Source: Candidatus Eiseniibacteriota bacterium
GTDB lineage: Bacteria; Eisenbacteria; RBG-16-71-46; DASYSL01
DNA: 64,000 nucleotides
Direction of reading: 5' to 3'
Assembly: GCA_031431875.1 (NCBI GenBank)
Contig: JANPEF010000026.1
Location: forward strand, 1 to 64,000
Positions within the stretch are counted from its first letter, which is position 1. The number at the start of each line of letters is the position of its first letter. Below are positions 1-64,000 of this stretch, piece after piece. The translations under genes were made by a program, and so were the position numbers. Below the pieces are notes generated by a model, which worked only from the letters and a program-made list of their open reading frames with translations, had not been told where the DNA came from and ran no database searches.

Positions 1-657
1 CTGGCGACGCCTGAGATCGGCAATCGATTCGAGCCCGGCGCGGCGCCCGCCGACGAGGATGAGGACCCGGTCGGCGACGCGCTCGACCTCGCTCAGAAGG
101 TGCGAACAGAGCACGATCGTGCGCCCCTCGTGGCGCAGCCCTTCGACGAGGCGGCGGAACTCCCACGTCGCCTCGGGATCGAGGCTCGCCGTGGGCTCGT
201 CGAGCACGAGCAGGTCGGGATCCCCGAGCAGCGCCTGGGCCAGCGACAGGCGCTGCGTCATGCCGCCGGAGAGCTCATGCGCCTGCCGACCGGCGTGGTC
301 CACCATGCGCACGCGCTCGAGCGCCCGGCCCACGCTCGCCGCCGCGAGGCCGCGCAGCGCGGCGAAGAAGCCGAGCACCTCGGCCACCGTGCGCCCGGAC
401 GGAAACGTGACGCGCTGCGGCACGTAGCCCAGCTTGCGGCGCGCGCGCGGGTCCGCCGGCGCGAGCCCCTCCTCACCCAGCTCGACCGTGCCGCCGTCGG
501 CGCGCACCAGGCCGAGCAGGATCTTGAGCGTCGTCGTCTTCCCCGCACCGTTCGGTCCGATGAGCGCGAACGTCTCGCCGCGCGCGACCTCGAACGACAG
601 GCCGTCGACGGCCGCCACCGCGCCGTAGCGCTTCCTCAGGTTGTCGACGCGGATCAC
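1..657 (-). CDS. nosF: ABC transporter ATP-binding protein of the nos cluster (NosF-like); 3' end runs off the window
   Basis: Manual translation from GTG at 657 (GTGA overlap with the upstream stop): VIRVDNLRKRYGAVAAVDGLSFEVARGETFALIGPNGAGKTTTLK (Walker A), later LSGGMTQRL and LLVLDEPT; lies directly after nosD. Confidence 0.85.
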   Translation of the reverse strand, partial: MIRVDNLRKRYGAVAAVDGLSFEVARGETFALIGPNGAGKTTTLKILLGLVRADGGTVELGEEGLAPADPRARRKLGYVPQRVTFPSGRTVAEVLGFFAALRGLAAASVGRALERVRMVDHAGRQAHELSGGMTQRLSLAQALLGDPDLLVLDEPTASLDPEATWEFRRLVEGLRHEGRTIVLCSHLLSEVERVADRVLILVGGRRAGLESIADLRRRQ

Positions 658-2651
658 GCGCGACCTCCGGACGACGACGCCCGCAACAGGCCCAGCACAC
701 CCAGGGCACCGATCGCGGCAAAGCCGATCGCCGCCCCGCCCGACGCACTGCGTGCCGCCGGAATCGCCAGGGGTGCGCCGGTCCCGCGCACGGGCGCCGG
801 GCGCCGGGCCGGGAAGCGGTCGAGCGCGTCGCTGGGACGCAGCGCGGGCAGCACCCGCTCGGCGACGCCGAGCGCAGCCACGGCCGGGCTCCGGGCGAGG
901 ATCGAGAGGTCGGGGAAGCGCTTGGACAGGAACGAGAACGCATCGACCGGAGCATGCGGGGCGTCGGACACGCCATCGCCATCGAGATCGTACGGGCGCG
1001 CCTCGCTCCAGTAGTTGCCGCGCTTGCCGTCGTCGAAGCGGTTCCGGGTCCGCGGCATGTCGAGCGCGACCGGGTAGTCGTTGTGGACGAACGCGTTTCC
1101 GGCAAACTCGTTGCCGGCGCAGGAGGCGAACAGCAGGACGCCCCACCCGTTGTCCTGGATCAGGTTGTCGACGAAGTGGTTGCGGTTCGAGTTGTCGAAG
1201 AAGATCGCGATCGTGTTGTCGAAGAAGCGATTGTCGCGGAACGTCCCCGCCGAACAGTCGCGCAGGAGCAGCCCGTACGTGCGCGGTCCGCGATTGTGCC
1301 GGAAGTCGTTACCGCGCACGTCGAGCCCGGTGCTGAACATGATCGCGCAGCCGGCGACACTGTGTGCGAAATCGTTCCCGATGAGTCTGGTCTCGTGGCA
1401 GTACATCGTGTGCAGGCCGTAGCGGCCACTATCCCGGAAGTGATTCGAGCGCAGCTCCGCCCGACGAACGAACGACAGGTAGACGCCGTCGACGAACCGC
1501 TCGATGCGATTTCCGGTGATCACCGGCTCGTCGGTATACCACAGGTGGACCCCGTTGCCCTCGCCGTCCTCCTTAAGCGGCGGAACCCTCCCGCGCAGGT
1601 CGCAGTCGAGCACCTGCAGCCCGGGCGCGCGCTCCGCGTAGATGCCGTACAACACGTCGCGGACGCGGAGGCGGCGCAGTGTCACGCCGCCGGCGCGCAG
1701 CACGCGCACGCCGGCGTCGACGGTGAGGACGTGCGCCCCGCTGCCGCGCACCTCGAGATCGGTTACGGTCGTGCCCCCCGCCGCAATCGTGAGCACGCTG
1801 CCCCTGCCGCCGCCGTCGAGCACCGCGCCCGGCGCCCCGACGAGCACGATCGCCTGCCCGATCGCGAAGGCGCCGCGATGCACGCCGGCCCCCGCCACGA
1901 CCGTGTCTCCCGGGGCCGCCGCCGCCAGCGCCGCGACGAGCGCGGGCCCGCCGGGCCCGGCGACGACGTGGGCCGCTCCCGCGGGTGCCGCTGCAAGCGA
2001 CGCCACCAGGACGACGACCGCGAGCGCCGCGACGGTCGGACCAGGCGGCTCCGCCGCCTGTGATCGCCCCGCGTCCCGCCGCTCCAGCCACAGCGTGAGC
2101 GGCCCAAGTGCCCACGCGATTCCGAGCAGGACGGTGCCGACATGCGGCATGCTCAGCACCTTGAAGTTCGCCATCCGCGAGTAACCGACGACCGGCGGCA
2201 TGAACGCGGGCAGCGTGATCGCCGCCCGCGGGTCGAGATCGTGGCCGTACTTCCACAGCCACTGCCAGTACTGCCCGAACATCCACACCGCGAACGCGGT
2301 GAACGCCAGCCAGCCGGCGACCGCGAGCCAGCGCCGGTTCAGCAGCGCCGCGAACAGCGCCAGCACGCCGAAGCCGGTGAGGGCCTGGGGCATGTAGCCG
2401 AACTCGTCGAAGTCGGCCGCCGTGATCGCCTTCATGCCCACGTAGTGGTTGAGCGTGTTGATCTTGTCGACGTCCCCCTTGATGTCGTTCGTGTAGATCG
2501 TGAGCGTGAGCCCCTCACGGTACTGCGGGGCCCACATCCGGATCTGCCAGATCGGCAGCACGGGCAGGAAGAACACCGGCAGCAGGACGAGGGCGGCCAG
2601 CACGATCAGCCGCCGCTCGCCTGCGCGGAATCCGGCGCGGAGCGCGTTCAC
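654..2651 (-). CDS. nosD: Fusion of NosB-like membrane protein (N-terminal) and NosD beta-helix copper-maturation protein (C-terminal), 665 aa
   Basis: GTG start overlaps the nosZ stop. N-part PIWQIRMWAPQYREGLTLTIY...INTLNHYVGM with TM helices; C-part GNGVHLWY, DGVYLSF, RYGLHTMY, GNYWSE...DLDGDGVSDAP; one frame with no internal stop. Confidence 0.85.
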   Translation of the reverse strand: MNALRAGFRAGERRLIVLAALVLLPVFFLPVLPIWQIRMWAPQYREGLTLTIYTNDIKGDVDKINTLNHYVGMKAITAADFDEFGYMPQALTGFGVLALFAALLNRRWLAVAGWLAFTAFAVWMFGQYWQWLWKYGHDLDPRAAITLPAFMPPVVGYSRMANFKVLSMPHVGTVLLGIAWALGPLTLWLERRDAGRSQAAEPPGPTVAALAVVVLVASLAAAPAGAAHVVAGPGGPALVAALAAAAPGDTVVAGAGVHRGAFAIGQAIVLVGAPGAVLDGGGRGSVLTIAAGGTTVTDLEVRGSGAHVLTVDAGVRVLRAGGVTLRRLRVRDVLYGIYAERAPGLQVLDCDLRGRVPPLKEDGEGNGVHLWYTDEPVITGNRIERFVDGVYLSFVRRAELRSNHFRDSGRYGLHTMYCHETRLIGNDFAHSVAGCAIMFSTGLDVRGNDFRHNRGPRTYGLLLRDCSAGTFRDNRFFDNTIAIFFDNSNRNHFVDNLIQDNGWGVLLFASCAGNEFAGNAFVHNDYPVALDMPRTRNRFDDGKRGNYWSEARPYDLDGDGVSDAPHAPVDAFSFLSKRFPDLSILARSPAVAALGVAERVLPALRPSDALDRFPARRPAPVRGTGAPLAIPAARSASGGAAIGFAAIGALGVLGLLRASSSGGRA

Positions 2652-4525
2652 GGCGCGCTCTTGGCCTCGGGACGCTGCAGCGCGGCGACGGGCGTCCCGC
2701 GCGGGTTGACCTCGATGAAGCCCTGCATCTCCTGGTGCAGCGCGCTGCAGAAGTTCGAGCAGTAGAACGGCGTGATGCCCGCCTTCTCGGCCTTCCAGTG
2801 CATCGTCTTGGTCTCGCCGGGCTCGATCTGCATGTTGCAGTTCGACCAGATGATCCCGAAGCCGTGAGCAATGTCGTCGTCCTGCTCCAGGTTCGTCACG
2901 TGGAAGTACACGTCGTCGCCCTCGTTCACGCGCACAATGTCCGGGGTGAAGTGGGTGCGCACCGCCAGCATGTAGACGTCGACCCGGTTGCCCTTGCGCT
3001 CGATGCGGGCATCCTCGGCGCGCTTGATGGCGTGCGCGTGCGTGTTCTCCTCGAGCGGATAGACGGTGATGGGCTTCAACTTCTCGGCCTTGATCATCTG
3101 CGCGTAGTGGGGCTCGAGGTAGGTCGGGAAGTCGTACAGGAGCTCCATCTTCGGCCCGCGCAGGTCGATCAACTGCGCCGCCTCGGGGTGCGTCGGTCCG
3201 ACGTTCAGGTAGCGGTCCTTCGACAACTTGTTGAGGGCCACCACGTAGTCGCCGGTGGGGTTCCGCGTGTCGCCCTCTGATGCCATGAGGTGGCCGATCG
3301 AGTAGTAGGCGTCGATCTTGTCCACCACGTCCCACGGCGGGCCGACCTTCCACTTGGCGATCTGCGAATCGAGGAACAGCGAGGTGTAGGCATAGCCCTT
3401 GTCGTCGAACTGCGTGTGCAGCGGTCCCAGACCGACCGGAACCTTCGCCTCGATGACATCTTCGTAGCGCAGCACCGGCACGCCCTGGATCTCGCTCTCG
3501 AACTTCGCGCCGGCGACCGCGGCGGCGAACTTCTCGTACGAGAAGACCGACACCTCGGCCTGCAGCTTGCCCGAGGCGCAGATGTACTTCCCGCTCGGGT
3601 CGACGTCGACACCGTGCGGGCTCTTCGGCACCGGGAACAGGTAGACGATGCCCTTCACCTTCGCCGGGTCGAGCACCGGGGCACCGCCGATCATGTCGGC
3701 CTTGCCCTCGTCGACGGCCTTCTGCGCCGCGCGCCAGTCGACGGCGGCGATGTAGTCCATCTCGGCCTGCGAGGCCTTGATCTCCAGCGAGTCGAACGCC
3801 GCCTCGCTGTTGTAGCAGGTGAAGAACGTCCAGCCCGCGCTCGGGCCCTTGCCCGCGTCCGCCAGATCCCAGGCGAACGGCGGCATCAGGATCTCGAAGC
3901 CCATCGACATCGTGCCGTCCGTCGGGGCCACTTTGATCCCGGCGATGATGCCGCGGAACTCCTTCGCGTAGTCCTCGACCTTCGTCGGCCGGTTCGGCAC
4001 GGGCACCGAGAAGCGCGAGGCGGCGAACACGTACTCGGTGTTCGGCGTCGGGAACGGGCAGGCGTGCGCGGCCGAGAGATTCGGGATCGGTCCGAAAATC
4101 TGCCTGGTCTTGAAGTCCTTCAGGTCGATGCGCGCGATGCGGGCGCCCACCATGTCGTTGATGAACAGCCAGCGCCCGTCGTAGTTTCCGCCGGTCTCCG
4201 ACAGCCCGGGGTGATGTGCGTCGCCCCAGGTCCGCCCGCCGAGCATCTCCTTCGACGCCTCGTCGTAGCCGTAGCCCACCGCCGGCTCGGGCGTGAACAC
4301 CGGGATCGTCGTGATGTAACGGCACGAGGGGAAGCCATACACGAAGATGTTGCCGCTATGCCCTCCCGACAGGAACCCGTAGTAGGTGTCGTGCTCACCG
4401 GGCTTGACGTAGACCTTCTCCGCCGCGGCGCGCCAACCGCCGCCGGTCGTGGCGCACCCCGGAACCTGCATGCCCAGCCACGCGAGCGCGACCGCCGCGA
4501 CCGCGAACGTGAACCAGCGTTTCAT
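2648..4525 (-). CDS. nosZ: Sec-dependent (clade II) nitrous-oxide reductase
   Basis: SGGHSG; CuZ His motifs DAHH, AHAC, SPHG, PLHT, IGHL, EPHY; CuA motif HGF...CSNFCSALHQEM; Sec-type leader without twin-Arg. Confidence 0.97.
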   Translation of the reverse strand: MKRWFTFAVAAVALAWLGMQVPGCATTGGGWRAAAEKVYVKPGEHDTYYGFLSGGHSGNIFVYGFPSCRYITTIPVFTPEPAVGYGYDEASKEMLGGRTWGDAHHPGLSETGGNYDGRWLFINDMVGARIARIDLKDFKTRQIFGPIPNLSAAHACPFPTPNTEYVFAASRFSVPVPNRPTKVEDYAKEFRGIIAGIKVAPTDGTMSMGFEILMPPFAWDLADAGKGPSAGWTFFTCYNSEAAFDSLEIKASQAEMDYIAAVDWRAAQKAVDEGKADMIGGAPVLDPAKVKGIVYLFPVPKSPHGVDVDPSGKYICASGKLQAEVSVFSYEKFAAAVAGAKFESEIQGVPVLRYEDVIEAKVPVGLGPLHTQFDDKGYAYTSLFLDSQIAKWKVGPPWDVVDKIDAYYSIGHLMASEGDTRNPTGDYVVALNKLSKDRYLNVGPTHPEAAQLIDLRGPKMELLYDFPTYLEPHYAQMIKAEKLKPITVYPLEENTHAHAIKRAEDARIERKGNRVDVYMLAVRTHFTPDIVRVNEGDDVYFHVTNLEQDDDIAHGFGIIWSNCNMQIEPGETKTMHWKAEKAGITPFYCSNFCSALHQEMQGFIEVNPRGTPVAALQRPEAKSAP

Positions 4526-4538
4526 CGTGTCCCCCTAC

Positions 4539-5045
4539 CTACTTTGCGGCGACGGGCGCGAGGCCCGCCTCCTGGTCGTGGTGCTTGAAGAACTCGATCA
4601 CTTCCTTCGCTTCGTCCGGGGTGAGTCCCTGCTTCGGCATCTGCAGCGCGTGGGTGGCCATCATTTCGCGCGCGATCGGGTCTTCCTGCGCCATGGTGGC
4701 CGGGTCGAGAATCTGGTGCTCGAGCCAGGTCTGCGTGCGGCGCATGGACACGCCGGCGAGGTCCGGTCCCGTCAGGCGGCGTCCCTGCGCATGGCAGGCG
4801 GTGCAGCCCTTGGTCGAGAACAGCGACTCGCCCTTCTCCGCCATCTCGTCGTCGGCCTCGGTCGCGCCCGCGCGGGGTCCGCTGTCGTACTTCGATCCGG
4901 ATCGGCCGCCCGCGGCGTTGGAACTCAGCTTCGCGGTGCCTCCCGATGGCGCACCGCCGCAGCCCGCGAGGGTGACTGCCAGCGCGAGGACGCAGGCGAG
5001 TGTGCAGGCGAGCGCGCCGGCAACGACGTGGTCGAGACGATTCAT
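4539..5045 (-). CDS. Monohaem cytochrome c lipoprotein (NosC-like)
   Basis: Lipobox LAGC, CTACH, GPDLAGV, distal Met in QMP; directly upstream of nosZ. Confidence 0.88.
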   Translation of the reverse strand: MNRLDHVVAGALACTLACVLALAVTLAGCGGAPSGGTAKLSSNAAGGRSGSKYDSGPRAGATEADDEMAEKGESLFSTKGCTACHAQGRRLTGPDLAGVSMRRTQTWLEHQILDPATMAQEDPIAREMMATHALQMPKQGLTPDEAKEVIEFFKHHDQEAGLAPVAAK

Positions 5046-5554
5046 GACGGGTTCCCTTTCCGCCGCCGCGGCGGCTGTACGGTCGATTGCGAGGCCGCGA
5101 GGATGAGGACGTCCTCCTTGCGCACGTGAATGCGCACGAGGTCGACGAGATCCCGCAACTGGACGGCGATCTGCTCGTCACGCCGTGCGCTCGCCGGGCC
5201 GTCGAGCGTGCGCACGAGCGTCGCGAGCATCGAGCGCAACTCGTCGTGCTCGCCACGCAGCATCGCCAGCGCGCCGCGCGATGCCACGTCCCCGTCGAGC
5301 AGCCCGCCGAGCAGTCCCTCCGCATCGGGCTCCGCGGTGAGGTGCGCACCGAGGTGTGCCGCGAGCTCGAGTGCGAGTGGCCGGGCTCCCGCCGCCGGCT
5401 CGGCCGTGAACGCCGCCACCGTGCCCCGGGTCACGAGTGCGCCGGCGCGGCGACGCAAGAAGGCGTCGACGCGTTCGAGGACGCCGCGCAGCCGCGTGTG
5501 GTCCTGACGCAATCTTTCCAGGATCAGGTCTGTCATCTGCGCCTCCGCTGCCAC
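5042..5554 (-). CDS. Hemerythrin/HHE domain protein
   Basis: LRQDH, HLGAHLTAEP, LRGEH, HVRKED pattern; ATGA overlap with the cytochrome c gene; alternative start ATG 5536. Confidence 0.7.
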   Translation of the reverse strand: MAAEAQMTDLILERLRQDHTRLRGVLERVDAFLRRRAGALVTRGTVAAFTAEPAAGARPLALELAAHLGAHLTAEPDAEGLLGGLLDGDVASRGALAMLRGEHDELRSMLATLVRTLDGPASARRDEQIAVQLRDLVDLVRIHVRKEDVLILAASQSTVQPPRRRKGNPS

Positions 5555-5603
5555 GGGACTCCTCTGGCTGCAAGGATCATCGGCCGCGGGGGCATGGAGC
5601 CGT

Positions 5604-5619
5604 GATGATGGGCGTCACC
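5604..5619. promoter_or_regulatory. Candidate Crp/Fnr-type binding site
   Basis: GATGA-TGGGCG-TCACC (TGA-N6-TCA core) between the divergent nos operon and crp/fnr gene. Confidence 0.5.
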
Positions 5620-5738
5620 CCGGCAGGCGATTTCCAGGCGACACGGAAGGGACCGGACGTGCTAGACCTGCAACGACTTGCGCCGGCGCGGGCCGGTCGG
5701 ACATGATGGCCGTCATATCCTCGGAGCGGAGATTGCCG

Positions 5739-6470
5739 ATGAGCGGGAACGATCAGGCGCAGCGGGTCGCCGAAGCGGTGCGGACGGTGCCCATGTTCCG
5801 CGGGCTCGCGCCTGAGGCGCAGAGCCACATCGCGGGTCTCGCCACGCTTCGCGACTTCCGGCGCGGCGAGCACCTGTGGCACGAGGGCGACCCACCGGAG
5901 TCGTTCACCATCGTCGTCCGCGGCCGCGTCAAGGTGGTCAAGGAGGGCGAGTCCTCCGACGTGATCTACGAGCTGTTCGGCGAGGGCGAACCGGTCGGTG
6001 CGATCGCCGTGTACAACTTCATGCCCTACCCCGCCGGCGCGGTGGCGCTCGAGCCGACGACGCTCCTCGTCCTGCCCCGCCGCGACTGGTTCGAACTCCT
6101 CGATCGCAATCCCGAATTCGCCCGAGCCATCATCCGCGAGCTGACGCGGCTCGTCCTGGGCCTGACCCGCAAGCTCGACGAGATGCGCGGCCAGACGGTG
6201 GAGACCCGGATCGCACAGCTCTTCCTCACGCTCGCCGAGCGGATCGGTCGAGACACCAAGGACGGCACCGAACTGCCGATCCAGCTCACGCGCCAGGAGG
6301 TGGCCGACCTGGTCGGCACGACCGTCGAGAGCGCCATCCGCGTCCTCTCGCGCTGGGGGCGCGAGGGAGTGCTGGTCACCGGCGAGAAACGCTTCGTGAT
6401 CCCCTCCCGCGAGCGCTTGCGCGAGCTTGCGGGAAGCGGTGGGGAGACGACACGGGGCCCGCTGGCCTGA
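5739..6470 (+). CDS. Crp/Fnr family transcriptional regulator
   Basis: cNMP-like domain (GRVKVVK...GEPVG) and HTH LTRQEVADLVGTTVESAIRVLS; no Cys residues, so not an Fe-S FNR; alternative start 5703. Confidence 0.92.
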   Translation: MSGNDQAQRVAEAVRTVPMFRGLAPEAQSHIAGLATLRDFRRGEHLWHEGDPPESFTIVVRGRVKVVKEGESSDVIYELFGEGEPVGAIAVYNFMPYPAGAVALEPTTLLVLPRRDWFELLDRNPEFARAIIRELTRLVLGLTRKLDEMRGQTVETRIAQLFLTLAERIGRDTKDGTELPIQLTRQEVADLVGTTVESAIRVLSRWGREGVLVTGEKRFVIPSRERLRELAGSGGETTRGPLA

Positions 6471-6517
6471 TGCCTGGCCCCACCCGGCCGGCCGTCGAGC
6501 CCCGTCGAGCCCCGGCC

Positions 6518-6547
6518 TTGGCGTGCGGAGGTGCCGTCTGCTATCCT
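6518..6547 (+). promoter_or_regulatory. Candidate sigma70 promoter with extended -10
   Basis: TTGGCG-18 nt-TATCCT with TG at 6539-6540; preceded by tandem CCGTCGAGCC x2. Confidence 0.45.
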
Positions 6548-6590
6548 CTTAGGCGCTCACGATCACGCATCCCGTCCGGAGCCCGCACCC

Positions 6591-9446
6591 ATGCGCCTGC
6601 GCCCCACCGTCTTCGCGGCCGCCGTTCTCGGGGCCTCGCTCGCCGCTCTCGCCCTGCAGGGCCGTGAGCGTCCTGCCGACTCCCAACCGCCCCCACCCTC
6701 GGACTTCGCGAACTTCGAGAGTCATCCGGTGCATCCGGTCTGCCTGTCCCCGAGCGGCAATCGCCTGTTTGCGGTCAACGTGCCGGACGGTCGATTGTCG
6801 GTCTTCGACGTGCTGCCCGAAGGGCTTCGCCTGCTTGACGAAATTCCGGTCGGGCTCGAGCCCGTGTCGGTCGCGGCGCTGTCGGATGACGAAGTGTGGG
6901 TCGTGAACCACTTGTCGGACGACGTGTCGGTCGTCAGTGTGGCTGCGGGGAACGTCCTTCGGACATTACGTGTCGGCGACGAGCCGACCGACGTGGTCTT
7001 CGCACGCACGAGCCCGGCGCCGAACGCGCCCACCGTCGCGTTCGTATGCATCTCGCAGGAAGACGCGGTCAAGGCCTACGATCCGGCGACCTTGCTTCCC
7101 ATCGGCACGCCGATCCCGGTGTTCGGGGGTGACCCCCGCGCGCTCACGCTCTCTGCGGATCGGACGCGGGTGTACGTCGCCGCATTCGAGTCGGGAAACC
7201 GGACGAGCCTCGTGCCGTTCCAGGACGTGCTCCCAGGGAACGGCGGCCTCGGGCTGCCGACTCCAATCCCCGCGAAGAATCCCGCGCTGCCGGCCGCCCC
7301 CGACGTCGGCCTCATCGTGCAGAACGACGGAGGGGTGTGGCGCGATGAAGTCGGCCGCAACTGGTCGTTCAAGCTGCCTTACAGCGTCGCTGACCGCGAC
7401 GTTTTCGTGGTTGATGCGGCGACTCGCACCGTGGTGAACCAGATCACCAGCGTTGGCACGCTGCTGTTCAACCTGGCGCCCCACCCCACGACCGGCGCGC
7501 TGTGGGTGTCGAACACGGAGGCGACGAACCTGCGCCGCTTCGAGCCCAACCTGCGCGGCCAGTTCGTCCGCAACCGCATCTCGATCGTCGATCCGGCCAG
7601 CGGCACGGTGAACGCGGTGCAGCTCAACCCACATGTCAATTATGCCGTCACCCCCGGACCGCCCTCCGAAGTTGCCGCCTCGCTGGCGCAACCGACGGAC
7701 CTGTGCTTCCTGCCGGACGGATCCAAGGCATACGTGGCCGCGTTCGGCTCGAACAAGGTCGGCGTGCTGGACGGGATCAGCGCCACGGTGACCGCCCGGA
7801 TCCCGGTCGGCCAGGGTCCGATCGGCCTCGCGCTCGCGGCCGACGGCTCGCGCCTCTACGTCTACAACCGCTTCGACAACTCGATCTCGACCGTGGATAC
7901 CGGCACAGACCTGGTCGTGGCGACGGCGAGCCTGGGCTTTGATCCCACGCCTCCCGTCATCCGCGACGGGCGGCCGTTCCTCTATGACGCAAGCCGGACG
8001 TCAGGGCATGGCGACGCCTCGTGCGCCTCGTGCCATGCCTTCGGCAACAACGACGCGCTCGCCTGGGACCTGGGCGATCCGCAGGGTCAGATGGCACCGT
8101 CTCCGCCGAACCAGATCGACCCGCTGCTGGCCGACTTCCACCCGATGAAGGGTCCCATGGTGACCCAGTCACTGCGCGGGCTGCGCAACACCGGGCGGCT
8201 GCACTGGCGCGCCGATCGCACGAACTTCAACTCGTTCAACGGGGCATTCGTCTCCCTGAACGGCCGCGCCGACACGCTCAGCGCCGGCGACATGCAGACC
8301 TACACCGATTTCGTGCTGACCATCCAGTACCCGCCGAACCCGAATCGCCGGCTCGACGACGGGCTCCCCAATCCCGTGGACGGTCCGAACCCGACCCGTG
8401 GCTTCAACGAGTACGTGAACGTCCCGCACGACGCCACGCTCCGCTGTAACACGTGCCATCTCCTGCCGACGGGCACGAGCGGACAGTCGATCAACGCGCA
8501 GGCGCTGCTCGAGGACCAGGACATGAAGATCCCGCAGATGCGCAACATGTACGAGAAGAACGACCTCTCGCGCGCGCCAGGTGCGGTCAACAAGTCGGGA
8601 TTCGGCTTTACTCACGATGGGGCCTTCGACAATCTCGTGGCATTCCTCGGCCTGACCGTGTTCGCCTTCCCGGGCGGCGACCCGCAGCGTCGCGACGTGG
8701 AGGCGTTCCTCTTCGCGTTCCCTACGGGCATGCGCCCCTCCGTCGGGCGCCGCATCACGCTGCACGCCGGCAACCGCGACGTCGCCGCGACCACGTCGCT
8801 GCTCGATTCACTCTATGCCGCGGCCGACTCGCAGCACTGCGAGGTCGTCGTCCGCGGCAGGACCGGCGGCCTGCGCCGCAGCTGGCTCTACGATCGCGCG
8901 GCGAAGACGCTGCAGCCGGACCGCGCCAGCGAGGCGCCGGTCTCGAAGGTCGCGCTGCGCGCCCTTGCCGGGACGGGGAGCGAGCTCACGTGGTTCGGCG
9001 TGCCGCCGGGATCGGGCCGCCGGATGGGCCTCGACCGCGATCGCGACCTGTTCTTCGACCGGGACGAACTCGACGCGGGCGCGGACCCGGGCAATCCCCT
9101 GTCGACGCCGGCGAACGTCGCGGTGGATGGCGGGGGCGACGGCGCCCCGCTGCGCATCGCGCTCACCGGCGGAGTGCCGAATCCGTTCGGTCATCTCGAT
9201 GCGGGCGCGGCTGCGGCGACCACGATCCGCTTCACGCTGCCGATCGCCGCCGAGGCGAAGCTCGAGATCTACGACGCGCGCGGCCGCCGCGTCACCACGC
9301 TGCTCGACGGCATGCGGGAGGCCGGGGATCACGGCGTGCCCTGGGATGGCCGCGATGCCGCCGGCCGCCCGGTCTCCGCCGGCGTGTACTTTTACCGCCT
9401 TACGGCATTGAACCAGGTGCGCACGGTGAAGGGGATGCGACTGTAA
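6591..9446 (+). CDS. Secreted YVTN beta-propeller / di-haem c protein with C-terminal FlgD-Ig-like domain
   Basis: Signal peptide; repeats IPVGLEPVSV, VGDEPTDV, IPVGQGP; haem motifs CASCH and CNTCH; tail PNPF...IYDARGRRV...WDGRDAAGRPVSAGVYFYRL. Confidence 0.85.
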   Translation: MRLRPTVFAAAVLGASLAALALQGRERPADSQPPPPSDFANFESHPVHPVCLSPSGNRLFAVNVPDGRLSVFDVLPEGLRLLDEIPVGLEPVSVAALSDDEVWVVNHLSDDVSVVSVAAGNVLRTLRVGDEPTDVVFARTSPAPNAPTVAFVCISQEDAVKAYDPATLLPIGTPIPVFGGDPRALTLSADRTRVYVAAFESGNRTSLVPFQDVLPGNGGLGLPTPIPAKNPALPAAPDVGLIVQNDGGVWRDEVGRNWSFKLPYSVADRDVFVVDAATRTVVNQITSVGTLLFNLAPHPTTGALWVSNTEATNLRRFEPNLRGQFVRNRISIVDPASGTVNAVQLNPHVNYAVTPGPPSEVAASLAQPTDLCFLPDGSKAYVAAFGSNKVGVLDGISATVTARIPVGQGPIGLALAADGSRLYVYNRFDNSISTVDTGTDLVVATASLGFDPTPPVIRDGRPFLYDASRTSGHGDASCASCHAFGNNDALAWDLGDPQGQMAPSPPNQIDPLLADFHPMKGPMVTQSLRGLRNTGRLHWRADRTNFNSFNGAFVSLNGRADTLSAGDMQTYTDFVLTIQYPPNPNRRLDDGLPNPVDGPNPTRGFNEYVNVPHDATLRCNTCHLLPTGTSGQSINAQALLEDQDMKIPQMRNMYEKNDLSRAPGAVNKSGFGFTHDGAFDNLVAFLGLTVFAFPGGDPQRRDVEAFLFAFPTGMRPSVGRRITLHAGNRDVAATTSLLDSLYAAADSQHCEVVVRGRTGGLRRSWLYDRAAKTLQPDRASEAPVSKVALRALAGTGSELTWFGVPPGSGRRMGLDRDRDLFFDRDELDAGADPGNPLSTPANVAVDGGGDGAPLRIALTGGVPNPFGHLDAGAAAATTIRFTLPIAAEAKLEIYDARGRRVTTLLDGMREAGDHGVPWDGRDAAGRPVSAGVYFYRLTALNQVRTVKGMRL

Positions 9447-9556
9447 GCTCGCCCGACACGGTCGAACCGGGACGCCATTCGTCCTTCGCGTGGTGTAGTC
9501 TTCGCTTCGCAGGCCCCCGCATCAAGGCTCGCCCGCCCCCGTGGACCGGTGTCCAC

Positions 9557-10750
9557 ATGCGTCCGTACTCCCTGCATCACCTCAGCAACACCGCACTGCT
9601 CCAGGACCTGAAGGACCTCGTCGTCCGCGATCGCGCCACGACCGCAGCCCTTCTCGCCCACATCGCCGAGGTCGACACCCGCCGGCTCTACGCGCCGGCC
9701 GGCTACCCGTCGATGTTCGCCTACTGCGTCGAAGAGTTGCGCCTCTCCGAGGGCGCGACCTACAAGCGCATCACGGCGGCGCGCGCGGCACGAAAGTATC
9801 CGGTCCTGTTCCGGCTCGTCGCCGAGGGCCGGCTCCACCTGACGGCGATCAAGTTCCTCGCCCCGCATCTCACTCCGGGCAACGCCGACGAACTGCTGGC
9901 AAGCGCCGTCGGTCTAGGCAAGGCGGAGCTCGAGGAGATGCTCGCGAGACGATTCCCCGATCCCCTCGTCCAGGCGGCATCCAGGGCCGTGGCCGGCCTG
10001 GACTTCGGATCACAACTCCTTCCCGCACAACTCATTGAAAGCGGGCTCGAGAATCTCTCTCAACTGGTTCCGGAACCAGTTGAGGCGCTCCTGCCGGGTT
10101 CGCCCGCGATCGCGGCATCGCTGCCGGACACATCTGCGATCGCCGTCGCACTCGCGCCGGCCGGCCCGTCGCCGCGCTACCTCCTCCAGGTCTCGATCGA
10201 GAAGAAGACCCGGGAGAAGCTGCACTATCTCCAGACCCTTCTCAGCCACACGATTCCTTCCGGCGACGTGGCCCAGGTGCTGGACCGCGCCCTCGACGCG
10301 CTGATCGCGCAGGTCGAGAAACGAAGGTTCGCGGCGACTCCCCGGCCGCAGGCCCGGGTACAGAAACTGCGCTCCGCTGCCGCCACGCGCCTCATCCCGG
10401 CAGCGGTGCGTCGCGCAGTCTGGACGCGAGACCAGGGGCGCTGCACGTTCCTCGGCGAGACTCTGCAACGCTGTCGCTCGCGCAGCTTCCTCGAGTTCGA
10501 TCACATCGAGCCAGTGGCGCGCGGCGGTCTAGGCACGGTCGAGAACCTGCGGCTGCGTTGTCGGACGCACAATCAGTACGAAGCCGAGCGAGTGTTCGGA
10601 GCGGAGTTCATGGCGGGGAAGCGGGCGCAGAATCACCGCCCGGCGCACGAGGCTGCACTCCTCTCTCCAGCCCCTGCGGGCCAACCCCTCGCTACGCGGG
10701 CTCGACCTGCTGGACCACCACCCCGCGCGCCGACATCTCCCCAAGAATGA
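9557..10750 (+). CDS. DUF222-like HNH endonuclease
   Basis: N-term LLAHIAEVDTRRLYAPAGYPSMFAYC; C-term IPAAVRRAVWTRDQGRCTF...LEFDHIEPVARGG...NLRLRCRTHN. Confidence 0.85.
   Translation: MRPYSLHHLSNTALLQDLKDLVVRDRATTAALLAHIAEVDTRRLYAPAGYPSMFAYCVEELRLSEGATYKRITAARAARKYPVLFRLVAEGRLHLTAIKFLAPHLTPGNADELLASAVGLGKAELEEMLARRFPDPLVQAASRAVAGLDFGSQLLPAQLIESGLENLSQLVPEPVEALLPGSPAIAASLPDTSAIAVALAPAGPSPRYLLQVSIEKKTREKLHYLQTLLSHTIPSGDVAQVLDRALDALIAQVEKRRFAATPRPQARVQKLRSAAATRLIPAAVRRAVWTRDQGRCTFLGETLQRCRSRSFLEFDHIEPVARGGLGTVENLRLRCRTHNQYEAERVFGAEFMAGKRAQNHRPAHEAALLSPAPAGQPLATRARPAGPPPRAPTSPQE
10059..10084. repeat. Perfect 26-bp palindrome inside the HNH CDS
   Basis: CTCAACTGGTTCC|GGAACCAGTTGAG. Confidence 0.95.
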
Positions 10751-11759
10751 ATCGCGCCGCGTCCGCATCGAGCCCGACGCGCTCGAGCGGCAGGACGCCG
10801 ACGCCACGGATACCACCCTCGGCGGCCAGCTGCGCGGTCACAGCCGTCGTGAATGCCGTCGTGCGCCCCATCGCGGTCAGGCCGGTCGCCGGATCGTACC
10901 GATCGGTCATCAGGCTCTTGAGTGTGCGCCCGCTCTTCCACTTCAGGTCGACCACCAGGGCGACGAAGTCGGCGGGCGGATCGACGACACACTCGCGGCG
11001 AAACGTCTCGATCAGCGTGCCGGCCGCGAGCAGCGGGCGGATCGCCGCGACATGCCCGGGCCAGCGTAGCGTCTTCTCCGCCATCGTGCGCACGCCCGAC
11101 GCGGTCGAGAGCAGCGTCCGCAGGCCGTCCGACACGAATGCCTCCATCGGCCCGACGCCGGGCACGTCGTACTCCTCGATCCGGTCGAGCACCGGCTCGG
11201 TGACGTGCTCCCCGTCGCGCACCCACCGCGCGGGGCGGGTGTATTCCTCGAGCAGGTCGTCGATGGACCAGGTCACGACGTAGCCGTACGGTCGTAACCG
11301 CTCCTGGGCGACACCCCCCACAAGAATCTCGAGCTCGACTGGCGTCCCGTGGCGCCCGGTCGCCTCGCCGACCAGCAGGTGCGAGAGCCCGGGCGCGAGG
11401 CCGCAATCGGGCACAATCGCGATCCCGGCCCGTGCGGCAGCGCCGTCGAGGGTGAGCGGATCCTCGGCCGAGAACGACACGTCGACCAGTGGCCGCTTTG
11501 CGTCGATCGCCGCCTGCATCGCGCCGTAACCGAAGCGCGACGGCAGCGCGCCGACGCCCAGGTCGTATTCATGCAACAGACGCGCGATCGCCTGCGGCGA
11601 CGAGAGGTCGGCCTCCAGCCAGCGCAGGTTGGGTACCGCCGGAAGTTCCGGCGCCCGCAAGTCGGCCACCGTGATCATCGCCGCCGGCAGCGATCGGGCG
11701 AGATCAGCGGCGAGCACGCGGCCCTGCTGGCCGCCACCGAGGACGAGGATCTTCTTCAC
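10692..11759 (-). CDS. Saccharopine dehydrogenase / lysine 6-dehydrogenase-like oxidoreductase
   Basis: ILVLGGGQQG Rossmann motif, DCGLAPGLS, TWSIDDLLEEYTRPAR, EKTLRWPGH; GGAGG RBS before GTG. Confidence 0.88.
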   Translation of the reverse strand: MKKILVLGGGQQGRVLAADLARSLPAAMITVADLRAPELPAVPNLRWLEADLSSPQAIARLLHEYDLGVGALPSRFGYGAMQAAIDAKRPLVDVSFSAEDPLTLDGAAARAGIAIVPDCGLAPGLSHLLVGEATGRHGTPVELEILVGGVAQERLRPYGYVVTWSIDDLLEEYTRPARWVRDGEHVTEPVLDRIEEYDVPGVGPMEAFVSDGLRTLLSTASGVRTMAEKTLRWPGHVAAIRPLLAAGTLIETFRRECVVDPPADFVALVVDLKWKSGRTLKSLMTDRYDPATGLTAMGRTTAFTTAVTAQLAAEGGIRGVGVLPLERVGLDADAARFILGEMSARGVVVQQVEPA

Positions 11760-11867
11760 GCATACCTCCGGGGATTCGCGCCATCGAACCGGAGCGCGAT
11801 CGGGTAGACTCGGCGGCGCCGAAAGCTCCGCATGAAAACAAGGACACAAACGACCTGGAGAACCGCC

Positions 11868-12263
11868 ATGGCCGACGCCACGAAGCCCAGCGACGACGAG
11901 CTGAAGGCCCGCCTGACCGCCGAACAGTACGAGGTCACGCGCTGCAGCGCGACCGAGCCTCCGTTCAGCGGCAAGTACTGGAACACGCACGACGACGGAA
12001 TCTACCGCTGTGTCGTCTGCAACGTCGAGTTGTTCCGCTCCGACGAGAAGTTCGACTCGGGCAGCGGCTGGCCCAGCTTCTGGCGCGCCGCCGCGGGTGA
12101 TCGCATCAAGGAGGTCACCGACAGCACCCACGGCATGGTGCGCATCGAGGTGCGCTGCGCCAACTGCGACTCGCACCTCGGGCACCTGTTCGACGACGGG
12201 CCGATGCCGACCCGCATGCGCTACTGCATCAACTCGGCCGCGCTCGATCTCGAGAAGCGCTAG
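11868..12263 (+). CDS. msrB: Peptide-methionine (R)-S-oxide reductase
   Basis: TEPPFSG, CVVC, KFDSGSGWPSF, CANCDSHLGHLFDDGP, RYCINS. Confidence 0.96.
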   Translation: MADATKPSDDELKARLTAEQYEVTRCSATEPPFSGKYWNTHDDGIYRCVVCNVELFRSDEKFDSGSGWPSFWRAAAGDRIKEVTDSTHGMVRIEVRCANCDSHLGHLFDDGPMPTRMRYCINSAALDLEKR

Positions 12264-12271
12264 CACCCACG

Positions 12272-12843
12272 CTAGCGCGCGACGATCACCCCGCAGGCGA
12301 CCCGGCCGCCTGCGTTGCCCACCGGCTGGCCGCCGTCGTCGGGCTTGGCGTGCACGATCACGGACCGGCCGTCGATCGGGTTCTTCGTCCCCCTGACCGT
12401 GATGTTGGTCACCGTCATCTCGTAGTGCGCATTGCCCTTCGCGTCGGCCGTCACATTTCCCAGGTCGCCGGCGTGGCGCGGATCGGCCGGCGGGAGGCCG
12501 TGGACGTGCTGTTCGGGGTTGTAGTGGCTGCCTGCGCTCGTCGCGTCCGGCGCGCTGCAATCGCCCTTCTCGTGCACGTGCATCGCATGCTGTTGCCCGG
12601 GCGTGAGCCCGGTCAGATCCGCAACCACATGCACGGTGCCATCCTTCATCTCGGCAAAGGTCACCGTGCCGGCCGCGGAGTTGCCCTGCGTGGGCGACAG
12701 CTGCACGGTGGCGAACGCGACGGGCGCCGGCGCGAGGGCACCGGCATCGGCTGAGGGCGACTTCCCGCCGTAGCTCGACGAGCAGCCGAGGGCAAACAGT
12801 GCACCGGCAGTGAGGCCCGCCAGTACGAGAGTCCGGTGACGAT

Positions 12844-12847
<4 letters not shown>
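12272..12847 (-). CDS. sodC: Cu/Zn superoxide dismutase lipoprotein
   Basis: Lipobox ALGC; HAMHVHEKGDC, SAGSHYNP, HAGDLGN, IVHAKPDD, GNAGGRVACGVI. Confidence 0.95.
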
Positions 12848-15198
<2,351 letters not shown>

Positions 15199-15337
15199 AG
15201 CGCTACCGTACGCGGCCCCGCCCCCCGTCTCAAGGTCCCCGCCTTGTCCGGCGGCGGATTTCGTGCTATCCGTTGCACGTCGGGCAGGCCCGACACCCCG
15301 CGCACAACTCGGGTTAGCCCCGGAGGACGCCCCCACG

Positions 15338-15997
15338 ATGCCTCGCCCGGCATTCCTGTCGTCGACGATCGGCCGCAAGGTCGTCATGGCCGTCACCGGC
15401 CTCGCGCTCGTCGGCTTCGTCTTCATACACATGCTCGGCAACCTGCTCCTGTACCAGGGCCCCGAGGCGATCAACGCCTATGGCCGCTTTCTCCAAGAAT
15501 TCCTGCATGGCTGGGGCATCTGGGCCGCCCGCGCCGTTCTCCTGGGGGCGATCGCGCTGCATATCGGCAGCGCCGTCTCGCTCGCCCGCGAAGAGCTTGC
15601 CGCACGCCCTGTCCGCTACCGCATGTGGAAGCCGAAGCGCTCGACCTATGCCTCGCGCACGATGCGCTGGAGCGGGCTGATCGTATTCTCGTTCCTCGTG
15701 TATCACCTGCTGCACTTCACCACGGGCACCGCGCATCCCGACTTCAGGCAGGGCGACGTGTATCACAACATCGTGACTGGCTTCTCGTTGTGGCCGGTGG
15801 CCACGGTATACGTCCTGTCGATGGTCCTGCTCGGACTCCACCTGCGGCATGGCGTGTGGAGCCTGTTCCAGAGCCTCGGCGTGTCGCACCCGCGCTACCT
15901 CGCGGCCGCGCAGTCCGGCGCCACGGCGTTCGCGACGATCATCGTCCTCGGGAACGTGTCGTTCCCCCTTTCGGTCCTGTTCGGACTGGTCCGCTGA
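15338..15997 (+). CDS. sdhC: Succinate dehydrogenase/fumarate reductase cytochrome b subunit
   Basis: [43 protein letters not shown]. Confidence 0.93.
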
Positions 15998-16014
15998 CCG
16001 GGAGGCCTGCGCGC

Positions 16015-17924
<1,910 letters not shown>

Positions 17925-17928
<4 letters not shown>

Positions 17929-18710
17929 TGAAGCTGACCCTCAACGTGTGGCGCCAGTCTTCCGCGCAGGCCGCGGGCCGCTTCGAGACCTACACGCTCG
18001 ACGGTGTGAGCGAACACATGTCGTTTCTTGAAATGCTCGATGTCCTCAACGAACAACTCATGGCCGGAGGCAAGGAAGCCATCGCCTTCGATCATGACTG
18101 CCGCGAAGGCATCTGCGGCTCGTGCGGCGTCGTGGTCAACGGCCGCCCGCACGGCCCCGTCGACCGCGTCACGGCCTGCCAGCTCCAGATGCGCAGCTTC
18201 AAGGACGGCGACACGCTGACCATCGAGCCCTGGCGCGCGAAGGCCTTCCCGGTCGTGCGCGACCTGGTCGTCGACCGCAGCGCGTTCGACCGCATCATCG
18301 CCGCCGGCGGCTTCATCAGCGCCCCCACCGGCAGCGCCGTCGACGCGAACTCGCTGCCGGTCGCCAAGGAGAGCGCCGACCTTGCGTTCGACGCGGCCAC
18401 CTGCATCGGCTGCGGCGCCTGTGTCGCGGCCTGCCCCAACGCCTCGGCCATGTTGTTCACCGCGGCAAAGGTCTCCCACCTCGGACTGCTCCCGCAGGGC
18501 CAGCCCGAGCGTCACACGCGGGCGCTCGCAATGGTTCGCCAGATGGATGCCGAGGGCTTCGGCGGGTGCACCAACCACTTCGAATGCATGGCGGCCTGCC
18601 CCAAGGGCATCTCGGTCAATTTCATCGCGCGCATGAACGCTGACTTCACGCGGGCGTCGCTCGAGGAAGGCCGGCGCGCCGTGACCGGCGCGGAGTCGGG
18701 CGCGGGCTAG
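17925..18710 (+). CDS. sdhB: Succinate dehydrogenase/fumarate reductase iron-sulfur subunit
   Basis: [32 protein letters not shown]; start may be ATG 17928. Confidence 0.96.
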
Positions 18711-18731
18711 AAGGCTCCCGGACGGGGGCCC

Positions 18732-18760
18732 TTGACAATCTTCCCCCCGTCTCGCATGAT
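18732..18760 (+). promoter_or_regulatory. sigma70 promoter upstream of the VWA gene
   Basis: TTGACA-17 nt-CATGAT. Confidence 0.65.
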
Positions 18761-18956
18761 CCTCCACTCCACTCCAGATCACACGCGCGGCTCGGAGCCG
18801 CCGCCGGATCGCCTCGAACCGGATTCGAGACGCTGATCCCGCCCCGATTGGTCACCGCAGTTCATCACCACGAACGAACCCACCCCCCGTGGCCCGCGGC
18901 ATGGCGACGCTCGCTGCCGACGGAGCGAGTCTGTTCACACCCCGAGGAGGTACGCG

Positions 18957-19613
18957 ATGAACCCCGACTACACGCACATGACCGTGATCCTGGACCGCTC
19001 CGGTTCGATGGAGGAGATCCGCGACGACATCATCGGAGGCTTCAACGGATTCCTGGGCGACCACAAGGCCCAGCCCGGGAAGGCGACGCTGACCCTCGTC
19101 CAGTTCGATGGCCAGGACCCGTACGAGGTCCTCACCAACTTCAGCCCGCTCCATGAAGTCGCGCCACTCGATCACTCGACCTACGTCCCGCGGGGATCGA
19201 CGCCGCTCTTCGATGCGGTGGGTCGCGGGATCAATGACATCGAGGCGGCCATCGCGAAGCTCCCCGGGGCGCTGCGGCCCTCGAAGGTGATCGTCGGTAT
19301 CTTCACCGACGGTCAGGAGAACGCGAGCACCGAGTTCACCAAGGTGCAGGTCACGAAGATGATCAAGGCGAGGACGGACGAGAACGCATGGGAGTTCGTC
19401 TTCCTGAGCGCCGACCTCGCGGCCTTCAACGAGGCCCGGGACATCGGGATTCTCACCATGAAGGGGATGCTCTTCGCGAAGGGCAAAGAGGGCACCGCGC
19501 AGGCGTGGCGGGCCTTCTCCGGGCAGGCCGGAATGTATCGTCGCGACGCCGGGCATCGGATCGGATTCTCCGAGGAGGATCGCAAGCGCGCCGCCGAGCC
19601 CGACAAGAAGTAG
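18957..19613 (+). CDS. VWA domain protein
   Basis: MIDAS motif ILDRSGSM, GSTPLFDA, IFTDGQENAS; GAGGAGG RBS. Confidence 0.88.
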   Translation: MNPDYTHMTVILDRSGSMEEIRDDIIGGFNGFLGDHKAQPGKATLTLVQFDGQDPYEVLTNFSPLHEVAPLDHSTYVPRGSTPLFDAVGRGINDIEAAIAKLPGALRPSKVIVGIFTDGQENASTEFTKVQVTKMIKARTDENAWEFVFLSADLAAFNEARDIGILTMKGMLFAKGKEGTAQAWRAFSGQAGMYRRDAGHRIGFSEEDRKRAAEPDKK

Positions 19614-19720
19614 GAGTGCCGTCGCGGGGGGCGATCGACGAGGTCGTGGTCCAGCCGGGCCACGGTCGATCGCCTCCGCGGTTTCCCGCGACCGGCGACT
19701 TTCTGTAAGATGCCCCCGAC

Positions 19721-20506
19721 ATGAGAAAGCCCCCGCTCTGGACGATCCTCCTCCTGCTCACGGCGTCGGCGACGCTTGCGCAGGCCGAGGCCGGATCGCC
19801 GGACCCCTCCTGGTACGTGTCGTGGGGCTACAACACCGAGACCTACCTCGACAACGACATGCGCTTTCGCCAGCCCTCGCTCGGCAATGATTTCACGCTG
19901 CACGACGTGCAGCTGCACGACCTGGTGAGCGCGGACATCTGGAACCATCCGCCGACCATTCCGCAGTACAGCATCCGGATCGGCTGCTTCCTGTGGAAGA
20001 ACACCAGCATCGAGTTGAACTTTGATCATGCGAAAGCGATTCTGGGCCCGGATCAGAGCGTGCACGTGACCGGCACGCTGGCCGGCACTCCCATCGACGA
20101 GGTGGTTCCGGCGTCCGACTTCGTTCAGGGTTACATGCTGAATAACGGGGCGAACTTCCTCCTGCTGAACATCGTCCAGCGCTTCCCGCTGCTCGGCGAG
20201 GCGGGTCGCACGGGGAGCCTGGCCCTGCTCGGCAAAGCCGGCTTCGGGTTCATGTATCCGCACACCGAGAACACCGTGCTCGGCTTGCCCAACCTGCCCG
20301 GATTCCAGTACGGCGGACTCGGGAGCGGGGTCGAAGCCGCGGTGCGCGTGCACTTCTACAAGGGCGGCTATCTCGAGGGGGCCCAGAAGGTCTTCTTCGG
20401 CCGCTACAAGAGCCTGAACATCAACGAGGGTGCGGCAAGCCACGACCTGTTCGCCAACGAGACCATCCTGAGCCTGGGAATCGCAATCGGCCGCGGAAGG
20501 CAGTAG
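19721..20506 (+). CDS. Secreted, probably outer-membrane beta-barrel, hypothetical protein
   Basis: Signal peptide; aromatic-rich amphipathic strands (SWGYN, PQYSIRIG, IELNFDHAK). Confidence 0.65.
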   Translation: MRKPPLWTILLLLTASATLAQAEAGSPDPSWYVSWGYNTETYLDNDMRFRQPSLGNDFTLHDVQLHDLVSADIWNHPPTIPQYSIRIGCFLWKNTSIELNFDHAKAILGPDQSVHVTGTLAGTPIDEVVPASDFVQGYMLNNGANFLLLNIVQRFPLLGEAGRTGSLALLGKAGFGFMYPHTENTVLGLPNLPGFQYGGLGSGVEAAVRVHFYKGGYLEGAQKVFFGRYKSLNINEGAASHDLFANETILSLGIAIGRGRQ

Positions 20507-20555
20507 ATCGACGCCGCGGTCCGTTTTCACGACCGACGAAACAAAGGACGGGATC

Positions 20556-21242
20556 ATGCACGGCGAGTCGCACCGCACCGCGAGGATCGGCTGGCTGCGC
20601 GCCGCCGTCCTCGGCGCCAATGACGGCCTCATCTCGACCGGCAGCCTGATCGTCGGCGTCGCCTCCGCCGCGCCCGATCGTGCGGCCATCGTCCTTGCCG
20701 CCGTGGCGGGTCTGGTCGCCGGGGCGCTGTCGATGGCGGCTGGCGAGTACGTGTCGGTGAGCTCGCAATCCGACACCGAGCAGGCCGACCTCGAACGCGA
20801 GCGCGGTGAACTCGCCGCCGCACCCGAGGCCGAGCGCACCGAGCTCGCCGAGATCTACGTCACGCGCGGGCTGACCCGCGAGCTCGCATTCGAGGTCGCC
20901 GACCAGCTCACCGCGCACGACGCGTTGGGAGCCCACGCCCGCGACGAACTCGGCATCCACCCGGGCACGCGTGCGCGGCCGATCCAGGCCGCAGTCGCCT
21001 CGGCGGCATCGTTCGCGGTCGGTGCGCTTTCCCCCGCACTCCTTGCCGCGTTCCTGCCCGGGGCGCTGGTGACCCCGGGCGTCGTCGGCGTCACGCTCGT
21101 CCTCCTGTTCCTGCTCGGGGGTGCCGCGGCGCGCCTGGGCGGCGCATCCCCCATGCACGGCGCGCGCCGTGTCGCATTCTGGGGCGCGGTCGCGATGGGC
21201 TGCACGGCTCTCGTCGGACGACTCTTCGGCGCGGTGGTCTAG
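20556..21242 (+). CDS. VIT1/CCC1 family Fe/Mn transporter
   Basis: WLRAAVLGANDGLIS, AGALSMAAGEYVSVSSQ. Confidence 0.93.
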   Translation: MHGESHRTARIGWLRAAVLGANDGLISTGSLIVGVASAAPDRAAIVLAAVAGLVAGALSMAAGEYVSVSSQSDTEQADLERERGELAAAPEAERTELAEIYVTRGLTRELAFEVADQLTAHDALGAHARDELGIHPGTRARPIQAAVASAASFAVGALSPALLAAFLPGALVTPGVVGVTLVLLFLLGGAAARLGGASPMHGARRVAFWGAVAMGCTALVGRLFGAVV

Positions 21243-21447
21243 CCGAAGGCAGCGGACCGGAAGCTCCGGCAGCACTCCGGCAACACTCCGGGACACTGAA
21301 GTGCACGGCCAAGCGGTCGGTTCTGTATGATTCCCCCGCCTCACCCCGTTGCAACGGCGAGATCGGGCACTGGCCGGGCCATCACTCACAGCAGCCGCTG
21401 ATCGACGTGCGTGACGCGATCGACGCGGTTCCAAGGAGCCGCTGACC

Positions 21448-21858
21448 ATGGAGACGACCGGAGTTTTCGCGGACATGATGCGGCTGTGGATCGGCTGGGC
21501 GGCGTTCGGCATCGAACTGCTTGCCGTCGCCGTGATCCTCGCGGCGGTGGTGATCATGACGGTTTCCGGCCGCACGGTGCGGCACCTGTTCAAGCGCCCG
21601 GATCAATCCGGTTACGAGCGCTACAAGCACAGTCTCGGAAAGGCGCTGCTGCTCGCACTCGAGTTGCTCGTCGCGGCCGACGTCGCCCGCACCGTGACGC
21701 TCGCCCCCACGATGGAGAATGTCTCGGTGCTCGGCATCCTCGTGCTCGTGCGCACGATCCTCAGCTGGTCGCTGATCGTCGAGATGGAGGGTCGCTGGCC
21801 CTGGCAGGCCGGCGCTGCCGCGGATGCCGCGGCGGAAGGCATGGAGAAACGCGACTGA
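21448..21858 (+). CDS. DUF1622 membrane protein
   Basis: LGKALLLALELLVAADVARTV, VLVRTILSWSL. Confidence 0.85.
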   Translation: METTGVFADMMRLWIGWAAFGIELLAVAVILAAVVIMTVSGRTVRHLFKRPDQSGYERYKHSLGKALLLALELLVAADVARTVTLAPTMENVSVLGILVLVRTILSWSLIVEMEGRWPWQAGAAADAAAEGMEKRD

Positions 21859-22047
21859 ATTCTGGGGTCGCCCGGGGCACTGCCAGGCGCTCCCGGCCTG
21901 GCCGGCCCACGCTCCGGCGGGGTGCCACCATGAAAAGTGAGCGATCCTTGACCCCGCCGGGGTACGAGCCCGTGTACGACTTGCAACGGGGGGCCACGGG
22001 TGAGAGGCTTTCGGCCCCGGTCCCCGCCCGATAGCCCGGAGCCCGCC

Positions 22048-23289
22048 ATGAGACCGAGACTTCGCCAGCGACCTCGCCTCATCCTGTTCCTCGCCGCGAT
22101 GGCCGGCTTCGCCGCGACCGGCTGCAGCGACGACGGCCCGAGCGCACCCGATGGATCCGACGAGAGCATCGTGCGCACGATCGACGACCTCGACTACGTG
22201 AAGGGCCGTTACTACTTCCTGCAGCACCCCGCTGAGCAACTGTCGACCCAGAGCGTGATCGAGCCCGGATCGGTGCGCGTGTTTCTCGACGACCTCAACG
22301 GAGCGAACAACCAGGGCGTCCGGGAGGGCCGGGCCGCCGTCGATCCGACACGGCCGCCGGCTGTGGGCGACACGCTTGGCGGGACCTTCGACGAACTGCG
22401 CGAGCTGGCCGACTTCCAGGTCAAGGTCGACTACTACGGGGATCGATTCCCGGTTCTCGTCCTGCGCACGCCCATCGCGTCGTCCCAGATGCTCGCCGTC
22501 ACGTACGAGGAGATCCTCCCGGGTGGATCCCGACGCACGGTCGGCAGCGTGCCCGACTCGGCAGACGAGCCGCTCGTTCTCAAGCTGCTGCAGGCGCCGC
22601 GCCAGTACCTCGAGGCCGACGACATGGATCCCGACTATTTCGAGTCGGACCCGGCGGTCGACCCGCTCGCGGTCACGCGCGAGCTCGAGCTGAAGAGCTT
22701 CTATGACCTGAAGGCGACGAATATCGATCCGCGGAGCCTGCAGATCGAGGTGCATCGCTACGAGATCGGGCCTTCGAGCGGGAGCGACGGCTACACCGAG
22801 GGTATCGCCACGTTTCCCTACGCCCAGATCCTCGGCGTGGACCTGTTCACCGACAACGGGGCCGGCGCGGCCATCGAGGGGTCGGACACGGTGGTCGACC
22901 AGTTCACCTCCGCGTGGTTCCTCCAGAGCGAGAGCGGCATCCTCTTCTTTCCCGACTTGCGCCCGTTCGATCCGCGGATCACCCCACGACCGGATGCCCA
23001 CCCGGAGGAGGATCACTTCTTCCGCAGCCGCATCGCGGTCGATCCGGGCGTACCCGGGCTTCGGGGGCGGGTCCTCTGGCCGCCGGGGCTCTCCGGCGCG
23101 CCCGGGGTGGCCGGTGGTGGCGCCACGCCCCCCGAGCTCGAGGCGAATCGGAACCCGTACGACAGGCGCAACCTGATCACCGTCCGGGATCGTCGGTACT
23201 TCATCCAGGCCCGCTTCGCGAGTGCGGCACCGAAGTCGATCGCGGCGAATGGTGCCGCTCCGTCATCCACTCCCGGAGATCGACCATGA
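22048..23289 (+). CDS. Lipoprotein carrying an SprA-like internal domain
   Basis: Lipobox ATGC; motifs LKLL...ELELKSFYDL...YAQILGVD...GILFFPDLRPFD resemble a segment of T9SS SprA as I recall it. Confidence 0.6.
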   Translation: MRPRLRQRPRLILFLAAMAGFAATGCSDDGPSAPDGSDESIVRTIDDLDYVKGRYYFLQHPAEQLSTQSVIEPGSVRVFLDDLNGANNQGVREGRAAVDPTRPPAVGDTLGGTFDELRELADFQVKVDYYGDRFPVLVLRTPIASSQMLAVTYEEILPGGSRRTVGSVPDSADEPLVLKLLQAPRQYLEADDMDPDYFESDPAVDPLAVTRELELKSFYDLKATNIDPRSLQIEVHRYEIGPSSGSDGYTEGIATFPYAQILGVDLFTDNGAGAAIEGSDTVVDQFTSAWFLQSESGILFFPDLRPFDPRITPRPDAHPEEDHFFRSRIAVDPGVPGLRGRVLWPPGLSGAPGVAGGGATPPELEANRNPYDRRNLITVRDRRYFIQARFASAAPKSIAANGAAPSSTPGDRP

Positions 23290-24197
23290 CGCTTCAACCC
23301 ATGTCGCGCTGTACCTCCGGTGCCGCTGCGCTGTTTGCGCTCCTCGTCGCATCCGCCCCGGCGCACGCTGCGCTCGACAAGGACACACTCGAGTCGTTCG
23401 GCGGGACGTATCTCGCCGACTGCGCGAATCCCAGAGGCCCGCGCGTCGTGCTCGAGGCCGACGCGATCGTGGTGATCGACGGGGCGAAGCGCGTGAGCTC
23501 GCCGCACATCGAGGGTGCCGCTGCATGGTACGGAAACGATTCCCCGCCGGAGTACCGCACGACCATCCTGGCTCGCAAGGGCGAGGATCCCGGCCTCGTC
23601 TTCGCAATCCATGAAGACTCCGAGGGCTACTACGGGAAGCTCGACAACGATTTCACCGACCTCAAGGGCATCCGCCCCGAGGTGCTCGCGATGACGTTTC
23701 GGCTGTGCAAGGCACCGGCGGCGCCCGCGCCGGCGAGCACGCCCGCTCCGGCGGCAAAGCCCGCGCCCGGCGCGACGGCGACGACCACCAAGGTGACCGC
23801 CATCGGCGCTTCGGCTGCCGTCGCCACGCCCGAGCCCGACTCCTCCGGCGGCGCGGCCGCCATGATGAAGGAGAAGAACTTCCGCACCGCATACTCGAAG
23901 ACGATGGGTCCGCGCATGCGCGAGCGCTGGATCGCGGTCCTCGATGGCCCCGCGCCGCCGAACCGCACGGTGACGCTCGCAGGACAGGAGTTCGTGCAGG
24001 TCGCCGCGTGCAAGGCCCACGACTGCGCGGAGAACAACCTGCTCGTCCTGTGGTCGGCGCCGAAGAAGCGGATGTACGGCCTCGTACGTCAGGCCGGCGT
24101 GAACGCGCTGCTCGGGGCGCCGCCGACGGACCTCACTCCGGAGGTCACGCGCCTGTGGCAGGAGACATGGCGCCCGGAGGCAAAGCCCACGCCATGA
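23286..24197 (+). CDS. Secreted two-domain protein with C-terminal Ivy (lysozyme inhibitor) domain
   Basis: Signal peptide, Pro/Ala linker, GPAPP...ACKAHDCAENNLLVLWS (Ivy CKPHDC-like). Confidence 0.78.
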   Translation: MTLQPMSRCTSGAAALFALLVASAPAHAALDKDTLESFGGTYLADCANPRGPRVVLEADAIVVIDGAKRVSSPHIEGAAAWYGNDSPPEYRTTILARKGEDPGLVFAIHEDSEGYYGKLDNDFTDLKGIRPEVLAMTFRLCKAPAAPAPASTPAPAAKPAPGATATTTKVTAIGASAAVATPEPDSSGGAAAMMKEKNFRTAYSKTMGPRMRERWIAVLDGPAPPNRTVTLAGQEFVQVAACKAHDCAENNLLVLWSAPKKRMYGLVRQAGVNALLGAPPTDLTPEVTRLWQETWRPEAKPTP

Positions 24198-25174
24198 CCC
24201 GGTTCACGACCGCGCGCTGTACCGTCCGCTCCATGACCGAGGGCGACCTCCCTGCGCTGTTCGCCGTCTACGGCGATCCCGAGACCGTTCGCTACGTCGG
24301 TGATCGCGTCCCCCTGTCGCCCGAGCAGTGCGTTCGCTGGCTCGAGGTGACCACGGCGAACTACGCGGCGCGCGGCTACGGCATGTTCGCGATCGTCGCG
24401 CGACCGGAGGACGAGGCGATCGGGTTCTGCGGCATCGTCCATCCGGGTGGACAGCCCACGCCCGAGATCAAGTATGCGTTTCGCCGGGACACTTGGGGAC
24501 GGCGTCTGGCCAGCGAAATCGTCCCTGCGCTCCTCGATCACGGCTTCGGCGCGCTCGGCCTCGAGCGGATCATCGCCACCGTCCATCCGGAGAACACGCC
24601 TTCGGTCCGCGTGCTCGAGTCGTCCGGAATGCGCCTCGAAGGGATCGCGACGCACGAGGACGGTGAACGCACCGCGACCTACGCGCGCGAGCGCCGACCA
24701 TCTTCGCCCGCGCACTCGCATGCCCTGCCCGCGCTGGCTCTCGCATGGGCGCTCATGTCGGCCGCGTCCGGCTGCGGAGGCGACACGACACCGAAGGCCC
24801 CGCCGCACGCCGCCACGCCCGCGCCGGTCGCCGCCGCTTTGAAGGACAGCCTCGTGCACGTCGCCACGCCGGCACCGGGCGACACCGTGAGCAGCCCGCT
24901 CGCCCTCCGCGGCGAAGCCCGCGGGACCTGGTTCTTCGAAGCGTCGTTCCCGGTCCGCCTGCTCGACGCCGACGGCCGCGAGCTCACCGTGACCTATGCG
25001 ACCGCCGGGGGCGAGTGGATGACCACCGAGTTCGTGCCCTTCAGCTCGACCGTGACGTTCGCCTCGCCCGCCGCCGGCTCGGCCGGAACGCTCGTCCTCG
25101 CGAAGGACAACCCATCCGGTGAACCCGAGTTCGACGACGAGCGCCGCATTCCAATCGTGTTCCGGGGACCGTGA
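24194..25174 (+). CDS. RimJ/RimL-type GNAT fused to a lipoprotein-like Gmad2 Ig domain
   Basis: EIKYAFRRDTWGRRLASE, HPENTPSVRVLE; then hydrophobic stretch + ASGC; GEARGTWFFEASFPV...GEWMTTEFVPF...KDNPSG. Confidence 0.72.
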   Translation: MTRFTTARCTVRSMTEGDLPALFAVYGDPETVRYVGDRVPLSPEQCVRWLEVTTANYAARGYGMFAIVARPEDEAIGFCGIVHPGGQPTPEIKYAFRRDTWGRRLASEIVPALLDHGFGALGLERIIATVHPENTPSVRVLESSGMRLEGIATHEDGERTATYARERRPSSPAHSHALPALALAWALMSAASGCGGDTTPKAPPHAATPAPVAAALKDSLVHVATPAPGDTVSSPLALRGEARGTWFFEASFPVRLLDADGRELTVTYATAGGEWMTTEFVPFSSTVTFASPAAGSAGTLVLAKDNPSGEPEFDDERRIPIVFRGP

Positions 25175-25677
25175 GCATGGACCTGCTCGATCGCCTGCTC
25201 GGCCACGACGCATGGACCACGCGCCGCCTGCTCGAGCACTGTCGCGGCCTCGACGATGAGCAGATGGACCGCCAGCACGACCTCGCGCACCGCAGTCTGC
25301 GCGCGACCTTCCTGCACATCATCCGCAACATGGAGGTGTGGAGCGACCTGATGGTGGGCGTGCCCGTGCGCCCGAATCGCAACGCCACGCCCGACGGTCG
25401 ATCGATCGAGGGACTCCTCGCCCGGCTCGATCGGGCCGCCGCCGACCTGGCGAGCGTCGCGTACGACATTCGAGCGCGAAGCGCGTGGGACCACCGCTGG
25501 CTCGACGGCCTTGACGATCCGCCGGCCGAGAAGACCTATGGCGGGGCGATCGCCCACGTGATCACCCACTCGATGCACCACCGCGCCCAGGTGATCCAGC
25601 TGCTGCGGCTGGTCGGGGCGCCCGCGCCGATCGAGGGCGATGTCCTGAGCTGGGAAGCTCGCAACCCCCGCGGCTGA
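25171..25677 (+). CDS. DinB family protein
   Basis: HDAWTT, SLRATFLHI, HVITHSMHHRAQV. Confidence 0.88.
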   Translation: MSMDLLDRLLGHDAWTTRRLLEHCRGLDDEQMDRQHDLAHRSLRATFLHIIRNMEVWSDLMVGVPVRPNRNATPDGRSIEGLLARLDRAAADLASVAYDIRARSAWDHRWLDGLDDPPAEKTYGGAIAHVITHSMHHRAQVIQLLRLVGAPAPIEGDVLSWEARNPRG

Positions 25678-25689
25678 CGCCGTGGGGGC

Positions 25690-26085
25690 TCAGCCCCGCG
25701 CGTCGCGCTTCTTCTCCTCGAGTTCCTGGAGCGTGCGCGGCCAGTCGCCGCGCAGAAACCGCGACAACGAGCGATCGGCCGGCGGGTGGCCCACCATCTG
25801 GCAGGTCGCACAGCAGTTCGTCTCGTTGTGCGCGTCGACGCTGCGCTGCACCAGCGATCCTGAGGAAGAGCCGAACGACGCCGCATCGATCTTCCCCGTT
25901 TTGGCCGGAACCGCACCGGCGGGAGTCCAGCGCAGCCGCCCCACGATCATCAGCTGGAACACGAAATGGAGGCCGTTTTCGAACGTGAAGACGATTCGCT
26001 TGCCCAGGCGCTCGACGGAGACGATCCTCTTTCCCAAGACATCGACCGGCGCAGGCGCGACCGTCCGCAACAGGTCTGGCTGCAG
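25690..26085 (-). pseudogene. Internally deleted Fpg/Nei DNA glycosylase remnant
   Basis: LLRTVAP...RLGKRIVFTFENGLHFVFQLMIVGRLRW joined directly to VQR...NETNCCATCQ...ADRSLSRFLRGDWPRTLQELE; no N-terminal PE motif or H2TH domain; 5' boundary approximate. Confidence 0.7.
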
Positions 26086-26136
26086 CACACGATTCGCGCT
26101 CCGCGCGGCGACCACCAGCGTCGTGTCAAATTCATG

Positions 26137-26162
26137 GCAACCCCCTGCAGCCGAGCGCCGTA
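26137..26162 (+). promoter_or_regulatory. Candidate ECF-sigma promoter for the RND operon
   Basis: GCAAC-17 nt-CGTA about 50 nt before the MFP start. Confidence 0.35.
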
Positions 26163-26214
26163 GGACCCCTTGCCCGGTCCCCTTTCCGCTGTCCGTGTTC
26201 CCCGGAGGTGCCCC

Positions 26215-27303
26215 ATGGATCTCGCTCCCGCTCCCCGCCGCCGCCGCTGGGTGTGGCCCGTCGTCGGCGTCGTGGTGCTTGCCGCCACTGCCGCGGGCCT
26301 GCTCATCGCCCGCAACGGCCAGGCGAACGGCGACAAGAAGAAGGACAAGAAGGACACGGTCGCGGCCGCACCCGTGGAACTGTCGACGGTGGGCAAGGGA
26401 TCGATCTCCACGTTCCTCGAGACGACCACCGTGCTCGAGCCCGAGAACACCGCGACGCTCGTCGCCCGCCGCCAGGGGCAGGTCGTCGCGCTGCTCGCGG
26501 AGGAGGGCCGGAGCGTCGCGAAGGGTCAGGTGCTCGCCCGCCTCGAGGACACCGAGGCGCGCATCGCACTGGAGCGCTCGAAAGTCGCGCTCGAGCAGGC
26601 GCAGAGCGAGGCCACGCGCGGCCAGGCCCTGCAGGAGCGCGGCGTGCAAGCCCAGGCGACGCTTGACGGCCTGATCTTCAAGCTGCGCACCGCGAAGGAA
26701 AACGTCGCCCAGGCCGAGTACGACCTGAGGCAGACGCGCATCGTCGCCCCGTTTGCGGGCAAGGTGACGGCCCGCATGATCCAGCTCGGCGAGACGGTGA
26801 CACCGGGCAAGGAGTGCTTCCGGGTCGACGACTTCTCGCCGCTGCTCGCCCGCGTCTATTTTCCCGAGCGCGAGCAGAACCGCGTGCACGTCGGCCAGGG
26901 CGCGGTGCTCGAACTCGACGCCCAGCCCGGCCGGTCGTTCTCCGCAAAGGTGACGATCGTCAACCCGACCGTCGACCGCAGCAATGGCACGTTCAAGGTC
27001 ACGCTCGAAGTGACCGACCCCGACGCCGTCCTGCGCCCGGGCAGCTTTGCGCGCGTGCGCCTCGAGTCCGCATCGTACGCCGACGTCGTCGTGCTGCCGC
27101 GCAAGGCTGTCGTCACGGAGGACGGCGACTCGTACGTGTTCGTCGCTCAGGGCGATTCGGTCAATCGAGTCGCGGTGCAGATCGGCGCGATCGCCGGCGA
27201 CACCGCGCAGATCCTCGCCGGACTGTTGCCCGGCACGAAGGTGGTGACGGTCGGCCAGGGCGGGCTCAAGCAGGGCGCCCGCATCAAGCCGGTCGCATTC
27301 TAG
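26215..27303 (+). CDS. RND efflux membrane-fusion (periplasmic adaptor) protein
   Basis: N-terminal TM, EEGRSVAKGQVLARL, IVAPFAGKV, LRPGSFARV. Confidence 0.93.
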   Translation: MDLAPAPRRRRWVWPVVGVVVLAATAAGLLIARNGQANGDKKKDKKDTVAAAPVELSTVGKGSISTFLETTTVLEPENTATLVARRQGQVVALLAEEGRSVAKGQVLARLEDTEARIALERSKVALEQAQSEATRGQALQERGVQAQATLDGLIFKLRTAKENVAQAEYDLRQTRIVAPFAGKVTARMIQLGETVTPGKECFRVDDFSPLLARVYFPEREQNRVHVGQGAVLELDAQPGRSFSAKVTIVNPTVDRSNGTFKVTLEVTDPDAVLRPGSFARVRLESASYADVVVLPRKAVVTEDGDSYVFVAQGDSVNRVAVQIGAIAGDTAQILAGLLPGTKVVTVGQGGLKQGARIKPVAF

Positions 27304-27319
27304 GCGCGACGGGGACCCC

Positions 27320-30300
27320 ATGCGCCTGATCGACGGATCCCTCAAGCGGCCCGTGACGGTCTCGATGGCGACCGTCGCCGCGGTGATGTTCGGCCTCGTC
27401 GCGCTGACGCGCCTCGGCGTCGAACTGCTGCCCAACATCTCGTATCCCTCCCTCACGGTTCGCACCGACCTGCCCGACGCCGCCCCAGGAGACGTCGAGC
27501 AGTTCGTCACGCGCCCGGTCGAGGAAGGCGTCGGTGTCGTGCCCGGGCTGGTGCGCATGCACTCGGTGTCGCGGCCTGGCCAGTCGGAGGTCACGCTCGA
27601 GTTCGCTTCGAACACGCGCATGGATCTCGCCGCGCTGTCCGTCCGCGAGAAGCTCGACCTGGTCACCTTGCCGCGCGAGGCGAAGCGCTCGGCGATCCTC
27701 CGCTTCGATCCGTCGCTCGACCCCATCGTCCGCGTCCGCCTGTCGGGCAGCGACAACCTGCAGCGGCTGCGCCGCATCGCTGATCGCACCGTGAAGAGCG
27801 ACCTCGAGGGCGTGCCCGGCGTCGCTGCGGTTCGCGTCGCCGGCGGCGAGGAAGAGGAGATCCAGGTCGAGATCGACGCCGGCCGCCTGTCGGCCGTGGG
27901 CCTGACGCTGACCGACGTCACGCGCCGGCTCTCCGAGGAGAACGTGAACGTCGCCGGCGGCTCGCTCACCGAGGGCCAGGCCGAGTACCTGGTGCGCGCC
28001 ACGAACCAGTTCCTCTCCCCCGAGGAGATCGGCGGCGTGATTCTCTCGTCGCGCCCGGACGGCGTGATCCGCATCTCGGACGTGGGGCGCGTGTTCCGCG
28101 GCCCGAAGGATCGCGACGTGATCGCCCGCGTCGGCGCCACCGAGGCAGTCGAGATCGCGATCTACAAGGAGGGCGACGCGAACACCGTCGCCGTCGCCAG
28201 GACCGTCAAGCAGAAGCTGGCCGACATCGCACTGCCCGCGGACATGAAGCTCACGACGGTCGCCGACCAGTCGCGCTTCATCCAGGGCGCCATCGATGAC
28301 GTGACCAGCGCCGCGCTGGTCGGCGGCCTGCTCGCCGTCTTCGTGCTCTTCGCCTTCCTGCGCGACGTGCGTTCGACGATCACCATCGCGATCTCGATCC
28401 CCATCTCGGTGCTGGTCACCTTCATCATCATGTACCGCTTCAATTTGTCGCTGAACCTCATGTCGCTCGGCGGCCTGGCACTCGGCATCGGCACCCTGAT
28501 CGACAACTCGATCGTCGTGCTGGAGACGATCTTCCGCCGACGCGAAGCGGGGGACTCCCCGTTCGAGGCGGCCTCGCGGGGCGCCGGCTCGGTCGCCATG
28601 GCCGTCACGGCTTCGACCCTGACGACGGTTGCCGTGTTCTTCCCGCTCGTGTTCGTCGAGGGCCTTGCCGGGCAGCTGATCCGCGACCAGGCGCTGACGA
28701 TCTCGCTGTCGAACATCGCTGCGCTCATCGTCGCGCTCACCATCGTGCCGATGCTGACCGTGCTCGGCGCTCACGCCGCGGCGCCGGTCGCCCCCGAGGT
28801 CCCGGGCGGCTCGCCGCGCAGCCGGTGCTGGGGCGGTCGCCTCGCCCGCGCCGCGGTCCTCCTGCCGCGACTCGTGACGCGCGGCGCCGCGGCGCTCGGG
28901 CGCTTCCTCATGCCGTGGATCGATCGCCTGCTCAGGCCGTTCGACCGCTCGATCGCGGCGCTGTCGAACAACTACCCGGCCATCGCCCGCTGGGCGCTCA
29001 AGCACCCCGGGATGGTGCTGACCTGGTCGGCCGTGGTCTTTGCGGCCTCCATCGGTACGGCGATGCTGCTGCCGGTCGACCTGTTCCCGTCACCGCCGCA
29101 GGGCGAGTTCACGCTCGACGTGCGGTTGCCGGAGGGCTCCGCGCTGCATGTCACCGATGGCGTCCTCGCGGCACTCGCCAGGACGGCCGAGGGCGATCCC
29201 CGCGTGAAGTTCGCCTACACCAGCGCCGGCCAGCGCGACCTGACCGCGTTCTCCGGCTCCGCGCTCGAAGCCAACCGCGGCCAGGTCACCGTCGTGCTCA
29301 AGGACCCCAACGACTCGCGCGCCGAAGAGGCGATCTCGGCCCGACTGCGCACGTCGCTCGAGGGGATGCCCGGCGTCGCCTACACGGTCGAGCGTCCGGC
29401 GCTGCTCAAGTTCAAGAGCCCGGTCGAGGTCGAGGTCTACGCCTACGACCTCGACACGTTGCGCACGCTCACCGACCAGGTCGCGCTCGCGATCAGCGAC
29501 GTCCGCGGGCTGGTCGACGTCGAGGGTTCGCTGCGCCCCGGCGACCCCGAGGTGCAGATCGCGTTCGATCGGGACCGGCTGGCCGCGATGAACCTCGACC
29601 CGGCGTCGGCCTCGCGCCTGGTGCGCAACGCCGTGCAGGGCGAGGCGGCGACGCAGTTCAGCGACCTCGACCGCAAGCTCGACATCCGCGTCCGCGCCAC
29701 CGAGGCCGAGCGCTCGCGCGTCGTGCAGCTGGCCGACCTCGAGGTGGGCCGCAACGACGGCTCGACGGTGCGCCTGGGTTCGGTTGCCGACGTGAGAGTC
29801 GAGCGGGGTCCCAGCGAGATCCGCCGCATTGGCCAGCAGCGCGCTGCCATCGTCTCGGCGAACCTGCAGAATCGCGACCTGGGCTCGGCCTCGCGCGACA
29901 TCGAGGCACGACTCTCGGCCATGAAGCTGCCGTCGGGCACGCGGGCGACGCTTGCCGGCCAGCGCCTGGAGATGGCCGAGTCGATGGGCTCGCTGCAGTT
30001 CGCCCTGATCCTCGCCGTGTTCCTCGTCTACCTGGTGATGGCCAGCCAATTCGAGTCGCTCAAGCACCCGTTCGTGATCATGTTCTCGATCCCGCTCGCG
30101 GTCGTGGGCGTGATTCTGTCCCTGGTGACCACGGGCACGTCGATCAGCATCATGGTGCTGATCGGGCTGGTGATCCTTGCCGGAATCGTGGTCAACAACG
30201 CGATCGTTCTGGTCGACTGCGTGAACCAGCTGCGGCGCGAAGGCATGCCGCGGCTCGAGGCGCTGGTCGAGGCTGGCAGCGTGCGCATGCGCCCGATCCT

Positions 30301-30489
30301 CATGACCACGCTGTCGTCGGTGCTCGGACTGGTTCCGCTCGCGATCGGCATCGGCGAAGGCGCCGAGGTGCGCACCCCGCTGGCCATCACGCTGATCGGC
30401 GGGCTCGTCGTCTCGACGGTGCTCACGCTGGTCGTCATCCCCGTCGTCTACGCCGTCGTCGATCGCGGCGAGAAGCTCGCGCCGACGTC

Positions 30490-30493
<4 letters not shown>
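27320..30493 (+). CDS. RND permease (AcrB/AcrD/AcrF family), copy 1
   Basis: 1057 aa; LNLMSLGGLALGIGTLIDNSIVVLE, RMRPILMTT. Confidence 0.95.
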
Positions 30494-33596
<3,103 letters not shown>

Positions 33597-33600
<4 letters not shown>

Positions 33601-34295
33601 GGCTGGCCCTGCCCGCCCCAGTACCAGCGCGGCCCGAACGACACGGCCAGCCCGTCGAAGTCGGCGTCGAAGCGGATCAAACCCGACGGATCATCGCTCA
33701 CGATGATGTCGTCCGCCCCCGCCTGCCGCGTCAGGCCGCGCACGAAGAAACCGAAGTTCTCGCCGAAGCGCGCCTCCCCCTCTGCGCCGACATGCCAGCC
33801 GAAGCCGGTCTTCTTGCCCTCGGCGACGGTCCCGTCCGGAAACGTCTGCGACAGCCGGATGCCGAACACCGGGCCGCCGCCGGCGAATAACGTCAGCCCC
33901 GCGGGCCCGACCTGCACCGGATGCACGAACGCGTCGACGAACAGCATCGTCCCGGCCAGCCCGAACTCCGATCCCACACCGCCCGGATCCGTGCTGGTGC
34001 GGCCGTCGAGCCGGGCCAGCTCCGCGCCGAGCGAGACGGCATGACGGATCCTGCGACGGTACTGGATGCCATACTCGAATCCGTTCTCGATCGGGTCGAC
34101 GCCGATCCCGATGAGCGCATCGTTGAAGTCCGTGTTGTCGTACCAGCCCACGCCGAACAGCATGCCGACCGACGACTCCCCGCGGCGGCCGTAGACCGGC
34201 GCGTAGGGGTCGACCGCGGCGGCCGGGGTCGCCGCCGACGCGGTGCCGGGAACGCACGGCAGCGCCGCGAGCAGGGCCAGGGCGACCCGGGCCAC
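33597..34295 (-). CDS. Outer-membrane beta-barrel hypothetical protein
   Basis: Signal-like stretch, alternating strands, C-terminal SFGPRWYW; start uncertain (ORF is open to 34451). Confidence 0.6.
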
Positions 34296-34864
34296 GATGC
34301 CCGGGCGAGAGAGTCGAGAGCACGGTTCGACGGTGCGCGGCAAGGAGCCCTCCCGGGGTCGAGCGATGCAGTCACGATGGAGCGGATCGCGGGCGGAGCG
34401 GGCTCGCGCACCGGCTTGTGAGATTTCCGGGCGCTGCGCGCGCACGGGCATCGATCCAGCGTAGCCGACCCGGGGCGCATGTCAACGTGCGAGCGGGCCC
34501 GGCGGACCCCGGACCTCCCCGGAGGCTCGCCCTCGAATCGACGATCTGCCAACAGTTTGCGATCCTGCACCCCGCGCGGCTCGGCACCGCTTCGAACCAC
34601 GCGCTCCACGCCAGAAATCATCGAATTTCAACGTGTCCATTACACCGCAAATCGGCGGCACAAGGCCCGGGGCGCAGGTGGTCCCCCAATCGGTCCTGGC
34701 TGCCATGCGACGAACTCCTCGCCGCACGCTGCTGATGGACCGTATCCTGGCCTTGCCCGGCGCGGCCTCCGTCGCCCACCCGCCGGGCCGACCGGCGCGC
34801 GCCCGCGCGCCGTGCGGGCCATCGCGATCGGGTCGAAATAAATGCAGGAACGGCGCACTTTTCC

Positions 34865-34893
34865 TTGCGCACCTCGGGAGCCGCGCCCAAGAT
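34865..34893 (+). promoter_or_regulatory. Candidate sigma70 promoter for HU
   Basis: TTGCGC-17 nt-CAAGAT with A-rich upstream tract (AAATAAAT). Confidence 0.45.
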
Positions 34894-35045
34894 GCGCTCG
34901 TCCGGAATGACGGATCAACCGATCGGCGGCCCGCAGGTCGCATCGGTTCACACAGGACGTGTCCCCTTTCGGCAACACGGCGGACCGGACCCGCCCCCGC
35001 AAGGTGGACGTCATGGGGCCCCCTGGCCCTCAAGGGAGAATCTGA

Positions 35046-35345
35046 ATGGCCGCAAAGTCGACTGCCCGACCGATGTCGAAGGCGCAGATCTGCACGCACA
35101 TCGCGACCAAGTTCGAGATGACGAAGAAGAACAGCGCGGCGATCCTCGAAGAGATCGCGAAGCTCGCGTATCGCGAGGCCAAGAAGGGCTTCACCCTCCC
35201 GGGCATCGGCAAGCTCGTGATCGTGAAGCGCAAGGAGCGCATGGGCCGCAACCCGCAGACGGGCGAGCCCATCAAGATCCCGGCCCGCACCGTGCTCAAG
35301 TTCCGCATCGCGAAGGCCGCCAAGGTCGCCGTCGGCACGAAGTAG
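35046..35345 (+). CDS. hup: HU family DNA-binding protein
   Basis: [26 protein letters not shown]. Confidence 0.93.
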
Positions 35346-35374
35346 TCGCCGCCACGACGATTCGGTCGTATGCG

Positions 35375-35406
35375 AAGGCCCGCTCTTTCGAGAGCGGGCC
35401 TTTCGT
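35375..35406 (+). terminator. Intrinsic terminator after HU
   Basis: AAGGCCCGCTCT-TTCG-AGAGCGGGCCTT, short T tract. Confidence 0.75.
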
Positions 35407-35420
35407 GTACCCTGTCGCCC

Positions 35421-36323
35421 ATGTCGCCCCGCCGCGCCTACGCGCTGTTCGCTCTGGTCTGCCTGCTGTTCAGCACCACCTGGCTCGCCATCCGGATCGG
35501 GGCGCACGACCTGCCCCCGATCGGCGCAGCGGGCCTGCGCTTTCTCATCGCGTTCCCGATCCTGCTCGCGATTGTCCGCTGGAGGCGACTGCCATGGCCG
35601 CGCACGCCCGCGGAGTGGGCGCTGCCGGTCCAGCTGGGATTCACCATGTTCGCGATCCCGTTTGCCCTCATCTATTACGCTGAACAGACCGTGCCGTCGG
35701 GGCTCTCCGCGGTCCTCTTCGCCGCGCAGGCGATCTTCGTCGCGTTGCTCGCCCACTTCGTCCTGCACGACGAGCCGCTCACCGCCGGGCGCGTGCTCGG
35801 CATCGGGATCGGCCTCGTGGGCCTCGTCCTGGTGTTCCAGGATCGACTGCGCGGTGAGCGCTCGTGGCTGGGAGAGTCGGCGCTGATCCTCACGGCGGCG
35901 ATCCAGTCCACTTCGTCGATCGCGATCCGCCGCGCGCAGGGGCGCGTGCACGCAGTCGTCATGTCGTGCATCGGCGCGGGCATCGCCGCAGCCGTCCTGC
36001 TTGCCGCCTCGGCCGCGCTCGGCGAACCGCTGTTCGCACGCATGACACCGACCGCCGCGGCGACGATCGTCTACCTCGCGGTGTTCGGCTCGGTGATTGC
36101 ATTCACGCTCATGATCCGGGGCATCGAGGTGCTGGGAGCCAACCGCATGACGATGATCGTCTACATCGCGCCGGTCGCCGCGCTTCTGTGGGGCCACCTG
36201 GTGCTCGGCGAGGCGCTGAGTCGCAGCCTCTGGCTCGGCGTCGCCTGCATCGTGAGCGGAGTGTGGCTGTCGAGCCGGGCGCCCGCGCCGTCCGTCGCGT
36301 CGCCCGCGAGCGGAGGGAGCTGA
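35421..36323 (+). CDS. EamA/DMT family transporter
   Basis: About 10 TM segments; AGLRFLIA, AEQTVPSGLSAV, YLAVFGSVIAF. Confidence 0.9.
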   Translation: MSPRRAYALFALVCLLFSTTWLAIRIGAHDLPPIGAAGLRFLIAFPILLAIVRWRRLPWPRTPAEWALPVQLGFTMFAIPFALIYYAEQTVPSGLSAVLFAAQAIFVALLAHFVLHDEPLTAGRVLGIGIGLVGLVLVFQDRLRGERSWLGESALILTAAIQSTSSIAIRRAQGRVHAVVMSCIGAGIAAAVLLAASAALGEPLFARMTPTAAATIVYLAVFGSVIAFTLMIRGIEVLGANRMTMIVYIAPVAALLWGHLVLGEALSRSLWLGVACIVSGVWLSSRAPAPSVASPASGGS

Positions 36324-37715
36324 ATGCCGCGCGTCCTCGTCATCGCCTACTTCTTTCCGCCGCTCGGCGGCGGCGGCGTGCATCGCCCCCTCGCGTGGGC
36401 GCGCTACCTGCCCGAACACGATTGGAACGTGACCGTGATCGCGTCCGCGCCCGGCGGCTACTTCATCGACGACGCCACGCTCCTGTCCCGCATCCCGGCC
36501 GCGACCGAGGTCATCCGCGTCGGCGCTCCCACGGCGGTCGCGTTGTGGCGGCGCCACCTGGCGCCCTCCCCGGCCGGTGCGGTCGCCGAGCCCTTGCCGC
36601 GCCCCGCTCGCGGCGGCTCCATGAAGGGACTGGTGCGCCGCGACGATGCGTTGCGGGCGGTGGCGCGGTTCGCGTTCGTGCCGGACTCGTATCGCGCGTG
36701 GACCGGGCCCGCCATCCGCGCCGGCCGCGAGCGCATGGCCCGCGGCGACATCGACGCCATTCTCTCGACCTCACCGCCCGAGTCGTGCCATCTCGTGGGC
36801 GAGGCGCTGGCGCGCCCCACCGCCGGGCCGGTGCTGCCGTGGCTCGCCGACTTCCGCGATCCATGGGTCGGCCTCCACTACCGCACGCCGCCCACGCCCC
36901 TCCACGCGGCGCTGCAGCGCCGTCTCGAGCGCCAAGTGCTCCACCGCGCCGACCGCGTGCTCGTCGCCTCGCACACGCACGAGCGCACGCTCGAGGGCAC
37001 CCTGGCCGAGGATCAGGTTCGCGCCCGCGTCCGCTTCCTGCCCAACGGCGCCGAGCTCGAGGAGCTCGAGGCCAACGGTGACGCGTCGGCCGAAGCGGGC
37101 GCGAGTGCGCCTGCGGCGAACGCTCCGGCGGCCGACCCGGCGCGCATCGTCTACACCGGCACGCTGGTCGAGACCCCGGCGATGCTGCGCTTCCTCGAGG
37201 CGCTGGCGCGTCGCCTGAGCTACGAGCCGGGCCGGCGTCGCCACGTCGAGCTCCTGGTCGCGGGTCCGTTCGGCGAGGAGTACGCCGCCCGCGTGCACGC
37301 GCTCGACCTGGACGACGTCGTGCGCTTCGTCGGGCCGGTGCCGAACGCCGACGCGCGACGCCTGCAGAAGGAGGCAGACGTACTGTTGCTCGTGCGCAAC
37401 GAGGGCCCGGGCTACGAGGCCATGGTCCCGGGCAAGCTGTACGAGTACCTTGCGGCGCGACGGCCGATCGTGGCGATGGTCGGGACGAGCGAGGCGTCGG
37501 GGCTGGCGCGGGCCTGCGGTGCCGCCGTGGCGGCGCCGAACGACGGCGAGGCGGCGGTAGCGGCGGTGTTCGCGGTGCTCGACCGCGCGCCGGCGGCCGC
37601 GCGGCCCGACGAGGCGGCGATCGCCGCGCTGCTGCGCGCCCGCTCGCGACGTGCGCTGGCGGGAACGCTGGCGGCCGAGCTGTCGGCCGCGATCGCGGAG
37701 CGACGCCCCGCCTAA
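36324..37715 (+). CDS. GT4-family glycosyltransferase
   Basis: IAYFFPPLGGGGV, ADFRDPW, PGKLYEYLAA. Confidence 0.9.
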   Translation: MPRVLVIAYFFPPLGGGGVHRPLAWARYLPEHDWNVTVIASAPGGYFIDDATLLSRIPAATEVIRVGAPTAVALWRRHLAPSPAGAVAEPLPRPARGGSMKGLVRRDDALRAVARFAFVPDSYRAWTGPAIRAGRERMARGDIDAILSTSPPESCHLVGEALARPTAGPVLPWLADFRDPWVGLHYRTPPTPLHAALQRRLERQVLHRADRVLVASHTHERTLEGTLAEDQVRARVRFLPNGAELEELEANGDASAEAGASAPAANAPAADPARIVYTGTLVETPAMLRFLEALARRLSYEPGRRRHVELLVAGPFGEEYAARVHALDLDDVVRFVGPVPNADARRLQKEADVLLLVRNEGPGYEAMVPGKLYEYLAARRPIVAMVGTSEASGLARACGAAVAAPNDGEAAVAAVFAVLDRAPAAARPDEAAIAALLRARSRRALAGTLAAELSAAIAERRPA

Positions 37716-38770
37716 TCGAAGTCGGGGCGCTCGACCAGCGTATAGTGGCCGAAGAGATCGCTCTCGAGCTGCATCCCCGCCACTCCCTGGTCCCACCCCA
37801 GCGCATGGCCCATGGCCCGGGCCGCCGCGTCGTCGTTCGCGTCGTAGGCCAGCACGATGAACCCCAGCTTCTCGAAGATCTCGCGCGGGAACGGACACCG
37901 TCCATCGGTCCACGGCCGGTAGGGCTCGTCGGGCTTCGATGGCGCGGGTGACAGATTGTAGATGAGCACGCGTCCGCCCGGATTGAGCGCCGCCCACAGG
38001 TAGCCCACGAAAGTCGTGTCGTCGACGCCGAGGTTCACGAGCTGGCGTGGATCGGCCGCTCGCTCGGGGTGGATGTAGCCGCGCTTGAGCGTGTTCTTCG
38101 ACAGGATGAGGTCGAACCCGCCGAGGACCTCCCGCCGCACCGCCGCGTCCGCGGGCCAGCGGCCGTGCACCGCGCGCGCCGAACCGCCCGCTGCGGTCCG
38201 CCGCCCCGCAAGCGCCGGCTCGCCGGCGTACAGCGCGCGCAGCAACGGATCGACGTCGACGCCGACCGCGTGCGCGCCGGCGGCGGCCAGCAGGCCGATC
38301 GATCCGGCGCCGCCGTAGCCGAAGTCGAGGATGCGCTTGCCGGCGAGCGTCGACAGACCCGCCTCGCCCGCCACCTCGAGCGCCCGCGCGTAGGCCACCG
38401 GCGTGCCGTATCGCGTGAAGTACCAGAACCCTTCGCGCAGGTCCCGGCGCACGAGCCGGGCCCGCGTCGTGTCGGGCAGCATCGACACGTCGTCCTCGTT
38501 CCAGTACGCGGTCGCGGCCGAGTCGCGCCAGACGGTGCGCGCCCGCGGCGCCGGCAGCAGCGGTACCGCGGCAAGGAAGCGCTCGACGACCGGCGTGGTA
38601 CACAGCGGCGCGACCGCCACGGCATCGCGCGTGAGCGCGGCCACGACGCTGGTGTCGGCGGTGTCGGGCGCGGCCGGCGCGCGGACGGCGCAGACGGGTG
38701 CGGGGATGAGCAGTGCCAGCGCCGCGGCGAGCGCGAGCATCCCGAGCGCCGCCGCTTCGCGGCGGGACAT
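37712..38770 (-). CDS. Signal-peptide-bearing protein with a class I SAM-methyltransferase-like fold
   Basis: N-terminal signal; ILDFGYGGAG, AVGVDVD, FDLILSKN, ALNPGGRVLI. Confidence 0.7.
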   Translation of the reverse strand: MSRREAAALGMLALAAALALLIPAPVCAVRAPAAPDTADTSVVAALTRDAVAVAPLCTTPVVERFLAAVPLLPAPRARTVWRDSAATAYWNEDDVSMLPDTTRARLVRRDLREGFWYFTRYGTPVAYARALEVAGEAGLSTLAGKRILDFGYGGAGSIGLLAAAGAHAVGVDVDPLLRALYAGEPALAGRRTAAGGSARAVHGRWPADAAVRREVLGGFDLILSKNTLKRGYIHPERAADPRQLVNLGVDDTTFVGYLWAALNPGGRVLIYNLSPAPSKPDEPYRPWTDGRCPFPREIFEKLGFIVLAYDANDDAAARAMGHALGWDQGVAGMQLESDLFGHYTLVERPDFD

Positions 38771-38784
38771 GGCTTCGCGGCGCA

Positions 38785-40695
38785 CTATCGCGCCGCGGGC
38801 GCCGCGCCGCCGGTCACCAGGCGCAGGCGATCGAGGAACGGCTCGGGTCGCATGAAGCCGACGACGCGCGCGGCCGCAACCTCGTTCCCGTCGGCGCCGA
38901 GGAACACGATGGTGGGGACGCCTGCAATCGCGAAGCGCTCGCGCAGCGCTTCCGACTCGGGGGAATCGAAGCGGGTCAGGTCCACCTTCATGCGCACGAA
39001 GCCGGAGGCGACGCGCACGACCGCGGGATCGGTGAACGTGATCTCCTCGAGCTCGTGGCATGGCACGCACCACTCAGCGGCGAAGTCGATCATGACCGGC
39101 GTGCCGGAGGTCCGCGCAGTCGCCAGCGCGGCGTCATCGAAGGCGGCGAACTCGAGGGCCGGCGCGGCCGGGCGGAAGACGATCAGCACCGAGGCGACGA
39201 TCGCGGCGACGCCGACCGCCCACTTGAAGCGACGGAACGCGGGTCGATCCCGCCCGGTGGGCTCGAGGAAGCCGAGGTACAGGCCGCCCAGGCCCAGCGC
39301 CGCCGGCACGACCCAGCCGACGTGCTTCGGGGCGATCGCCAGCGTCAGGTAGAACAAGGCGACGGCGAGCAGGATCACGCCGAAGAGATGCTTCACCCAG
39401 TCCATCCACGAGCCCGAACGCGGCAGGCGCGTCATCAGTCCCGAGAACACGGCGAGCACCAGGTAAGGCAGCCCCAGCCCCAGCGACAGGACGAAGAACG
39501 CCTGGAAGCCGAAGATCGGGTCCCCCTTCGCCCCGACGTGGGCGAGCAGGGCGATGATGGGCGCGCCGATGCATGGCGCGGCGAATACGCCGACCATCAA
39601 GCCGGCGATAAACGTGCCGACGTAGCCCGCTCCCGTCGCGCCGCCCAGCTTCGACAGGAGCCCGCTCGGCGCCTGGATCTCGTAGAAGCCGAACATGGAC
39701 AGGGACAGCGCGAGCAGCAGGAGCCCGATCCCGCCCAGCACCCACGGACTCGCCAGCCAGCCGCCGAACAACCCGCCGGTCAGCGCCGCAATCACGCCCA
39801 GCGTCGAGTACATGAGCGCGATTCCGAGCACGTAGACGATGGCGCGCGGCAGTGCGCGCAGGTTGCCCCGCAACGAGCCGGATGACGCCGACGCGGCGGC
39901 GCCGCCGAACAGCGATACGGTCACGCCCATCATCGGGTACACGCACGGGGTCAGGTTGAGCGCGAGGCCCATGAGGAAGATGAAGAGGAACGCGAGCCCG
40001 GTACCGCGCTCGTCGAACCAGCGCCCGACCAGGTTGTCCGCGGCGGGCGCCGCACGCGCGGGCGCGACTCCACCGGGGGGCGGCCCCGTCTCGAACCCCG
40101 CGATCGGCGCGAGCGTGGTGTCGGCCGGCGCGACGGGCGCGAGTTCGCTCGCGCTCGAGTCGACGGCGCCACCCGCGGGCACCTCGCCGGCGACGGTGAC
40201 CGCGAAGCGCACGGGCACCGAGGCCGGCGGCAGGCACACCTGGTCGTTGCAGCCCTGGAAGCGCAGCGTTCCCGCGATCGTGCGCGGGCCGGGCGTGGCA
40301 TCGGCCGCGGCGCTCAGCGGCAGGACGATCGTCGCCGTCCCCTCGTACACCGCGAGGGGCGTCTCCGAGAACGACAGCGTGACCTGGTGCGCGGCGGGGT
40401 AACGCGGCGCGCCGGGCCGCACACCCGGAGCGGCCGGCAGCGCGAGCACGGAGGGCACGAGGAAGTCCTCGTTCGGGCGATTGGCGTTGATGTGCCACGT
40501 CGGCAGGACGTCGAACGTGATCGTCACCTCGATCGTCGCACCGGGCGCGATCGTGACGGGTGGGATCGGATGCACGCGCACCAGTTCGCTCGCCGGCGGC
40601 GGTGACGCGGACTCCTGGGCGGCGACCGTGGCGACGTGTGGGGCGCCGAGCATGAGCGCAGCGAATGCGAGGGCCGAACCGAGCTGGCGAATCAT
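38785..40695 (-). CDS. dsbD: Thiol:disulfide interchange protein DsbD
   Basis: FQGCNDQVCLPP, LTPCVYPM, AAPCIGA, DFAAEWCVPC. Confidence 0.93.
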   Translation of the reverse strand: MIRQLGSALAFAALMLGAPHVATVAAQESASPPPASELVRVHPIPPVTIAPGATIEVTITFDVLPTWHINANRPNEDFLVPSVLALPAAPGVRPGAPRYPAAHQVTLSFSETPLAVYEGTATIVLPLSAAADATPGPRTIAGTLRFQGCNDQVCLPPASVPVRFAVTVAGEVPAGGAVDSSASELAPVAPADTTLAPIAGFETGPPPGGVAPARAAPAADNLVGRWFDERGTGLAFLFIFLMGLALNLTPCVYPMMGVTVSLFGGAAASASSGSLRGNLRALPRAIVYVLGIALMYSTLGVIAALTGGLFGGWLASPWVLGGIGLLLLALSLSMFGFYEIQAPSGLLSKLGGATGAGYVGTFIAGLMVGVFAAPCIGAPIIALLAHVGAKGDPIFGFQAFFVLSLGLGLPYLVLAVFSGLMTRLPRSGSWMDWVKHLFGVILLAVALFYLTLAIAPKHVGWVVPAALGLGGLYLGFLEPTGRDRPAFRRFKWAVGVAAIVASVLIVFRPAAPALEFAAFDDAALATARTSGTPVMIDFAAEWCVPCHELEEITFTDPAVVRVASGFVRMKVDLTRFDSPESEALRERFAIAGVPTIVFLGADGNEVAAARVVGFMRPEPFLDRLRLVTGGAAPAAR

Positions 40696-40702
40696 CGGAC
40701 TC

Positions 40703-41410
40703 CTATTTCTTTCCCGCGGACTTGCCCTTCACACCCGGCGTTTCGCCGGGCAGGAGCGGCGGCGCGAGCTGCCGGAACGGCACGAGGTTGTTGACCGCGG
40801 GCACGGAGCGAAGGTAGGCGAAGATCGCCTTCAGGTCGTCGTCCGACAGATTGCCGTAGGCGAGGCTGGGCATCGGAGGCTTGAGCGTGCCCTCGCGGAG
40901 GATGTAGATGAACGCTTCCTCGTTCCAGCCGCCGATGCCGGTGGTCGGATCGGGCGTGAGGTTGCGCCCGAACGTGACGCCCCACGGCCCGGCGAACGCG
41001 GTTCCCGACGGCGCGACGATCATGCCCATCCCGGCGTCCCACAGCGAGTCCGACCAGGTCGCGTACGGATCGGCGCTGCGATGGCCGGCGAGCATGAATC
41101 CGGGAACGATCTTTCCGTCGGGTCCTTTCGGCGAGTGGCAGTCGACGCAACCGAGCACGTCGGCGAGGAACTTTCCGCGAGCAACCGGATCGCCACCCGG
41201 GCCGGACGTGCCGGGCCCGGCCGAGCCCGCGGTGACCACGGGCTCGCCCGTCGTGGTCAGCGGCGTCGACGGGGTGGCAGCAGGTGTGGCAGGCGAAGCG
41301 GACGCGGCGTCGGCGACGCGCGCCGACCGGGCGGCGCAACCCGCCCAGGCGATGCACGCCATGACGCACGAAACGAGGACCAGCGGACGGAGCAGTGAGC
41401 GGAGTCGCAT
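40703..41410 (-). CDS. Monohaem cytochrome c lipoprotein
   Basis: WAGC lipobox, CVDCH, NLTPDPTTGIGGW, PPMP. Confidence 0.85.
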   Translation of the reverse strand: MRLRSLLRPLVLVSCVMACIAWAGCAARSARVADAASASPATPAATPSTPLTTTGEPVVTAGSAGPGTSGPGGDPVARGKFLADVLGCVDCHSPKGPDGKIVPGFMLAGHRSADPYATWSDSLWDAGMGMIVAPSGTAFAGPWGVTFGRNLTPDPTTGIGGWNEEAFIYILREGTLKPPMPSLAYGNLSDDDLKAIFAYLRSVPAVNNLVPFRQLAPPLLPGETPGVKGKSAGKK

Positions 41411-41652
41411 CCAGGGACCTCCATGCAGGGTACGGGCGCCGCCGGCGGGCCGGGAATGGGGTGCGCCTCCGATTCTGGCAGCCGCCGGACCGGGGCGGAA
41501 AGCGGAATCGTCCGAGGGCTGTTCCGCGCGCTGCGCTTGACGCAGAGTTGTCGCCTGCGCGACGGTATCCTCACGCATCATGGCCGTCTTGCCTTCATCC
41601 CCGCGCCCCCCACGGGCGACCTGGTCTCGTACGCTCCCGGAGGAGTCGTCTC

Positions 41653-44439
41653 ATGTCGTTGCGTCCGCTCTTCGCGCGCGCGGCGTTCACCTGCGCGCTC
41701 GTCGCGTCCGTGTCCGCGTTCGCCCTGCCCGCCCTGGCCGATCAGAAGCCCTTCCCCGACGGCGCCCCCCCCGCCGGCAAGTCGTCCGGCGACAAGGACA
41801 AGAAGGACGGGAAGTCCGCCACCCCCGAAAGCGGCTTCGGGGAGTGGAGCAAGGTCACCAAGGACGCGACACGCAAGGACGGCATGTTCCCGGCGTGGAC
41901 CAAGCGCGAGATCATCTATTGGGAGATCAAGCAGGACCGCCTGGGCAAGCCGTTCCTCATGAACGCGCACTTCGCCCGCGGCATCGGCACCGCCTACACG
42001 CTGGGCGGCCTGCCGATCGTCGACGGCATGGTGCAGTTCGAGCGCAACGGCGACCGCATCTTCCTCGTCGCGCCGACGACCAGCATCTTCGCCAGCTCGG
42101 GGGACACCGCGTACAAGCGCGCCGTCGACCTGTCGTTCGGCAGCTCCGCGCTGCAGGCGTTCAAGATCGAGAGCGAAAAGGATTCGACGGTCCTCATCGA
42201 CATGGCGCCGATGTTCGCCAGCGACTGCCTCGACCTGACCACGCGGCTCAAGAGCTCGACCAACAAGGGGTTCCGCTTCGACAAGGAGCGCTCGGCGGTC
42301 ACCTCGCACAAGGCGTTCCCCAGGAACATGGAAGTCGAGGCGCTGCTCACGTTCTCGCCGAACGACCGCGAGAACCTCGACGTCGGCCCGCTGGCGGACA
42401 GTCGCTACGTGCCGATCACGGTCCACTACAGCTTCCTCGAGCTGCCCGAGTCGCCGATGGCCCCGCGGCTCGCCGACGATCGCGCGGGATACTTCACCAA
42501 CGCGTACAAGGACATGAGCCGCGACGGCAAGACCGATTACTGGCTGCGCTACATCAACCGCTGGCGCCTGGAGAAGAAGGACCCGACGGCCGCGGTGTCC
42601 GAACCGAAGCAGCCGATCGTGTTCTACCTCGACAAGACCATCCCGGCCGAGTGGAAGCCGTACGTGAAGGCGGGAATCGAGGAGTGGCAGAAGGCGTTCG
42701 AGCAGGCAGGCTTCAAGAACGCGATCATCGCCAAGGATGCGCCGATGGACGATCCCGACTGGGATGCCGAGGACGCGCGCTACTCGACGATCCGCTGGAT
42801 CGTGTCGCACGAGCCGAGCTTCGGCGCGATCGGACCCAGCCAGACCGACCCGCGCACCGGCGAGATCCTGAACGCTGACATCCTGATGGAAGGCAGCATG
42901 ATCGTCGGTTACTCGAACAACTGGCGGCGCTGGGCCGCCCCCGACGTGGTCGATCAGGCGATGAACCTGCCGACGCAGGAGTGGCTGAAGAACGTCACCG
43001 ATCCGTCGCACCTGTGCATGGCCGGAATCGGCCACGCCAGCGAGGCCGAGTTCCTGTCCACCGCGCTCGCCCTGACCGGTGTGACGCCCCCGGGCGAGCC
43101 GGCGCCGAAGGAGTTCGTCGGTGCGGGCCTCAAGGCGGTGACGATGCACGAGGTCGGGCACACACTCGGGCTGCGTCACAACTTCAAGTCCTCGACCGAC
43201 GTCCCGCGCGAGATGCTGCAGGACAAGGCGTGGGTCGCCCAGAACGGCCTGGTCGGCTCGATCATGGACTACGACACGCCGAACGTCTCGTCCGACCCGG
43301 CACGCCAGGGCTACTACTGGTCGCCGACCGTCGGCACCTACGACAACTGGGTGATCCGCTACGGCTACACGCCGACCTCGGCCACGACGGCGGAGGACGA
43401 CTACAAGCTCGTCACGCCGATCGCGCGCGAGGCGACCGCCGACGGTCACCTCTATGGCACCGACGAGGACACCTACCCGGCCGACGCGCTCGACCCGCGC
43501 TGCAACATCTACGACCTGGGTGCGAGCCCGCTCGCGTTCTCCAAGGACCGCGTCGCCTACGTCCAGAACCTGTGGAACACGCCGGGCCTCGAGAGCAAGT
43601 TGATGAAGGAGGGCGATTCGTACGTCGCCCTGCGCCGCGCGATGGACTCGATGCTGCTGCAGTATGCGCGCGGGCTGTCGCACGCCCGCAAGTACGTCGG
43701 CGGCCAGTACGCGCACAAGGTGATGAAGGGTGATCCGGGCGAGAGCGGGCCGTTCACGCACGTGCCGCCGGCCGAGCAGAAGGAGGCGATGGACTTCCTC
43801 GCCCAACGCGCCTTCTCCGCCGAGGCGATGAACGTGCCGCCGGCACTGCTCGACAAGATCGGCAAGGACCAGCAGTGGGACTGGGGCAACAACCTGTTCG
43901 CCTATGGGCGGCAGGACTATCCCTTCCTGTCGCGTGTCCTCGCCATCCAGGTGGGCGCCATGAACGGCATCTCCGAGCCCTCGCTGCTGTCGCGCCTGCG
44001 CGAGCAGGAATCGCGCGTCGGCGCCGGTGCGTTCCGCGTGCAGGACGTGTTCTCGCGGCTGACCGGCTCGATCTGCAGCGAGCTCGGCGTCGCCGGTTCC
44101 GTTCCGGCGGCGGGTGCGGCCAAGTACGCCGCGCTCGATCGTCCGAACACGCGCCGCGGCCTGCAGCGCGCCTACGTCGACCGCCTCTCGGAGATGGTGA
44201 TCAACCCGTCGCCGGCGGCGCCGGAGGATGCCCCGGCCCTGGCGCGGCTCCACCTGACGCGGATCGCCGACGCCTGCCAGCGCGGACTGGGCCCCGCCGG
44301 CCCCGGCAGCGACACCGTGCGCGCGCACCTGATGGAGCTGCGGGCCCGGGCCCGCCGCGCCCTCGAGGCGCAGCGCGAAGTGCCAGGCGTCCCGCGGCCC
44401 AACCCCATCGCGGGCGGGACCGCCGCCACGGCAAGATAA
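41653..44439 (+). CDS. Secreted zinc-dependent metalloprotease (DUF5117/DUF4953-type metzincin)
   Basis: PRLADDRAGYF, RYINRWRLEK, DPRTGEIL, HEVGHTLGLRHNF, SIMDY Met-turn. Confidence 0.9.
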   Translation: MSLRPLFARAAFTCALVASVSAFALPALADQKPFPDGAPPAGKSSGDKDKKDGKSATPESGFGEWSKVTKDATRKDGMFPAWTKREIIYWEIKQDRLGKPFLMNAHFARGIGTAYTLGGLPIVDGMVQFERNGDRIFLVAPTTSIFASSGDTAYKRAVDLSFGSSALQAFKIESEKDSTVLIDMAPMFASDCLDLTTRLKSSTNKGFRFDKERSAVTSHKAFPRNMEVEALLTFSPNDRENLDVGPLADSRYVPITVHYSFLELPESPMAPRLADDRAGYFTNAYKDMSRDGKTDYWLRYINRWRLEKKDPTAAVSEPKQPIVFYLDKTIPAEWKPYVKAGIEEWQKAFEQAGFKNAIIAKDAPMDDPDWDAEDARYSTIRWIVSHEPSFGAIGPSQTDPRTGEILNADILMEGSMIVGYSNNWRRWAAPDVVDQAMNLPTQEWLKNVTDPSHLCMAGIGHASEAEFLSTALALTGVTPPGEPAPKEFVGAGLKAVTMHEVGHTLGLRHNFKSSTDVPREMLQDKAWVAQNGLVGSIMDYDTPNVSSDPARQGYYWSPTVGTYDNWVIRYGYTPTSATTAEDDYKLVTPIAREATADGHLYGTDEDTYPADALDPRCNIYDLGASPLAFSKDRVAYVQNLWNTPGLESKLMKEGDSYVALRRAMDSMLLQYARGLSHARKYVGGQYAHKVMKGDPGESGPFTHVPPAEQKEAMDFLAQRAFSAEAMNVPPALLDKIGKDQQWDWGNNLFAYGRQDYPFLSRVLAIQVGAMNGISEPSLLSRLREQESRVGAGAFRVQDVFSRLTGSICSELGVAGSVPAAGAAKYAALDRPNTRRGLQRAYVDRLSEMVINPSPAAPEDAPALARLHLTRIADACQRGLGPAGPGSDTVRAHLMELRARARRALEAQREVPGVPRPNPIAGGTAATAR

Positions 44440-44452
44440 CGGCTCCCCATGT

Positions 44453-44474
44453 TGGCTCCCCGAAGGGGGAGCCA
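44453..44474 (+). terminator. Hairpin/terminator after the metalloprotease
   Basis: TGGCTCCCC-GAAG-GGGGAGCCA. Confidence 0.55.
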
Positions 44475-44603
44475 GGGTTTCGGCGAACGGCCCCGGTGCA
44501 GCCCAGCCGGGGCCTTTCGCTTGCCCGGCATCGCGCCCCTCCGCGCCCGGCCAGGCTCCAAACCAGCCCCAATAACTTGTCCCTTCGGGACGGAAACTCC
44601 CGG

Positions 44604-44633
44604 TTGATCCCGCCGCCGCGGGTGGCGTACACT
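44604..44633 (+). promoter_or_regulatory. Candidate sigma70 promoter of rho
   Basis: TTGATC-18 nt-TACACT. Confidence 0.55.
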
Positions 44634-44832
44634 CTGCCTGTGCGATCGCCGTTCGATCGCACGGCTCGCGCGGTCGAAACGACGCGCGCGGACGGTGCAC
44701 CTGCCCGTCCCGATCCCGGCGGCACCCCGCCGCTCACCGGTGTTCCGGTGACGGCCCCGGCCCGCCCGGCCGCAGCTCCAGCGGCCACACGCATTTCGTG
44801 CCACCGAACCAGAAAACGCGAGTGTTCCCATA

Positions 44833-46416
44833 GTGAAACGCACCACCTCCGGCTCCTTCGGCCGTCGTCCCGCACGCAAGACCACCGGACCCTCGCCCGC
44901 TTCGTCGAGCGCATCCCCCATGCGTCCGGCCGGCCCGGCCCCGTCCGCCCCTCCGCCGTCCTATGCCCCCGCGCCTCCGCGCGAGCGCAACGATGAGCCT
45001 CGTCCGCCGCGGGAAGCCCGGCCGCCGCGCGAACAGCGCGATGCCCGCCCGGCCCGCGATGGCCGTCCTCCCCGCGAGGGGCGCGAAGTCCGCGAGCCTC
45101 GCCCGCAGCCCGGGTACGGCACGCGTGCACCGCGTCCCCAGCCGGGCCCCGGCGCCGATCCCGGTGCCCGCAGCGAAACCGGTGCCCGTGGCCCGGCCGA
45201 GGGCCCGCGCGGCGAACGCCGCCGAGGTCGCGGCGGCCGCCGCGCCGGGGGCCGCCCCGAGGGCGTTCGTCCCGACGGCACGCGCGACTCGCGCGACGTC
45301 CCGCGTGGGGATCGCCCGCCCGAGCGGCAGCCCAGCAGCAACGGGTACGGAGCGCAGCGCGGACCGCGCCCGGCGCCTTCGTCCCAGCCACGTACCAACG
45401 GCTTCCGGCGGGCCGATGGCGGCCCGACCGATCGCGCGGGCGAACGCCAGCGCTACGGCGGCGGCGGCTACGGTGGCGCGCCTTCGCGCGGGGGCGGCTT
45501 CGCCGGTGGTCGCGGTCGCGGCGGCCGGGACCGCCGCGAGGCGCCGTTCACCGACGTGCTCAAGGAACTTCAGCAGCAGGTCTCGATCGATCCGAACGAG
45601 CGCCTCAAGCTCGAGCTGACGTCCGACGGCCTGTCCATGCGCGCGCTCGACATCATCTCGCCCATCGGCAAGGGTCAGCGCTGCCTCATCACCGCGCCGC
45701 CCAAGGCCGGCAAGACGACGCTCCTGCAGGAGGTCGCCGTCTCGCTGGCGAAGAATCATCCCGAGATCGAAGTCGTCGTGCTGCTGGTCGACGAACGGCC
45801 CGAGGAGGTCACACACTTCCGGCGCTCCGTCCCGTGCGAGGTGCTGGCCGCCTCCAGCGACCAGACGTCGGCCGAGCACGTCGAGATCGCCGAGAAGGCG
45901 CTCACCCGCGTGCTCGTGCCGGTGCTCGACGGCAAGGACGTGGTCGTCCTGCTCGACTCGATCACGCGCCTCGCGCGCGCCTACAACACGACGTTCCAGG
46001 GCATCGGCCGCACGCTTTCGGGCGGTCTCGACGCAGCCACCATGCAGGTGCCGCGGCAGATCTTCGGTGCCGCGCGCAACATCGAGGGTGGCGGCAGCCT
46101 CACCATCCTCGGCACGGCGCTGATCGAGACCGGTTCGCGCATGGACGAGGTGATCTTCCAGGAGTTCAAGGGCACCGGAAACATGGAGCTCGTGCTGTCG
46201 CGCCAGCTGTTCGAGCGCCGCGTGTTCCCATGCATCGACATCAAGGCCAGCGGCACCCGCAAGGAAGAGAAGCTCTACGGCCCCGACGAGATGCGCGCGA
46301 TCAACAACCTGCGCCGCCGGCTGTCCGAGCGCGACTCCGAGAGCGCGATGAACGAGTTGCTCGAACTGTTGCGCATGTATCCCACGAACGAGCAGCTTCT
46401 CGCCAAGCTCATGTAG
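44833..46416 (+). CDS. rho: Atypical transcription termination factor Rho (ATPase domain plus low-complexity N-terminus, no OB-fold RNA-binding domain)
   Basis: PIGKGQR, APPKAGKT, DERPEEVT, DSITRLARAYN, SGGLD, EFKGTGNME, SGTRKEE. Confidence 0.9.
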   Translation: MKRTTSGSFGRRPARKTTGPSPASSSASPMRPAGPAPSAPPPSYAPAPPRERNDEPRPPREARPPREQRDARPARDGRPPREGREVREPRPQPGYGTRAPRPQPGPGADPGARSETGARGPAEGPRGERRRGRGGRRAGGRPEGVRPDGTRDSRDVPRGDRPPERQPSSNGYGAQRGPRPAPSSQPRTNGFRRADGGPTDRAGERQRYGGGGYGGAPSRGGGFAGGRGRGGRDRREAPFTDVLKELQQQVSIDPNERLKLELTSDGLSMRALDIISPIGKGQRCLITAPPKAGKTTLLQEVAVSLAKNHPEIEVVVLLVDERPEEVTHFRRSVPCEVLAASSDQTSAEHVEIAEKALTRVLVPVLDGKDVVVLLDSITRLARAYNTTFQGIGRTLSGGLDAATMQVPRQIFGAARNIEGGGSLTILGTALIETGSRMDEVIFQEFKGTGNMELVLSRQLFERRVFPCIDIKASGTRKEEKLYGPDEMRAINNLRRRLSERDSESAMNELLELLRMYPTNEQLLAKLM

Positions 46417-46453
46417 CGAAGCTGGTTTCAAGACCGCGGCGCACGGAGGCCCC

Positions 46454-47785
46454 ATGATCCGAATCCGTTCCAATCCACTCCGGGCCGCGGCCACCGCCGC
46501 GGCCTTCGCCGTTTCCCTCGCCACCTCGATCGCACCTGCGCTCGCCGCCGACCCCCCCGTGCCGCGCTGGCTCCTGCTCACGGGCGCGACGCTGATCGAC
46601 GGCAGGGGCGGCGCGCCGCAGCGCGGCGTCGAGGTGCTGGTGAAGAACGATCGCATCGAGTCGATCGGCGCGAACCTGGCGGCCCCCGCCGGGGCGACGA
46701 CGCTCGACCTGGCCGGCCAGACGCTCTTGCCCGGGCTCATCGACTGCCACACCCACCTGACGTTCGAGGTCTCCGCCGGCACGCTCCTGCGCGGCGTGAC
46801 CGAGACGCCCGCCGACCAGGCGATCGGCGCGACGCTCTTCGCGCGGCGCACGCTCGAGGCCGGCTTCACCACCGTGCGCAACCTCGGCGCGAGCGAGTTC
46901 GTCGACGTGGCACTCAAGAAGGCGATCGACCGCGGCCTGGTCCCGGGACCGCGCATGATCGTCTCCACCAATTCGTTCTCGACCATCGGCGGCCACGGCG
47001 ACGCCAATGGCTACCGCCCCGGCATCCTCGAGGACCACCTCGACTACACGCAGGGTCTGCCCACCGGCGCCGACGAGTGCCGAAAGGCGGTGCGCTACGC
47101 GCACAAGCATGGCGCGGGCGTGATCAAGATCATGACCACCGGCGGCGTCCTGTCGGCCAACGACGCGCTCGACGCACGTGCGTTCTCGGATGCCGAAATC
47201 GAGGCGATCGTCGACGAGGCGCACCTGCTGGGGCTGAGAGTCTGCGCGCATGCCCACGGCGCTGAAGGACTCAAGGCGGCGGTGCGCGGCGGCGTGAACT
47301 CGATCGAGCACGGCACCTACCTCGACGACGAGGGCGTGAACCTGATGAAGCAGAAGGGCTGCTGGTTCGTCCCGACGCGCAGCGCCGGCGAATGGGTGTT
47401 CGACCAGGCCGACAAGGGCGGGATCCCGCCGCACGCCGTGGCCAAGGCGAAGCAGGTCGGCCCGATCATGCGCGACTCATTCCGCCGCGCGCTGAACGGC
47501 GGTGTGAAGATCGCGTTTGGCACCGATGCCGGCGTCTTCCCCCACGGACAGAACGCGCGCGAGTTCAAGTTCATGACCGACCTGGGCATGAGCCCCATGG
47601 CCGCGATCGTCTCGGCCACCTCCGGAGCCGCCGGGCTGCTGGGCTGGAACGAGGTCGGCGTCGTCGAGAGGGGCCGCTACGCGGACTTCGTGGCGGTGCC
47701 GGGCGACCCGCTGGACGACATCACGCTGCTCGAGCGTCCGAGCCTGGTGATCAAGGGTGGCGCTGTCGTGATCGACCGCCGCTAG
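46454..47785 (+). CDS. Secreted metal-dependent amidohydrolase (Xaa-Pro dipeptidase-like)
   Basis: PGLIDCHTH, AHAHG, SIEHG, AFGTDAG. Confidence 0.9.
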   Translation: MIRIRSNPLRAAATAAAFAVSLATSIAPALAADPPVPRWLLLTGATLIDGRGGAPQRGVEVLVKNDRIESIGANLAAPAGATTLDLAGQTLLPGLIDCHTHLTFEVSAGTLLRGVTETPADQAIGATLFARRTLEAGFTTVRNLGASEFVDVALKKAIDRGLVPGPRMIVSTNSFSTIGGHGDANGYRPGILEDHLDYTQGLPTGADECRKAVRYAHKHGAGVIKIMTTGGVLSANDALDARAFSDAEIEAIVDEAHLLGLRVCAHAHGAEGLKAAVRGGVNSIEHGTYLDDEGVNLMKQKGCWFVPTRSAGEWVFDQADKGGIPPHAVAKAKQVGPIMRDSFRRALNGGVKIAFGTDAGVFPHGQNAREFKFMTDLGMSPMAAIVSATSGAAGLLGWNEVGVVERGRYADFVAVPGDPLDDITLLERPSLVIKGGAVVIDRR

Positions 47786-47786
47786 C

Positions 47787-48581
47787 TTGCGCGCGAACTC
47801 GTTTGGCGCGCGCTACGGAGGCGCCGCCCTCGTCACGGGCGCCTCGGCGGGGATCGGCGAGGCCTTCGCCCGCCGGCTCGCGGCCGACGGAACCGACGTC
47901 GTGCTCGTCGCCCGGCGCGGCGACCGGCTCGACGCGCTCGCGGCCGAATTGGTCGCTGCGCACGATGTGCGCGCCGAGGCGATCGCACTCGACCTCGTCG
48001 CCGCGGACGCGATCCCCCGCCTGCTCGCCGCAATGGCGGAACGCAACATCGTCGTGGGTCTCGTCGTCCACAACGCCGGCATCGCAGTCAATGCGCCGTT
48101 CGCGACGGCCGACCCCGCCCGCCTGCTCGCCCAGGTCGATTTGCACTGTCGAGTCCCCGTCGAGCTCACGCGCGCGCTCCTGCCGGCGATGATCGCCCGC
48201 GGGCGCGGCGGCCTGGTCTACGTGGCGAGCGTCGCGGGACACCTGGCCCTGGCCTCGGGCTCGCTCTACAGCGCGACCAAGGCGTTCGACCTGTTCCTGG
48301 GCGAGAGCCTGTGGGGGGAGCTGGCACCGCTCGGCATCGACGCGCTCGCGGTCTCCCCCGGCTACACGCGGACCGAGTTCCACGGGGTCGCGGGGATCGA
48401 CACGTCGGGGATCCCGGCCTGGGCCTGGACCTTCCCGGACGACGTCGCGAAGGCGGCCCTGGGGCGCCTGGGCAAGGACGCTTCGGTGGTCGTCGGCTGG
48501 CGCTACCAGGCGCTCACGGCGCTGATTCGGCTGGTTCCCCGGGGTCTCCTCAACCGCCTGGTCCGCGGTGTTTTTTCCTGA
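47787..48581 (+). CDS. SDR family oxidoreductase
   Basis: TGASAGIG, HNAG, YSATK. Confidence 0.92.
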   Translation: MRANSFGARYGGAALVTGASAGIGEAFARRLAADGTDVVLVARRGDRLDALAAELVAAHDVRAEAIALDLVAADAIPRLLAAMAERNIVVGLVVHNAGIAVNAPFATADPARLLAQVDLHCRVPVELTRALLPAMIARGRGGLVYVASVAGHLALASGSLYSATKAFDLFLGESLWGELAPLGIDALAVSPGYTRTEFHGVAGIDTSGIPAWAWTFPDDVAKAALGRLGKDASVVVGWRYQALTALIRLVPRGLLNRLVRGVFS

Positions 48582-48658
48582 AAGCCCTCGCCTTGACCTG
48601 CCGATGACCCGGGGAACCGGGAGGCCGACAACCGTCCCCCCGCCGGAGGAGGCACGCC

Positions 48659-49174
48659 ATGCATCCCCACACCGGTCCCACGGGAGGCCCCGCGGCCGCG
48701 GGCGGCGAGAACAATCTCATCGTCGCGCGCTATCGCAACGGCCAGGTGGTCAAGGGCTACACGCGCGACTTCTTTCCCGAGCGGCCGCTCTTCCACGTGC
48801 TGCCCAAGGGGGCATCGCAGCCCATTCCGGTGAAGACCGCCGAGCTCAAGGGCGTGTTCTTCGTGCGTGACCTCATCGGGAACCGGATGCGCCACAAGAA
48901 CCGCCGCTTCCCGGCCATGGACAGTGGGCCGCAGGTCGGACGTCGCATCGCGGTGCTGTTCGAGGATGGCGAGTTGCTGGTGGGACACGCGCAGACATAC
49001 TCGGTCGAACGCCCTGGTTTCTTCGTCTTCCCGCTCGATCCGCTGGGGAACAACACGCGCGTCTACGTGCTGCGTGCCGCGACGAAGCAGGTCAAGCTGG
49101 GTCCCATGGCCGAGGAACTGGCGCGCTCCACTCCGCCGGTGAAGAGCAAGCTGAGGCCGCCCGCGGCGGCGTAA
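48659..49174 (+). CDS. DUF6982-like protein, copy 1
   Basis: VARYRNGQVVKGYTRDF, LKGVFFVRD, FEDGELLVG, GFFVFPLDP.GNN.RVYV; GGAGGAGG RBS. Confidence 0.75.
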   Translation: MHPHTGPTGGPAAAGGENNLIVARYRNGQVVKGYTRDFFPERPLFHVLPKGASQPIPVKTAELKGVFFVRDLIGNRMRHKNRRFPAMDSGPQVGRRIAVLFEDGELLVGHAQTYSVERPGFFVFPLDPLGNNTRVYVLRAATKQVKLGPMAEELARSTPPVKSKLRPPAAA

Positions 49175-49315
49175 GTCGGGATCGAGAGGCCCCTCCCGCC
49201 CCACGACGGTGCGGCCAAGCAGGTTTCTCCCCATCCGCAATCCGGCCGGACGGCACACCGAATGCGGAGGGAATGGGGCAGGCGACCGCCTTCGCCCCGC
49301 AGGAGGCACCAGGCC

Positions 49316-49843
49316 ATGAAACCCCATCCCTCGGGGAGCGGGCCCACGCCGACCGGCAGCGGGAGCAACCTCGTCGTCGCGCGCACTCGAAACGGGAACG
49401 TGGTCAAGGGACACACCCGCGACTTCGTTCCCGAGAACCCGTGCTTCCACGTCCTGCCCCGCGGCGGCGCCCCGCTGGTGTCGATCGCGATGGCGGAGTT
49501 GAAGGCGGTATTCTTCGTGCGCGACCTGATCGGCAGCAAGCTGCGCCACAAGAGCCGGGAGTTCCCGAAGTTCGACCGCGGACCGGATGCCGGCCGCCGC
49601 ATCGCGGTGGTCTTCGATGACGGCGAACTCCTCATCGGTCACGCCCAGACCTATGCGGGAGACCAGCCGGGGTTCTTCGTCTATCCGCTGGATCCGGACG
49701 GGAACAACTCGCGTGTCTACGTGCTGCGCGCGGCGACAAGGGAAGTGCGGCTCGGGCTGGGCGCCGAGGAACTCGCTCGCGTGACGCCGCCGGTGGAGCA
49801 CGGCGACGCCACCCGTCGCCGCCGCATCCTGGGCGACCGCTAG
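49316..49843 (+). CDS. DUF6982-like protein, copy 2
   Basis: Close paralogue of 48659..49174; AGGAGG RBS. Confidence 0.75.
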   Translation: MKPHPSGSGPTPTGSGSNLVVARTRNGNVVKGHTRDFVPENPCFHVLPRGGAPLVSIAMAELKAVFFVRDLIGSKLRHKSREFPKFDRGPDAGRRIAVVFDDGELLIGHAQTYAGDQPGFFVYPLDPDGNNSRVYVLRAATREVRLGLGAEELARVTPPVEHGDATRRRRILGDR

Positions 49844-49851
49844 TCAGTCCG

Positions 49852-50868
49852 CTACCGGTACCGCGCCAGCGCCAGGTCCACGATCTCGCCAATCAGCGTG
49901 GGATAGTCGCGCCCCGATTTCTTCGCCGCCATCGCGAACTCCGCCGACGCCGCCAGCCACGGGTTCGGATTGACCTCGAGCACGTAGACGCGCCCGTCCG
50001 CCGCCAGGCGCATGTCGATGCGCCCGTAGTCGCGCAGCTCGAGCGCGCGGTACGCCTGCAGCGCGGTCTGCTGCAGGTCGGCGGTGACCTTCTCGTCGAG
50101 GTCCGACGGAATCACGCTCTTGGTCACCTTGTAGGCGAGCGTCCCCGTCTCCCACTTCACTTCGCTGCCGGCGATGCGCGGCGTGCCCTCGGGCAGCTTC
50201 GACAGGTCGAGTTCGACGACCGGCAACGCCTCGGGCTCGCCATTGCCCAGCACGGCGACATACATCTCGCGCCCCTCGATGTACTCCTCGATCAGAACCG
50301 GCGAGTCGAACTGCTCGTGCAGGTCGTGGATGCGCTCCATCAGGTCCTTGATCGACTCGCACAGCGCGTTGAACGCGATGCCGATCGAGCCGTCCTCGCG
50401 CGCGGGCTTGACGATCACCGGGAACTGCAGGTCGTGTGACCAGTCGAGGCGCCCGCGGTGGACGCTGGCAAAATACGGCGTCCGGATCCCGTGGAATGCG
50501 AAGAGCTTCTTGGCCAGCGACTTGTTCTGCGCCAGGTGCATGCCGCCGGGTCCCGAGCCGGTGAACTTCTTCCCCAGCAACTCGAGGTATGCGGCGAGGT
50601 GGATGTCCTTCGTGTCGTCCCCCGCCCACGACTCGGTCAGGTTGAACACCAGGTCGCACTCGGCCGCCGCGAGGCGCCCCAGCGCCTCGGTCGTGCCGTC
50701 GAGCTCGAGGTAGATCGGCGCGTGGCCCAGCGTCTTCAGGGCCTCGTGGATCTGCTGGCGATCCTCCTTCTCGGGCTTCTTCTTCCGCGCCTGCGGCGCC
50801 TCCTCGACGACCTCCTCGCTGCCGTCGTCCCACACGTCGTAGAGCACTGCGATCCGCAGTCGGGCCAT
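49852..50868 (-). CDS. D-Ala-D-Ala-ligase-like ATP-grasp protein
   Basis: VFNLTES, IVKPAREDGSIGI, LIEEYIEGRE, YGRIDMR, LEVNPNP. Confidence 0.88.
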   Translation of the reverse strand: MARLRIAVLYDVWDDGSEEVVEEAPQARKKKPEKEDRQQIHEALKTLGHAPIYLELDGTTEALGRLAAAECDLVFNLTESWAGDDTKDIHLAAYLELLGKKFTGSGPGGMHLAQNKSLAKKLFAFHGIRTPYFASVHRGRLDWSHDLQFPVIVKPAREDGSIGIAFNALCESIKDLMERIHDLHEQFDSPVLIEEYIEGREMYVAVLGNGEPEALPVVELDLSKLPEGTPRIAGSEVKWETGTLAYKVTKSVIPSDLDEKVTADLQQTALQAYRALELRDYGRIDMRLAADGRVYVLEVNPNPWLAASAEFAMAAKKSGRDYPTLIGEIVDLALARYR

Positions 50869-50894
50869 GGTCACCTCGGGGCCGGTGGCGCCCC

Positions 50895-51908
50895 TCAGAC
50901 GTGGATGAACTTTCCGCGCGTCAGGTAGTTCATGGCGAGCGTGGTCCCGTAGGCTGTGAGTTCGATCAGCGCCAGCGACTCCCGCGCCCGCTCGATCCAC
51001 AGGTCGAGATCCTTCGTGTGCTGCGCCATGGCTTCCACCAGGCCGCGCACGACCGGTCGTTTGACACCCGTCCAGTACGTGATCTTGTCCGTCAGCGCGA
51101 CGCGATGCTCGAGCAGGAACTCGGTCGCCGGCCGCACGTTCTTGCGCCGCGGGTTCCGGCGCACGAACATGTCGCGCAGGTCGCCGTCCATGGCCATGTC
51201 CACCGCAGCCTTGTTCTGCTCGAGCACCTGGCGGTAGAACTCCTCGACGGTGAGCTCCATCTCCTCCACGGTGATGTCCGTGTCACCGTGGCCGACGATC
51301 GGGTCGACGGCGCCGAAGCGCTTCGCCATCCGGTCCATGTAACGCAACTTCTGGATCGCCGGCCAGCCCTTGTAGCGCTCGCGCCACGCCGAGCGCGGCG
51401 TGAGCCAGACGGCGAACGTCTCGGCGAAGTCCTCGTCGGGATGCTTCTGCGCGTACCAACCCGCGAGGTGGCGCACGTACTTGCGCGAGAATGGCACGGG
51501 CCGGTAGTCGTCGCGATAGCGGCGGTTGAACGGCCCGAACAGCTCGCGCCACTCGGGCGTGGCGTACAGGCGATAGGCGTAATTGAACGCGTGGCCGGCC
51601 TCGTGGCGCAGGTACATGAGGATCTCGCGCTGACTCTCGAGGTCGTTGACGTGCCCCTCGAGGCGGGCGAGCTTGGGGTCCGCGAGGTAGAATGGAATGC
51701 CGATCACGGGCTCCCCCGACGGGCAGCCCCACTCGTCGGTCAGGTAGACCACGGCCTTGAAGCGCTCGAGGCCCTTCTGCAGGAGTTCCTTGCGCAGCTT
51801 CTCGACCGAACGCTCGACCGGTGAGCCCTCGACCTTGAGCCCGAGTTGCGAGATGCGCTTGCCCAGCATCTCCTTGACCTCGGGGGGGGTCTTCTCGAAC
51901 TCGATCAT
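50895..51908 (-). CDS. Putative zinc-binding metallopeptidase (zincin-like)
   Basis: IPFYLA, LRHEAGHA (HExxH), YAQKHPDEDFAETFAVWL. Confidence 0.85.
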   Translation of the reverse strand: MIEFEKTPPEVKEMLGKRISQLGLKVEGSPVERSVEKLRKELLQKGLERFKAVVYLTDEWGCPSGEPVIGIPFYLADPKLARLEGHVNDLESQREILMYLRHEAGHAFNYAYRLYATPEWRELFGPFNRRYRDDYRPVPFSRKYVRHLAGWYAQKHPDEDFAETFAVWLTPRSAWRERYKGWPAIQKLRYMDRMAKRFGAVDPIVGHGDTDITVEEMELTVEEFYRQVLEQNKAAVDMAMDGDLRDMFVRRNPRRKNVRPATEFLLEHRVALTDKITYWTGVKRPVVRGLVEAMAQHTKDLDLWIERARESLALIELTAYGTTLAMNYLTRGKFIHV

Positions 51909-51969
51909 GCCCGGATTTACGCACACGGACGCTGGTGAGGCAACCGCGTCCGTGCGAGACTGTCGAACT

Positions 51970-53439
51970 GTGACCCGACCCACCGTCCTCGTCACCGGCG
52001 CCTCCGGCTACATCGGGGGTCGACTCGTCCCTCGCCTGCTGGCGAGCGGAGTCGACGTGCGCTGCCTCGCGCGCACACCCGTGCGGCTCGCGGGCCGTGC
52101 CTGGAGCGCCGATCCGGCGGTCACCATCATGCAGGGCGACGCGCTCGATGCGGGCGCGCTCGACCGTGCGCTCGCGGGCTGCGACACGGCGTACTACCTC
52201 ATCCATGCGCTCGCCGGCGGCGAGGGCTTTGCCGCCCGCGATCGCAATGCGGCGCACCTGTTCGGCGAGGCGGCGCTGCGCGCCGGCGTGCGACAGGTCA
52301 TCTACCTGGGTGGGCTCGGCGAGGCACGCGCCGACCTGTCGCCCCACTTGCGCAGCCGGCACGAGACGGGCGAGGCGCTGCGCGCGACCGGCGCCCCGGT
52401 CACCGAGTTCCGCGCCGCCGTCATCGTGGGCTCGGGCAGCCTCTCCTTCGAGATGATCCGCTACCTGACCGAGCGCGTGCCGGTGATGATCTGCCCACGC
52501 TGGGTGTCCACGCGCTGCCAGCCGATCGCGATCCGCGACGTGCTCGACTACCTCGTCGCCGCGCGCGGCCGCGCCGAGGCGATCGGCCGCGTGTTCGAGA
52601 TCGGCGGACCGGACGTGCTCACCTACGGCGACATGATGAGGACCTACGCCCGCCTGCGCGGGCTCAAGCGCCTGCTCGTGCCGGTCCCGGTGCTCACGCC
52701 GCGCCTGTCGTCGTACTGGGTCGACCTCGTCACGCCGATCCCCAAGGAGATCGCCCGAACGCTGGTCGAGGGCATGCGCAACGAGGTCATCGTGCACGAC
52801 GACTCCGCCCGACGGCTGTTCGACGTCGAGCCCACGCCCTACGCGACGGCCGTCCAGCGTGCGCTCGAGGACGCGAACCGCGACGACGTCGAGACCGACT
52901 GGGCCGGCGCATTCCCTGGGGGGCCGCTCGAAGGCACCGTGTCGCTTGAGGAACGCGAGGGCCGCATCTTCGAGCGACGGATGCGCACCGTCCGCGCGCC
53001 GTCCGCCTGCGTGTATACCACGTTCGCCGGAATCGGCGGCCGTCGCGGCTGGTACTTCGGCACCGCCCTGTGGCGGCTGCGCGGTCTGCTCGATCGCCTG
53101 GTCGGCGGCGTGGGCATGCGCCGCGGGCGCCGTCACCCCGATGAACTCCGCCCCGGCGACGCGCTCGATTTCTGGCGCGTCGAATCGGTGGACTCCGGGC
53201 GCGCGCTCCGCCTGCGCGCCGAGATGAAGCTGCCCGGCCGCGCCTGGCTGGTCTTCGAGTGCGAGCCCGATCCGGCGGACGCGACGCGCACGCAGCTTCG
53301 CCAGACCGCGGTCTTCGAGCCGCGCGGCCTGTTCGGTCTTGTCTACTGGTACGCACTGTATCCGCTGCACCAGGTCGTCTTCGACGGACTCATCGACGCA
53401 ATCCGCCGGCGGGCCGAATCGGCGGGAAACGGGACGTGA
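51970..53439 (+). CDS. NAD(P)-binding SDR oxidoreductase with DUF2867 (YbjT-like)
   Basis: VTGASGYIGG, GSGSLSFE, GDALDFWRV, AEMKLPGRAWL. Confidence 0.9.
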   Translation: MTRPTVLVTGASGYIGGRLVPRLLASGVDVRCLARTPVRLAGRAWSADPAVTIMQGDALDAGALDRALAGCDTAYYLIHALAGGEGFAARDRNAAHLFGEAALRAGVRQVIYLGGLGEARADLSPHLRSRHETGEALRATGAPVTEFRAAVIVGSGSLSFEMIRYLTERVPVMICPRWVSTRCQPIAIRDVLDYLVAARGRAEAIGRVFEIGGPDVLTYGDMMRTYARLRGLKRLLVPVPVLTPRLSSYWVDLVTPIPKEIARTLVEGMRNEVIVHDDSARRLFDVEPTPYATAVQRALEDANRDDVETDWAGAFPGGPLEGTVSLEEREGRIFERRMRTVRAPSACVYTTFAGIGGRRGWYFGTALWRLRGLLDRLVGGVGMRRGRRHPDELRPGDALDFWRVESVDSGRALRLRAEMKLPGRAWLVFECEPDPADATRTQLRQTAVFEPRGLFGLVYWYALYPLHQVVFDGLIDAIRRRAESAGNGT

Positions 53440-54878
53440 ACCGCCGGACTGCGATCGGCCTCGCGCTCGCGCTCGTCGCTGCGGCGATCGTGCTGGCGAT
53501 CCCCGCGCCATCGATCTCGCCGCAGGCCCACCGCCTGGGGGCGATCTGGATCGCGATTGTCATCCTGTGGATGACCGAGGCGCTGCCGTTCGCCGTCAGC
53601 GGCCTGCTCGCGCCGACGCTCGTCATCATGGCCGGCGTGGCGACGCCGCGCGACGCGTTCGCGGCGTTTGGCGATCCGGTGCTGTTCCTGCTCATCGGCT
53701 CGTTCCTGCTCGCCCGCGCATTCGAGTCGTCGGGACTCGGGCGCAGAATTGCGCTCGTGCTGCTCACGCTGCCGTTCGTCGCGGGGCGGCCGCTGCGTAT
53801 CCTGCCGCTGTACGGCCTGCTGTGCTTCACCATCTCGATGTGGACCAGCAACACGGCCACGGCGGCGCTCATGTTCCCGATCGCGCTCTCCGTGCTGACC
53901 ATGCTCGGGCACGGCGAGGCGGCGGGCGGGCGCGAGCGCTACGCAACCGCGCTCCTGTTGATGTGCACGTTTGGCGCCTCGATCGGCGGGTTGGCCACGC
54001 CGGTCGGGACGCCGCCCAACCTGATCGGGCTTGGCCTGATCGAGCGCGAGCTCGGAACCCGCCCCAGCTTTCTCGAGTGGATGACCGTGTTCGTCCCGGT
54101 GTCGCTCGCGCTGCACCTGGCGATGACCGCGATCTTCATCGTCTCAGCCCGGCGCGATCCGGCCGCGGCGCCGCGGCCCACGCCCGGGCTGATCGCCGAG
54201 CGCGAGCGCCTCGGTCCCTGGACGGCGCGCGAGCGCGCGGTGGCCGGGATCTTCGGCGGGACGATCGTGCTCTGGCTCCTCCCGGGGCTGTGGGAGCTCG
54301 CCCTCGGGGCGAGCGATCCGCTGGCGGGGCAGCTCACCAGGGTGCTGCCCGAGACCGCGACGGCGCTGCTGGGCGCGGCATTCCTGTTCATCGTGCCCGC
54401 CGGTGGGCGCCCGACACTGACGTGGGAGGAGGCCCGGGACATCGACTGGGGCACGATCCTCCTGTTCGGCGGCGGGGTGTGCCTGGGCGGGCTCCTGCTC
54501 TCGAGCGGGCTCGGCGGGGCGATCGCCGAGGCGTTGCGCCGCGCCGCGGGCCTCCACGACGCGCTCGGCGTCACCGCGCTGTCGGTGGTGCTCGCCGTCT
54601 TCCTCTCCGAGACCAGCTCGAACACCGCGTCGGCCACGCTCATCGTGCCGATCACGATCGCGCTGTCGCACAGCGTGGGCGCCGATCCGCTGGTGCCCGC
54701 GCTGGCCGCGACGGCGGCGTCGAGCCTCGGCTTCATGCTGCCGGTCTCGACCGCGCCGAACGCGATCGTCTTCGGCTCCGGCCGCGTTCCGCTGGGCGTG
54801 ATGATCCGCTACGGCCTCACCCTCGACCTGCTCGGCATCGGGCTGCTGATCGGCACCGCGGCGCTGTTCCTGCGATGA
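53436..54878 (+). CDS. SLC13/DASS anion transporter
   Basis: SMWTSNTATA, TPVGTPPN, SNTASA, PVSTAPNA. Confidence 0.92.
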   Translation: MNRRTAIGLALALVAAAIVLAIPAPSISPQAHRLGAIWIAIVILWMTEALPFAVSGLLAPTLVIMAGVATPRDAFAAFGDPVLFLLIGSFLLARAFESSGLGRRIALVLLTLPFVAGRPLRILPLYGLLCFTISMWTSNTATAALMFPIALSVLTMLGHGEAAGGRERYATALLLMCTFGASIGGLATPVGTPPNLIGLGLIERELGTRPSFLEWMTVFVPVSLALHLAMTAIFIVSARRDPAAAPRPTPGLIAERERLGPWTARERAVAGIFGGTIVLWLLPGLWELALGASDPLAGQLTRVLPETATALLGAAFLFIVPAGGRPTLTWEEARDIDWGTILLFGGGVCLGGLLLSSGLGGAIAEALRRAAGLHDALGVTALSVVLAVFLSETSSNTASATLIVPITIALSHSVGADPLVPALAATAASSLGFMLPVSTAPNAIVFGSGRVPLGVMIRYGLTLDLLGIGLLIGTAALFLR

Positions 54879-55165
54879 TCCGCTTCCGCGACGAGGGGGA
54901 CGAGGATGCGCCCGACGATGCCCCCGCCGGCCCGCACGACGACGACGACGCGCTCGACCACGGCGCGCGCTCGCGCGTCGACGACACCTATGCGGCGACC
55001 TGCCCGTACTGCTTCGAGGAGAACGAGTTGTTCGTCGACCTGGGCGGCGGCTCCGACCAGAGCTACGTCGAGGATTGCGCGGTGTGCTGCCGACCGTGGC
55101 AGGTCAGGGTGACGGTCGACCAGGAGGGCGCGGTGGCAGTCGAGCTGGAGCCGCTCGACGAGTGA
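54875..55165 (+). CDS. CPXCG-motif cysteine-rich small protein
   Basis: CPYC...QSYVEDCAVCCRP; acidic N-terminal extension. Confidence 0.82.
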   Translation: MIRFRDEGDEDAPDDAPAGPHDDDDALDHGARSRVDDTYAATCPYCFEENELFVDLGGGSDQSYVEDCAVCCRPWQVRVTVDQEGAVAVELEPLDE

Positions 55166-55190
55166 GGCAAGTCGCCAGGGGCGGGTCCGC

Positions 55191-56141
55191 TCAGCGGCGG
55201 TAGGTGTCCTTGAGCCGCCCCCACGATCGACGGATCGCCGGCGTCGAGGGATGGAACGGCACCCACGTGATGTAGGCGGGCCCGCCCCCCACCAGGAACG
55301 TCTTGGCCGACGAGAGCGCCGCGTCGCACAGTACGACCTCGCCGAGCGCGGTGCTCATCGCCACCTCGCCGCTCGCCGACACCGCGACGTCGATCAATCC
55401 CGGGATGGCGGTGTCCAGCGTGTCGAACGAGGCGCCCTGCGCCGTGAAGCGCCGGATGGATCCGTCGCCCGAAGCGCCGTAGTACGTCCCGTCGGGCGCG
55501 AGCGCGATCGCTTGCAGGGAGCCGTCGAGCTGCACCGAGCCGGTGCTCGCCATGGTGAGCGGATCGAAGATGAAGACGACGTTCGTGTTGGCGACCAGCG
55601 CATGCAGGCGCCCGTCCGGCCCGGCGGCGAGGTCGCTGAAGTCGAAGCCCGCGATCCCCCGCTCCGCCAGGTAGCCGGCATCCCCGTCGAATGCGATCAG
55701 CCCGTTCGCGGCGCCGCTCGGCGTCGCCATGTCGCCGGCGACGAAGTCGTGCCCGAACGCGGCGAGCCCGCCGAAACCGCCGAGTTCCAATGTCGACCAG
55801 CCCGGGAACGTGGCGTGCGTCCACCCCGCCACGCCGGCGTCGTACACGCTGAGGTACGGCGCCGTCGCGCCGTTGAAGACGCCGAGCCGCGCGTCGGAAT
55901 CGAACGCCAGGCCGAGCAACGGGTTCGTGCCACCGCGCGCCCCCGGCGGATAGGGCACGGCAATCGACGCCACCGGCAGCCCGTCGGTGCGAAACTCGCG
56001 GACCTCCGCGCCGCTGGTGAGGACGACATTGCCCCAGCTGAACGCGCTGGCGGGGCCGGAGGGCGCCAGGGCGCCGCCGAGGATGCCCAGGGCCACGAGC
56101 GCGAGCCGTGCGTGCGGCGGATGATGCAGACCAGGGATCAC
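55191..56141 (-). CDS. Secreted beta-propeller-like protein with C-terminal SWGRLKDTYRR motif
   Basis: Signal peptide ending ASA; blades GLAFDSD, DLAAGPDG, IALAPDG, DVAVSASG; start approximate. Confidence 0.72.
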   Translation of the reverse strand: MIPGLHHPPHARLALVALGILGGALAPSGPASAFSWGNVVLTSGAEVREFRTDGLPVASIAVPYPPGARGGTNPLLGLAFDSDARLGVFNGATAPYLSVYDAGVAGWTHATFPGWSTLELGGFGGLAAFGHDFVAGDMATPSGAANGLIAFDGDAGYLAERGIAGFDFSDLAAGPDGRLHALVANTNVVFIFDPLTMASTGSVQLDGSLQAIALAPDGTYYGASGDGSIRRFTAQGASFDTLDTAIPGLIDVAVSASGEVAMSTALGEVVLCDAALSSAKTFLVGGGPAYITWVPFHPSTPAIRRSWGRLKDTYRR

Positions 56142-56205
56142 GAACGCTCCAGATTGAGCCGGCGCCCTGCGCGCCGGGACCGTGATTCTAGCACCGCAAC
56201 GCAGA

Positions 56206-56233
56206 GGCCCGGGACGAGGCTTCGTCCCGGGCC
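56206..56233 (-). terminator. Hairpin after yceI
   Basis: GGCCCGGGACGA-GGCT-TCGTCCCGGGCC. Confidence 0.55.
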
Positions 56234-56271
56234 CGACGTGCGGTCCAGCCGCGATGGTCGTTGCGGCGGCG

Positions 56272-56937
56272 TTATTTCTTGTCTCCGGACGGCGCCGCCG
56301 GCGTGGCCGCAGCCGGGGCTGCGGGCGGCGGACCCGGCTGCCGCGGCGTCTTCGCCTCGACATCGATGGCGAGCTCCACGTCTTCAGCCAGCATGACCGA
56401 GCCGTTGTCGAGCGTCTTGTTCCAGATGATGCCGTAGTCCTTGCGGTTCACCTTGCCGCGGGCGCTGAATCCAGCCACGGATCCCGACTTGCCGGCCATG
56501 ATCCCGAGGATCTCGACGTCGAGCGTGATCGGCTTGGTCACGCCACGCATCGTCAGGTCGCCTGTCATCGTGCCCTTGTTGTCCTTGCCGACGGTGATCG
56601 ACTTCGAGACGAACTTCACCTCCGGAAACTTCTCCGCCCAGAAGAAGTCCTCGGCTTTGAGATGGCCGTCGCGCTGCTCGTGATTCGTGTTGATGCTGGC
56701 CGCCTGGATGGTCACGTCGACCTTCGAGGCGCTCGGGTTTTCCTTGTCGAACGCAATCGATCCCTGCACGTCCTTGAATTCTCCCTTCACCGGCGTGAAG
56801 AAGTGGCGGACGCTGAACCCGACGTTGGTGTGTCCACGATCGATGTCCAGCATTTCGACGGCCGCGAAGGCCGGCGTCGAGACCACGAACAACGAGAGGG
56901 CGGTGACGGCGAAGTACGACGAGAGGGACGACTTCAC
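56272..56937 (-). CDS. yceI: YceI family lipid/polyisoprenoid-binding protein
   Basis: HTNVGFSVRH, RDGHLK, GDLTMRGVTK, NRKDYGI. Confidence 0.93.
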   Translation of the reverse strand: MKSSLSSYFAVTALSLFVVSTPAFAAVEMLDIDRGHTNVGFSVRHFFTPVKGEFKDVQGSIAFDKENPSASKVDVTIQAASINTNHEQRDGHLKAEDFFWAEKFPEVKFVSKSITVGKDNKGTMTGDLTMRGVTKPITLDVEILGIMAGKSGSVAGFSARGKVNRKDYGIIWNKTLDNGSVMLAEDVELAIDVEAKTPRQPGPPPAAPAAATPAAPSGDKK

Positions 56938-57092
56938 GGGTGCTTCCTCCACGGGCTGGGGGATCGGAGTCTCGAACGTCCGGCGGGTGTCGAACACCAG
57001 CGTACTGCGAAACGGACCCCTCTTGGGATGCAGACCCCGCCGCCCGACGTGCGGACGGCGGGACTCTTGACACGGACTTGAAATCGGGGGGA

Positions 57093-57302
57093 TCAGCGCG
57101 CCGGGGCCTGCTCCTCGATGCACAGCGGGTTCTTGTGGTTCGCATCGGGAACGTGCGCGTCCCAGCAGTCCGGGGAACAGAAATGCAGGGCCAGCCGCTT
57201 CTTGTTGCAGGTCGACACGGAACAGCGGTACCACAGCGCACCGAAGGCGATCGGCTTCTTGCAGATGTTGCAGCGGGTCCAGATGTCGGCACCTCCGTTC
57301 AT
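57093..57302 (-). CDS. Small Cys/His zinc-finger protein (69 aa)
   Basis: CNICKKPI...YRCSVSTCN...FCSPDCWDAH...H. Confidence 0.75.
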   Translation of the reverse strand: MNGGADIWTRCNICKKPIAFGALWYRCSVSTCNKKRLALHFCSPDCWDAHVPDANHKNPLCIEEQAPAR

Positions 57303-57487
57303 GAACCGGCAGCCTACGTCCGCCGGGGGTCCCGGTGCAAGTCGACCGCCGGGCTGACGCCGGCGCATTGCCAGGTGGAACTTTGTAGAATGCGACCCTT
57401 GCTTCTCCCCTCCTGGCCTGCCCCGCGGCTTCCGTAAGACATCTATAACCACTTGGCATCATGTGTTTTACACGATACTTCGGCGCA

Positions 57488-57503
57488 TGGCACAACCCCT
57501 GCT
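57488..57503 (+). promoter_or_regulatory. sigma54 (-24/-12) promoter
   Basis: TGGCAC-AACCC-CTGCT (GG-N10-GC) downstream of an AT-rich tract. Confidence 0.65.
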
Positions 57504-57575
57504 CTACTCAGCGGTGTCCGGTCGAAAGCAATCACTCCGTCCGGCCATCGGCTCTCTTCAACCAGGAGGCACCCC

Positions 57576-57725
57576 ATGTTGTGGACCATCGCCGTCGTTC
57601 TCGTCGTCCTCTGGGCACTTGGAATGGCCTCCAGCGTCACGCTCGGCGGCTTCGTCCACCTGCTGCTCGTCCTGGCCGTCGCCAGCGTCCTCATCCGGAT
57701 CATCCAGGGCCGCAAGCCCATCTAG
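57576..57725 (+). CDS. lmo0937 family small membrane protein
   Basis: MLWTIAVVLVVLWALG...GGFVHLLLVLA...IQGRK; AGGAGG RBS. Confidence 0.85.
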   Translation: MLWTIAVVLVVLWALGMASSVTLGGFVHLLLVLAVASVLIRIIQGRKPI

Positions 57726-57738
57726 CGAGGGGGACGCC

Positions 57739-57960
57739 ATGACCCGCAGCCTCGGAATCGTCCTCATCCTGCTCGGCCTCGCCGGGTTGGCCTGGGGCGG
57801 AATCGGCTGGAACAAGAAGAGCAACGTCGAACTCGGTCCGATCGACTTGCAGGTCACCGAGAAGAAGTCGCTGCCGATCCCGCCGATCGCGGGCGCGGTG
57901 GCCGTCGTCTCGGGACTCGCCCTGATCTTCGCGGGCGGAGTCCGCCGCAACGCAACCTGA
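57739..57960 (+). CDS. Small two-TM membrane protein (DUF3185-like)
   Basis: GIVLILLGLAGLAWGG...LGPIDL...IPPIAG. Confidence 0.75.
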   Translation: MTRSLGIVLILLGLAGLAWGGIGWNKKSNVELGPIDLQVTEKKSLPIPPIAGAVAVVSGLALIFAGGVRRNAT

Positions 57961-57974
57961 CACCCGGAGGATCC

Positions 57975-58469
57975 ATGAAGCTCTCCTCAATCGCAGCCGT
58001 CACCGGCACCATCGCGCTCGGCCTCGTCCTCGCCGCCCCCCAGGCCTCGGCATTCGGCTTCAGCGGCGGTGGTGGTCGCATCGGCTACCTCGACCCGGAA
58101 GGTGACGGCGGCGGAATCGCCGTCGGCGCGCACGTCGAGCTGGAGAGCCCCGGTTCCCGCTGGCACCTGCAGCCGAACATCCTGTACTGGAACGCCGACC
58201 AGTTGACCGGCTTCAACGGCAACCTGGACGCGCTCTACCACTTCGGCCCGCAGTCGAAGACGTCGCCGTATCTCGGAGGCGGCCTCGGCTTCAGCATGGT
58301 CGACTACTCCGACAGCAACGGGAACGACAGCAGCCAGACCGACCCGGCGGCGAACATGTTCGGCGGCGTCCTCTTCCCGGCCGGCAGGAACAACCTGTTC
58401 CTCGAGGGCCGCTACACGTTCAGCGAGGTCAACCAGGCCTCGATCCTGTTCGGCATCACCGTTCGGTAG
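57975..58469 (+). CDS. Small (about 8-stranded) outer-membrane beta-barrel protein
   Basis: Signal peptide, LDALYHF, SPYLGGGLG, FLEGRY. Confidence 0.8.
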   Translation: MKLSSIAAVTGTIALGLVLAAPQASAFGFSGGGGRIGYLDPEGDGGGIAVGAHVELESPGSRWHLQPNILYWNADQLTGFNGNLDALYHFGPQSKTSPYLGGGLGFSMVDYSDSNGNDSSQTDPAANMFGGVLFPAGRNNLFLEGRYTFSEVNQASILFGITVR

Positions 58470-58516
58470 TCGACGCACCACCCGTCGATCGTCCGTTCGC
58501 AACAAGGAGGAACATC

Positions 58517-59212
58517 ATGGAAACCAACACCAGCACGCACAACAACAACAGGAAGCTCCTGTGGATGTCTCTCGTCGGCCTGGGGCTGCTCGGCGCCGTC
58601 GCGGTCTACGCCCTGAACAACTCGGCGACGCCGGGCGTGGTCAGTGAGGTCGCTTCCAAAGTCGGTAGCGCGGCCACCCAGCCGCGGACGGTCACGCTGC
58701 CCGCCGGCACGGCGGTGGCGATGACGCTCGAGACGTCCCTCAGCACCAAGACCGCGTCAGTGGGCGATCGCTTCACCGCGCGCATCTCATCGCCGGTGAC
58801 CGTCGCGGGTTCGACGATCATTCCGGCCGGCGCCATCGTCAGCGGGCACGTCTCGCTCACCGAGCAGCCGGGCAAGGCCAGCGGCCGTGGCCGGATGCAG
58901 CTGACCTACGACACGGTGCGTTTCAACGGGAGGACGTATGACCTCTCCTCGACGAGCCGGATCTACGAGAGCGAGTCGGGCCGCGGCAAGGATGCGGCGC
59001 TCGTCGGCGGCGGCGCGGTCGCTGGCGGCGTGGTCGGTGCGATCATCGGCGGCTCGGCGGGCGATGCCGGGAAGGGCGCAGCGGCAGGCGCCGTGGCCGG
59101 CACCGCGGCTTCGTTGCTGACGCGCGGACCGCAGCTGCAGCTCCCGGCCGGAACGGCGCTCTCGGTCTCGCTCGACCGCGCGGTCACCGTCCGTCCGTCG
59201 ACCTCTGCGTAG
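58517..59212 (+). CDS. Membrane-anchored glycine-zipper protein
   Basis: TM anchor, TLPAGT...LSTKTASVGDRF, GGGAVAGGVVGAIIGG...KGAAAGAVAG. Confidence 0.75.
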   Translation: METNTSTHNNNRKLLWMSLVGLGLLGAVAVYALNNSATPGVVSEVASKVGSAATQPRTVTLPAGTAVAMTLETSLSTKTASVGDRFTARISSPVTVAGSTIIPAGAIVSGHVSLTEQPGKASGRGRMQLTYDTVRFNGRTYDLSSTSRIYESESGRGKDAALVGGGAVAGGVVGAIIGGSAGDAGKGAAAGAVAGTAASLLTRGPQLQLPAGTALSVSLDRAVTVRPSTSA

Positions 59213-59242
59213 TCTCCCACGAACACCCAGCGGGAAAACACG

Positions 59243-59279
59243 GTCGCCCCGGTCCGCACTCTGGACCGGGGCGACTTTT
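59243..59279. terminator. Intrinsic terminator between convergent genes, probably bidirectional
   Basis: GTCGCCCCGGTCC-7 nt-GGACCGGGGCGAC-TTTT; A tract on the 5' side. Confidence 0.78.
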
Positions 59280-59304
59280 CCTGCCTTCGTCACGTCAGGA
59301 GGGA

Positions 59305-59865
59305 TCAGACGCGCTCGACGTACTTCCCCGTCGTGGTGTCGACCTTGACGCGATCGCCCTGCTTGATGAAGCCGGGCACCATGACCTCGGCGCCGGTCAC
59401 CAGCGTGGCGCGCTTCTGGAACGCGCGCGCCGTATCGCCGCGCGCCGCTCCGTCCTCGGTGTCGGCGATCTCGAGTTCGACCATCTGCGGGAACTCGATG
59501 GTGACGATCTCGCTCTCGCGCATCAACACGGGCAGGATCATGCCATCGGTCATGAAGCCGACGTAATCGGCGAGCATGGCCTTGGGGAGCTGGATCTGGT
59601 CGTACGACTCGGTGTTCATGAAGTGATAGTCATCACCCGAGGCATAGAGGAACTGCATCGAATGCGGCTCGAGGCGGACGTCCTGGATCTTCTCACCCGA
59701 GTTCCACGTCTCGTCGATGACGCGTCCGGTGCGCAAGTTCTTGAGCTTGGTGCGGACGAAGGCCCCACCCTTGCCGGGCTTGACGTGCTGGAACTCGACG
59801 ACCCGATAGAGGTCGTTCTTGTGCTCGATGACGAGCCCGTTCTTGATGTCGGCGGTATTGGCCAC
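59305..59865 (-). CDS. efp: Elongation factor P
   Basis: HVKPGKGGAFVR, RGDTA, VPGFI, YVERV. Confidence 0.95.
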   Translation of the reverse strand: MANTADIKNGLVIEHKNDLYRVVEFQHVKPGKGGAFVRTKLKNLRTGRVIDETWNSGEKIQDVRLEPHSMQFLYASGDDYHFMNTESYDQIQLPKAMLADYVGFMTDGMILPVLMRESEIVTIEFPQMVELEIADTEDGAARGDTARAFQKRATLVTGAEVMVPGFIKQGDRVKVDTTTGKYVERV

Positions 59866-60033
59866 GAAGATCCTCGGGATCGGGGTTTCGGCGGTCGAAG
59901 GGACCGGCGGCGCCGAGGGGCTCGGCGGACGCCGCAGTCTACGCTGCGACGCGAAGCCGGGGCAACCTCAGGCCGGCTTTTGATTCCACAACCGCTTGTC
60001 CCACATGATGATGCAACGCAGCACCGACCGCAA

Positions 60034-60501
60034 TCAGGGCAGCTCGAACTCGTAGGAGAAGTTCTCGTCATCGCGCTTCCAGCCGGTTGATTCGTAGAGC
60101 GCCTGGGCCGCATGGTTCGTTCGCGCCGTGGATAGCGCCAACCGCACGGCGCCGTCGTCGCGCGCGAACTCGATCGCGGCCGCCAGCAAAGCTGCGCCCG
60201 CCCCCCGCCGCCGCCCGGCTTCTCCCACGAACAGGTCGTTGAGCACGTGGATCCGTTCCGCCGACACGGACGAGAAGCTCGGATAGAGCTGCGTGAACCC
60301 GATCGCGACTCCATCGGCAAAAGCCAGGAACACGACCGACTCCGCGCGGTCGAAGCGCGTCGTGAGAAAGTTCCGTGCCCGCTCGAGGTCCGCCGGTTGC
60401 TCGTAGAAGCGACGGTAGGCGTCGAACAGCGGAACGAGCGCGTCCAGGTCGGCGTGCCCCGCACGACGGACGATGATCGGCGAGTTCGGCTGCGGCGTCA
60501 T
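60034..60501 (-). CDS. GNAT acetyltransferase
   Basis: LFDAYRRFY, GFTQLYPSFSS, LNDLFV, AQALYESTGW. Confidence 0.9.
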   Translation of the reverse strand: MTPQPNSPIIVRRAGHADLDALVPLFDAYRRFYEQPADLERARNFLTTRFDRAESVVFLAFADGVAIGFTQLYPSFSSVSAERIHVLNDLFVGEAGRRRGAGAALLAAAIEFARDDGAVRLALSTARTNHAAQALYESTGWKRDDENFSYEFELP

Positions 60502-60517
60502 GCGTGTCCCCACGGCC

Positions 60518-60919
60518 TCAAAGCAGGCGCAGGATGATGCTGAAGAACAGGAGCATGCCCGTGACGGACATGACGAGCGCGATGACGAATGCGGGGCGCC
60601 ACAGGCGCACGACCATGGTGTGGGCCAGGTCGCGCAGGGTCAGCCAGTACTCGATCGAACCGAGGAGCATCGAGATCGTTCCCAGGCCGACCAGGACGAG
60701 TCCCGCGTTGCGCGGCGTCTCCGTGTGCGGCAGCGCGCCACCACCATGCTGGAAACCCTCGAGCAGCTTGTAGATGGTGAAGCCGAAACTGATCATCGAT
60801 AGCGCCGTCCGGATCCACGCCATCAGGCTGCGGTCTGCGGCCATCACCGTGCGGTGTACGGCGAGGTCGGTGCGCTCCTGCGCCAGGTCGTTCGCCGACT
60901 TCGCTTCGGGGTCGGTCAC
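60518..60919 (-). CDS. DUF202/YidH membrane protein
   Basis: ADRSLMAWIRTALSMISFGF. Confidence 0.87.
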   Translation of the reverse strand: MTDPEAKSANDLAQERTDLAVHRTVMAADRSLMAWIRTALSMISFGFTIYKLLEGFQHGGGALPHTETPRNAGLVLVGLGTISMLLGSIEYWLTLRDLAHTMVVRLWRPAFVIALVMSVTGMLLFFSIILRLL

Positions 60920-60947
60920 GTTCGCCTCCTTCAGTCCCGCACGACGG

Positions 60948-62123
60948 TCACAACCCGGACAGGCGGGAAATAAATTTCTGCGTCAGTTCGGCCAGCGGAT
61001 ACTTGAGCAGGAGCAAGGGTGCGAAGGGCAGGAGTGCGACAATGGCAAAGTCCCGCAGCATGCCGATGCTCATCGGGACCACACGCATGTCACGCACGAC
61101 GTTGGCGCTGTTGCCCAGGTCGGCTAGCGACTGCATGTCCGCCGTGCCCAGCAACGGCTCCCCCGGTGGCTGCTCCCGCTGCACCCACTTGCGATCGAAC
61201 CCGAAGACGTACTCCGCGCCCAGCACCGAGAAGTCGCTGAGGCCGCGTACCCGGCACGCCCACAGTAGCGGAGCGACAATGAACAGCGGGCCGAGGAACA
61301 GGAGTGCGTCGAGGGCCAGCCCGATGAGAAAGATCGGGTAGGTCGCCTCGAACGCCATGGTCCCGCCGGCGATCCCCTCGGCGAACGAAGCCGCCTCGAC
61401 CGCCGACATCGCGAAGATCAGCGGCAGGAAGTGCATGTGCACCACCTCGAGAAAGCCGAGTCCCCCGGCGCGATCCGGGTGGCTCGGCGACAACTTCAAG
61501 TTCATGCCCGCGACCCGCGCGAGGAAGTACGCCCACAGAAGGACGCGGGCGAGCCAGCGCAACAGCCCGAAGCGGAAGAGCGTCATGCAGGCGCCCCAGT
61601 ACCACAGGCCGGCCAGCGGCATGCCCGTGCCGGCACGGCTCGGGTCGATCGCGGCGGACGCGCCCGGCAACGCAAGGTAGGACCCGAGGAACAGTCCTCC
61701 CGCGGCAAGGAGAAGGCAGACGACGTCGACCGTCCACGAATCGATCCACCGCCGCACGCGGGTGATCTCCGCGTCGAGGCGGGGCAGCGATGCGGGCGGC
61801 ACGATGCCCGAGCGCACGATCGTGTCGACGAACACCGCGAGGCGCGGGTCGAGGATGCTCTCGCAGACGAAGAACAATGGGAGGGCGAGGAGCAGCCGCA
61901 CGTGGACGCCGACGAGGGGGAGGCTGAAGAACTCGCGCCCCAGCCCCTCGGCAAGGGAGAGGCCGAGCAGGACGAGCCACAGGAACGCGCCGAGCGCCAG
62001 CCCCAGGCGCACCGTGTTCGTGCCTCCCCGGACGAGGCCCAGGCGCCGGCCCAGCGCATGGAGGGGCCCGCCGATCAGGGACAGTCGCGGCAGTCCGGCC
62101 GGCGCGTCGGCGGTCGATGTCAC
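60948..62123 (-). CDS. Hypothetical multi-pass membrane protein
   Basis: HVRLLLALPL, HPDRAGGLGFL, DMQSLADLGNS; several TM segments. Confidence 0.75.
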   Translation of the reverse strand: MTSTADAPAGLPRLSLIGGPLHALGRRLGLVRGGTNTVRLGLALGAFLWLVLLGLSLAEGLGREFFSLPLVGVHVRLLLALPLFFVCESILDPRLAVFVDTIVRSGIVPPASLPRLDAEITRVRRWIDSWTVDVVCLLLAAGGLFLGSYLALPGASAAIDPSRAGTGMPLAGLWYWGACMTLFRFGLLRWLARVLLWAYFLARVAGMNLKLSPSHPDRAGGLGFLEVVHMHFLPLIFAMSAVEAASFAEGIAGGTMAFEATYPIFLIGLALDALLFLGPLFIVAPLLWACRVRGLSDFSVLGAEYVFGFDRKWVQREQPPGEPLLGTADMQSLADLGNSANVVRDMRVVPMSIGMLRDFAIVALLPFAPLLLLKYPLAELTQKFISRLSGL

Positions 62124-62145
62124 GGGGTCCTCGAAGGGTCGGGAT

Positions 62146-62187
62146 GAAAACGAAGGGGCCGGCGCCCGAACGCGGTCGCCGGCCCCC
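62146..62187 (-). terminator. Intrinsic terminator after the arylsulfatase
   Basis: Minus strand GGGGCCGGCG...CGCCGGCCCC followed by TTCGTTTTC. Confidence 0.6.
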
Positions 62188-62196
62188 CACTCATGA

Positions 62197-64000
62197 TTAC
62201 TGCCGCGCCATGGCCATGCGGATCTGCGCCTCGGTATCGACGATCAACTCGCCGCTGACGTCCACCACGGCGCTGTGCAGCGTGCCGGTGAACCGGAACG
62301 GCGGCGCATACTTGTCCCACACCGGCGAACCGGAGTCGGCCCCGCACACGATCCCGCCGGCCAGTCCGATACAGAGGGGCATGGTCAGCGGCACGTCGGC
62401 ATCCCCGACCAGCTTCTCGTCGAGGTAGAGCTGCGCGCGACCGGGAGCACCCTTGCCCGTCTTCACGTCCGGCTTGCCCGTCAGCTCGAACTCGACACGC
62501 AGCTTGTGCCGACCCTCCGGCACCGCGACGTTCGATTCGACGTGATAGAAGTTCGCTCCCACGTAGTTGTAGACGTAGTGGAGCTTGCCGCCCTGCACGT
62601 AGAACGAGAAGCCGCCTTGCACGTCTCCGGCGGACAGCAGCGCCCCCTCGGCACCGCCCTTCGGGATCTCGACGTCGGCCGTGATGCTGTGCGCCCGGTT
62701 GAGGAGATTGGGACCGGCGTTGACCGGCACCATTTGCGTGCCCGGGTAGAACGTGTAGCTGGTCCGTTCGAGGGCGATCTGGGGTCGCGGATCCGCGAGG
62801 CGAAGCGTCCCGCGCGAGTCGACCGGCAGGACGTTGTACTTGCCCGCCTCGACATACCAGGTGGCGATCATCTCGATCAGCTTGGGCTTGTTCTCGGCTG
62901 CGACGTTGTGGTTCTCGGCGACGTCGACGGCCACGTGGTACAGCTCCCAACCCGTGGCATCGAGCTCGGTCAGCTTGTCCTTGTCGATCGGGGCGCCGAA
63001 GAACAGGCCCGCTTCCGTGAACGACGTCCCTGGCCACGGGCAGACCGCTCGCCATCCGTCGTGGTAGATCGAGCGGTGCCCCATCATCTCGAAGTACTGG
63101 GTGATGTGCTTCGAGGGCACCTTCACGTCGTCGAACGTATGGGCGAAACTGTGTCCCTCGATCGGCGACTGGGTCACGCCCTTGACCGAGGTCGGCGCCT
63201 CGAGGCCCAGCGCCTCGAGCACGGTCGGAACCATGTCGATCGCATGCGCAAACTGCTCGCGCACCTGGCCCTTTGCCCTGATGCCCTTCGGCCAGTGGAC
63301 GAGGAACGGGTCGCTGACGCCACCGCGGTAGGTCTCGCGCTTCCAGCGGCGGAACGGAGTGTTCCCGGCGAACGTCCAGCCCCACGCGTAATGGTTGAAG
63401 GTCGTCGGCCCGCCCAACTCGTCGATCATCGCCAGGTTCTGCTCGAGCGAATCCGGCACGTTGTTGAAGAACTTGTTCTCGTTCACCGATCCCGTCGGGC
63501 CGCCCTCGGAGCTGGCGCCGTTGTCGGAGATGAACATGATCAACGTGTTGTCGAACTCACCGATCGACTTGAGGAACTCGAACAGGCGTCCGTAGTGGTG
63601 ATCGGTATGCGTGAGGAAGCCGGCGAAGACCTCCATCATGCGGGCGTAGAGCTTGCGTTCGTCGGCCGGCAGCTTGTCCCACTCCTGGACGTCGGGATCG
63701 TGGCGCGACAACTCCGCGTCCTTGGGCAGGATCCCGAGCGCCTTCTGCTTCTCGAAGACCTGCTTGCGATAGGCGCTCCAGCCCCCGTCGAACTTGCCCT
63801 TGTACTTGTCCGCCCACTCCTTGGGAACGTGATGCGGCGCATGAGCGGCGCCGGGGCAGAAGTACATGAAGAACGGCTTGTCCGGTGCGACCTGCTTGGC
63901 GTCGGCGATGAAGCTGATCGCCCGGTCCGTGAGGTCCTCGGTCAGGTGGTAGCCCTCGGCCGGCGTCTTCTCCGGCTCGACCCCGTGATTGTCGTACACC
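62197..64000 (-). CDS. Arylsulfatase; N-terminus including the CxPxR motif lies outside the window
   Basis: PGAAHAPHH, ISDNGAS, NTPFRRWK, WELYH; LamG-like C-terminal domain. Confidence 0.9.
   Translation of the reverse strand, partial: VYDNHGVEPEKTPAEGYHLTEDLTDRAISFIADAKQVAPDKPFFMYFCPGAAHAPHHVPKEWADKYKGKFDGGWSAYRKQVFEKQKALGILPKDAELSRHDPDVQEWDKLPADERKLYARMMEVFAGFLTHTDHHYGRLFEFLKSIGEFDNTLIMFISDNGASSEGGPTGSVNENKFFNNVPDSLEQNLAMIDELGGPTTFNHYAWGWTFAGNTPFRRWKRETYRGGVSDPFLVHWPKGIRAKGQVREQFAHAIDMVPTVLEALGLEAPTSVKGVTQSPIEGHSFAHTFDDVKVPSKHITQYFEMMGHRSIYHDGWRAVCPWPGTSFTEAGLFFGAPIDKDKLTELDATGWELYHVAVDVAENHNVAAENKPKLIEMIATWYVEAGKYNVLPVDSRGTLRLADPRPQIALERTSYTFYPGTQMVPVNAGPNLLNRAHSITADVEIPKGGAEGALLSAGDVQGGFSFYVQGGKLHYVYNYVGANFYHVESNVAVPEGRHKLRVEFELTGKPDVKTGKGAPGRAQLYLDEKLVGDADVPLTMPLCIGLAGGIVCGADSGSPVWDKYAPPFRFTGTLHSAVVDVSGELIVDTEAQIRMAMARQ

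Follow-up and report, generated by a model that had tools for sequence, protein, structure and literature searches.

A Rho-type motor behind a disordered, polycationic tail and without an OB fold in an uncultured sediment bacterium

Results

Gene architecture and integrity of the locus

Within the window, i.e. the whole 64-kb (64,000-nucleotide) stretch of DNA analyzed, the ORF 44833..46416 of an uncultured sediment bacterium encodes a protein made up of two parts, a tail (residues 1–238) followed by a Rho motor (residues 239–527), the features of which are collected in Table 1. An earlier note on this DNA had described a Rho paralogue with an intact motor, no RNA-binding domain (RBD), and a low-complexity region leading straight into the ATPase domain, and each of these points was upheld. 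Arg, Gly and Pro make up 57% of the tail and the motor begins at residue 239; all motor motifs could be located and PF00006 was matched; the RBD was absent as judged by Pfam, NCBIfam, a local OB-fold HMM and AlphaFold2; and a canonical Rho of 427 aa is encoded elsewhere in the genome, on contig C28, which makes the protein a paralogue. The ORF is confirmed to encode an intact Rho motor behind a disordered tail, without an OB fold. The NCBIfam Rho model PRK09376 scored 387.3 bits (cut-off 315) with only profile positions 134–412 of 413 matched, and TIGR00767 scored 376.8 bits, which is below its cut-off of 509.45.

An assembly deletion near position 45540, raised in the same note as a possible refutation, was not found, as the tail–motor junction is bridged there by independent contigs from two other studies, one of them with 0 differences over 45290–45600. 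These contigs, together with 24 further loci of the same architecture, led us to reject an assembly artefact. An RNA-library contig (X13, 45073–45976) reaches from within the tail into the motor, giving weak support for a functional paralogue since DNA carry-over is possible, and does not prove transcription; RNA library X17 contained short pieces only. These comparisons used assembled contigs rather than reads, the RNA data sets had small word shares (0.06–0.11), and stretches left uncovered have no bearing on the locus. The gene is preceded by a C-rich leader, and the C over G skew of 44641–45040 lies at the 99.6th percentile of the window. A search of Rfam over 44300–46600 returned no family in the leader, and two sub-threshold matches (18.9 and 18.4 bits against gathering thresholds of 37 and 40) were treated as chance. 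A sigma-70 promoter scan gave 0 sites and terminator-like sites numbered 2 against 1.0 expected, both of which say little for this phylum.

Table 1 Features of the RBD-less Rho locus. Positions are those of the window; E. coli numbering is that of Rho.
Feature	Position	Strand	Basis and remarks
C-rich leader, 393 nt	44440..44832	+	C/G ratio 1.34; 36-nt block 44755–44790 conserved with locus L006
Whole gene, RBD-less Rho paralogue	44833..46416	+	527 aa, GTG start; ORF list
Disordered Arg/Gly/Pro tail, residues 1–238	44833..45546	+	Composition; pLDDT below 50; no match to a Pfam family or the OB HMM; frame and shuffle tests
Conserved N-terminal basic peptide KRTTSGSFGRRPARK	44836..44880	+	Common to L006, P0002 and P0009 at the extreme N-terminus
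Arg-rich island ERRRGRGGRR	45214..45243	+	Aligned with the G(E/D)RRRGR island in L006, P0002 and P0004
GER.RY / Gly-Tyr / RGG block ending in RDRRE, adjoining the motor	45439..45540	+	GER.RY(Y/F) kept in close relatives
Rho motor (RecA-type ATPase and translocase), residues 239–527	45547..46413	+	Matches to solved Rho chains
Clade-specific helix FTDVLKELQQ, residues 239–248, replacing the NTD–CTD connector	45547..45576	+	AlphaFold2 helix; L..L+.LQQ pattern in 25 OB-less proteins
Walker A APPKAGKT, residues 288–295 (E. coli 178–185)	45694..45717	+	Alignment to 1pv4_A; 29 relatives
VDERPEE, residues 319–325 (E. coli E211, R212)	45787..45807	+	Invariant in 29 sequences
Walker B VVLLDSITR, ending at residue 379 (E. 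coli D265, R269)	45943..45969	+	Alignment to 1pv4_A; 29 relatives
Q-loop, secondary RNA-binding site, residues 388–400 (E. coli 278–290)	45994..46032	+	Alignment to 1pv4_A
R-loop TGSRMD, residues 433–438 (E. coli 323–328)	46129..46146	+	Invariant in 29 sequences
SGTRKEE with arginine finger, residues 473–479 (E. coli R366)	46249..46269	+	Alignment to 1pv4_A; 29 relatives

The motor domain

The motor was compared to solved Rho chains, which it matched with E-values of 5e-90 to 4e-78, aligning to residues 139–412 of E. coli Rho; the alignment to 1pv4_A gives E. coli numbering as the protein residue minus 110. Within VDERPEE, we take the residues equivalent to E211 and R212 to be the catalytic glutamate and the arginine valve, respectively. 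In the Q-loop, G392, R393, T394, G397, G398 and D400 were invariant in the 29 sequences, while the R-loop carries an arginine in place of E. coli Lys326, as does the solved chain 8hsj_A. The motor shares 50% sequence identity with that of the canonical Rho from the same genome, and more than 100 of its columns are invariant across the 29 relatives. Between its codons and those of locus L006, 80 differences are synonymous and 51 non-synonymous (differences by codon position, 38/23/105). Judged by these sequences, purifying selection acts on the motor, its ATP site and its Q and R loops, all of which are intact. Since the catalytic and RNA-translocation motifs are all invariant, we predict a working motor rather than a remnant. 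According to the accessible text of PMC12360218, the hexamer, ATPase and translocation motifs all reside in the C-terminal domain of Rho alone.

Loss of the RNA-binding domain

In a Pfam search of the 527-aa protein at E<=10, PF00006 (residues 269–473) was accompanied by weak generic P-loop matches only, and both Rho_N (PF07498) and Rho_RNA_bind (PF07497) were absent. The earlier note had also considered that an RBD might lie in a shifted frame or that all relatives might carry the full domain. Neither proved to be the case: the seven stop-free segments of the other frames covering 43734–45800 gave 0 Pfam families, Rho_N and Rho_RNA_bind included, and close relatives likewise lack the domain. 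A local OB-fold HMM, which recovers 60 out of 60 OB-bearing relatives, did not match the protein. An AlphaFold2 model built from a 29-sequence alignment showed no secondary structure and pLDDT below 50 for residues 1–237, followed by a helix at 239–248 and the folded motor. A profile search of the genome for Rho_RNA_bind and Rho_N found the sole match to each in the canonical Rho, and no stand-alone RBD or Rho_N elsewhere. The OB fold is absent, we take the primary RNA-binding site, comprising the N-terminal helix bundle and the OB fold, to have been lost from the paralogue, and the tail is positioned exactly where the N-terminal domain would meet the ring.

Distribution and phylogeny

In a phylogenetic tree of motor domains, the 25 tail-bearing OB-less proteins formed one clade (SH-aLRT 99), with members from MAGs labelled Eisenbacteria, Krumholzibacteriota or Gemmatimonadota. 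The clade was placed among "second Rho" proteins with a degenerate OB fold and well apart from canonical Rho, the split from which had an SH-aLRT of 100 and branches of 0.35 + 0.35 changes per column. The RBD-less form was found in 35 of the 61 sampled genomes of the phylum, one of which (G015) is unpublished. The best 120 database matches carried PF00006 only. Among the best 150 cluster representatives (50% identity), about 8 combined a basic tail with the lack of an OB fold, i.e. tail-only forms emerged or were retained in several further lineages. As a lead, the ESM Atlas contains Rho clusters with PF00006 alone, with 68 members in Eiseniibacteriota and 100 in Planctomycetota. Among 18 loci compared for synteny, nothing was shared by all except the paralogue, and no conserved neighbour pointed to a pathway; a neighbour cluster recurring at 8 loci was rejected, as its members were secreted enzymes of unrelated kinds, grouped by a C-terminal FlgD_ig domain that they share.

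The tail

The tail consists of 21% Arg, 18% Gly and 18% Pro, with only 3% of residues from the set ILVMFWC, and has a net charge of +28 with 18 RG/GR and 7 RGG/GGR motifs. Across all 25 clade members the net charge of the tail ranges from +10 to +38, and a basic stretch adjoins the helix in 25 out of 25. The hydrophobic fraction of 0.03 compares to a shuffle mean of 0.11, with 0 of 200 shuffles as low, and in 20 of the 25 loci no other of the six frames is as poor in hydrophobic residues as the called one. Open runs in the tails of the 25 loci averaged 215 codons, where the stop density of the other frames would predict 98, and in a cross-species protein alignment the called frame reached a score of 339 and the other matched frames 159 and 155. 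A naive DNA alignment of the tail with that of L006 (60% identity, 6 of 16 gap runs multiples of three) was uninformative, the DNA being of low complexity. The tail evolves fast yet always stays polycationic and poor in hydrophobic residues.

Discussion

Possible function of the RBD-less Rho

To our knowledge, mechanistic models of Rho invariably take the N-terminal primary binding site as their point of departure: C-rich rut RNA is held by this site in the catch-up model, and the stand-by model counts the N-terminal domain as a component of the assembly with RNA polymerase. A conserved natural Rho motor with intact translocation loops and no primary-site domain is a natural test of whether that domain is necessary. 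If the RBD-less Rho loads RNA and terminates transcription, the primary site would be dispensable and a disordered basic tail could replace it; if it does not, the Rho motor would have a new job, or would serve regulation through mixed rings.

Our leading explanation, to which we assign a little less than an even chance, is that the protein is a second functional Rho-type hexameric RNA translocase beside the canonical Rho, which captures RNA via its polycationic tails. Six tails per ring, each with a charge of about +28, would form a basic brush on the RNA-entry face, which may capture RNA by electrostatic attraction or via RG/RGG contacts, favouring C-rich rut sites little or not at all, and would feed it to the central channel. 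Such an enzyme could act as a translocase or terminator for transcripts that the canonical Rho loads poorly, e.g. structured G+C-rich RNA or R-loops, and the tail might in addition drive condensation. The more specific proposal of a homo-hexameric, rut-independent translocase and terminator loaded by a crown of tails, providing a sequence-blind second system of termination or R-loop surveillance in high-G+C bacteria, at least in Eisenbacteria/Krumholzibacteria, seems to us rather doubtful. Counted against the leading explanation were the low GC3 of the tail, the GTG at codon 242, two loci without a start codon (L010 and L019) and the lack of a conserved neighbour, as well as two points in the accessible text of Moreira et al. 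2024 (PMC11347177), namely that E. coli Rho without its first 27 N-terminal residues no longer binds RNA, and that ATPase-only Rho-like proteins are labelled "not functional".

The protein could instead be a modulator without independent function, forming mixed hexamers with the canonical Rho in which fewer primary sites, or the tails, alter RNA choice, activity or condensation. A canonical RBD is also present in 39 of the 40 carrier genomes tested, the two motors have all ring and ATPase motifs in common at 50% identity, and hetero-hexamers have been suggested for second Rho copies in the accessible text of PMC11347177. However, the long, fully supported branches separating the paralogue from canonical Rho make drift of the interface likely, and the two genes, which are located on different contigs, show no visible shared regulation. 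We consider this reading unlikely.

We regard it as quite improbable that the tail serves chiefly as a scaffold for phase separation, concentrating the motor and perhaps the canonical Rho or RNA under stress. The low-complexity tail, with its RG/RGG motifs and Tyr, does resemble compositions linked to phase separation, and IDRs of Rho have been tied to this process in B. thetaiotaomicron (PMC12360218) and M. smegmatis (10.1101/2025.08.28.672908) in the accessible parts of both sources, but tails within the clade are as short as 62 residues (L086). A condensate role is compatible with RNA capture by the tails, and both could hold.

Slightly less probable again is a bare motor, with a tail that is untranslated or unneeded and a start near codon 242, working as an adaptor-loaded ring or on a non-RNA substrate. 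GC3 is 0.79 in the tail and 0.93 in the motor, and the same trend was seen in 25 out of 25 loci, which is unusual for coding DNA in the host genome. Because of the GTG at codon 242 a tail-less product could, going by sequence alone, be made. In L010 and L019 (2 of the 25 loci) the open frame upstream of the motor contains no ATG, GTG or TTG, and several other loci have a start within 0–13 residues of the motor. Natural bare motors occur with N-termini of 24 (L063) and 2 residues (L069), and short-tailed cluster representatives include P0147, P0164 and P0221, with tails of 24–38 aa. On the other hand, codon 242 is not a conserved start, as relatives have Val, Leu or Ile there, and the peptide KR(T/S)(T/S)SG..GRRP is conserved from the GTG at codon 1, which aligns with the GTG of L006 that follows an in-frame stop 9 nt upstream. 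Translation of the tail is likewise favoured by its long open runs and by a scarcity of hydrophobic residues that is specific to the frame, as well as by the indels of 6 nt and 3 nt in related contigs, although one contig has a 1-nt insertion. In the gene described here, codons 1 and 30 are the only in-frame starts ahead of codon 242.

A decaying remnant or an artefact is highly improbable, as the missing N-terminal domains that define Rho and the "not functional" label (accessible text of PMC11347177) are outweighed by motor motifs invariant in 29 sequences, substitutions that fall preferentially at third codon positions, the grouping of the proteins in a single old clade that extends across many families, and the bridging contigs, on which grounds a pseudogene was rejected.

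Comparison with known systems

Like canonical Rho of the E. coli type (1pv4_A), the RBD-less Rho has a RecA-type motor with Walker A and B motifs, the equivalents of E211 and R212, Q- and R-loops and the R366 finger, whereas the helix bundle and OB-fold primary site of the former are replaced by a 238-aa polycationic tail. Basic disordered extensions also tether RNA in bacterial DEAD-box helicases and RNase E. The resemblance to these proteins lies solely in the possible way of working, i.e. an ATPase core that obtains non-specific RNA affinity from an Arg-rich extension, as these proteins have an unrelated fold and oligomeric state and are not homologues.

The short second Rho (group B or Type 4; NF041509, paralog_Rho2) is a second copy as well, lacks the helix bundle, and has a motor nearer to the RBD-less motor than the canonical Rho motor is. 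Of the 61 genomes sampled from this phylum, 16 carry such a form, as do many Acidobacteriota. In contrast to the RBD-less Rho, it keeps a divergent OB fold (Pfam 20–70 bits; local HMM E<=2e-13). Membership of the RBD-less Rho in NF041509, a 360-position profile with the OB part at about positions 12–78, was rejected, as the score was 353–354 bits against a cut-off of 628 and covered positions 79–360 only, while the canonical Rho of the same genome matched positions 12–359.

The earlier note had ranked the gene as a candidate for an undescribed system, which was overstated, since ATPase-only "Rho-like ATPase domain" sequences are already catalogued in the supplement of Moreira et al. 2024 (PMC11347177), among them Myxococcales proteins with "an initial domain D/G/R rich". 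The RBD-less Rho fits the definition of this class and has the same architecture, the comparison being one of architecture. In the accessible text, the Rho-like set derives from 28 of 2730 complete genomes, in phyla other than the carrier group, and the supplement contains 0 occurrences of "Eisenbacteria" or "Krumholzibacteri". The same source defines a functional Rho as having both RNA-binding and ATPase domains and terms the ATPase-only class "not functional Rho factors" by definition rather than by assay; of the features of a functional Rho, the ATPase domain and the Q and R loops are present here, and PF07497 and PF07498 are not. The distribution, phylogeny and tail of the class are left unanalyzed in its accessible text, and our literature search returned this catalogue entry only and no experimental study of an RBD-less Rho. 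The architecture is thus already catalogued, though unstudied.

Finally, a disordered region of biased composition is carried by the Rho motors of B. thetaiotaomicron, Mycobacterium, Micrococcus and Clostridium (prion-like), as it is here. Such IDRs have been linked to RNA affinity and phase separation in the accessible parts of PMC12360218 and 10.1101/2025.08.28.672908. Those proteins retain the OB fold, and their IDR lies within or ahead of the N-terminal domain that contains it, whereas in the RBD-less Rho the IDR stands alone. An apparent evolutionary series can be seen inside one family, from an OB fold via an IDR with a degenerate OB fold to an IDR only.

Motor and N-terminal tail of the second Rho

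Residues 239-527 of the product constitute a Rho motor that matched solved Rho chains with E-values from 5e-90 to 4e-78, and the NCBIfam Rho model PRK09376 scored 387 bits while covering solely profile positions 134-412 of 413. All motor motifs, described as intact in the earlier note, were located by aligning the protein with E. coli Rho (1pv4_A; subtracting 110 from the window residue gives the E. coli number), and are among the more than 100 motor columns that are invariant across 29 clade members. The roles of these residues are taken here to be those known for Rho. One OB-less subclade in the 29-sequence alignment A1 (loci L009, L011, L013, L014, L018, L023) reads APPMAGKT instead of APPKAGKT, with Met at the position of E. 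coli K181 in the P-loop and bicyclomycin pocket, and also carries the helix variant EIPALK.

Coordinates of the second Rho, its motifs and neighbouring features (L006, locus of the nearest relative)
Feature	Position	Strand	Remarks
Second Rho ORF, lacking an RNA-binding domain	44833..46416	+	GTG start, 527 aa
Walker A, APPKAGKT	residues 288-295		1pv4_A alignment
VDERPEE, E211/R212 equivalents	residues 319-325		1pv4_A alignment
Walker B, LLDSITR	ends at residue 379		1pv4_A alignment
Q-loop	residues 388-400		1pv4_A alignment
R-loop, TGSRMD	residues 433-438		Arg replaces Lys326; likewise Arg in solved chain 8hsj_A
SGTRKEE with R366 finger	residues 473-479		1pv4_A alignment
Upstream gene, 1014-aa DUF5117 + DUF4953 Met-zincin	41395-44439		syntenic with L006
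DsbD homologue	38785-40695	-	syntenic with L006
Terminator-like hairpin	44489-44514		9 pairs, 8 G-C, then T-rich tail; 50 nt past Met-zincin stop

The preceding tail (residues 1-238) is rich in R (21%), G (18%) and P (18%), contains 3% ILVMFWC, and has a net charge of +28 with 18 RG/GR and 7 RGG/GGR motifs. In an AlphaFold2 model built on a 29-sequence alignment, residues 1-237 stayed below pLDDT 50 with no secondary structure, residues 239-248 formed a helix, and the motor that follows was modelled with confidence. The tail is fast-evolving, sharing 50% identity with L006 compared to 82% for the motor, yet its character is preserved: across all 25 clade tails the net charge lies between +10 and +38 and a basic stretch adjoins a clade-specific helix (L..L+.LQQ).

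Neither Rho_N nor Rho_RNA_bind was detected in the protein by Pfam at E<=10, and seven segments in other frames between 43734 and 45800 matched zero families. A local OB HMM, made from the OB regions of relatives, recovered all OB-bearing relatives at E<=2e-13, including 21 missed by Pfam, and had no match in the window protein, so that the claimed absence of an RNA-binding domain (RBD) in this or a shifted frame stands. An assembly deletion as the source of this absence is contradicted by contigs that span the tail-motor junction: X5 (DNA, from another study) covers 45290-45600 with zero differences, X7 (1409 nt, from a third study) carries leader, tail and motor in one contig (44600-45805), and X13, from an RNA library, spans 45073-45976. 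Nor do all relatives have the full domain, as the best 120 database relatives (motor identity 62-96%) matched PF00006 only, in 120 of 120 cases.

Translation of the tail

Several lines of evidence favour translation. Upstream of codon 242, in-frame ATG, GTG or TTG codons occur at codons 1 and 30 only. The GTG at 44833 aligned to that of L006, which has an in-frame stop 9 nt upstream of its own GTG, and the peptides following the aligned GTGs are similar (window KRTTSGSFGRRP, L006 KRSSSGPHGRRP). Global BLOSUM62 comparison of the two loci scored 339 in the called frame versus 159 and 155 in the remaining matched frames, with 81/69/122 differences at the three codon positions. The called frame was the lowest of six in hydrophobic fraction at 20 of 25 loci; in the window tail it was 0.03, below the mean of 0.11 for shuffled sequence, with none of 200 shuffles equally low. 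The open run 5' of the motor averaged 215 codons, versus the 98 that would be expected given how often stops occur in the other two frames. Related contigs showed indels of 6 nt and 3 nt, except for a 1-nt insertion in one contig.

Several observations count against translation. GC3 is 0.79 in the tail versus about 0.92 in real genes of the source genome, a drop seen at 25/25 loci, and gap runs divisible by three made up 6 of 16 in a naive DNA alignment of the tail. Codon 242 of the window ORF is itself GTG, L010 and L019 lack a common start codon 5' of the motor, and a start lies 0-13 residues from the motor at several further loci. The tail is taken as translated, with a small yet real chance that it is not.

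Distribution and phylogeny

The source genome (3.75 Mb, 166 contigs, 98% complete) contains a single Rho_RNA_bind and a single Rho_N match, both within the canonical Rho (427 aa) encoded on contig C28, which is 50% identical to the window motor; this bears out the reading of the window protein as a paralogue. No stand-alone RNA-binding piece able to act in trans was found in the 3.75 Mb. The phylum was sampled with 61 genomes, including the unpublished G015, used for these counts alone. A canonical RBD was found in 60 (119-126 bits), and in 35 there was a further motor, with 60% or higher identity to that of the window and without an adjoining RBD. The canonical RBD is present in 34 of these carriers, while G005, which lacks it, has a canonical-type motor fragment; five more carrier genomes, reached via public loci, all have the canonical RBD. 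Sixteen genomes from other families instead encode a short second Rho, roughly 362 aa long, whose OB fold is divergent, and 10 have canonical Rho alone. Families f7, f12 and f13 (e.g. loci L093-L096, L098) illustrate this split, and no genome of the 61 has the short form together with the OB-less tail form.

Among the best 80 public genome loci, 17 were tail-bearing and OB-less, all from MAGs labelled Eiseniibacteriota, Krumholzibacteriota or Gemmatimonadota; the OB fold was kept in 60, mainly Acidobacteriota and often at just 20-30 bits in Pfam, two were bare motors and one had its 5' end cut. Long-branch bare motors without an OB fold are encoded at L063:7899-8837 (24 residues before the motor) and L069:3591-4502 (2 residues), from an Elusimicrobia-labelled and an unclassified MAG. 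The best 150 cluster representatives (50% identity, from 1.84 billion proteins) included 14 without an OB match, of which about 8 had a basic low-complexity tail instead. Among representatives that carry a Rho motor but lack an OB match, P0122, P0155, P0166, P0224 and P0242 have hydrophobic, non-basic N-termini, P0122 also repeating a motor fragment. These five could represent fusions, chimeras or gene-calling errors.

A quick IQ-TREE phylogeny of 99 motors (292 columns; 5'-open ORFs L040, L054 and L080 omitted) placed all 25 tail-bearing OB-less proteins in a single clade (SH-aLRT 99) and split the 91 second Rhos (SH-aLRT 100) from eight canonical Rhos, the latter drawn from the sampled phylum. 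Two changes on this tree account for where the OB fold is present or absent; the tree did not settle the branching order among second-Rho groups. In the 642-aa second Rho at L097 (G041:C1:5085600-5087700), the motor is preceded by a degenerate OB fold (Pfam 35.9 bits) and, ahead of that, by a disordered stretch rich in Arg, Gly and Ser; the protein is possibly an intermediate between OB-bearing and OB-less forms.

Genomic context and leader

The gene is surrounded by genes for DsbD, a DUF4953 Met-zincin, an amidohydrolase and a short-chain dehydrogenase, a neighbourhood common to L006 only, and no neighbour conserved across the clade was found. It appears to stand alone behind a 393-nt leader, and the hairpin after the Met-zincin gene suggests that it has its own promoter. 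The leader and first ~90 codons (44641-45100) show the top C-over-G skew of the + strand in the 64-kb window (99.6th percentile; maximum at 44701), with a C/G ratio that is 1.34 over the leader and 1.6 over 44833-45100; this C-rich skew looks rut-like, and the mRNA could thus be a target of canonical Rho. A 36-nt C-rich block (44755-44790, 43-78 nt before the GTG) is near-identical in L006, where a downstream in-frame stop marks it as non-coding. The L006 leader also keeps a GCGCG...CGCGC inverted repeat with variable loop (44668-44689) and is otherwise diverged.

Near the paralogue, unrelated large secreted enzymes end in a FlgD Ig-like domain (L006:10579-14067, L009:8904-11954, L011:8953-10905, L014:3988-5937, L028:8862-11441), among them a subtilase, an endonuclease/exonuclease/phosphatase-family protein and an FG-GAP + S11 peptidase protein. 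Across the lineage, this shared C-terminal domain may act as a tag for sorting or anchoring.

Possible mode of action and relation to known Rho proteins

Here a Rho motor that is intact and maintained by purifying selection lacks the primary binding site, coexists with canonical Rho and bears a polycationic disordered tail at the usual place of the N-terminal domain. Since hexamer-cohesion motifs sit in the C-terminal domain of Rho (matched passages of PMC12360218), the paralogue would be expected to assemble as a ring, whose six tails could catch RNA non-specifically and hand it on to the channel. Rival explanations are mixed rings with canonical Rho, as proposed for second Rho copies (PMC11347177, section 27), a bare motor working with an adaptor, and a chiefly condensate-forming role. 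That the protein is active without the domain should not be assumed, as data on E. coli Rho argue that RNA binding is abolished once N-terminal residues are lost (PMC11347177).

The protein is a real, conserved and functional-looking Rho paralogue without an RNA-binding domain. No experimental work on a Rho of this kind turned up in full-text literature searches, and the matched passages of a 2025 review (PMC12360218) mention IDR insertions of Rho, with RBD-less paralogues absent from them; D'Heygere et al. (2013) is cited there and in PMC11347177. The suggestion of an undescribed system holds only in part, as the class is catalogued in print: the consulted portions of Moreira et al. 2024 (PMC11347177) report 28 'Rho-like ATPase domain' sequences in 2730 genomes, well conserved and with essential residues present, yet termed not functional Rho factors. 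The names Eisenbacteria and Krumholzibacteria are absent from the supplement as consulted. The class is unstudied, and what is new is the lineage, the breadth shown and the evolutionary setting. The paralogue matters because it puts the requirement for the Rho primary binding site within direct experimental reach. Among the catalogued 'Rho-like ATPase domain' sequences, those of Myxococcales are described as having an initial domain that is D/G/R-rich (PMC11347177).
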